The notes under the pieces are model-generated. The model had not been told where the DNA came from. It saw only the letters and a program-made list of their open reading frames with translations, and made no database searches. A stretch of 32,000 nt of DNA, from assembly GCF_000025685.1 (NCBI RefSeq), contig NC_013968.1, positions 53,093 through 85,092 of the forward strand, given 5' to 3'. This stretch comes from Haloferax volcanii DS2 (lineage in GTDB: Archaea; Halobacteriota; Halobacteria; Halobacteriales; Haloferacaceae). Below are positions 1 through 32,000 of this stretch, piece after piece. A program made the translations under genes and the position numbers. Positions within the stretch are counted from its first letter, which is position 1, and each line of letters starts with the position of its first letter.

Positions 1-39
1 AGACAGCAACTGGATTCTTCGTTAAACTAGAACGGATGG
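1..39. repeat. 39-bp repeat X, copy A (AGACAGCAACTGGATTCTTCGTTAAACTAGAACGGATGG)
   Basis: Identical base for base to 27972-28010. Its last 25 nt are also identical to 9546-9570. It may extend left of the window. Confidence 0.9.
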
Positions 40-203
40 CCGTCACGCCAGCGAACCTGTTCCAGCAGGTCCGCTGCGAGCGATTCCGAACCAAACACAT
101 CCAGCGGAATCATTCGTGTCGGACACCGCTAACGCGGTGTCCTTGCCCTCTTCGATTCCAGAGCAACAGCTGAACTCTATCAACAATCTCCTACAGAAGA
201 GCG
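40..203 (-). mobile_element. Truncated IS1595-family fragment (left terminus plus first ~25 codons of the transposase)
   Basis: It is the reverse complement of 8545-8708 of the intact element, with 5 mismatches in 164 nt by eye. It ends with the terminal CGCTCTTCTGTAGGAG and breaks off abruptly at the junction with repeat X. Confidence 0.85.
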
Positions 204-208
204 ATTGT

Positions 209-1243
209 TTATATATAGTCTACAGCCTCGGTGTGGACCCCGGGGATGTCGAAGTCTTCATATGCTCTCGGAAGTACGTATTTTCCAATACTATATCCAT
301 ATCCATATTTCACTTTTTCATCACCCCACTGGAGGCCATGTGCGTCCCAAAACCCACCAGTATATTTTCGGTCAACCAGTTCAGAAGTGGGTACTGCGAG
401 TAACGCACCACAACTAACGTTAGCGATACCAAGCCATTTCGCAGGGATTGTTAGCTTTTTCAGAGCAATGAAACAGATTGCACCACCAACAGCTCCAGAA
501 GCAGTAGTTTCAACATCGTCAGAGAATTCGACCCAGATTCCTAGATAGTTGTGTGTGTCATATACTAAACCATTACATTCACCAAACTGATACGAATAAT
601 ATCCATAATCTTTGGTAATAGTATCAAGCGTGGCTTCTGTAATAGGGTCGAGATCTGTGGCTGATGCTTTGCTCTTTGAACTGCTGGCATCGTCTGTGAA
701 CTCTACACCGTCTATTTGGAAATCTTCATCATCTAGCTCAATATCTGATGATGAAACCCGATCAGCTAGTCTCTCAGACTGCTCCGCTCCAGATGAAGTG
801 ATCTCTCCCTGTGTTGTTGGTTCAGTTTTCTCACTAATTACTTGGAGAGTACCTGTGTTAACCTCCAGAAGCTCACCTTCTTTGTCACTAACCTCTTTTC
901 TCAGCTCTTGTTCACTTTTGGTCATCTTTTGGACATTGTCATCAGACTTTTCACCATTATCACTATTTTCTTGTTTATTCTTTTCCTCTTTATTAGACTT
1001 GTGAACACCACCACTAAAATCGCGATAAAGATGCGAGACGCCAGATTCTTTCAACCGGAAAATCGCCTGAGAGTCATTTTCTGCTAACACCTCAATCTGA
1101 GGCTGGCTCTCTTTTGGAGGAGATTTGGATGTGGAGTTATTTTCCGCAGCAGCGACGGCTCCCGTAGATGCAAATGAACCGACAGCACTTCCAACTCCAA
1201 TCTTCTTGAGTATGCTTCGCCGAGTTATGTCTTTATCTGACAT
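209..1243 (-). CDS. Secreted protein of unknown function with a twin-arginine signal
   Basis: ATG at 1243; the ORF track begins at a TTG at 1255. The N-terminus MSDKDITRRSILKKIGVGSAVGSFASTGAVAAA carries the Tat motif RRSILK plus a hydrophobic region. An acidic Ser/Glu/Asp-rich linker and a Gly/Tyr/Trp-rich C-terminal domain follow. It lies in a low-GC island. Confidence 0.6.
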   Translation of the reverse strand: MSDKDITRRSILKKIGVGSAVGSFASTGAVAAAENNSTSKSPPKESQPQIEVLAENDSQAIFRLKESGVSHLYRDFSGGVHKSNKEEKNKQENSDNGEKSDDNVQKMTKSEQELRKEVSDKEGELLEVNTGTLQVISEKTEPTTQGEITSSGAEQSERLADRVSSSDIELDDEDFQIDGVEFTDDASSSKSKASATDLDPITEATLDTITKDYGYYSYQFGECNGLVYDTHNYLGIWVEFSDDVETTASGAVGGAICFIALKKLTIPAKWLGIANVSCGALLAVPTSELVDRKYTGGFWDAHGLQWGDEKVKYGYGYSIGKYVLPRAYEDFDIPGVHTEAVDYI

Positions 1244-1378
1244 ACATGATGTCAATTGAATACATACTTTATAATTCTAATTATATGATGTGAGTGAAAA
1301 AACATCAATGATAGGTCAACCAATTGAAACTTAATAGTAATTCACTAAATTGAGGCAGTAAATAATCACAGACGGCAC

Positions 1379-1640
1379 TGTCTAGTTAACAACCTCAACC
1401 GGCGTTCGATTATCTAGTGCTTGATGCGATCGTTGGAAGTTATAGTAGTAACACGAACTGTGTAAGCCACTAGGCGGCGGCAGTCCGACTGCCGACCCAC
1501 GAGTGATGGAAGCGGTCGATCCTCATTTTGAGGGTTTGAAACCACTTTTCGATGCGGGTTAGTCAACGTAGTCCAGATGACCGCTCTTCCCACGGTTTTC
1601 GCGGATACTACTGCGGTCTTACTCCTCACCAAATCGCCAG
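1379..1640 (-). pseudogene. IS6-family remnant (right terminus plus degraded 3' part of the transposase)
   Basis: It starts with GGCACTGTCTAGTTAAC, the same terminal repeat as the IS6 element at 9649-10392. The minus strand reads ...IEKWFQTLKMRIDRFHHSWVGS...*...CYYYNFQRSHQALDNRTPVEVVN*, with internal stops and frame changes. Confidence 0.75.
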
Positions 1641-1681
1641 ATATGAAGACTATTTCAACAGAGACACGTAGACATAAATAT

Positions 1682-2041
1682 CTAAACCATCATCTTCAAT
1701 AAACTAATTATTAGCAAAGTGCCGAGGAAAGAGTATCCGATAACTCCAACAACACCCGGATATGATTGAAATGATAGAAGAAAGAAAATTGTGAAGATAA
1801 TTGCCAGAATACTAACAAAGTATTTAGGATTTTTCCCACTTTCAATTGGATAATATGAAAAAATGATGGCAATCGCCACACCAATAGCAACATATATGAT
1901 TTCAAATTTCAGAATTGAAAAATCAGAATATGTAAAAACAACGACGGAAAGCGCAATAAGACCACAGATTGGCGCTAGTAAACTGATGTGATCTTCAATC
2001 CATATTTTCAATTTTGCAGATTCATTCATCATATTTGACAC
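1682..2041 (-). CDS. Small multi-pass membrane protein, unknown function
   Basis: 119-aa ORF with 3-4 hydrophobic segments (LIALSVVVFTY, IIYVAIGVAIAIIF, FVSILAIIFTIFFLL, GTLLIISLL). AT-rich codon usage matches the surrounding island. Confidence 0.5.
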   Translation of the reverse strand: MSNMMNESAKLKIWIEDHISLLAPICGLIALSVVVFTYSDFSILKFEIIYVAIGVAIAIIFSYYPIESGKNPKYFVSILAIIFTIFFLLSFQSYPGVVGVIGYSFLGTLLIISLLKMMV

Positions 2042-2099
2042 TATTTGATGGTGAACGATATAAATCTGTGGGCTAAAACCCTATATTAGCAGGTCGTCT

Positions 2100-2170
2100 C
2101 AGTACCTCACAAAGCCGCTTAATTAGACGTCTGCTTGTTGAGAATGTACTCAAACACAGTAGCAGCAGTA
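2100..2170 (+). mobile_element. ISH3-family terminal fragment
   Basis: CAGTACCTCACAAAGCCGCTTAATTAGACGTCTGCTTGTTGAGAATGT aligns with the reverse complement of the right end of the ISH3 copy (17083-17130: CAGTACATCACAAAGCCGGTTAGTTGAGACGTCTGCTTGCTGAAGATGT). Similarity fades after ~70 nt. Confidence 0.7.
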
Positions 2171-2247
2171 ACTGAATAAATTGCCTGGCGTGCCACTGGT
2201 TAGTGAACAAAGTTGTCACGTGCAACAGTCACCCGTGAAATCGGGTC

Positions 2248-2751
2248 CTACTGATACGGAGGAGATGGGAAGAAACTAATCTTTGAATCCCCCTCATAGT
2301 CACAATCATACCCATCGGTCGGAACGACATAGTAGATAATGTCTTGAGCAGGATAGTTCAGCAATTTACCTTCTGAATCGTAGGTCTCGAAGTAGGTTAC
2401 ACGCTTGTCGACGATTCGAAACAAGTCGCCGCTACCCTCTGTAAACGGGGCAGTTCTGCAGATATCTTCGTTCATAACCAGCGCTCCGAACGAGACTAAA
2501 TCGCCTTTTGACGCTGTGGCTACAGGCCCCTTGACTGTTCGACTTTCAAGTACCTCTCCCGTCGTATGGTGGACCAGAAGGAGGCCAGTATGTCTCAGCT
2601 CGCGGTTCGATTGTACTGGCACGCTATCCGTTCGTTCTCCCATGTCTCTTGCCCCTACGAGAAGCATAAACTCCGCTGCTTCTATCAAAAGTAGAGGTAT
2701 TCGTGGACTCTGCTGCTGTTCTGCGCTAAAATTTGTGAACCCGGTGTGCAC
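2248..2751 (-). CDS. Hypothetical protein
   Basis: 167-aa ORF with an acidic C-terminus. The antisense ORF 2405-2911 is Ser/Arg-rich and less plausible. The start is uncertain: GTG at 2751, first ATG at 2667. I recognise no motif. Confidence 0.35.
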   Translation of the reverse strand: MHTGFTNFSAEQQQSPRIPLLLIEAAEFMLLVGARDMGERTDSVPVQSNRELRHTGLLLVHHTTGEVLESRTVKGPVATASKGDLVSFGALVMNEDICRTAPFTEGSGDLFRIVDKRVTYFETYDSEGKLLNYPAQDIIYYVVPTDGYDCDYEGDSKISFFPSPPYQ

Positions 2752-2806
2752 GACGATCTCAGAAAGTCTTCAGACACACCTCGACCACTCAATGGGAGAT
2801 ACACTG

Positions 2807-3019
2807 TCACTCCAACTCACGGCGTCCGCACTTGTGCCAACCCTTCTCTTCGGTGTAGTGCAGCGTATGCTCGACGTCACCGATACGGATGAACAGATGA
2901 TCTTCTCCTAGCGGTGGGTTCTCATTAGTTGTTACAGAATCGAAGCCCCCGGATGTTTGGAGTTCATTGAGTTCGTCCACTCTGAGGGGCCGGTCAGGTA
3001 GTTTGTCTTGTATCGCCAT
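2807..3019 (-). CDS. Hypothetical small protein
   Basis: 70-aa ATG-initiated ORF with acidic composition, upstream of and co-oriented with 2248-2751. Confidence 0.35.
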   Translation of the reverse strand: MAIQDKLPDRPLRVDELNELQTSGGFDSVTTNENPPLGEDHLFIRIGDVEHTLHYTEEKGWHKCGRRELE

Positions 3020-3142
3020 AGTCAGTAATCCTTGAATTCAAGGTTAGAGACACGGCTGAAATACCTATCGCGGGTGACCGTCAATTGTCTCACCACACAG
3101 AGAGCAACGGCCCACAGTCAGATTCCTCTTCTACCAGGGTAG

Positions 3143-3243
3143 GAACGTTGGAAACGCGGTATTTAGTCAGTCATCAGATCGGTTGGCGTGTAGCGCATCT
3201 ACAGGCCCGCTACTGCTGATTAAACGTTGGAAATGAGGGGTTG
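3143..3243 (+). promoter_or_regulatory. Two ORB-like boxes in the orc1 upstream region
   Basis: GAACGTTGGAAACGCGGT (3143-3160) and AAACGTTGGAAATGAGGGGTTG (3222-3243) resemble the box GAACGTCGGAAACGTGGGGTG at 4776-4796. The second box overlaps the TTG at 3241, which argues for the ATG at 3277 as the true orc1 start. Confidence 0.45.
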
Positions 3244-3276
3244 TCTTTATTACCTTCCCGTGAGGACGTGACAGAC

Positions 3277-4524
3277 ATGGACGACGAGAGTGGGGACGTT
3301 GCCGCGGAGATTTTCGGCAAGCCGGACCCAATATTCGAGCAGAAGTCCCTCGTCGACGTCGACCACGTCCCACAGCCTGAACGCATCGTCGGTCGCGACG
3401 ACGAGATTCGCGCGCTCTCGATGCAACTCCGGTCAGCTATCGACGGTGGGTCACCGGAGAACGTGGTCATCTACGGCGAGACTGGGACGGGCAAGAGCCT
3501 CGTCGCGAAGCACGTCTCGAAGGTGGCCGAGAGCATGGCCGAAGACGTCCGGATCGGGACGGCGTATATCGACTGTAGCGACGACGACACAGAGACGCAA
3601 GCTGTGTCTCACATCGCACGGAAGCTGAATAACGAGGACCAAACCGGTGTCTCGGTCCCGGAGATGGGTCTATCGAAAAGTGTCTACTACACGCGACTCT
3701 ACTCTATTCTCGACGAACTCTACGATGTCGCACTCATCATCCTCGACGAAGCCGATATGCAAGCGGACGATGGTCTGCTGATGTCGCTGTCGAGGTCACG
3801 TGAGACGGGGAAAACGGACTGCCGCGTCGGTGTCATCGCTATTTCCAACAAGGTGCGGTGGGCGGAGAACCTCAACGACCGCGTGAAGTCATCACTTCAG
3901 CCCAGAGAGCTCAATTTCCATTCCTACGATGCGAACCAGCTTCGGTCAATTCTCGAACACCGGCGTGATGCGTTCCGGGGCGGTGTCCTCGAGGACGGCG
4001 TGATACAGTTGAGCGCCGCCCTCGCCGCACAGGACCACGGCGACGCCAGACAGGCCATCGATATCCTCCGGAACGCGGGGATGCTCGCACAGCAACAAGA
4101 TAGTGAGACAGTCACCGAGAAACACGTTCGCGGGGCTCGTCGGGAGGCCGAAAAGGACCGGTTCCACGACCTTATCGGTGGGTTGACAATCCAGAAGAAG
4201 ACCACGCTTGCGGCTGTCACGACCCTTCACAAGCAGACTGGGCGCGACGAGTTCCCAACCGGCGAGATCTACACGGCCTACACCAACCTGTGTCAGGTGA
4301 TCGGCGTCGAACCGCGGACCGAACGTCGGGTTCGGGATTTCGTCCGTAACTTGGCGTTTCTCGACGTACTCGACGCTCGAAAAGAGAACCAAGGACGTGC
4401 AGGTGGTATCACCATCTACGCCGGCCTGCAGCCCGCGCACGACCTCGAGATTGTCCACGAAATCGCGATGACAGACGACCGGTTTGCTGATGTTGACGAC
4501 TCCGAGACAACCGTCTCGAAATAG
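3277..4524 (+). CDS. orc1: Orc1/Cdc6 AAA+ replication initiator
   Basis: Walker A GETGTGKS, Walker B IILDEAD, sensor region DARQAIDILRNAG and a C-terminal winged-helix-like region, in the typical Orc1/Cdc6 layout. The ATG at 3277 is preferred over the TTG at 3241. Confidence 0.93.
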   Translation: MDDESGDVAAEIFGKPDPIFEQKSLVDVDHVPQPERIVGRDDEIRALSMQLRSAIDGGSPENVVIYGETGTGKSLVAKHVSKVAESMAEDVRIGTAYIDCSDDDTETQAVSHIARKLNNEDQTGVSVPEMGLSKSVYYTRLYSILDELYDVALIILDEADMQADDGLLMSLSRSRETGKTDCRVGVIAISNKVRWAENLNDRVKSSLQPRELNFHSYDANQLRSILEHRRDAFRGGVLEDGVIQLSAALAAQDHGDARQAIDILRNAGMLAQQQDSETVTEKHVRGARREAEKDRFHDLIGGLTIQKKTTLAAVTTLHKQTGRDEFPTGEIYTAYTNLCQVIGVEPRTERRVRDFVRNLAFLDVLDARKENQGRAGGITIYAGLQPAHDLEIVHEIAMTDDRFADVDDSETTVSK

Positions 4525-4533
4525 CAGCCCACC

Positions 4534-4796
4534 CACCCCTCGTTTCCGACGTTCATTCCAGCCGTTACCAGTTCCTTCCATCGGCGGTGGCCACACACGC
4601 ACCCCTCGTTTCCGACGTTCTTTGTATAGGTCCACCCCAAGGTGGGTTTCCGCTCTTATTCTAGGAGCAAACATTATTACATATGCGCCGAGTATCACTC
4701 AGTAGCCGCTTTTTAATTTTGAATTGGGTGGGACATAGTCCCGCCCATCAGTGAGTTTAATTCACCCTCTCACGAGAACGTCGGAAACGTGGGGTG
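4534..4796. other. Putative orc1-linked replication origin (ORB boxes flanking an AT-rich stretch)
   Basis: CACCCCTCGTTTCCGACGTTC occurs at 4534-4554 and 4600-4620. Its inverted copy GAACGTCGGAAACGTGGGGTG is at 4776-4796, with 1 mismatch. Each box combines a GGAAAC-type core with a G-string. An AT-rich stretch (for example GCTTTTTAATTTTGAATT near 4708-4726) lies between them, directly downstream of orc1. Confidence 0.6.
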
Positions 4797-5137
4797 GGGG
4801 TGTTGGTGTGTTGACGTGCAATCACATTCACGTTCTCCTACGAGGGTGTGTAGACCTGCCCCGGTTAGGTCCGAAGGAGCCGATGACTGAGAGACACAAA
4901 GACGGAGTCTGCTTAAATTCCTCGTATGGTCAGGTTCACGCCCCAGCTGAGATGGTATGTGGGGTACGATAGCACGGTCAAGAACGGATGGAATGAGACG
5001 ACCCACCATTACATAGGTCCGTCCCCACTCGACAGGAATATATAACCACTGACACTACTCTATTGCCCTTTGTCACCGGCCAGATGAATAACGACTGATT
5101 CGGCCAGAAGTCAGTTGGAGAGACGTTCAAACGAATG

Positions 5138-5254
5138 GTTACGACAAGTTACGATAGTCTCGTTCAAAGTTACGACAGTCGTTACGATAGAATTCGGATA
5201 ATAGCGGAACTGAACGGCATAGTTTGGACAGACTCGGGTTGTCGGTTACGACAG
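5138..5254 (+). repeat. Five direct copies of GTTACGA(C/T)A(A/G)
   Basis: Copies at 5138-5147, 5148-5157, 5169-5178, 5181-5190 and 5245-5254, all in one orientation, inside an ORF-free stretch. Confidence 0.8.
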
Positions 5255-6071
5255 AAGCCGACTAGTATAGACAGGGGGGACCCCGTCGGAACTGGGTATC
5301 GTCCAAGTGAACAGACGACGCAGACGTGTTTGGACTCTGAAGTGATTGTGAGTCAGCGAGGAACAACGAATATGCGATGAGATCGACCTTGGTATAGTCC
5401 AGTTACCAACTGGAGTCCACATTGTAGGGGCCTCGACAGCAATTGCACATCGGCAGGGACTATTGGCCGGACTCACATCCGACAGGGAAGATCGGTGTCA
5501 TGCTATGAGACGCTAATCTCGACTTTTTAGCAGAATTGCGTACTGAGTCACAGAATCACGCAAACTTTAATCCATGCGCCCACTCAACTAGAAAATGAGG
5601 ACGCGGACTTGGCCCGCTGGCTTAAACCCTCGGGACTCGTCCGGCTAGGGACGTAAGGTAATGGTTTACGTCCTGTTGACGTCCGTACTATGGTGAAATT
5701 GATCTCAAGAGGTTCTCCTGTACCTTTTCAGACTCAAGCATCCCAATCGTATTCTGCCACTGGGACGAGACATCTCGAGAATCATCGTCAGGCGTACGGC
5801 CCTCCACCCACGCAGCGATTCGGGTGCGCTCTTTGTCACCTTGACACCCGCCTTCAGGTGGCGGAGGATGTCAGCGTTTGACGATTGGTTGACGACCTGA
5901 ACGCTTCTCATCTCACGCTCCCGGAATACGTCGTAACTCCACTACGAACGCCCCATCTCTCGATGCTATTCGTGGGATTTGCAGGCTGAAAATACTCCTG
6001 TGGGCCGGTAGCGGTGTTGATTCTACGTGGGATCAAGTGGCCAATGGGACGGAAGCCTTCGTGCCTAGTAC

Positions 6072-6112
6072 TTAACCAACAGTTACGACTCTGGCTCACT
6101 ACTGTTGGTTAA
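6072..6112. repeat. 41-bp hairpin/palindromic element (TTAACCAACAGT ... ACTGTTGGTTAA)
   Basis: Perfect 12-bp inverted repeat (6072-6083 and 6101-6112) with a 17-nt spacer. It abuts the IS1595 insertion site and shares TTAACCAACA with the terminus of the MITE-like element at 8276-8410. Confidence 0.6.
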
Positions 6113-6118
6113 CTCTGG

Positions 6119-7167
6119 CCGCTCTTATGTAGAACTGTGGAGTGACCCCGTAGCAAGGCAATCGACGACGATTTCGAGGGATGCGCCGACCAAGTTCAAT
6201 GAGCGAACGATACCGAAGGTGTGAGCGGCCTGTTCCAAGCCCTGCTTGGACAGGCCGCGAAACTTCCGCAGCCACGGTTTGACTAGTGAGAAGAGGCACT
6301 CGACCTGGTTGATGTGGACGCCGTCGGCCGAAACGTACCGTTCGTCGTGGATAACGGTTCGGTGATCGTACTCCATCTCTCGATACGCTTGGAGTCCATC
6401 AGTCCAGACCTCTCCCAGCCGCTGGGAGAGGTCTTCAGCCTCTTGCAGTACCGGTTCGAGGTCTCCCTGGTAGCTGATTCCAAGGTGACCGCGAAATCAC
6501 CCGAAGCACGTCGCGGCACGCCGCGACGAGCGTTATCTGGTCTCCGTGACGGCCCTTCCATCGTGAGCGCCCCGATCGGGACGACCCGCCGCGGTACCGA
6601 CTGGTCCGCGGCGGGTCTTGGCCTTTGTAGCCTGAACAGACCGTGCTTGATTCGTCGATTTGTGTTGGGCCCGAGATGGAGTGTTGGAATTGCTCCCAGA
6701 CGAGGGGGAAGCCGCGCGTGACCGCGGCTTCCACCTCTCGAATGGCGTAATAGACGGTCTTGTACGCCCTGTCGAGCACAACCGCGATTTGTGAGATACT
6801 GAGCAACGTGTCTGCATAGAGGAGGTACGCGAGAAGCACCTCTCCGGTGGTGAGGTGCTTCTCGTGGAAGGGCGTGCCATAGGTGTAGACCGGTTTAAAA
6901 TTGCAATCTCGGCAGATAACGCGGTCGGACGAGTCCCACGTGTGAATGCTGGGGTGGCCGCAGCGAGGACACGTGGTATACTCCCAGAACTGCTTGAGTC
7001 GCCGCTCGATGAGGGCATCGAGCGGCTCGGTGTCCAACTCGAACAATCCAAGATCAACGAGCTGGCGAAGCATTCCACCGAACGCTGGCTGAGTCTGAGA
7101 CATAACCTCATGATTTCGGCTCGTTCACCGTAACTACACGGTCGTTCCTCAGCTCTACATAAGAGCG
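6119..7167 (-). mobile_element. IS1595-family insertion sequence (1049 bp) with an 8-bp target duplication
   Basis: Terminal inverted repeats CGCTCTTATGTAGA(A/G)CTG are at both ends. It is flanked by ACTCTGGC at 6111-6118 and 7168-7175. Confidence 0.9.
6125..7103 (-). pseudogene. IS1595-type transposase split by a frameshift
   Basis: The N-terminal frame (7103-6435) has a zinc finger, CPRCGHPS...CRDCNFK. The sensible continuation ...ISYQGDLEPVLQEAEDLSQRLGEVWTDGLQAYREMEYDHRTVIHDERYVSADGVHINQVECLFSLVKPWLRKFRGLS is in another frame from about 6495 down to 6125. The frame switch lies near 6490-6500. Confidence 0.75.
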
Positions 7168-7193
7168 ACTCTGGCTCGTACAGAGGACTTATT

Positions 7194-7213
7194 TGTGAGA
7201 CACACGTCTCACA
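7194..7213. promoter_or_regulatory. Perfect palindrome TGTGAGAC-ACAC-GTCTCACA, a candidate operator of the TA operon
   Basis: 8-bp arms with a 4-bp spacer, ending 5 nt before the antitoxin ATG at 7218. A TTATTT TATA-like box sits at 7189-7194. RHH antitoxins typically autoregulate through such palindromes. Confidence 0.4.
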
Positions 7214-7217
7214 GCAT

Positions 7218-7517
7218 ATGAGCACTGATACCGACGACGGGCGAAACGACGACGGTGGGACCACGAAAATCGATGTCCGAGTCCCTACTGCAATGGTTGA
7301 CGCCATCGACGAAGAGTTCGCCCGACGTGGGTACACCTCTCGGTCGGAGGCAATTCGAGACGCTCTTCGCGACTGGCTGAACCCATCGGTGCAGCTGTCC
7401 GAAGAGACGCTCGCGGATCTCCAAGAAAGTTGGGCACAGCGTGAGGCGGGCGAGACGATCTCGCTTGACGACGCCCTCGACAGATACGATGTCGACGTTG
7501 ACGACGACCAGGCGTGA
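7218..7517 (+). CDS. Ribbon-helix-helix (CopG/RelB/ParD-like) antitoxin
   Basis: KIDVRVPTAMVDAIDEEFARRGYTSRSEAIRDALRDWL is a typical RHH beta-alpha-alpha motif, followed by an acidic C-terminal tail. Its stop TGA (7515-7517) directly abuts the ATG of the downstream toxin frame. Confidence 0.8.
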   Translation: MSTDTDDGRNDDGGTTKIDVRVPTAMVDAIDEEFARRGYTSRSEAIRDALRDWLNPSVQLSEETLADLQESWAQREAGETISLDDALDRYDVDVDDDQA

Positions 7518-7780
7518 ATGACAGACGTCGAGATCACACCGAAGGCGGATAGCCATTGGCCGACCTCGACCCTGAAACACGAGAACGGGTCCTGAAGAAA
7601 CTTGCCGAAGCCAGAGAGTGGACCGACCACCGAGTCGAACGCCTCTCTGGATGGCCCTACTACAAACTGCGCGCTGGCGACTATCGGGCGATACTAACGT
7701 GGGACAAAGACAACGACGTCCTCATCGTCGAGGCCGTCGGTCACCGACGGAACGTGTATGACCGCCACCTCCCGCCGTAA
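7518..7780 (+). pseudogene. relE: RelE/ParE-family toxin with a 1-nt frameshift near codon 13
   Basis: The ATG at 7518 gives MTDVEITPKADSH..., which stops at 7590-7592. A different frame from 7556 reads (L)ADLDPETRERVLKKLAEAREWTDHRVERLSGWPYYKLRAGDYRAILTWDKDNDVLIVEAVGHRRNVYDR, a RelE-like fold signature. The span is 263 nt, not a multiple of 3, and a missing T in AGCCATTGGCC would restore the frame. A shorter product from the TTG at 7556 cannot be excluded. Confidence 0.6.
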
Positions 7781-7939
7781 CATTCACTCATCGACTTGGG
7801 TGTGACTGAATCTCTTCGAACGGCGTCTCTTCTCTTGAGCCAATCCCCTACCCCCAACGGAAACCGATTACCTGGTTTCACTCCAACCTCTCTGTGTTCG
7901 TTACTAAGGCAAGTGACTCGACCGACAAACCGTTAGAGA

Positions 7940-8272
7940 TCACTCTGAAGGGTTTACTGGGCCCTTGTACTTGGACTTCACCTGGTCGCCCTCTCTCCAC
8001 TGGTAGTAGTAGTACTGGTTATCGTTGATCGTCTTGACGACCACACCTGCTTTCTTTGGGACGTCGTCCGGGAGACTACTGTCTTCGGCGCTGTCTTCGC
8101 GGACGATGTCCTCGCCTTCTTCCAGTTCTGTCTCTGCTTTGGCTTCTTTCCACGCTGCAAGGTTCTCTGCGTGAGTGGCAATTTCTCGAAGCGTTTCAGC
8201 GTCCTGTCGGTCGAGGCCATCGAGGATGTAGCGTGCAATTCTCTCGGGAGCGTCGGGCTTGTTGGGAGTCAT
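7940..8272 (-). CDS. Hypothetical acidic protein
   Basis: 110-aa ATG ORF with an acidic centre and a C-terminal KTINDNQYYYYQWREGDQVKSKYKGPV motif. I cannot assign a function. Confidence 0.55.
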   Translation of the reverse strand: MTPNKPDAPERIARYILDGLDRQDAETLREIATHAENLAAWKEAKAETELEEGEDIVREDSAEDSSLPDDVPKKAGVVVKTINDNQYYYYQWREGDQVKSKYKGPVNPSE

Positions 8273-8275
8273 ATA

Positions 8276-8410
8276 TTAACCTACAATTGTTGGTCTTTTC
8301 AGGTTACAACGAGACAGCGACGTTCGGCACGTCCGACACTCACCACTATCGAACTCGTCGAGAGAAGTCCAGTTGCATTTCTCCTGAAAAGACCAATTAA
8401 TGTTGGTTAA
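8276..8410. mobile_element. MITE-like 135-bp element with 28-bp imperfect terminal inverted repeats
   Basis: TTAACCTACAATTGTTGGTCTTTTCAGG (8276-8303) matches the reverse complement of 8383-8410 (TTAACCAACATTAATTGGTCTTTTCAGG) at 24 of 28 positions, with a 79-bp core. It has no coding capacity and begins 4 nt upstream of the start codon at 8272. Confidence 0.45.
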
Positions 8411-8544
8411 GACGCCGGGGGACGTCATCGCGGTTATCGAGCAGTCGGGGAAGTCGAAACGACCCCTCCCCAAGCACGATTTCATAGTCCTCGAACTACT
8501 TCACTGGCTTCCGTATTTGCGCTCTGCTTTCGTGTTTGGTAGAA

Positions 8545-9545
8545 CGCTCTTCTGTAGGAGATTGTTGATAGAGTTCAGCTGTTGCTCTGGAATCGAAGAG
8601 GGCAAGGGCACCGCGCTAGCGGTGTCCGACACGAATGATTCCGCTGGATGTGTTTGGCTCGGAATCGCTCGCAGCGGACCTGCTCCAACAGGTTCGCTGG
8701 CGTGACGGCGTCGAATGCCCCCGCTGCCGTTCTGACCGGACGGTCAGAAACGGCAGCTATGGGGCGTTTCAACGCTATCTCTGTAAGAATTGTGACCGCA
8801 CGTTCAACGACAAGACGGGCACAATTTTCGCTCACTCGAAGGTTGCGCTCCGCAAGTGGTTGTTCTCGATTTACGCGTTCTTGCGGTTCAACACGAGTCT
8901 TCGCCAACTTCAGCGAGAGATTGGTGTGACCTACAAGACGATGCATCGTCGCGTCGAGCGCTTCACCAGAGCGCTCGACGCGCCTCGCCTCGACCTCGTT
9001 GGACCAGTCGAAATCGACGAAGTGTACGTCTCTGCCGGGTTGAAAGGCCGCGAGCGCGACTCTTGGTCGCGCTCGCGTGGCCTGTCCACGCGCGGGCGAG
9101 GTTCGTACGAGGGAGACAAACCACCGGTCTTCACCATCGTTGACCGTGGAACGGGACAGCGGTACGCCGTCCCAGCGAAATCCGCTGACGAATCGACCGT
9201 GCGACTCCTGCTGGCTGACCACAAGGAGGAGTCGCTGACCATCTACACTGACGGATTTCGGGCATACGACCCACTTGAGGACGACAACGAATTCACCCGC
9301 GAATACGTCGTCCACGGTGACGGCGAGTACGCTGATGGAGACGTTCACGTCAACAGCTGCGAGAGCCACGCGTCGCTGGCGCGACGGTGGCTCTCGCCGC
9401 ATCGAGGCGTCTCGAAGGACAAGTTGACACAGTATCTTCGCGCCTTCCAGTTACGTAGCGAACTCTTCAGAAAACCCGGTCGAGAAGCACTCAAACACGC
9501 TGTCAAAGCAACTCTCTGAAATCAACAATGTGCTACACATGAGCG
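8545..9545 (+). mobile_element. IS1595-family insertion sequence (1001 bp), apparently intact but with no target duplication
   Basis: Left end CGCTCTTCTGTAGGAGATTGTTGATAG. Right end reverse complement CGCTCATGTGTAGCACATTGTTGATTT. The flanks TGGTAGAA and TTCTTCGT differ. Confidence 0.85.
8635..9519 (+). CDS. IS1595-family transposase (intact)
   Basis: 294 aa. N-terminal zinc finger CPRCRS...CKNCDRTF, a DDE-type core (EIDEVYV ... IYTDGFRAYD ... VHVNSCESHASLARRWL) and the same architecture as the split copy at 6125-7103. Confidence 0.9.
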   Translation: MIPLDVFGSESLAADLLQQVRWRDGVECPRCRSDRTVRNGSYGAFQRYLCKNCDRTFNDKTGTIFAHSKVALRKWLFSIYAFLRFNTSLRQLQREIGVTYKTMHRRVERFTRALDAPRLDLVGPVEIDEVYVSAGLKGRERDSWSRSRGLSTRGRGSYEGDKPPVFTIVDRGTGQRYAVPAKSADESTVRLLLADHKEESLTIYTDGFRAYDPLEDDNEFTREYVVHGDGEYADGDVHVNSCESHASLARRWLSPHRGVSKDKLTQYLRAFQLRSELFRKPGREALKHAVKATL

Positions 9546-9570
9546 TTCTTCGTTAAACTAGAACGGATGG
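9546..9570. repeat. Repeat X, copy B (25 nt, TTCTTCGTTAAACTAGAACGGATGG)
   Basis: Identical to 15-39 and 27986-28010, and directly abuts the right end of the IS1595 element. It is followed by AGACAACTGGA, which resembles the first 14 nt of X. Confidence 0.85.
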
Positions 9571-9648
9571 AGACAACTGGAAGAGGGCAGTAAGCGGTTC
9601 TTGGACCCTTTCGATGAGCTCGCTGCTGCGGTTGACACTGCACTTGAG

Positions 9649-10392
9649 GGCACTGTCTAGTTAAGTCAGTTTGAGAAGCGAGCAGGTCGTTGAGTTAATT
9701 TGGGATGAAGCTCGCAGACCTGCTCAGCGAGTGCTTTGAGACGAATTTAGAAGAAACTTGGGAGCGTAAGCGGACGGCGACACCCGTCAGGGTGTTCGCC
9801 GTCCAGCTCCACGCGACCGGGTGTTCGCTTAGAGAGACAAAAGAAATTCTTCGATTACTCGGCGTTGAACGGTCTCATCAAGCTGTTTGGCAGTGGGTAC
9901 ATCGACTGGCTGACAGCAGTCACAACCCGCCTGAGGCGAAGCCGAAGCGGATTGCAGTCGACGAAACCGCTGTCAAAATCAATGGCGAGTGGTCTTGGTT
10001 GTACGCTGCAATAGACATCGAGACAAAGCTGATTCTCGATGTCGAGTTGTTTGGACGACATGGTACCGATCCGGCTGCTGCGTTTCTCCACTGACTTTCC
10101 GAGAAACACGATCTCTCAGAGGCTGTGTTTCTGGTTGATGGCTACGGCTATCAGACTGCCCTCTCTCGGTTAGGATTGAGCGGTCGGCTTGACTACGTCG
10201 AGCGAAACCTCATCGAAAATGGTTTCACATCCTCAAAATGCGAGTCGACCGCTTCCATAATTCGTGGGTGGGCAGTCACGGAAGCGTCCGCGAGTTGTTC
10301 ATACAATTTGCGCAATACTATAACTTTCAACGACCGCATCAAGCGCTCAACGGACGAACGCCGGTTGAGAAAGTCACTAACTAGACAGTGCC
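9649..10392 (+). mobile_element. IS6-family insertion sequence (744 bp) with an 8-bp target duplication
   Basis: Terminal repeats GGCACTGTCTAGTTA are at both ends. CACTTGAG is duplicated at 9641-9648 and 10393-10400. Confidence 0.9.
9705..10384 (+). pseudogene. IS6-type transposase with an in-frame stop and a frameshift
   Basis: The reading ...DPAAAFLH-TGA-LSEKHDLSEAVFLVDGYGYQTALSRLGLSGRLDYVERNLIE is followed by a frame change. The other frame gives WFHILKMRVDRFHNSWVGSHGSVRELFIQFAQYYNFQRPHQALNGRTPVEKVTN*. Confidence 0.8.
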
Positions 10393-10660
10393 CACTTGAG
10401 TGACATCTCATTTCCAATATGTGTGATTACTTCTGGTAGGGTCTCCAGTCAGAGACAAGCAGACCAAAAGGCTGATGCCTCTCGACGTCACGGTATCCAA
10501 ATATCACAGGACTGGTTGAGCTACGTTTCTCAATAAGACCTGACAAAGAACATCTGCTCAGAGACTCCGCTTTCTGACTGGTAAGATTGGATTCCGGGCT
10601 TCAATCCCCTCTATGACCAGTGTGTCTATCCGAGGCATTCGCAGTCGGTCGTAGAGGACA

Positions 10661-11896
10661 TCACGAGCGGGGTTCGGTTATCATGGGGAGGTCGTACTCT
10701 GGGTCCTCTAGGTCGAAGCGGTCAATGGCGAACCGGTCCAGTGAGAACTCTGTCTCTGTCCCAGTCAAAATCGACTGCACTGCAACGGCGATGACAGGTG
10801 CTAGTGACACAGCACCACGACTGCCGTCAGCGACAACCAACCCGTCAACATCGCCGACTTCGTCAATGACGGGTACTTGATCCGGCGTGATGGTGATTCC
10901 CTCCGGGCAGTGGTGTTCACCGCCGTCGACGTACTCCAGTCCGCCGTCGAATCCTGTAAAGAGTTGTGGGAGGAGTTCAGCGACTTTCTCTTGTGCCTCC
11001 TTTGGGAAGTCCCGGGGAATGCTGTCGAGATCCTCAATCCAATACTCGTCACCGACTAGGAGATCGCCGTCGGCGTTCGGCCCAATAAGCGTCCCGCGGC
11101 CGGACGTCGTCGGTACCGACCCGCTGAACGCTGGGTCGCCCCGGACCGCGGCCGCGCAAATGACGAACGGCTGGACGGGAAGATCAGTGAACTCCGCGAC
11201 CAGCGACTCAGTGTGCGTACCAGCCGCGACGACGACGCTGTCACACTGAACGAGATCGCCGGGAGCCATCGTCACGCCGGTGACGCTGCCAGTTTCCGTC
11301 TCGATTCCCGTAACCTCCGTCCCGAACTCGAATTCCGCACCCTTTCGCTCGGCGCGTTCTTTCATCGCCCTGAGATACGGGCGCGGCTTGACGTAGCCCG
11401 CCTCGGTGTCGACGATGCCGCCGACGAAGCCTTCGAGGTTTAATACGTCCGGATATGACTCAGCGAGTTCGTCGACATCGAAGTACTCGATTCCGGGGAT
11501 CTTCTTGACATTCTTACGCATCTTTCGTGTTTCAGGACTGCCAGCCTCATCCTCGTCGACCAGACTGATAAATGGTTGAGCGTGGAACTCGAAATCACCT
11601 GTCGCCGACAACTCCTCGAAATAGTCACGGACTTTCACTGCTACGCCTGGAATATGCTCACCTTCAAGGAAGAACCACCAATCCGAGATAAATGCGCTTG
11701 CGTTCGCCGACGCGCTCTCTTCGAGTTTACCTTTCTCCAGCACCAGAACGTCGTAGTCGTCTGCGAGATGGTCGGCAGTGCTGCATCCGATGGAACCCGC
11801 TCCTATGACGACAACGTCGTAGCTGTTTGCCTGCGGCATACGTTGAGTCATCAGTTGATGAATTTTATTTCTATTGATAGTGGCATTTCCTGCCAC
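10661..11896 (-). CDS. FAD-dependent oxidoreductase (DAO family; sarcosine/opine-oxidase-beta-like)
   Basis: N-terminal dinucleotide fold YDVVVIGAGSIGCSTADHLA...VLVLEKG, with a length and layout typical of glycine/D-amino-acid-oxidase-type flavoenzymes. The start may be the internal ATG at 11851 or 11839. Confidence 0.8.
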   Translation of the reverse strand: MAGNATINRNKIHQLMTQRMPQANSYDVVVIGAGSIGCSTADHLADDYDVLVLEKGKLEESASANASAFISDWWFFLEGEHIPGVAVKVRDYFEELSATGDFEFHAQPFISLVDEDEAGSPETRKMRKNVKKIPGIEYFDVDELAESYPDVLNLEGFVGGIVDTEAGYVKPRPYLRAMKERAERKGAEFEFGTEVTGIETETGSVTGVTMAPGDLVQCDSVVVAAGTHTESLVAEFTDLPVQPFVICAAAVRGDPAFSGSVPTTSGRGTLIGPNADGDLLVGDEYWIEDLDSIPRDFPKEAQEKVAELLPQLFTGFDGGLEYVDGGEHHCPEGITITPDQVPVIDEVGDVDGLVVADGSRGAVSLAPVIAVAVQSILTGTETEFSLDRFAIDRFDLEDPEYDLPMITEPRS

Positions 11897-12183
11897 CCAA
11901 GTACGGACATGCGCTCCACCTGTGAGTGTTTGTAGTACACAAATCTTACCAAGGATACTATCTGATACAGTCCAGGAATCAGTTGGGACAACTGGGCAGT
12001 GGATGGGTTTGGGAATCCGATTAGGTCTGTACTACCAGTACTTCACACTCGGTGATGGGATAGAAGCATTATTACCGCAGTATTGTAATTCCCTGTTTGA
12101 GATTTACAAGCACTTCTGTTGATCCCACTCAGATGTCGGGAAACAGTTGAGCAGAACTGTCGACACAGTAGTGCTGAAGCTGC

Positions 12184-13114
12184 TGCTCTGTTGAATAGCG
12201 ATCTATTCAGCCGATATCACAGGTTTAGAAGGATGAAGCCGAGGAATTCGATTCTTGCCTATGGAAATCGATCTCCTCGACTTCGTTGAGCAGTGTCGTC
12301 ACCTAGCTAAACAAGCGTTGGGGAAGCACGCGGGCGAGCCCGCCAGCGGCGGGTTCGCCCGCTGGGTCCACGTCGTTCTGCACTGCTTTCGGCTCGAAGA
12401 AGGCCACAGCTACCGTGAAACGCCGAATCGGCTGAAGTATATCGCCGAGGTTCGTGACGCACTCGGTTTAGATCGGGACGAGCTGCCGGACTACAGCACG
12501 ATCTACAAATCGTTCGACCGGCTGAAAATGTGGGTCTGGCGGGCGCTGCTGCGCGTTTCTGCGCAGCAGCACCCGCAGTCTGGCCACGCCGCTCTCGACA
12601 GCACGTTCTTCGACCGTCGCCGTGCGTCGTCGTACTTCCGCCAGCGGTCGGGAAGCACCGTACAGACGCTGAAAGTGACGACATTAACTGATGTGGAGTC
12701 GCTTGCGGTTCTTGACGTTCACATCACAGCACGGTGGAAGCATGATACGAAGACCGGACCGCAGGTCGTCCGCCGAAACGCGGACGACCTGCAGTCGGTC
12801 GCCGCCGACAACGGCTTCCAAGACTGGCACACCGAGTACGAGATCGCTGCATATGACGTTGAGTACCTCGTTCACTACCGTGGATCATCACCGAAAGCAG
12901 CTCTGAACAACGCGCTCAACCGGGCAAACGGCTACTCACAGCGCTGGATGGCCGAAACCTCGTACTCGACAGCCAAGCGCTCGCTCGGCGACGCCGTGCG
13001 AGCGCTCGGCTGGTATCGGCAGTTCCGTGAAATTGTCTTGATGTTCGCCATCATCAACATAGAATCGCTGTGTGAGCCGCTGTAACCGTGATTCAGCATC
13101 TATTCAACAGAGCA
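12184..13114 (+). mobile_element. IS5-like (ISH1-type?) insertion sequence (931 bp) with an 8-bp target duplication
   Basis: Perfect 15-bp terminal repeats TGCTCTGTTGAATAG. GAAGCTGC is duplicated at 12176-12183 and 13115-13122. The family assignment is from memory of transposase style only. Confidence 0.75.
12261..13085 (+). CDS. DDE transposase of the IS5-like element
   Basis: The ORF fills the element. It shows motifs such as LDSTFF, VAADNGFQDW and RWMAETSYSTAKRSLGDAVRA. ATG at 12261; the track starts at the TTG at 12255. Confidence 0.8.
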   Translation: MEIDLLDFVEQCRHLAKQALGKHAGEPASGGFARWVHVVLHCFRLEEGHSYRETPNRLKYIAEVRDALGLDRDELPDYSTIYKSFDRLKMWVWRALLRVSAQQHPQSGHAALDSTFFDRRRASSYFRQRSGSTVQTLKVTTLTDVESLAVLDVHITARWKHDTKTGPQVVRRNADDLQSVAADNGFQDWHTEYEIAAYDVEYLVHYRGSSPKAALNNALNRANGYSQRWMAETSYSTAKRSLGDAVRALGWYRQFREIVLMFAIINIESLCEPL

Positions 13115-13306
13115 GAAGCTGCTGCTCTTATCGCATTCATGTCAAACTCTATTAATATGGGCTCCAGTTCATTTCGGAGTTTGGCCGAAAGAGGTGTCCA
13201 TCAAAGAATCGCTGAGCGCCGCCGGCTTGCTCGGGGCAGTAATTGAGTTGCGGCCAGTTCAGAGATGGAGAGACGTGGAGCCGATTCGCGCTGTCAGTTC
13301 TAGGTT

Positions 13307-14281
13307 TCAGACTACGGCGATGGGTTCACCACGTGTGTCGCTTCGACGGATGGCGTCGACTAGTTCCATGTTCTGGGTAGCGCGCGTCAAGTCCGTCCGG
13401 GGCGTCGTGCCCTGGTCAAAACAGCGCGCAAAGTGGAGGACTTCCTTCTCATAATGGTCGACTGGGTCGAACGTCTCTGTCAGCGAATTACCGTCGATCT
13501 CACCCCGAATCGTTGCCCCGACATCCTTTGGCGTGTCGAAGGCGTCTCTGACTTCGATCCAACCATTCGCCGCTTCGACGCGGTAGAACTGGGTGAGTGG
13601 CGACTCGAAACTGGACGAGAGCTGTGCCGTCGCGCCCGAGTCGTACTCGAAGATGGCCTTCATGTTCGTGTCCGTCCCGCAGCCGCGGGCGTCAACAAGC
13701 GTTCCGTAGATCGATTGGGGTGTCCCGAGCATGGAGCGCACGAGGTCGACAGGATAATAGCCGATGTCCATCAGACTCCCACCCGCCAAGTCGCCGTCGA
13801 GACGGATGTCGTCTGTTCGGTTGAGGTGGAAGGAGAATCGCGCGGTGACGGAACTAATCTCCGACAGGTACTCACTGACCAGTTCGAGCGCACGTTCGGT
13901 CCGCGGATGGTAGGCGTACATCAGTCCCTCCATGACGAGACAGTCGGTGCCTTTCACGTAGGAGCGGAGGTTGTGGGCCTCGTCGGTATCCGCGGTCAGC
14001 GGCTTTTCACAGAGGACGTGTCGACCATTGTTGACGGCCTGTTTCGTCCACTCGGCGTGGAGACCGTTCGGTAGGGGGTTGTAGACGGCGTCGACGTCGC
14101 TGTCGGACAGCAGCGACTCGTAGGACTCGTAGACCTCCCTGATGTCACACTTTTCGGCCACCTGCCGCGCCCGAGAGGAGTTCCGAGAGGAGATGGCAGT
14201 GACTTCGTGGTCCGTACGTTTGATTCCGGGAATCACGTGTTTGACGCCGATATTCGCCGTGCTCAAGATTCCAAACTTCAT
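13307..14281 (-). CDS. Gfo/Idh/MocA-family NAD(P)-dependent oxidoreductase
   Basis: MKFGILSTANIGVKHVIPGI... is an N-terminal Rossmann fold, and VLCEKPL is the family motif. The ATG at 14281 is preferred; the upstream extension to 14335 runs toward the IS junction. Confidence 0.85.
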   Translation of the reverse strand: MKFGILSTANIGVKHVIPGIKRTDHEVTAISSRNSSRARQVAEKCDIREVYESYESLLSDSDVDAVYNPLPNGLHAEWTKQAVNNGRHVLCEKPLTADTDEAHNLRSYVKGTDCLVMEGLMYAYHPRTERALELVSEYLSEISSVTARFSFHLNRTDDIRLDGDLAGGSLMDIGYYPVDLVRSMLGTPQSIYGTLVDARGCGTDTNMKAIFEYDSGATAQLSSSFESPLTQFYRVEAANGWIEVRDAFDTPKDVGATIRGEIDGNSLTETFDPVDHYEKEVLHFARCFDQGTTPRTDLTRATQNMELVDAIRRSDTRGEPIAVV

Positions 14282-14355
14282 ATGTGAAGGGTGACAGGTG
14301 AGAAACTTAGGCGTACCGGTTCGCCAGTGTATCACATGCTAGCATCTGTGTTCGG

Positions 14356-15654
14356 TTAAGCTCTAACCTCCGTTCTGAATGCTTCAGCTACTCGTTCGCT
14401 GAGTAAGAGGCGTGATTTCTCTGGTTGGCGTGCGTTGCAAAACATGAGCTCAGCCAAGTTCGGCGGTGGATGTCCGAACGACTGGGCTAGATCTTCGAGG
14501 ATGAGCTGGGCGAAAGACCGGAAGGTCTTCGCCCAGCGTTCTCGTGGAAACATCGTTTCTGGGTGCATCCTCTGAAAGACGCCAAGCAAGGCTCTGCTGA
14601 CCGTGAGCGTCAGCAGAGCCGCTACCACCAGCAACTCCACGATTGCTGGATTGCTTGTCTGGAACTTCTCCAGCCCGTACATCGATTTCAGCTCACGGAA
14701 CAGCACTTCTACTTCCCACCGTACACCGTACAACGCTGCGACTTGTTCCGGCGTGAACTCATCTGGGAGGTTCGTGATGTACAGGTGATAGTCGTCGGTG
14801 TCCTCGTTGCGGACACCGACGACGCGGAACTCCATCGTCGCACTCGAATGCTTCTCACCGTACGGACGCCGTTTGAAGCTCACCTCGGCGGTTACATCGA
14901 TAATCTCGCGTGTAAGACCACCGAGAACATCCTGAAGACGACGGTCTGGTAAGGAAATGGCGCGCCCGCGCCATTTCCGACGTGCCTCTGTGATTCGTGG
15001 GTTTGCGTTCGTCTTCAGTCGACTCAAAAAGAAGCCGCCGTTCTCCTCGATGAGTGCGAACCGACGATAGCTGTAGAAGCCGAGATCGAACAGCAACAAC
15101 CGCCCTCGCAGCCAGTTCCCCGTGCGGAACTGGCTGCTCTCGTGGCTTCGTTCGTCGGTGAGTTCGAACCGCTCGATCGTCTGTTTCGTGAGGTTGTGGA
15201 CGAGATGAAGTTTCGCGCCTGATTGGTCAGGATGCGTCGCTGGAAACTCGCTCAGGAGCCGATGCAACCGGAAAACGGTTGCATCGGCAATCATCACATC
15301 GCGGAACTGCTGGAGCTGCGGGGCGAGTGTGTGTGGCACTGCGACCTCCTCGAGCATGCTCTCGAGGAGGTCGCTGAGTAACTGTCCGAGTGCGGGTGTG
15401 AACCGATCGTAGAAGCTGGAACGGGAGAGCGTCTGATTGGTCGCTGCGGCGTACGCACGTTGAAACCCCGCGATCGTGCGAGATTCGCCGCCGACGGCGA
15501 ATCCCAAGATGAGCGTCCAAACGAGGGCAGTAACATCGATTCGACGGTGGCGTTGGACGACATCGCGCTCGCGCGCGATGTCTTCGATAAGCTCTCCTGG
15601 AAAGAGCGAAGTGAGCCGCCGTTGAATAAGGTCTGGGGAGAGTTCCTTCAGCAC
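14356..15654 (-). CDS. IS4-family DDE transposase
   Basis: 432-aa intact ORF filling the element (DATVFRL..., LLLFDLGFYSY..., YGVRWEVEVLFRELKS). Confidence 0.9.
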   Translation of the reverse strand: MLKELSPDLIQRRLTSLFPGELIEDIARERDVVQRHRRIDVTALVWTLILGFAVGGESRTIAGFQRAYAAATNQTLSRSSFYDRFTPALGQLLSDLLESMLEEVAVPHTLAPQLQQFRDVMIADATVFRLHRLLSEFPATHPDQSGAKLHLVHNLTKQTIERFELTDERSHESSQFRTGNWLRGRLLLFDLGFYSYRRFALIEENGGFFLSRLKTNANPRITEARRKWRGRAISLPDRRLQDVLGGLTREIIDVTAEVSFKRRPYGEKHSSATMEFRVVGVRNEDTDDYHLYITNLPDEFTPEQVAALYGVRWEVEVLFRELKSMYGLEKFQTSNPAIVELLVVAALLTLTVSRALLGVFQRMHPETMFPRERWAKTFRSFAQLILEDLAQSFGHPPPNLAELMFCNARQPEKSRLLLSERVAEAFRTEVRA

Positions 15655-15732
15655 AACCTCTCCCCACGCGTTCTACACCGATAATTTCGTCAACAGAGCG
15701 CAGTCTCTCGATTTTGCTTCTTAACCGAACAC

Positions 15733-17130
15733 CAGTACCTCACAAAGCATCCTCGGCTAGCTGTTTCTGAAGCCTGAGTTCTGTGGCGGAGCGGTTGGAC
15801 TGGCGGTTTCGACGAGAGAATCATGGACGGATCGGCGGAGAGCCGTCGCTGTCGGCGGCGGCTGCCGCCGACGCGACAGCGTCGCCACTCCCACCGTTGG
15901 CTAGCCCGGTCGGGAGTTACCGGTGGAACCGGTCGTCTGGTGGTCGGTTCGCGGGGACGGCCCGACGCACCGCGAGGGCCGTCCACGCTGCTCGACGGAC
16001 CATATTGATGAACTCCTTGAACGACCACTCCCAGAGGCGACGCCCCCCACGGCGGGGCGTCGCCACGTATTCCCAGTGCAAATACCGCCAGACGTTCTGT
16101 AACAGCAGGCTCACCACGACGTACAACAGCCGTACGACCGGATTTTGTGTCGAGGTCGTCGCGATACTTTGCTCGGAGAGTCGATAGCTTGCCTCGATAC
16201 CGAAGCGTTTCGCGTAGTGGTATCGAGCGTCCCGTGGTGAGTCGATGAACGGCGCGTCAGCGGCGTAGCCGTGACGCGCCACCCCATGTTCGTCGTACCG
16301 TCCGTTTTGGTAGGTACAGTCGATGTAGACGGGAAACTCGACGGTCCAGCTGTGACCGTCGAGTTTCGCTGTCAGACTGTGCTGAATCACGCGACTCCAT
16401 CCTTCTGAGAGTTCTCGCTTGATCGTCCGTCCCCAGCGGACGATCGGCATGACGTACGCGTGGTTGTGCGCCTGAAGCAGCGTCAAACACTTGCTGTCGT
16501 AGAATTCGCGGTCAAGATAGACGGCCTTGACACCGAGGTCAAGGCCGTCGAGAATACCGAGGAACTCTGCGAGGACACTGCTGGCGGTGTCGCCGTCTTC
16601 GAGACGGCGCACCGCCAGCGTGTAGCGTTTGTTCTTCACACGCGCGTAGAGTGTCGCGTACGCGTGGAACGCGGTGGTTCCACGCTTCGCTTGTGAGTGA
16701 TACAGGCCGTCCGTGTCGTCTTCGTCACCATAGTAGGGCCGCAGGTGGAGGTCTGCGCAGACCTCCACCTGCTGGGGAAGGACGTCGAGAACGTCTTTCT
16801 GGAGGAGCATGTTGCCAACCTGTTCGAGCGTTTCTAGATCGAATTTAGTGCGGAGATGGTAGAGAACGGAGTTTTCGTGGGGTGCATCTTCGCTTCTCTC
16901 ACAGAGCGTTGAGACTGAGGTCCCGTCGGCGCACGCGCCGACGAGGACCTCGTAGATGTCTTCTGCATCGAGTTCAGCGTTTTCAGCGAGTGAGAGAGCA
17001 ACTTCCTCGTCAAGAGAGTTGACGAGGAAGTTAAGGAGCTGGTCCTCGTGGATTTCATCGTCTGTTTGCTGGTTGTTGGACACATCTTCAGCAAGCAGAC
17101 GTCTCAACTAACCGGCTTTGTGATGTACTG
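15733..17130 (-). mobile_element. ISH3-family insertion sequence (1398 bp) with a 5-bp target duplication
   Basis: Terminal repeats CAGTAC(C/A)TCACAAAGC. AACAC is duplicated at 15728-15732 and 17131-17135. Confidence 0.9.
15917..17107 (-). CDS. ISH3-family transposase
   Basis: 396-aa ORF filling the element. The apparent start is a TTG at 17107, with no early ATG. Confidence 0.85.
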   Translation of the reverse strand: MRRLLAEDVSNNQQTDDEIHEDQLLNFLVNSLDEEVALSLAENAELDAEDIYEVLVGACADGTSVSTLCERSEDAPHENSVLYHLRTKFDLETLEQVGNMLLQKDVLDVLPQQVEVCADLHLRPYYGDEDDTDGLYHSQAKRGTTAFHAYATLYARVKNKRYTLAVRRLEDGDTASSVLAEFLGILDGLDLGVKAVYLDREFYDSKCLTLLQAHNHAYVMPIVRWGRTIKRELSEGWSRVIQHSLTAKLDGHSWTVEFPVYIDCTYQNGRYDEHGVARHGYAADAPFIDSPRDARYHYAKRFGIEASYRLSEQSIATTSTQNPVVRLLYVVVSLLLQNVWRYLHWEYVATPRRGGRRLWEWSFKEFINMVRRAAWTALAVRRAVPANRPPDDRFHR

Positions 17131-17241
17131 AACACGGATGCACATGCTAGCTGAGGGTGGTTGACCTCGATAGGTCCGTCAAAAACAAGCGTACGCGAAA
17201 AAGCGTTCGAGGAGCGAGACGACGGGTAAGACGACCCCTGT

Positions 17242-18135
17242 TCAGTCGGAGTGTACCTTGGAGTCCATTACGTCGCGGAGTGCGTCGCCAATCAGATTGA
17301 AACCCATGATGGTGAACCCAAGTGCCAAGCTTGGCCACAGCATGAACCAGATCGACGAGTGCAGGTGACTGCGCGAGACGGAAATCATGTAGCCCCAGTC
17401 GGGGAACGGTGGCTGCGTACCGAGGCCGAGGAACGAGAGCGATGTCCCGATGAGGATGCCGAAGCCGACACGGATTGACGCCTCAACCAAAATGGGCGAA
17501 CTAACGTTCGGAAGAATCTCACGGAACGCGATGTGGTAGAGGGATTCTCCGCGCGCCTCCGCGGCCGTGATGTATTCCTCGTTCTTCACTGAGAGGGTAC
17601 TGCTCCGTGTGATACGCGCAATACCGGGGGTGAAGACGACACCGATGGCAAGGATCGTGTTTACGATGCCGGAGCCCAGTACTGTCACGACGAGCAGGGC
17701 CAGCAACAGCGAAGGGATGCTGAGCAATGTGTCCATCAGCCTCATCATCAGCTCATCGAACCGGCCGCCAAGGTAGCCCGAGACGATACCGATGGGGACG
17801 CCGAAGACTAGTCCAAACGCAGTCGAAGCGAGTCCGATGATGATACTCGCACGGCCACCGTAGAGTACCCGTGACAGCAGGTCGCGGCCGTAGTCGTCGG
17901 TGCCGAGGAGGTACTGTCCACCCGGCCCCGCGAACTTGTCGGCGACGTGGATCGCCGTGGGATCGTATGGTGCAATCAATGGTGCCGCGAGACTCAACAC
18001 GAGGATGGGTGCGAGAAAGCACACGCTGATGAACCCTTTCCTCGTGGAGAGTAGCCCGAACACGACGCTCGAAACACGACTTGTCAACGGTTCCGTAATC
18101 CGTACCGACTCAGTAGTTGATTCGCCAGTTGCCAT
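17242..18135 (-). CDS. dppC: Peptide/opine/nickel-type ABC transporter permease (DppC-like)
   Basis: Multi-pass membrane protein with N-terminal motif LGTDDYGRDLLSRVLYGGRAS and EAA-loop-like AAEARGES. Its ATG overlaps the stop of the upstream permease (TAATG). Confidence 0.85.
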   Translation of the reverse strand: MATGESTTESVRITEPLTSRVSSVVFGLLSTRKGFISVCFLAPILVLSLAAPLIAPYDPTAIHVADKFAGPGGQYLLGTDDYGRDLLSRVLYGGRASIIIGLASTAFGLVFGVPIGIVSGYLGGRFDELMMRLMDTLLSIPSLLLALLVVTVLGSGIVNTILAIGVVFTPGIARITRSSTLSVKNEEYITAAEARGESLYHIAFREILPNVSSPILVEASIRVGFGILIGTSLSFLGLGTQPPFPDWGYMISVSRSHLHSSIWFMLWPSLALGFTIMGFNLIGDALRDVMDSKVHSD

Positions 18136-19100
18136 TATTCTTCCTCACCGTATTCGATTCGCGGATCCAGATAGGTGTACAGCACGTCAGCCGTGAGATT
18201 CGAGAAGGCGTACACGATGGCCAGTAGCATGACCGTCACTTGGATCACCGGCAAGTCACGCGCCTGAATCGACCGGACGAGGAGCCTACCGAGACCCGGG
18301 AAGGTGAACACCTCTTCCACGACGACGATACTCCCAAGAAGGTAGCCGACGTTCAGCGTGAGCAGGGTGATCGTCGGCAGCAGTCCATTTCTGAGTGCGT
18401 GCCGGGAGATAACTTTCGTCTCACTCAATCCCTTAAGCCGCGCCGAGCGCACGTAGTCCTTCCGCAGAACTTCCACGACTTCCGACCGAGTCAGCCGCAT
18501 TACGTGCGCGGTCAAGATAATTGATAATGTGACGCTTGGCAGTATCAGATGTTTCGCCCACGTGACCACTCCAGAACTCAGCGGCTCGTAGCCACCGTAG
18601 GGGAGAATCTGAAAGACCGGCCCGGTGAAGAGCGCAATGAACGCCGTCCCGATGACGAACTCAGGCAAGCTGACACCGGCGTAGCCACCCGCGCTAGCCA
18701 AGAGGTCCCAGATAGAGTCCTGCTTGATCGCGGCGAGTACACCTAGTGGTATCGCTGTTACCGTCACGAGAATTGATGTAATTGCTGCAAGTTGTGCCGA
18801 CCGGACAAGGCGGGGGAAGATGAGTTTCGCGACCTCCTGACGATTTGAAAAGCTGATCCCCCAGTCGCCGGTCACAAACCCGACCAACCAATCAAAATAC
18901 TGGACGTACCACGCGCGGTTCAACCCGAGTTGCTGCTCAATGGCGGCTATGCTTTCTTCTGTCGCCTGCTTGCCCAAGATCATGACTGCCGCGTTACCCG
19001 GCAGCAGTTGCGTGATGGCGAAGATAATCAGGGAGATTAACAGGAGGGTCACCCCGATATACCCCATCCGCTTGACTAGGTATGCGCTAAATGCGGACAT
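18135..19100 (-). CDS. dppB: Peptide/opine/nickel-type ABC transporter permease (DppB-like)
   Basis: Typical DppB-like start MSAFSAYLVKRMGYIGVTLLLISLIIFAITQLLPGN, and a YVRSARLKGLSE EAA motif. ATG at 19100; the track starts at the TTG at 19115. Confidence 0.85.
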   Translation of the reverse strand: MSAFSAYLVKRMGYIGVTLLLISLIIFAITQLLPGNAAVMILGKQATEESIAAIEQQLGLNRAWYVQYFDWLVGFVTGDWGISFSNRQEVAKLIFPRLVRSAQLAAITSILVTVTAIPLGVLAAIKQDSIWDLLASAGGYAGVSLPEFVIGTAFIALFTGPVFQILPYGGYEPLSSGVVTWAKHLILPSVTLSIILTAHVMRLTRSEVVEVLRKDYVRSARLKGLSETKVISRHALRNGLLPTITLLTLNVGYLLGSIVVVEEVFTFPGLGRLLVRSIQARDLPVIQVTVMLLAIVYAFSNLTADVLYTYLDPRIEYGEEE

Positions 19101-19143
19101 GCTACATGAGTTCAACCCTCACATACTATCTTATATCTTTCCC

Positions 19144-19160
19144 CCTATGAATCTCATAGG
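19144..19160. promoter_or_regulatory. Palindrome CCTATGA-ATC-TCATAGG in the divergent permease/ATPase intergenic region
   Basis: Perfect 7-bp arms centred in the 119-bp AT-rich divergent region between 19100 and 19220. It is a candidate operator; the regulator is unknown. Confidence 0.3.
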
Positions 19161-19219
19161 CCGTCACCGGACACTGTGAGAAACATATTTGTATGAGACT
19201 GTACACAATAAGCGTAAGA

Positions 19220-21292
19220 ATGAGTGTTGTTAGTGAGACTCATACTAGTCAAGACGGCCGTTCAGTGCTTTCCGTCGATGATCTGTCCGTCGAGTATCGA
19301 ACCGACGACGGGGCGGTTAAGGCGGTTCGCAACGTTTCGCTCCATATCGAACCCGGCGAGACGCTCGGTATCGCCGGCGAAAGTGGGAGCGGCAAGAGTA
19401 CGCTCGCACTCGCAATACTCCGGTATCTGGAGGGAAACGGCCGAATCACGGGTGGAACAATCGAGTACGACGGGCGACCCGTCCTTGATCTCTCCTCACG
19501 GGAACTCAGAGAACTCCGGGGGAACGAGATCGCTCACGTTCCGCAGGACCCAAACACGGCACTGAACCCGAGCATGACGGTCGGCGACCAGATTTCGGAG
19601 GTTGTCCGGACCCACCGCGATGTCTCGCGGTCGGAGGCAATGGAACAGACGTACGAAGTACTTCACGAGGTCAATCTCCCGGACCCGAAGACGAACGCCT
19701 CACAGTATCCGCACGAACTTTCCGGCGGCCAACAGCAGCGTGTCCTTCTGGCCATCGCCTTGGCGTGCCAACCGAAACTTCTCATCCTCGACGAACCGAC
19801 GACCGGACTGGACGTTACTACGCAGGCAAAAATTCTCGACCTCATCGACGATCTCATCGAGGAACGGGACACAAGCGTCCTGCTCATCACGCACAACCTC
19901 GGCGTGATTAATCAAATCGCCGATCGGGTTGGCATCATGTACGCCGGCGAGATCATGGAGGTGGGAGCGACGGACGAGGTGTTCCGTTCACCGACGAACC
20001 CCTATACCCAGGGGTTGCTCGCGTCGCTACCGCAGGGAGAGGACCGCCGTCTAAAGCCGATCCCAGGCCAGATCGGCGATCTACGGACAATCCCGGACGG
20101 CTGCGTCTTCGCCGATCGGTGTGAGTTCGCTACTGACGAATGTCGAGAGGGTTCCGTCGAGAAGGTGAGCGTCGACGGTAACCCATCACATATGACCCGA
20201 TGTCGGCGGTGGAAGCATGCGGTGGCGAACCCCATCCAAGCGGACACCCAGACGCTTGAACGCGGGGAAGGGTCGGAACGGCCGACACTCATCAAAGCGC
20301 AGAACGTCACGAAATATTTCGGCGAGAGTTCGTTCCTTGACCGCGTGTTCGACGGTGAGCCACCGGTCAAGGCCGTTGACGGTGTGGACCTACACGTCCG
20401 CGAGGCGGAGACGCTCGGTGTCGTCGGCGAGTCCGGTTGTGGAAAGAGTACCTTGGGGTCGGTACTACTGAACCTCCTCCCGTCCACAGACGGGAAGATC
20501 TCCTTCCGGGAGACGACGTTCGATGAGATGGAAGACAGTGACTGGAAGGAGTTCCGTTCAGAGTGTCAGGTAGTGTTCCAGAACCCGCATTCAAGTCTAA
20601 ACCCGAAGCATACAGTCGGGGAGGCGATAAAGCGGCCACTAGAGCTGTTCACCGATCAGTCCGAGGACGAACAGCGCGAGCGTGTCGCCGAACTCCTGAC
20701 ACGGGTCGGTCTCCAGCCGAGCTACGCAAACCGCTACCCGCGGGACCTCTCCGGGGGAGAGAAGCAGCGCGTTGCCATTGCCCGCGCATTCTCGGTCAAC
20801 CCCTCGTTCGTCGTGCTCGATGAACCCGTCTCAGCGCTTGACGTAAGCGTCCAAGCAAGTATCCTCAACCTGTTGACCGAACTCCAGGAAGAGTACGGTA
20901 CCTCCTATCTTCTCATCAGCCACGACTTCAGCGTCGTTAACTACATCAGTGACCGGATAGCCGTCATGTATCTCGGCAACTTCGTTGAGGTTGGCTCGAC
21001 TGAGTCGGTCTTCGACCCCCCCTTCCACCCGTATACGCGCGCGCTGCTGTCAAATATTCCGTCAGCGGACCCGAGCGTGGAACGAGAGCGGATCTACCTC
21101 GAAGGCGACGTTCCGAGCGCGCGGGACCCACCGTCGGGCTGTCCGTTCCGAACCCGGTGTCCGCAGAAGATCGGTGATGTTTGTGAACGGGACGTCCCGA
21201 CGCTCGAAGCCGTCAACCCTGACGACCCGAATCACTTGGTCTCGTGTCATCTCGACAGCGAAGAGATGACGCCGACTGAGGACCTGCTGTAA
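19220..21292 (+). CDS. Fused double ATPase of a peptide/opine ABC transporter (DppD-DppF fusion, GsiA/YejF-like)
   Basis: Two complete ABC cassettes: GESGSGKST ... LSGGQQQRV ... LILDEPT, and GESGCGKST ... LSGGEKQRV ... VVLDEPV. Each is followed by a Cys-rich oligopeptide-transporter C-terminal motif. ATG at 19220. Confidence 0.9.
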   Translation: MSVVSETHTSQDGRSVLSVDDLSVEYRTDDGAVKAVRNVSLHIEPGETLGIAGESGSGKSTLALAILRYLEGNGRITGGTIEYDGRPVLDLSSRELRELRGNEIAHVPQDPNTALNPSMTVGDQISEVVRTHRDVSRSEAMEQTYEVLHEVNLPDPKTNASQYPHELSGGQQQRVLLAIALACQPKLLILDEPTTGLDVTTQAKILDLIDDLIEERDTSVLLITHNLGVINQIADRVGIMYAGEIMEVGATDEVFRSPTNPYTQGLLASLPQGEDRRLKPIPGQIGDLRTIPDGCVFADRCEFATDECREGSVEKVSVDGNPSHMTRCRRWKHAVANPIQADTQTLERGEGSERPTLIKAQNVTKYFGESSFLDRVFDGEPPVKAVDGVDLHVREAETLGVVGESGCGKSTLGSVLLNLLPSTDGKISFRETTFDEMEDSDWKEFRSECQVVFQNPHSSLNPKHTVGEAIKRPLELFTDQSEDEQRERVAELLTRVGLQPSYANRYPRDLSGGEKQRVAIARAFSVNPSFVVLDEPVSALDVSVQASILNLLTELQEEYGTSYLLISHDFSVVNYISDRIAVMYLGNFVEVGSTESVFDPPFHPYTRALLSNIPSADPSVERERIYLEGDVPSARDPPSGCPFRTRCPQKIGDVCERDVPTLEAVNPDDPNHLVSCHLDSEEMTPTEDLL

Positions 21293-21641
21293 CCCGTGTC
21301 TCTGCTATAAAACTCGTCGACAAACCATTTCATTCTCCGATCATCAACTGTTGCGGAGGCGGTGCCACCGTGAGATACAACACCTGGTTGACGTGACAGA
21401 AATTGTGTGCTATCGCTGGTTGGAACAGGGTCCGCCACTTCGCTTAGTGGGATTGCATCGGAAGAAACGTTGCGCGGTGACTTGACGCGAAGGGCCGCGT
21501 CGCGCTCTGGGGGCCGTGTGTCGGTTCGACTCGGTTCGAACCTGCTCATGGTTCGTTAATTGCCATGACCGCACGCAGAGTCTGCGCGGTGTAGATGTCG
21601 GTTTCGGTGCTCGTCAGACGGTGTCCTCTCGCGAACTTCGA

Positions 21642-23336
21642 TTACTTTGTCGGCGCGTCCGAGCCGAGTGCGTACTCATCTGGGTAGATCTGGTAGGCGA
21701 GTGGGTTAAGATTGTACTTCTCGACATAGTTCTTCGAGGCCCCGATGGTGTCGATGTAGAACGATATCGCGTACGGTCCCTCGTCGCGCACGAGCTTCTG
21801 CGCAGTCTGCATGTACTGCTGTTTCTGGTCTACATCGGTCTCCGCGATGGCCTTGTCGATGACCTCGTCGAACTCTTCGTTCGACCAGTCAGACTCACCG
21901 TTCCAGTTGCCCTCCGAGTGCAGCATGAGCTTCATGAAATTCGCTCCGCTGATACGCATCCCGTAGGCACCGACGTAGAAAGGTGACTTCTTCCAGACTG
22001 TCGCACTCCAGTTGCCATAGCTCATCGTCTCCAATTCGAACTCAATACCGGCTTCTTTAAGTTGCTCTTGCATCAGCACAGCGGTCCCCCGCATATGTGG
22101 GATATTGCTAGCTGTCTGGAGCGTGAGGTCGAATTCCTCGGTGAGGTTAATGCCATCGGGGTAACCTGCCTCCGCGAGCAGTTCCTTCGCCTTCTCGAGG
22201 TCGCGCTCGGGTGCGCCGATATCCGAGTAGTACTCGTATGCCGGCGATAGCAGCGAGTCCTGACCGATGGTCCCGAGACCATCCTGAACCGCGTTCAGGA
22301 TCGCCTCGCGGTCGATGGCGTGCTTGACCGCTTGACGGACCCGTGGGTCGGACCACGGCTCAACGCTCACGTTCATCACGAAGTTCGCAATCTCGCCGCC
22401 TGGTGTCCGGTGGGCAGTCACGCTGTCAAGACTTTGGAGCAGTCCCCACTGACCGTAGCCGGGCTGCCAGATGATGTCGATATCACCTGATCGTAGCGCA
22501 TTGACTTGGTTGCTCTTCTCGGGAATGGTGATCTGGCTGATACGGTCGATGTACGGGAGCGACTCACCATCGTCACCTGTTCGGTAGTAATCGTCGTACG
22601 CGACCCCAACAAGCTGATCGCCCGGAGCGAACGACTCCAGCGTGAAGGCACCTGACCCGTGTTCTTCGGTCCCGAGTGCTTGGCGCTTCTTGGCGTCGGT
22701 GACGATGTCCTCCGGGACGATAGAACCCCAACCCTTCGAGACGAGCTTATGGAAGTCGGAGTTTTGGGTCCCAAGGGTGAATTTGACCGTACGCTTGTCG
22801 ACAGCCTCGACCTGCTGGATATCGCCCATCGTCCCCATGCCGGGGCTCCCGACTTCCTCGTCGTATACCGTATCGAACGTCGCTTTCACGTCGGCGGCGG
22901 TCACCGGACTTCCGTCGTGGAACGTTGCCTCACGCAGCGTGAACGTCCACTCGTCGGAGGCATCGTTCGACGACCAGTCCTCTGCCAAGTCGCCGTACGG
23001 TTCGAGGTTAGAGTCGACGCGGGTGAGCGTGGAGTAGAACAGCTTCACACCCCACCGTTGGGGGAACTTCGACTGCATCATGACCGGGTTGATGGTCGTC
23101 GTCTCCGGCGTGATGGCGATCCGGAGATGGCCACCGCGTAGGTTGCCGGAACTTGATTCGGACGACGAGTCGGTGTCCTGATCCGAGTCCGAATCCGAAG
23201 ACGTCCCCAGCGTTCCCTCTTGGTTCGAGCCACCTGTGCAGCCGGCGATTCCTGTCACAGCACTTCCACCGAGCAGTCCTAGGTACCGCCGTCTATCAAG
23301 CGCAGTATCCGAATCCATTGCTAACTCATATTGCAT
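21642..23336 (-). CDS. dppA: Family-5 (peptide/opine/nickel) ABC substrate-binding lipoprotein
   Basis: Tat motif DRRRYLGLLGG plus lipobox IAGC, then a Ser/Asp-rich linker and a ~500-aa SBP body. The start may be the internal ATG at 23318. Confidence 0.85.
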   Translation of the reverse strand: MQYELAMDSDTALDRRRYLGLLGGSAVTGIAGCTGGSNQEGTLGTSSDSDSDQDTDSSSESSSGNLRGGHLRIAITPETTTINPVMMQSKFPQRWGVKLFYSTLTRVDSNLEPYGDLAEDWSSNDASDEWTFTLREATFHDGSPVTAADVKATFDTVYDEEVGSPGMGTMGDIQQVEAVDKRTVKFTLGTQNSDFHKLVSKGWGSIVPEDIVTDAKKRQALGTEEHGSGAFTLESFAPGDQLVGVAYDDYYRTGDDGESLPYIDRISQITIPEKSNQVNALRSGDIDIIWQPGYGQWGLLQSLDSVTAHRTPGGEIANFVMNVSVEPWSDPRVRQAVKHAIDREAILNAVQDGLGTIGQDSLLSPAYEYYSDIGAPERDLEKAKELLAEAGYPDGINLTEEFDLTLQTASNIPHMRGTAVLMQEQLKEAGIEFELETMSYGNWSATVWKKSPFYVGAYGMRISGANFMKLMLHSEGNWNGESDWSNEEFDEVIDKAIAETDVDQKQQYMQTAQKLVRDEGPYAISFYIDTIGASKNYVEKYNLNPLAYQIYPDEYALGSDAPTK

Positions 23337-23704
23337 TGCACGTCAAAGACTAACATGCATATTAATAAATATTTTGGTGGTCGGGAATTCAGCCGTTCCA
23401 TAGAGACGAGAGCGGTTCAAACCCGAGCGACCTGGTCGCACCACCGAAATCGTTGACGTCCTCAAATCTTATGCGCGCAAGGCCGAAGTCCAGTCACAAG
23501 AAAGGTGTTCACCCTCTGGTGTACCAGTGATTTGCAGTACGCAAATCGGATTGCGACAGCAATGCCACAGATCATTACATCCATACGCCTGTAATAGATA
23601 CGCTAGTGAGGTACACCAGTGCCGGCACCTCGCGTTTATGTGTCACAGAAACGCGGACACGAACATCGAAAACGACTATGTTTGTCATCTACAAATGTCA
23701 TGTA

Positions 23705-24484
23705 CTATTGGTTTTGAAGCGTAGTGATGTTCACACTGATGATGTTGGCAGCCTCCAGCACTTGCTCGCTCAGTTCGTCGTGGAGACGGTCGAACGTGAA
23801 TCGACTCTTCGGTCCCGAGATGCTAATCGCCCCGTAGAGAGCCTTATTGTTCTCGATGGGCGCGCCAATGGCGCGCGTTCCGATGATCTCCTCCTGATCG
23901 TTGATGGCGTAGCCTTGTTCCCGTATGGTCTCGAACTCATCAAACAGTTTGTCGGGGTCAGTGATGGTATTCTCGTTCATTGATGGCAACCCCTGTTCTT
24001 CGACGACCCGCCGCGCCTCCTCAGGCGGGAGATGTGCTAAATACGCCTTACCCGTGGAACCCCAGTGGAGATAGTCGTGTTTTTTGAGCTTCATGTTGTT
24101 GAAGTCCTGCGAGATACCCCTCTCGCCGCGTGCCTTGTGCAGGAAGACGCCACGGCCGTGTTCGCAGGTCATCAGGTGCGCGAACTCGCCAGTCTCCTCC
24201 GCGAGGTTCTCCGTAACCTCCTTTCCGGCTCGGTATAGGATGTTGTTGTCGATGACGTGTCGTCCCTTGTTGACGAACTTCATTCCCAGTTCGTACTGCC
24301 CGTTGTCTTTGACTAGATAACCCTCTTCGTGCAGCGTCGCCAGATGGTTGTAGGCACCGCCGGGCGAGATGTCCAGTGTCTCGGCGACCTCAGTAACGGT
24401 GGCTCCACCGTTCTCCTCCAAAACGTCGATGACGCTGCAGGTGGTCTCGACCGTCTTCAGTGTCCGGGGCGAACTGTTTCTCAT
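23705..24484 (-). CDS. IclR-family transcriptional regulator
   Basis: N-terminal wHTH (LKTVETTCSVIDVLEENGGATVTEVAETLDISPGGAYNHLATLHEEGYL) plus a C-terminal IclR effector domain (AIGAPI..., GAISISGP). The ATG at 24484 gives the usual ~260 aa. The track extension to 24646 is probably spurious. Confidence 0.85.
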   Translation of the reverse strand: MRNSSPRTLKTVETTCSVIDVLEENGGATVTEVAETLDISPGGAYNHLATLHEEGYLVKDNGQYELGMKFVNKGRHVIDNNILYRAGKEVTENLAEETGEFAHLMTCEHGRGVFLHKARGERGISQDFNNMKLKKHDYLHWGSTGKAYLAHLPPEEARRVVEEQGLPSMNENTITDPDKLFDEFETIREQGYAINDQEEIIGTRAIGAPIENNKALYGAISISGPKSRFTFDRLHDELSEQVLEAANIISVNITTLQNQ

Positions 24485-24689
24485 GTCTGCGATATGTTTA
24501 GAAGCCAATTCACATATTCTTTTTGCAGGATACAAACGAGCGACAAGCGAGAAAGCCCTGACGGGCCGCAACGGATCGCATTGAGACGCGATGGGCTGTT
24601 CGACCACCCCGGAGATGGAGAGCCACGACGAACCAGTCATATTCACCTAATGCCATGGCTTTAACACTATCCTTCTGCAACGACTGACT

Positions 24690-25853
24690 ATGCGATCGAG
24701 CAGTACACAGTACGACGTCATAGTCATGGGTGTCGGCGGTATCGGTAGTGCAGCCGTCTACCATCTAGCACGACGAGGACTCGATGTCTTAGGGTTAGAC
24801 CAGTACAATATCCCGAACTCCATCGGCTCATCACACGGTGACTCGCGGTTGATCCGGCTGACGAACCACGAGGACCCCGAGTACGTCCCACACGTTCGGC
24901 GGTCAATCTCTCTGTGGGAGTCCCTAGAAGAGGAGTACGGCGAACAGCTTCTCCACCGCACAGGGACAGTCGACGCCGGCCCAGCTGACAGCGAGACTGT
25001 GCGAGGATCCCTCAAGGCTTGTACGGACTACGACCTGCCGTATGAGCATCTCTCCGCCGGGGAGTTGTCGGAGAAGTTCCCCGGCTTCGAACTCCCTCAA
25101 GAGTTCGAGGCGGTCTACCAACCAGACGGAGGGTTCATCAACCCCACCAAGTGCGTCCAGGCACACGTGGAACTCGCCCAGGAACACGGTGCGACCACGC
25201 ACGCCCACGAGACAGTGGTCGACTGGGAGTCAACGGCGAACAGCGTCACCGTCGAGACGGACCGGACGACCTACGAGGCTAACCACGTCGTCGTCACGGC
25301 CGGCGCGTGGACGCAGTTGCTCGTCGAGGAACTGGAAGAGACATTGACGCCTTGGCGAGTTATCGTCGGCGGTTTCCAGCCGGAGAATCGAAGCCAGTTC
25401 ACGGCCGACTCTTTCCCCGTCTTCTCTATCGAGGACGAACAACAGAGCTACTACGGAGGTCCTGCAGCGGGGACATCGGGGTTCAAATTCGGCCTCGTTG
25501 ACAACCTAGAGGATGTTGCGGACCCGAACGACTTCGACCCCCGGCCAACTGAGAAGGAGCGCGAGCGGTTGCGGACAGTACTCCACGAGAACGCTCAACG
25601 GTACTTCCCTGAAGGGGCGAAGAGTATCAAGCGGCTGAAGACCTGCATGGTCACGCACACGCCGGACCAAGACTTCATCGTCGACTATCTACCGTCAGAT
25701 CCCAACGTCGTCGTCGGTGCAGGATTCTCCGGAAAGGGCTTCAAGTTTAGCTGCCTCATGGGTGAGCTGCTGGCGGATCTCGTGACTGAGAGTGACTCGG
25801 CTGTCGACATCGACCTGTTCGACATCGATCGGTTTCAAACTATGCCCCGGTAA
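24690..25853 (+). CDS. Monomeric sarcosine oxidase / N-methyl-amino-acid oxidase-like flavoenzyme
   Basis: YDVIVMGVGGIGSAAVYHLARRG FAD fold, GSSHGDSRLIR motif, LKTCMVTHTPDQDFIVD with the Cys at the position of the covalent flavin link in the MSOX family, and GFSGKGFKF. Confidence 0.8.
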   Translation: MRSSSTQYDVIVMGVGGIGSAAVYHLARRGLDVLGLDQYNIPNSIGSSHGDSRLIRLTNHEDPEYVPHVRRSISLWESLEEEYGEQLLHRTGTVDAGPADSETVRGSLKACTDYDLPYEHLSAGELSEKFPGFELPQEFEAVYQPDGGFINPTKCVQAHVELAQEHGATTHAHETVVDWESTANSVTVETDRTTYEANHVVVTAGAWTQLLVEELEETLTPWRVIVGGFQPENRSQFTADSFPVFSIEDEQQSYYGGPAAGTSGFKFGLVDNLEDVADPNDFDPRPTEKERERLRTVLHENAQRYFPEGAKSIKRLKTCMVTHTPDQDFIVDYLPSDPNVVVGAGFSGKGFKFSCLMGELLADLVTESDSAVDIDLFDIDRFQTMPR

Positions 25854-26034
25854 GCTGGCGCATTGACCCGTGCTTGCGTACCAGCCAGCTCTGACGATTG
25901 CTGTCAGTCATGCTACAGAGATCTACTGTGAGATCTGTGAGCCGTGCTACTCCGGGACGTACCGGTCACTGGAGAGAGACAATACTGCGCTGGTAGTGTT
26001 CAGGTAAGTGGATTCCATGTGAAGGCGAATGGAG

Positions 26035-26386
26035 TAATACTAGAAGTAATCACTCACCTCCGAGGACAGTGAGTTGGTCAACAACGGTGTCGATCGCTGT
26101 TGTTAGCTCGTCAAGCGAGTCAAGGAAGCGGTTACTAAGTGCCTTTTGCAGTTGTCTCCAGCATTCTTCGACCGGATTCAACTCCGCTGAATACGAGGGT
26201 AGCGTTACGAAGGCGAGGTCGTCACGGGCCGCCAGGTTCGTGACGGGCGACGCCTAGAAATACGGCGCTCCATCCAGCACCACGAGTAAGTCATCTTCAA
26301 ATTCGTTACATAGTGCTAAAATGAAATGTTTCGCGTGTTCGGCGGTAACGTACTCTTCGAATCGCGAGAAGAAGCGATCACCGTCA
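26035..26386 (-). pseudogene. IS630-family transposase 3' fragment A (a distinct subtype, with an in-frame stop)
   Basis: The minus strand reads HYDGDRFFSRFEEYVTAEHAKHFILALCNEFEDDLLVVLDGAPYF*ASPVTNLAARDDLAFVTLPSYSAELNPVEECWRQLQKALSNRF...VLGGE*. It is truncated at 26386, where copy B begins. Confidence 0.7.
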
Positions 26387-26690
26387 TAGTGGCTAGCGTA
26401 ACTTTTGAAGATAGTCACCGAGGTAATTGTCGATCCAAGAGGCTGCGAAGCTCAGCTTGGTCGTGAGTTGCTCAAAGAGCTTGGTGAGGAGAGCGTGGTA
26501 TTCTGCCGCGCTCTCCACGATCAACGGCGACGCTTCCCATTTCAAGCTCTTCCAGACCTGCTCGATTGGATTCAAATCCGGTGAGCCAACCGGCAGAAAC
26601 ACGAGATCGATCCCTAGTTGATGGGCTCGCTTGCGCGTATACTCGCACACGTGTGACGAAAAGTTATCCAACACGAGTAGAATCCGGGCA
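26387..26690 (-). mobile_element. IS630-family 3' partial copy B (~300 bp, roughly 90% identical to the start of copy C)
   Basis: TAGTGGCTAGCGTAACTTTTGAAGATAG... parallels 26691 onward. It encodes ILLVLDNFSSHVCEYTRKRAHQLGIDLVFLPVGSPDLNPIEQVWKSLKWE... and similarity ends at GAATCCGG/GCA. Confidence 0.8.
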
Positions 26691-27844
26691 TAGTGCCTAG
26701 CGTAACTTTTGAAGATAGTTACCGAGGTGATTGTCAATCCAAGAAGCTGCGAAGCTCAGCTTGGTAGTGAGTTGCTCAAAGAGCCTGGTGAGGAGAGCGC
26801 GGTATTCTGCCGCGCTCTCCACAATCAGCGGCGAGGCTTCCCATTTAAGGCTCTTCCAGACCTGTTCGATTGGATTGAGATCGGGCGAGCCAACTGGGAG
26901 AAACACCAGATCAATCCCAAGTTGGTGTGCTCGCTTGCGCGTGTACTCACACACGTGCGACGAGAAGTTGTCCAACACGAGCAGAATCCGGCCGCCCGGA
27001 TTCTGCTCGCGGACTCCTTCGAGACATTCGCAAATCCGCTCTTTCTCTTGAGTGCTCGGAAACTGCAGCACACTCTCACCGGAGACCGCATAGAACCCGA
27101 CCGCTGGTTCGTCTAACTTCACCAGCGGTCGGGTGATGTGCGGATCATCCACGGTGTAGAGCCGCTGTGAGTTATCCCACGGTTGTGGATGAGATGTGTC
27201 GAGAAATCCAAGGACGGTCCCACCGTCCGTTCGGATTTCTTCGTCAACAACCCAGCCTTCGTCGTCATCTCCATCGCGTTTGTTGTGTGGCTCACCAGAC
27301 TCCTCGTCGAACGCGTCGGCGACGCGTTCGTCGAGAATCTCTTCGGCGTTTTCAGGCCGTGATGGACGCTTAGTCCGCGGAATTGCGTAGGAGAGACCGA
27401 GCTTTTCGAGGAAGGTACTCAGGTAGACCGGATGAAATTCGACGTCGAATTCTTGCTTGATAAGATGCTGTATTTCTTGTTTCTTCCAGGGCTGACCCTC
27501 ACGGAGAAGTTCCAAGAGATGCTGTTGTTGTTTTTCGTCGAGCTTCGGGGGCCTGCCGCCCCCGAAGTTCGGCATCAGAAGGCCGAGACCGCCTTTGTTC
27601 CATCGGCGTGCCCACCGAGTACCAGTAGCGGAGGACCTGCCGACGTCGTCGGCAGCGTCCTCCAAAGTTGCGCCCTTGTAAACTCGTTTGATGAAGATAA
27701 GCCGCTCAGTGAGTTTCTGGTCAGTAGACTCCATAAGGAGTCGGTCGAGATCGTCCTCACTGAGGTGACGGACGATCTCTTTGCGGCGATCTCCAGACAT
27801 ACTCACACATCAGATTCCAGCTTCATAACTTCCCCTAAGCACTA
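26691..27844 (-). mobile_element. IS630-family insertion sequence, complete copy C (~1.15 kb)
   Basis: Imperfect terminal repeats TAGTGCCTAGCG (left) and TAGTGCTTAGGG (reverse complement of the right end), each starting with TA. Confidence 0.8.
26697..27806 (-). CDS. IS630-family transposase (intact)
   Basis: 369 aa. It has an N-terminal HTH pair and a DDE core with DNFSSH ... NPIEQVW, typical of IS630/Tc1-type enzymes. Confidence 0.9.
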   Translation of the reverse strand: MSMSGDRRKEIVRHLSEDDLDRLLMESTDQKLTERLIFIKRVYKGATLEDAADDVGRSSATGTRWARRWNKGGLGLLMPNFGGGRPPKLDEKQQQHLLELLREGQPWKKQEIQHLIKQEFDVEFHPVYLSTFLEKLGLSYAIPRTKRPSRPENAEEILDERVADAFDEESGEPHNKRDGDDDEGWVVDEEIRTDGGTVLGFLDTSHPQPWDNSQRLYTVDDPHITRPLVKLDEPAVGFYAVSGESVLQFPSTQEKERICECLEGVREQNPGGRILLVLDNFSSHVCEYTRKRAHQLGIDLVFLPVGSPDLNPIEQVWKSLKWEASPLIVESAAEYRALLTRLFEQLTTKLSFAASWIDNHLGNYLQKLR

Positions 27845-27971
27845 CGCTCGCGCAACTCATCAGAGGGAAACGCTCTTTGAATCCGGTCAACTATGACCGA
27901 ATCCGGTGGGCTGTAGGTCATACTTCCCACCGGGTTCCTCAATCAGGTAGTTGCGACGATATCAAATCAAC

Positions 27972-28010
27972 AGACAGCAACTGGATTCTTCGTTAAACTA
28001 GAACGGATGG
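27972..28010. repeat. 39-bp repeat X, copy C
   Basis: Identical to 1-39, in the same orientation, 27971 bp away. Confidence 0.9.
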
Positions 28011-28178
28011 TTGTGGCACATTTGATTTTATCAACGACGCATTTCACGATGGGTTCACGAAGTTCTCGGTAGTTTCAACAAGGCAAGCAACAGCATTTGC
28101 TTTTTTGTCGTCCGGTTGGTGTCAAAGCTGTCTCTCGCAACGGTCGTCAAGGTCGAGAAATAAGTGAGTGGCGAACAC

Positions 28179-28733
28179 CTACTCGTCGATCATCTCGCGG
28201 AGACGTATCGTACGTTCGTTCAGCGTCTCCAACGCTTGAGAATGACCCTCAACTTCAGACTCTAACGCTGACGTTCTATCTTCCAAACTTGAAAGCCGGG
28301 ACACCACCTCATCAAGGTCCTCAACAACCATTGATAGCTGGTCCCCACCGTCGCTGTCCTGCTCGTCTGCGAGGTCGTCAACGCGGTCGTGCAGATGGCT
28401 GAGCGCCGTCGACAAGTCCGACACCTCGTGCCGTAGGTCAGCCACATCCCCCTCGGAAACGCCAACTCGTACTTCGGTCTGGTCGTCGAGGTCACGAGCG
28501 ACGCGCTCACCTTCGGCGGTCAGCGCATACACGTTCGCAGGAATCGGAGCGCCGACGTCCTCCTCACCCACCTTCTCAATCAGCCCCATCTCCGCCAGCG
28601 ACCGCGCCTGTTTGCCGAGGTTCGAGGTCGTCATCTCACCTATCGATCTCTTGATATTAGATGTATTTCCCCGCCCACCACGCTCGTCGAGAGCCGACAG
28701 AATTTCCCGCTGAGTTTCGTTCAACTGCTCCAT
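28179..28733 (-). CDS. Winged-helix DNA-binding protein with a long C-terminal coiled coil
   Basis: The ATG at 28733 is preferred over the GTG at 28754. The N-terminus is MarR/TrmB-like wHTH: LNETQREILSALDERGGRGNTSNIKRSIGEMTTSNLGKQARSLAEMGLIEKV. The C-terminal ~90 aa are a heptad-like acidic coiled coil (VADLRHEVSDLSTALSHLHDRVDDL... LEDRTSALESEVEGHSQALETLNERTIRLREMI). Confidence 0.7.
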   Translation of the reverse strand: MEQLNETQREILSALDERGGRGNTSNIKRSIGEMTTSNLGKQARSLAEMGLIEKVGEEDVGAPIPANVYALTAEGERVARDLDDQTEVRVGVSEGDVADLRHEVSDLSTALSHLHDRVDDLADEQDSDGGDQLSMVVEDLDEVVSRLSSLEDRTSALESEVEGHSQALETLNERTIRLREMIDE

Positions 28734-28789
28734 ATCCAACACGAAACACGCCACCTACAAAATCATATTCCCTATGGAACGCCTTACGG

Positions 28790-29340
28790 AACAAGCGGCG
28801 CGAGGAAACAATGGCCTATGCGAACCAAACCACGCCAAGCGGCGACCGGAGGGGCAGGCAGGCCGAGCGTACGAGAACGACCAGAGAGCGAGCGACGACG
28901 AGAGGCGACACCAGTCACATCACAAAACAGAGAAGACACCCGATAGAGCGACGATAAAGACACCGGGGGGAACGTCACGAACCCCCCGGCAGTGACGCGG
29001 TCAGCGTCACCATGACACCGGGCACGGCGACGAGACTGGGACGTCGCAATGAGGGGAGAAACAGCAGCCACGGCAGAAGCGACCACGTCGAAAACGACAC
29101 AGGACCGTGGCGGCGAAAGGAGTGACGACCAGGACAACGCCAGCGGCGACCGAAAAGTGAGCGAAACGCGACCAGAACTCTGAGCCCGCGAACAGCGACC
29201 AATGGCGACCACGTGACGAGCGACGACGACGACGGTGACGGGGGCGACCGTGATAGAGAACTCCGTCGACGACGATTTACAAAACGAACCAGCGGCCGAC
29301 ACCCTACGACAGTAACGACGTCGAGAGCTAACGTGGCGCC
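28790..29340. other. Strongly T-depleted (plus strand) non-coding tract
   Basis: By my count there are 37 T in 28801-29340 (540 nt, about 7%). GCGACC, GACGAC and GAGCGA motifs recur. A GC hairpin CCGGGGGG-11 nt-CCCCCCGG lies at 28963-28989. ORFs appear in many frames on both strands but none looks like a haloarchaeal protein. Confidence 0.7.
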
Positions 29341-29745
29341 ACAGAATGAGTGTGGACTGTGGTTCCGACGGCGGAACCCCAAGAGAAACGAGAGCGAAAC
29401 AGCGGTCCAGATGTTGGAGGCAATGACCGTGGGGACACCGGCCTGCAAATGCGAGGACGAGTATCCGGTGGTGGTGAGCGAGCAGCGACGAGAACTGGCC
29501 TCACAGCGCCGCCAGTCATCTTCCGAGACGTGAACAAAGATGGGCCTGCCAGCAATGCAAACGTACCTGAGTGCAACTGTGAGCGATGGCGAGTGAACTC
29601 CCGGCCTATCGACGCCGATATCTCGAGTTCGATGACGATCCCGATGCCGGAGAGGCGAAGACGGGGACTGCAGAAGCGACGCCCCAATTGGACATATACG
29701 CTCACATATATGTCCACATATACGTTGACGGTGAACGCGAAACGT

Positions 29746-29765
29746 GAGACGAGACGAGACGAGAC
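29746..29765 (+). repeat. (GAGAC)x4 pentanucleotide microsatellite
   Basis: GAGACGAGACGAGACGAGAC read directly. The palindrome GGACATATA-8 nt-TATATGTCC lies just upstream at 29690-29715. Confidence 0.85.
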
Positions 29766-29924
29766 GTGGAACCCCAGCTGTACGCCTCAACCATCAAGAC
29801 TGCTGGTGACGATGGCCGGTGAACTCCCGCTCCGAGGGAGCGAGCGGATATCCCAAGCGAGCGACTGAGCGCGGTGCGGTGTTTCTGACGACGAGGCCAG
29901 GCCTCCATGTGCTGCTTGTCGAAC

Positions 29925-30053
29925 TGGTGGGTGTCCGTGTGAGCGATGCCCGCGTGGTGTCTGGCCTGTCGACGACCGTCTGGTGTCCGTGTGAGCGATG
30001 CCCGCGTGGTGTCCGGCCTGTCGACGACCGTCTGGTGTCCGACCTGTCGATGG
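29925..30053 (+). repeat. Tandem direct repeat (56 + 52 + partial 21 bp) with a 26-bp sub-periodicity
   Basis: Unit 29981-30032 (TGGTGTCCGTGTGAGCGATGCCCGCGTGGTGTCCGGCCTGTCGACGACCGTC) repeats 29925-29980 with one substitution and a 4-nt insertion. (T/G)GGTGTC recurs at 29929, 29955, 29981, 30007 and 30033. Confidence 0.9.
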
Positions 30054-30227
30054 CAGGTTCAGAGTTCAACGTGCGGTGCTGTTGCGTACGGCAGTCGCTT
30101 TGGGGGTTCGCGCCGACTCGCACCAGTATCGGTCGGTTTGGCGAGTTTTGAACCGAATACGTCGCATATACACATTCGTATATCCGGGGTAAGTGGCCGC
30201 TGTCGTCAAAAAGGAGCGGTTAGAGGG

Positions 30228-30572
30228 CTATTCGCGCAGTTCGGTGACTCCGCCGTCGAACTCGTCGAGCGTGACCCACGACTTGCCGCGCCGGAGTTGC
30301 GTCAGGATGGTCGTCGTACCGTGGCCGTCGGCCATGAAGTGAGCCTGCTCGTCAGGGATGTGGACACGGAGGACGTAGTCGTTCCGGGGCGAGAGGCCGT
30401 TCGGTTCGTCGATGCGTCGGACGGTTCCGAGGACGGGGAAGCCGTCGCGGAACGCGCCGCCGCCTTCGACCATGTGAATGACGACCTCGTCGCCCGTGTC
30501 GGCGGGGGCGGCCTCGTGCGCTCGGTAGGCGCTCGGGTGTCGAGTCGGGTCGGGGTAGTCGCCCGCCATCAT
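30228..30572 (-). CDS. Hypothetical protein (operon gene 3)
   Basis: 114-aa acidic ORF. Its ATG overlaps the upstream stop (ATGA at 30569-30572). No motif recognised. Confidence 0.6.
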   Translation of the reverse strand: MMAGDYPDPTRHPSAYRAHEAAPADTGDEVVIHMVEGGGAFRDGFPVLGTVRRIDEPNGLSPRNDYVLRVHIPDEQAHFMADGHGTTTILTQLRRGKSWVTLDEFDGGVTELRE

Positions 30573-30763
30573 GCGTCACCTCCGACGTCGACGACAGGGT
30601 GGTCACGGGCGACTCGTGGCCCCTCGCGACAGCTGGCGCACCGCATCTGCGGGTAGTTCTTCCCGTCGCCGTCCTCGCTGACGTCGACCCACACTTTCAC
30701 GAGGTCGTCGCGTTCATCACCGCACGCATCGCATCGGCCCTGACGGTAGGGTGCGTCGCTCAT
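30569..30763 (-). CDS. Small zinc-ribbon protein (operon gene 2)
   Basis: MSDAPYRQGRCDACGDERDDLVKVWVDVSEDGDGKNYPQMRCASCREG has two CxxC pairs. The ATG at 30763 overlaps the stop of gene 1 (ATGA). The Arg-rich upstream extension to 30928 in the track is overprinted on gene 1 and is rejected. Confidence 0.6.
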   Translation of the reverse strand: MSDAPYRQGRCDACGDERDDLVKVWVDVSEDGDGKNYPQMRCASCREGPRVARDHPVVDVGGDA

Positions 30764-31200
30764 CGGTCCACCTCCGCAACGCTGACGCCGACCATCTCTG
30801 CGACGGCGCACATCTGCCCGAACAGGTCTTCGCTCGCGTCGCACGTCGCGTTGGCGTGGACGACCATCTCGGTGGCAATCTCGTCGTGAAGGTCGAACAC
30901 GTCGCGAGCGCCGCGTTGTCCCGCGCACTTCGCCGTCGCGACGTGGGCGACGATGAGGCGAGCGGCGAGATCAACACCGAGCGCAAAGTCGGTCGTGGTC
31001 GCGAGTCCCGCCGCATTCAGGGCACAGCGTTCGTGGTCGACGCGGGTGCGAAGCGTCTTGAACGCGCGATGCTCGTTGTGCGTGAGGTCGTCGGCGTGCA
31101 GCGAGAGGAACTCATCGACTGCGTGGAGGTGGTCGGTGAGGTCGTTCCGTTCTTCGCCGTGCAGTACGACGTGAGTCGAGCCGCTGTTGTCTGCTACCAT
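30760..31200 (-). CDS. Hypothetical His/Asp-rich protein (operon gene 1)
   Basis: 146 aa from the ATG at 31200; the track starts at the GTG at 31203. It is acidic and His-rich (HVVLHGEERNDLTDHLHAVDEFLSLHADDLTHNEH). No motif recognised. Confidence 0.6.
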   Translation of the reverse strand: MVADNSGSTHVVLHGEERNDLTDHLHAVDEFLSLHADDLTHNEHRAFKTLRTRVDHERCALNAAGLATTTDFALGVDLAARLIVAHVATAKCAGQRGARDVFDLHDEIATEMVVHANATCDASEDLFGQMCAVAEMVGVSVAEVDR

Positions 31201-31354
31201 CACGTCTACTACTTACATCCCCACACACTTAGTAATAACGCCATAGCGTAATTAGAGACGACAGATACAGTCGTTCTGCCGAACAGCGCACCAAAGACGC
31301 CACTCGTGAGGTCGGTAGAACGGTGCTGTTGACTCGCCTGCTCGGTTAATAACT

Positions 31355-31487
31355 CAGACACCACCGTGTCGAGTGTGTCGTGTGGTGGGGGAGTCGTGTC
31401 GAGTGGATGAGTCGATTGTCGTGGAAACCGCATGACGGCAGTCGGATTGGACGAACACCAACACACACACACCGCGTGTCGAGTGGC
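31355..31487 (-). repeat. Left arm: three copies of GTGTCGAGTG (the inverted orientation of the right-arm repeat)
   Basis: GTGTCGAGTG at 31366-31375, 31396-31405 and 31476-31485. The first copy sits in ACACCACCGTGTCGAGTGTGTCG, the reverse complement of the right-arm unit. A (CA)n run at 31459-31472 precedes the innermost copy. Confidence 0.8.
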
Positions 31488-31645
31488 TAGGGGGAAAACG
31501 GGGTCGGGGGTCTGACGAGAGTCTATATATCAGCAATACCTTTACATGACAGTAGATATAACAGTAACCGTACTGGGAACAAAACACGTATAATTACGGT
31601 TGTTGTAGTAGTGAATTATTAACAACCGAGCTTCCGCGTCGCGTG
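31488..31645. other. AT-rich core between the inverted repeat arrays (candidate unwinding element)
   Basis: 43 G+C in 31511-31630 (about 36%) against roughly 60% in the flanks. An 8-bp inverted repeat CGGTTGTT / AACAACCG is at 31597-31604 and 31621-31628. Confidence 0.55.
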
Positions 31646-32000
31646 GTTGACCCGACCCACTCGACATACGGTGTGTGTGTGTCCATTCCGACCGTGATTC
31701 CAACACTGTCTTGCGATCTTCACCTTTTTTCTGCCGACCCACTCGACACACCACCCGTGCCACTCGACACACTCGTCACGGCAGTCCCCTGCACTCGACG
31801 CACTCGACACGGTGGTGTGTCCATTCGACGCACTCGACACGGTGGTGTTCCCCTGCACTCGTCACACCCGACATGGTGGTGTCCTCACTCGACGCACTCG
31901 ACACGGTGGTGTAGGTATTCGACACACTCGACATGAGGGTGTCCACTTGACGCACTCGACACGGGGGACCGCCCACTAGACACACTCGACACGATGGTGT
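31646..32000 (+). repeat. Right arm: array of CACTCGAC(A/G)-type repeats, with at least 7 tandem ~30-35 bp units, truncated by the window end
   Basis: Exact CACTCGACAC at 31740, 31761, 31801, 31831, 31896, 31953 and 31983. CACTCGACAT variants at 31648 and 31926. CACTCGACG half-sites at 31792 and 31887. The unit consensus from 31792 onward is about C(A)CTCGACGCACTCGACACGGTGGTGT. Confidence 0.85.

Follow-up and report, generated by a model that had tools for sequence, protein, structure and literature searches.

Why should half a kilobase of haloarchaeal DNA be nearly devoid of T on one strand, and does such an asymmetry serve any function? This question is raised by a ~1.4 kb gap beside a winged-helix (wHTH) gene in a 32,000-nt stretch of Haloferax volcanii DS2, hereafter the window. 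A preliminary description of the sequence had counted 37 T among the 540 nt of 28801-29340, and our recount gave exactly the same number (A168, C160, G175, T37). This is the lowest count of any base in a 540-nt segment of the window, the runner-up being 70. The words GCGACC, GACGAC and GAGCGA, already pointed out in that description, occur 7, 6 and 5 times. The asymmetry had also been called unusual, and sliding scans of composition and skew bear this out: no tract-like extreme was found elsewhere in the window or in the related 65-kb plasmid pHGLR3, nor did other haloarchaeal DNA (~125 kb) or viral contigs (~1 Mb) contain one. The tract is the sole 300-nt stretch in the window and the whole of pHGLR3 in which a base falls to ≤10%. 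Its AT skew in 500-nt windows is 0.67-0.71, compared with a mean of -0.02 (sd 0.127, maximum 0.40) in the other haloarchaeal DNA and a maximum of 0.59 across 1.03 Mb of unrelated viral contigs, which were reused as a composition background and gave chance matches only in a 15-mer scan. G and C are about equally frequent in the tract and the GC skew is near zero, so that the asymmetry is purely an excess of A over T. The half-kilobase T depletion is thus confirmed; the tract and its neighbouring features are listed in Table 1.

Table 1. Features of the gap and its flanks, in window coordinates.
Feature	Position	Strand	Description
wHTH gene	28179-28733	-	ORF for a 184-aa winged-helix and coiled-coil protein; constant partner of the tract
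wHTH promoter/operator region	28755-28800		Direct reading; putative promoter
Palindrome O1	28768-28780		TTCCCTATGGAAC; direct reading
T-depleted tract	28801-29340	+	6.9% T, 31% A, AT skew +0.64, 64% purine on the plus strand; non-coding
Two adjacent GC-rich hairpins	28963-29010 (28963-28989; 28992-29010)		Inside the tract
T-rich spot	29274-29285		GATTTACAAAAC; minus strand reads GTTTTGTAAATC; the only one in the tract
Palindrome O2	29362-29377		GTTCC-GACGGC-GGAAC; present in five of five copies
Central repeat region	29584-29829	+	20-nt direct repeats around AT-rich 12-mers and a microsatellite
Five 26-nt iterons	29930-30059	+	Each begins GGTGTC(C/T)G; A-poor
Distal conserved block	30072-30104	+	TGCGGTGCTGTT then ACGGCAGTCGC; end of the portable module
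Terminator-like hairpin	30197-30219	-	T5 run on the minus strand, just past the stop codon of a 114-aa gene; direct reading

Every stop codon, on either strand, requires a T on the plus strand, as the preliminary description had correctly reasoned. With hardly a stop codon in any of the six frames, such tracts lead gene callers to invent ORFs, as seen with P0030 (106 aa) and a 111-aa ORF in the distant relative L003. Without T, codons can specify no amino acids other than K, N, T, R, S, Q, H, P, E, D, A and G, which is the alphabet of disordered proteins. This alphabet, the called ORFs, and pN/pS values of 0.45 for two plus-strand ORFs and of 0.23 for the ORF at 29213-29533 (the latter from few events) would suit a hydrophilic, disordered protein whose gene is either genuine or only recently decayed. 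However, GC content by codon phase is flat over 28810-29350 (range 0.03-0.13; genes on either side, 0.3-0.45), and the L003 tract likewise has no codon-phase periodicity. Copies that are 95% identical are separated by frameshifting 1-nt indels at 29053, 29377 and 29529, and the ORFs of the gap are interrupted at different places in different copies (e.g., L001 and L005). Unlike proteins of haloarchaea, the predicted products are strongly basic. None of the ten candidate ORFs of the gap matched Pfam, and a phmmer search with the most coding-like ORF against 1.8 billion representatives returned itself and one low-complexity match, with no family. The PLSDB gene table, which is incomplete, lists no gene in the homologous 1.5-kb gap of pHGLR3, and of DUF7344, the partner gene found with chromosomal relatives of wHTH, no remnant was detected in the gap. 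We consider a coding origin of the tract very improbable. The evidence supports the gap, including the tract, as non-coding, in line with the preliminary description, which had seen no credible gene there. Outside the T-poor tract, mild coding-like GC3 periodicity at 29350-29530 accompanies a candidate micro-ORF of ~40 codons that may lie at 29413-29533.

The genomic contexts of the tract reveal its constant partner. The 1.94-kb segment 28165-30104, comprising the wHTH gene and ~1.35 kb of non-coding DNA, recurs in five Haloferax copies that are 92-95% identical. The left flanks differ in all five elements, and the right flank differs in L002/L004, in which homology stops at 30104; the L005 contig ends inside the gap. 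These copies show that the segment is a portable block in which the tract always accompanies the wHTH gene, and its recurrence with different flanks implies that the tract travels with this gene and not with the nearby ORC-type origin. The link to the neighbouring AT-rich core, proposed in the preliminary description and here identified with the origin core at ~31.5 kb, was therefore not supported. The ORC origin, with inverted ORB-like arrays and an AT-rich element, occupies 31358-32000 and beyond, 1.3 kb away in the window and pHGLR3, and pHGLR3 has orc1/cdc6 as its first gene. Within the flanks analysed, neither L002/L004 nor L003 has origin-like repeats or an orc gene beside the block, and no ORB-like repeats, AT-rich unwinding element or adjacent orc1/cdc6 were found for the tract itself.

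Polarity is kept over a much larger distance. The wHTH protein of L003 is 40% identical, and its gene is preceded by a ~700-nt tract of the same polarity relative to the gene, although the tract sequences cannot be aligned. In the window the tract lies 68 nt upstream of the start codon of wHTH, and in L003 ~70-80 nt upstream; the L003 tract is A-poor on the wHTH-sense strand, its AT skew of -0.42 over 500 nt exceeding in size the background maximum of 0.40. L006, with a 33% identical wHTH protein at a contig end, also has an A-poor tract on the wHTH-sense strand. L003 further retains the opposite skew over the distal iteron part, the 12-mer, the recognisable iteron core CCGTCTGGTGTCCGGCC and the direct-repeat-like GATGGC..ACTCCCG, but the AT-rich core is missing. 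The distal 12-mer is exact in L001, L002, L004 and L003, in unchanged relative position and orientation. An nhmmer search with the whole gap against L003 and the background gave only sub-threshold matches, one of which led to the genuine 12-mer and iteron blocks; phage and plasmid collections contained no match to the region except pHGLR3. The more distant, chromosomal wHTH relatives have no such tract, which indicates that it is specific to the plasmid clade.

The gap has a recognisable internal order. A TATA-like TTTTGTAG on the minus strand (complement of 28755-28762) is invariant in five copies. O1, which reads GTTCC-N4-GGAAC in L002, and O2 bracket the T-poor tract with a centre spacing of ~595 bp; their pattern is expected 0.27 times per 32 kb. 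Both palindromes were picked out post hoc. Inside the tract, the GC hairpin of the preliminary description was recovered at 28963-28989 as CCGGGGGG-N11-CCCCCCGG, next to a second hairpin. The T-rich spot shares TTTTGTA with the putative wHTH promoter box on the minus strand and keeps TTTTGT in five of five copies. The 20-nt dispersed repeat pair reported earlier is likewise present, at 29584-29603 and 29810-29829 (90% identity), and encloses three AT-rich 12-mers (CACATATACGNN, 29692-29729) and a (GAGAC)n microsatellite (29746-29766) whose copy number differs among copies. Around these 12-mers, with the direct repeats and iterons, the AT skew runs from +0.64 through +0.28 to -0.44, the iteron region thus being opposite in sign to the tract. 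The hairpin at 30197-30219 is probably a terminator, belonging to the operon rather than to the module.

This bipartite skew could mean that the tract is a replication or transfer element dependent on strand composition, such as a site of R-loop priming, an ORC-independent iteron origin or an oriT-like leading region, in which two T-poor strands (plus on the left, minus on the right) would converge on the AT-rich repeat core. The skew switch is kept in L003, but L003 is without the AT-rich core. By nearest-neighbour parameters, no 500-nt segment of the window or of pHGLR3 favours an RNA:DNA hybrid more than plus-sense tract RNA would (z=-3.3), yet this outlier is modest (-0.156 against -0.12 for the next best). 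Like the tract, known R-loop regions (the ColE1 RNA II primer, mitochondrial CSB, immunoglobulin switch regions) show strong strand asymmetry over hundreds of bp and lie near replication functions, and the purine-rich, U-poor tract RNA would give an unusually stable hybrid; those regions, in contrast, are rich in G and show GC skew. The distal half of the gap has the iterons, direct repeats and AT-rich core of iteron/ORB haloarchaeal plasmid origins, and its motifs CGGTGCTGTTG and ACGGCAGTCG also occur beside the neighbouring ORC origin, whereas the T-poor tract itself has none of these elements and the canonical origin lies elsewhere. A T4SS coupling-protein-like gene adjoins the wHTH gene in pHGLR3 and L005, but is missing in the window, L002/L004 and L003, and neither a Rep nor a relaxase gene was identified by the tract or in the module. 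We regard a replication or transfer element as unlikely. More improbable still is that the strand composition itself encodes the function, as an R-loop- or helicase-polarity-dependent replication/transfer element of a Haloferax plasmid family for which the wHTH/coiled-coil protein would be the dedicated factor.

Alternatively, the tract might act through its transcription, regulating or insulating wHTH expression. Its product would be either a wHTH-sense non-coding RNA or leader, A-poor and U-rich, arising where transcription of genes upstream, or transcription from the AT-rich repeat core, continues into the tract, or an antisense, U-poor RNA that oligo-U terminators could not stop. The polarity relative to wHTH in L003 and L006 fits this idea, as do upstream genes that, in each of three independent contexts, share the direction of wHTH and terminate immediately ahead of the distal block, and the plus strand of 28800-30140, where T runs never exceed TTT. 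Substitutions are mostly between A and G on the plus strand, that is, between C and U in a minus-sense RNA, and predicted pairs are kept/broken at ~22/11 on the minus strand compared with 7/17 on the plus strand; in the hairpin stems, three of three substitutions are plus-strand G-to-A and retain G:U only in minus-sense RNA (n=3, weak). Such a substitution asymmetry is, however, expected from G:U chemistry alone. Direct reading found no convincing BRE/TATA pointing into the tract, and the proximal promoter that wHTH seems to possess points to a leaderless mRNA. The structured transcript considered in the preliminary description found no support: fold z-scores against shuffles are -1.04 (plus strand) and -1.21 (minus strand), five sequences that are ≥95% identical contain no compensatory pair on either strand, and Rfam cmscan returned no match at E≤1 over 27500-32000. 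Thermodynamic and alifold tests of both strands were without signal, and the tRNA/tmRNA scan found none. The H. gibbonsii LR2-5 transcriptome and Ribo-seq publications (PMC12542753; bioRxiv 10.64898/2026.09.13.751334) do not mention the region, whose tract equivalent in pHGLR3 lies at 61.85-62.40 kb. A role through transcription is conceivable, but we hold it to be doubtful.

Could the tract simply be neutral? It might be cryptically simple DNA that arose by slippage and expansion of T-less motifs (GAC, GCGAC, GAGCGA, GAGAC) and hitch-hikes beside the wHTH gene. (GAC)6 in the tract shows a 3-nt indel, 3-nt CGA indels are also seen, and the variable (GAGAC)n nearby shows 5-15-nt indels. One orientation has 12 copies of GCGAC, where dinucleotide-preserving shuffles predict 3.5 (z=5); CGAC words are also over-represented, and GACGA, ACGAC and CGACG are enriched in the tracts of both the window and L003. 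The tract divergence between the window and pHGLR3 (4.3%) equals the synonymous divergence of the right-hand operon (0.036-0.047), whereas pS of wHTH is 0.17. An initially strong signal of purifying selection from comparing the tract with wHTH dS (Fisher p=1.5e-6) was discarded, pS of the operon on the opposite side being only ~0.04. L002 and L004 are 99% identical in the tract and 92% in wHTH. We attribute the contrast between tract and wHTH divergence to recombination mosaicism, and purifying selection is hence not demonstrated. On the other hand, TRF found no array other than (GAC)6, and ~95% of the tract is without detectable repeat. The T count is stable at 32-37 in five copies, in which gains about equal losses (about 5 and 4, few events), with no decay towards A=T. 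Moreover, a lineage diverged beyond alignment shows such a tract again with unchanged polarity, placement relative to wHTH and skew switch, and 1.15 Mb of background holds no comparable tract. Neutral DNA is in our view rather unlikely; if it were the answer, the tract would be a mere curiosity. Among the words, GCGAC was ruled out as a conserved binding motif, its sites varying as much as the spacer. TGACG/GTSAC among the remaining Ts (4 seen, ~1.4 expected by rough dinucleotide odds ratios) was dismissed as suggesting dinucleotide bias, and is not among the top k-mers against dinucleotide-preserving shuffles.

The partner protein (WP_193494225.1) is labelled 'chromosome segregation protein' in pHGLR3. 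It has weak HxlR/HTH_27 and coiled-coil matches in Pfam, and its AlphaFold model (pLDDT 83) consists of a wHTH and two long helices. The PDB neighbours of the model are PadR/MarR/HxlR proteins, with AspA at rank 49. The gene itself has a pN/pS of 0.15-0.25.

The tract is non-coding, linked to the wHTH gene and bracketed by palindromes, and its polarity and distal motifs are conserved in a distant relative. We tentatively favour, at a probability of roughly 0.3, that it is a cis spacer under a constraint on its composition, lying in a regulatory or maintenance region that belongs to the wHTH protein and is bracketed by operators. The order of the module is wHTH gene, putative promoter with O1, 540-nt T-depleted spacer, O2, direct repeats with the AT-rich 12-mer core, five iterons and 12-mer. 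The tract would work at the DNA level, within a regulatory or plasmid-maintenance region bound by the adjacent protein: wHTH dimers would bind O1 at their own promoter, O2 ~595 bp upstream and probably the distal repeats too, and their coiled coils would bridge or coat the intervening DNA. On this view, the extreme A>T asymmetry would reflect a constraint acting on base composition, not on the sequence itself. It would leave hardly any TATA-like boxes or ATG codons on either strand of the spacer, hardly any stop codons in the six frames and hardly any oligo-T terminators of plus-sense transcription, and it would also fix how the spacer is oriented relative to the wHTH gene. Binding by the wHTH protein, the looping or coating, and the reason for the T depletion are what we infer here; the recurrence of the block, the fixed position and polarity of the tract, the distal motifs in L003, O1/O2 and a DNA-binding fold with long helices all point in this direction, as does the absence of tandem arrays, RNA-family matches and coding signals inside the tract. 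Against a cis spacer, the tract contains no recurring binding motif that has been conserved. Avoidance of transcription and translation signals alone would not require enrichment of A. The post hoc choice of O1/O2, the tract divergence equal to operon synonymous divergence, and L003, whose palindrome differs from O1/O2 and occurs at the promoter only, are likewise points on the opposing side.

Known systems offer partial parallels to such a cis spacer. Plasmid centromeres (F sopC, R1 parC, pNOB8 AspA) are also non-coding cis regions of several hundred bp beside the gene of a small DNA-binding protein, with a palindrome at the promoter of that gene, and form units portable on plasmids; pNOB8 AspA reportedly spreads from its palindrome. 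In contrast to parS, sopC and parC, the T-poor tract has no array of repeated sites, the iterons lying outside it, and no ParA gene is adjacent in the window or pHGLR3, in which ParA (28.2-29.0 kb) and the tract (61.8 kb) are ~33 kb apart. Natural loss of pHGLR3 occurs often enough to be measured. We know of no centromere defined by depletion of a single base on one strand. In L003, parA and DUF8115 do adjoin the block, which lies directly downstream of an operon for ParA and a small protein resembling the HpaAB arrangement of pHV3 (bioRxiv 10.1101/2025.11.19.689047). PadR/MarR-type operator loops share with the block a palindrome overlapping the own promoter and a second, similar palindrome upstream. 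The ~595-bp operator spacing, the composition-extreme spacer and the long coiled coil set the block apart from these autoregulators, and to our knowledge such an architecture has not been described for the PadR/MarR-type families.

For annotation, recognising T-depleted tracts prevents spurious ORFs. The 'chromosome segregation protein' label is uninformative, and the wHTH/coiled-coil family gains a testable DNA partner. Should the lack of a single base on one strand turn out to be the functional property itself, the tract would represent an undescribed type of cis element. It would also provide a handle on the regulation, maintenance or replication of small haloarchaeal plasmid modules, the centromeres and control regions of which are largely unknown.

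The preliminary description counted 37 T in the 540 nt between 28801 and 29340, and our recount agreed exactly (A168, C160, G175, T37). This is the lowest count of any base in a 540-nt stretch of the window, the runner-up being 70, and no other 300-nt stretch of the window or of the complete 65-kb plasmid pHGLR3 of Haloferax gibbonsii LR2-5 has a base that makes up 10% or less. The strand asymmetry was rightly called unusual, as the AT skew of the tract (0.67-0.71 in 500-nt windows) lies beyond all of about 125 kb of haloarchaeal background (500-nt windows; mean -0.02, sd 0.127, maximum 0.40) and 1.03 Mb of unrelated viral contigs (maximum 0.59). The GCGACC, GACGAC and GAGCGA words, the hairpin at 28963-28989 and the pair of 20-nt dispersed repeats were also found as described, and a second hairpin lies at 28992-29010. 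In one orientation, the tract contains 12 GCGAC words versus 3.5 expected; this word was rejected as a conserved motif, its sites being no better conserved than their surroundings. The gap separating the wHTH gene from the three-gene operon carries five RATGGC hexamers (about one expected), all of them plus-strand (28810, 29201, 29585, 29811 and 30049; spacings 391, 384, 226 and 238 nt), a pattern spotted post hoc and of uncertain significance.

The lack of a credible gene in this gap was borne out. Codon-phase GC is flat across the tract and has a range of 0.3-0.45 in the wHTH gene and the operon, 1-nt indels at 29053, 29377 and 29529 distinguish copies that are 95% identical, and each long ORF is disrupted in at least one copy. 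None of ten candidate ORFs matched Pfam, and the homologous 1.5 kb has no entry in the PLSDB gene table of pHGLR3, which is incomplete. A search of 1.8 billion representatives with the ORF that looks most like a gene (29213-29533; pN/pS 0.23, based on few events) returned the ORF itself and a single low-complexity protein, nothing else. It is very improbable that the tract is a coding gene or pseudogene. The gap is non-coding, except perhaps for a micro-ORF of about 40 codons at 29413-29533 on the plus strand (MLEAMTVGTPACKCEDEYPVVV...), outside the T-poor tract, which we keep as a possibility because 29350-29530 has mild coding-like GC3 periodicity. Its putative C-terminus is not the same in pHGLR3.

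BLAST and protein-guided searches returned close relatives only: pHGLR3 (L001), an H. volcanii contig (L002), Haloferax sp. Q22 (L004) and a metagenome contig (L005). The block common to the copies, 28165-30104, begins a few bases past the stop codon of the gene for the 184-aa wHTH/coiled-coil protein and terminates right after a conserved 12-mer. The left flanks differ in all five copies, and the right flank is also unlike that of the window in L002 and L004. This recurrence with different flanks shows that the tract goes with a 1.94-kb portable module carrying the wHTH gene, and that it is part of neither the three-gene operon nor the ORC-type origin. The proposed link to the AT-rich origin core is therefore not supported, with the block stopping at 30104. 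On its left, the module borders directly on an IS630/DDE_3 transposase gene.

Features of the wHTH module in window coordinates
Feature	Position	Strand	Remark
wHTH gene	28179-28733	minus	
TATA-like TTTTGTAG	28755-28762	minus	
Palindrome O1	28768-28780		
T-poor tract	28801-29340		
Palindrome O2, GTTCC-N6-GGAAC	29362-29377		expected 0.27 per 32 kb; in 5/5 copies
20-nt direct repeats	29584-29603 and 29810-29829		
Three AT-rich 12-mers	29692-29729		between direct repeats
(GAGAC)n microsatellite	29746-29766		copy number varies among five copies, indels 5-15 nt
Five 26-nt iterons, GGTGTC(C/T)G...	29930-30059		
TGCGGTGCTGTT then ACGGCAGTCGC	30072-30098		

The ORC-type origin, in which inverted CACTCGACAC-type arrays flank an AT-rich core, occupies 31358-32000 and is also present at pHGLR3 1-1324 (L010), where orc1/cdc6 is the first gene, next to it. 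The origin repeats are CACTCGACAC(GGTGGTGT)-like, and the core lies at about 31500-31640. Between origin and module is the three-gene operon (30228-31203, minus strand; 147, 65 and 114 aa), whose products matched neither Pfam nor NCBIfam, the 65-aa one having a CxxC...CxxC zinc-ribbon-like pattern; in location the operon is reminiscent of the oapABC clusters found next to haloarchaeal origins. Two direct copies each of CGGTGCTGTTG and ACGGCAGTCG (30074-30097 and 31321-31444), one pair at the module's distal end and the other beside the origin, flank the operon; they may be the scar of a recombination event or a binding site common to both places. A second orc1/cdc6 gene (3241-4524, plus strand) beside a long AT-rich region (1-3000, 38-49% GC) probably marks a further origin of this replicon, which is strongly mosaic. 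Transposase genes lie at 8635-9519, 12255-13085, 14356-15654 and 26697-27806 (one IS1595-like, two DDE_Tnp_1 and, last, the IS630/DDE_3 gene).

Divergence in the tract (4.3%) is about a quarter of that at synonymous sites of the wHTH gene (pS 0.17). We rejected this as a sign of constraint because the locus appears to be a recombination mosaic carrying old wHTH alleles: pS in the operon of the same sequence pair is only 0.036-0.047, and L002 and L004 share 99% identity over the tract but 92% over the wHTH gene. Except in L004 and L005, copies that diverge by only 1-5% in their flanking DNA have a wHTH dS of about 0.2, which suggests that recombination has reshuffled old alleles and that a breakpoint lies at the promoter. 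The suggested structured RNA was not supported, since folding energies on both strands were no better than those of shuffles, no compensatory changes were found among the copies and Rfam gave no match. Substitutions in the tract are chiefly plus-strand A/G (25, vs 8 C/T) and keep more predicted pairs in minus-sense RNA, which G:U chemistry alone predicts. Neutral, cryptically simple DNA would fit the neutral-looking divergence and slippage of (GAC)n and (GAGAC)n, and we consider it rather unlikely.

The main argument for function comes from diverged relatives. A profile search found a few plasmid-type wHTH proteins, including one 40% identical in L003, where a ParA gene, a DUF8115 gene, about 1 kb without codon periodicity and the wHTH gene follow on one strand. 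About 700 nt there are A-poor on the wHTH-sense strand, the polarity of the window tract, with an AT skew of -0.42, barely beyond the background maximum, and the distal part is skewed oppositely, as in the window. nhmmer found no alignable similarity to L003 inside the tract. The distal blocks (the conserved 12-mer without a mismatch, the core of the iterons CCGTCTG(G)TGTCCGGCC and a GATGGC..ACTCCCG element) are recognisable in the same order and orientation. L006, with a 33% identical protein, is A-poor in the 200 nt present upstream of the gene. In more distant chromosomal relatives, which have no tract, a short intergenic region separates the gene from a divergently oriented DUF7344 gene. 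Composition, polarity and position are thus conserved where sequence is not. The ParA (CbiA) gene and the 138-aa acidic DUF8115 gene (L003 61-1313), directly upstream of the module, resemble the HpaAB partition pair described on pHV3 (bioRxiv 10.1101/2025.11.19.689047). The fixed polarity and the co-directional upstream genes in three contexts would suit a tract acting at the level of transcription, a possibility to which we give a low probability.

AT skew falls from +0.64 in the tract through +0.28 midway to -0.44 in the iterons, so the module is bipartite in composition, with opposed polarity at its two ends. This arrangement around an AT-rich core, the iterons, a T4SS coupling-protein-like gene adjoining two copies and the most hybrid-favourable RNA:DNA energetics of the replicon (z=-3.3) would be consistent with a composition-dependent replication or transfer element, which is nevertheless quite improbable. 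The layout resembles centromere-plus-binding-protein cassettes and operator loops, and the strand asymmetry R-loop regions. The tract has no array of repeated binding motifs as in centromeres, a ParA gene adjoins the module in L003 but not in the window or pHGLR3, and the hybrid-energy outlier exceeds the next-best stretch only modestly. We found no half-kilobase single-base-depleted element described for haloarchaeal plasmids, and the region goes unmentioned in the two transcriptome papers on H. gibbonsii LR2-5.

The tract is a real, unusual and narrowly distributed feature of uncertain function. We favour, at a probability of roughly 0.3, a DNA-level role in a regulatory or maintenance region of the wHTH protein, because the tract is strictly linked to the wHTH gene and bracketed by O1 and O2, the distal half of the module is repeat-rich, and the protein model combines a winged helix with two long helices and has PadR/MarR/HxlR structural neighbours (AspA is lower in the list). 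In such a role, T depletion would make TATA-like boxes and ATG codons scarce in the spacer and keep it almost free of stop codons in any frame and devoid of plus-strand oligo-T terminators.

Follow-up and report, generated by a model that had tools for sequence, protein, structure and literature searches.

Genes around the right-hand end of the pHV1 record

We analysed 32,000 bp of DNA from Haloferax volcanii DS2, referred to below as the window. It is the closing 32,000 bp of the circular pHV1 record, 85,092 bp in length, and window position x corresponds to pHV1 position 53,092 + x. The window closes on an intergenic region filled with short repeats around an AT-rich core (Table 1), bordered on its left by a divergent gene whose operon encodes proteins with no family match in Pfam or NCBIfam. 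An exact-protein look-up with the 146-aa ATG-start product of this left-hand gene returned 10 contigs, and the same look-up with its 147-aa GTG-start version gave no match. One of the contigs (L003), 100% identical to window 29232-32000, supplied the sequence past the window end. We observed that the intergenic region measures 900 bp and ends at the ATG of orc10 (HVO_C0001), at window-equivalent 32101, that is pHV1 position 101. The product of orc10 is a 408-aa Orc1/Cdc6 protein (ADE05207.1 / D4H092_HALVD). In the published gene list, orc10 lies at pHV1 101-1327 with the mention 'associated to oripHV1/4', and orc8 (HVO_C0057) at 56369-57616 (Hartman 2010); these coordinates predict the orc10 ATG at window position 32101 and the orc8 stop at 4524, both of which were observed exactly.

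A 408-aa Cdc6 gene, divergent from the left-hand gene and about 900 bp away from it, is present in all seven contigs that reach far enough, among the 10 returned. The near-identical Orc10 orthologue encoded by plasmid pHGLR3 of Haloferax gibbonsii LR2-5 scores 286.6 bits against the orc1/cdc6 model TIGR02928 (cutoff 181.3), with further matches to Cdc6_lid and to the C-terminal winged helix of Cdc6. An earlier note on this DNA, drawn from the window alone, had stated that no orc gene adjoins the repeats. This was an artefact of the window edge, orc10 starting 101 bases beyond it, and it is a reminder that a neighbouring gene can escape notice when a window stops where a circular record has been arbitrarily opened. 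When the sequence was extended rightward, as the same note had proposed in search of the array end and a rep or par gene, the end of the array was indeed found; the gene met there was orc10, not rep or par.

Three further elements were noticed to the left of the operon. A minus-strand gene at 28179-28754 encodes a 191-aa protein with a winged helix at its N-terminus (weak matches to HxlR and HTH_27) and a coiled coil at its C-terminus, annotated in pHGLR3 as 'chromosome segregation protein'. Between this gene and the operon, in a stretch of about 1.4 kb without convincing genes, there is a 52-bp tandem repeat at 29930-30059 (2.2 copies, 98% identity), with a 26-bp unit (GGTGTCCG...GTCGACGACCGTCT) nested in it; this stretch lies inside a block 94.6% identical to pHGLR3. 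Finally, 26385-26991 holds a tandem duplication of 304 bp (2 copies, 89% identity) that overlaps an IS630-like DDE_3 transposase ORF (minus strand, 26697-27806) at its 3' end and repeats the C-terminal coding part. It probably arose by a partial duplication, or is what is left of a second IS copy.

Table 1. Features of the intergenic region and of its left-hand border, in window coordinates.
Feature	Coordinates	Strand	Description
Left neighbour gene, divergent	30760..31200	-	146 aa, ADE05221.1 / D4H0G7_HALVD; first of 3-gene operon 30228-31200
Intergenic region holding ori-pHV1/4	31201..32000		extends 100 bp past the window to the orc10 start codon
Outer left unit	31357..31390	-	full unit: ACACCACC, GTGTCGAGTG, GTGTCGTGTG, then G-string
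Second left repeat	31395..31418	-	GTGTCGAGTG, then degenerate second half GTCGATTG
Innermost left repeat, flanks the DUE	31461..31509	-	(CA)5 run, CCGCGTGTCGAGTGG, then G-strings (GGGGGAAAACGGGGTCGGGGG)
DNA unwinding element (DUE)	31522..31625		highest A/T content of any 104-bp stretch in the intergenic region, 68.3%
8-bp inverted repeat in core	31597..31628		CGGTTGTT 31597-31604, 16-bp spacer, AACAACCG 31621-31628
Innermost right repeat, flanks the DUE	31646..31682	+	GACCCGACCCACTCGACATACG, then (GT)6 run
Two more right-hand repeats	31734..31781	+	CCGACCCACTCGACAC and CCACTCGACACACTCGTCACGG; families D2, D4
Tandem array	31785..32000	+	7 units in the window, 28-34 bp spacing; families D1, D2

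Repeats, polarity and the AT-rich core

Exact copies of the motif CACTCGACR number 15 across the 32 kb of the window, where 1.82 would be expected; in 100 shuffles that preserved the dinucleotides, a count of 15 was never reached. Three copies lie to the left of the AT-rich core, all on the minus strand (31367-31375, 31397-31405 and 31477-31485), while the eleven to its right, spread over 31658-31991, are all on the plus strand. The orientation is thus perfectly polar, with one direction on each side of the core, and the two sides are mutually inverted. All the repeats point to the DUE, three from the left and about 12 from the orc10 side. With one mismatch tolerated, CACTCGACAC gave 20 matches, against 5.1 expected. 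A stray CACTCGACR was observed at 5026, inside the 11-mer CCCACTCGACA, which does occur at 5024 as the earlier note had pointed out. A link between the two pHV1 origins through this 11-mer was considered but not retained, since a single isolated copy of the 9-mer core is no more than chance would give (1.8 expected).

The inverted repeats on either side of the DUE were confirmed with a repeat finder (pairs I1-I9). The left units are the reverse complements of the right ones, pairs I3-I7 being 82-93% complementary, and the outer left unit matches right-hand units at 82-93% (pairs I3, I5, I6 and I7). The right-hand units are doublets of the 9-bp half-site plus YGGTGGTGT. In the innermost pair (I4), 31461-31492 faces 31651-31682 over 32 nt with 88% complementarity, and its arms carry (CA)5 at 31462-31471 and (GT)6 at 31671-31682. 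The earlier note had thus described correctly both the inverted arrays, with three copies on the left and at least eleven on the right, and the innermost inverted repeat with its (CA)n/(GT)n runs.

On the orc10 side, each unit of the tandem array reads CAYTCGACR, then CACTCGACA, then YGGTGGTGT. Over 31792-32000, Tandem Repeats Finder returned 6.9 copies with a period of 30 bp, in agreement with the ~30-bp tandem units first noticed there, and a 64-bp super-period at 31760-32000; the ~30-bp spacing amounts to about three helical turns. The array had been seen to run off the window end, because this end is the arbitrary coordinate origin of the circular pHV1 record. In contig L003, about two further units were read at 32002-32046; the array then stops, ~46 bp beyond the window end and ~55 bp upstream of the orc10 ATG, and a TTTAAT element lies between the array end and the start codon.

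The core has a GC content of 33.6% over 31516-31625 and of 38.9% over 31510-31640, for a window mean of roughly 55%. A core of about 36% GC with an 8-bp inverted repeat of its own had been claimed, and both are present. This inverted repeat is kept in Haloferax sp. Q22, and in pHGLR3 its left arm carries one substitution (CGGTTGTT to a CGGTTGTTA-type sequence, read as cggttgtta). The region 31000-32000 was also compared with Rfam at a permissive threshold; it matched no RNA family, and a reading as a known RNA was dropped.

The repeat core CACTCGAC is unlike the ORB core TCCAGTGGAAAC, although G-strings are present: GGGGG runs start at 31387, 31490, 31506 and 31963. Moreover, a single exact mini-ORB core, GTGGAAAC, is found at 31421-31428 in the left arm. 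The claim that the region is devoid of GGAAAC and of G-strings was therefore wrong, and the difference claimed between its repeats and the ORB boxes beside the other orc gene of the window is real. Conservation of the GTGGAAAC site is not strict, since both pHGLR3 and Haloferax sp. Q22 have GTGAAAAC in its place; the match may have arisen by chance, or it may be a vestigial or secondary binding site of a different Orc paralogue. As for the other orc gene, orc8 lies at window 3277-4524 on the plus strand, with canonical-looking ORB boxes directly downstream (4525-4830), in the order CACCCCTCGTTTCCGACGTTC twice plus a GGGTTTCCGC copy, an AT-rich stretch, and an inverted GAACGTCGGAAACGTGGGGTGGGGG. 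H. volcanii orc8 figures among the origins with ORBs downstream of the orc gene (Wu et al. 2012), and 4525-4830 is a candidate 'alternative origin' by which pHV1 would persist without ori-pHV1/4 in strain H230.

Correspondence with ori-pHV1/4

We conclude that the region is almost certainly ori-pHV1/4, the Orc1/Cdc6-type origin from which the 85-kb mini-chromosome pHV1 of H. volcanii DS2 is replicated, because the gene names, the coordinates and the measurements match. The origin at 31201-32000 is thus already known, having been published by Norais et al. (Norais 2007, PMC1868953; PLoS Genet 3:e77), who recovered it as the only ARS from two independent genomic libraries. They described a 910-bp intergenic region separating orc10 from a divergent gene, a 104-bp A/T-rich putative DUE (68% A/T), 13 non-canonical ORB-like repeats, and GT-stretches after the two repeats that flank the DUE (Norais 2007, PMC1868953). 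The locus, the replicon, the adjoining gene orc10 / HVO_C0001 and the size and composition of the DUE are the same in our analysis, as are the non-canonical repeats and the GT runs beside the two DUE-flanking repeats, the (CA)5 and (GT)6 runs sitting directly beside the two innermost repeats as reported. We counted ~15 repeat units where 13 were published, and 900 bp of intergenic DNA where 910 bp were given; these are differences of annotation and counting, nothing substantive. The published repeats were said to have 'only little similarity' to ORB, yet a mini-ORB core was annotated in all 13 (Norais 2007, PMC1868953). Later reviews pair Orc10 / HVO_C0001 with ori-pHV1, and two orc-associated origins were counted on pHV1 (Wu et al. 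2012).

ARS activity was reported for the 5-kb insert of pTA194, for the minimal AciI fragment of the 1-1.3 kb class (1.1-kb), which includes the intergenic region (pTA250), and for a 633-bp PCR fragment (pCN12) (Norais 2007, PMC1868953). The intergenic DNA alone is sufficient for autonomous replication and, since the 633-bp fragment of pCN12 replicates, orc10 is not needed in cis; orc10 is moreover dispensable and can be deleted (Hartman 2010; Norais 2007, PMC1868953). [quoted passage not shown] Autonomous replication and initiation-point mapping, two experiments that the earlier note had proposed, had therefore both been published in 2007. In the same study, loss of the origin was strongly selected against, its deletion being obtained >1,000-fold more rarely than a return to the wild type, yet pHV1 survives the deletion; ori-pHV1/4 was dominant over oriC1 plasmids in co-transformation; and the plasmid carrying the intergenic region (pTA250), less stable than oriC1 plasmids, was lost at 16% per generation (Norais 2007, PMC1868953).

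With the haloarchaeal oriC1-type origins (Halo-ORB consensus GTTCCAGTGGAAAC-AAA----GGGGG), ori-pHV1/4 has in common an AT-rich DUE between inverted repeats with G-strings, an adjacent orc1/cdc6 gene and ARS activity. It differs from them by its core, CACTCGAC(A/G), usually doubled and followed by GGTGGTGT, instead of TCCAGTGGAAAC, and by its strong asymmetry, with 3 repeats against ~12 and a regular tandem array on the orc side. It differs also in being dominant over oriC1 in co-transformation, though its plasmids are less stable and of lower copy number.

The earlier note had proposed an iteron-type origin or a partition site; replication origin is the part that stands, and neither the Rep-type iteron label nor the centromere does. 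In a Rep-type iteron origin the tandem repeats would bind a dedicated non-Orc Rep initiator and no orc gene would be involved. Such a reading is attractive insofar as ~30-bp tandem direct repeats adjoin an AT-rich segment and differ from the canonical ORB boxes. However, an Orc1/Cdc6 gene starts ~55 bp past the array end, a linkage kept in three Haloferax genomes; no rep gene was found on either side of the origin, and the proteins of the left-hand operon, which belong to no family, are unlinked to the origin in Q22. We consider this reading very improbable. The comparison with bacterial iteron plasmids (pPS10, F, R6K, P1) remains instructive as to the layout: in these plasmids likewise, tandem initiator sites stand beside an AT-rich region, upstream of the initiator gene, an arrangement that allows autoregulation and titration. 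In ori-pHV1/4, in contrast, the initiator gene encodes an AAA+ Orc1/Cdc6 and not a Rep winged-helix dimer/monomer, and there are no DnaA boxes.

That the arrays form a centromere, or partition site, which would bind a segregation adaptor and stabilise pHV1, can be argued from the resemblance of short repeats in inverted blocks to some parS or parC sites, and from the winged-helix/coiled-coil protein bearing the 'chromosome segregation protein' annotation 2.6 kb to the left. This is hardly probable either: plasmids with just the intergenic region are lost at the rate given above (Norais 2007, PMC1868953), no ParA/ParB family protein was found among the neighbouring ORFs, and the annotation stems from a weak coiled-coil likeness to SMC models (E ~1e-3, scores far below the cutoffs) and should not be read as evidence of a partition system. 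Least probable of all, to the point of being negligible, is that the array belongs to a repeat-protein gene and that the HSTHSTRW-type ORFs are real. ORFs of 55-97 aa do cross the array on both strands, but they overlap in several frames, which is typical of repeat DNA, and no gene is called across the array in any of the 10 assemblies, in line with their initial dismissal as artefacts. In addition, the indel of pHGLR3 measures 64 bp, which is not a multiple of three, and the region is a proven non-coding ARS (Norais 2007, PMC1868953).

The origin-plus-orc10 module and a probable role for Orc10

Window 28166-31907 aligns at 94.6% identity with the terminal part of pHGLR3 (NZ_CP063208.1). This circular record closes with the very bases that close the window (...cgatggtgt), and its first gene (101-1324), annotated as coding for a 407-aa 'AAA family ATPase', is the Orc10 orthologue scored above. 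In pHGLR3, exactly 64 bp are missing, that is two array units (window 31825-31888); the number of array units varies between strains. When genome contigs were searched with Orc10, a scan that did not return H. volcanii DS2 itself, the only match was in Haloferax sp. Q22, where the module occupies 860-2887 of contig L013 (NZ_LOEP01000025.1) and the Orc is 100% identical over the best aligned segment. The pHGLR3 and Q22 loci are orthologous origin-plus-orc10 modules, that of pHGLR3 being two array units shorter. The left-hand neighbour is a different one in Q22, the 146-aa gene being unlinked to the origin there; homology between pHV1 and Q22 starts near window 31330 and the flank diverges further left, which sets the left edge of the putatively mobile origin-plus-orc10 module at ~31330. 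In another Haloferax strain, the module lies on a 3.7-Mb contig, the one carrying QIB79085.1, which suggests a chromosomal integration. Together, the Q22 flank and the 3.7-Mb contig suggest that the origin travels jointly with its initiator from one replicon to another; the signals seen on pHV1 as well as pHV4 in a published Southern blot are consistent with this.

The earlier note had also proposed a search of the repeat unit among haloarchaeal plasmids. In PLSDB, a collection evidently without pHV1, only pHGLR3 matched in near and distant modes, and no match was obtained in the phage collection. The unit is thus no satellite dispersed over the other haloarchaeal plasmids of PLSDB, and a reading as a provirus or viral terminus was dropped for want of a match in the phage collection.

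As regards the mechanism at ori-pHV1/4, an Orc1/Cdc6 protein would bind the repeats, bend and melt the DUE and load MCM. Among the 16 Orc paralogues, Orc10 appears to be the likeliest binder, because pHGLR3 and Q22 have both kept orc10 with the origin, whereas the left-hand operon is replaced in Q22. The pairing of distinct Orc/Cdc6 proteins with distinct ORB elements (Wu et al. 2012) fits such a role for Orc10. In the literature on ori-pHV1/4 we found no published result on the binding of Orc10 to DNA. Since the array sits immediately before the orc10 promoter region, its occupancy by the initiator is probably coupled to orc10 expression and may feed back on it.

More tentatively, the ~12-unit array may act in an iteron-like manner, by titration or autoregulation, sequestering Orc or shared replication factors and repressing orc10. 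We regard this as possible but rather unlikely; it would accord with where the array lies, directly ahead of the orc10 promoter region, and with the differing number of array units among strains.

Isolated in 2007, ori-pHV1/4 was the first ARS obtained from H. volcanii, and it is the origin of the pTA250-derived, low-copy shuttle vectors widely used in Haloferax. To this, the comparison of strains adds that the origin and orc10 travel as a module and that the number of repeat units differs between strains. If the array does behave like an iteron array, this would explain that ori-pHV1/4 plasmids displace oriC1 plasmids and yet are of lower copy number and less stable.
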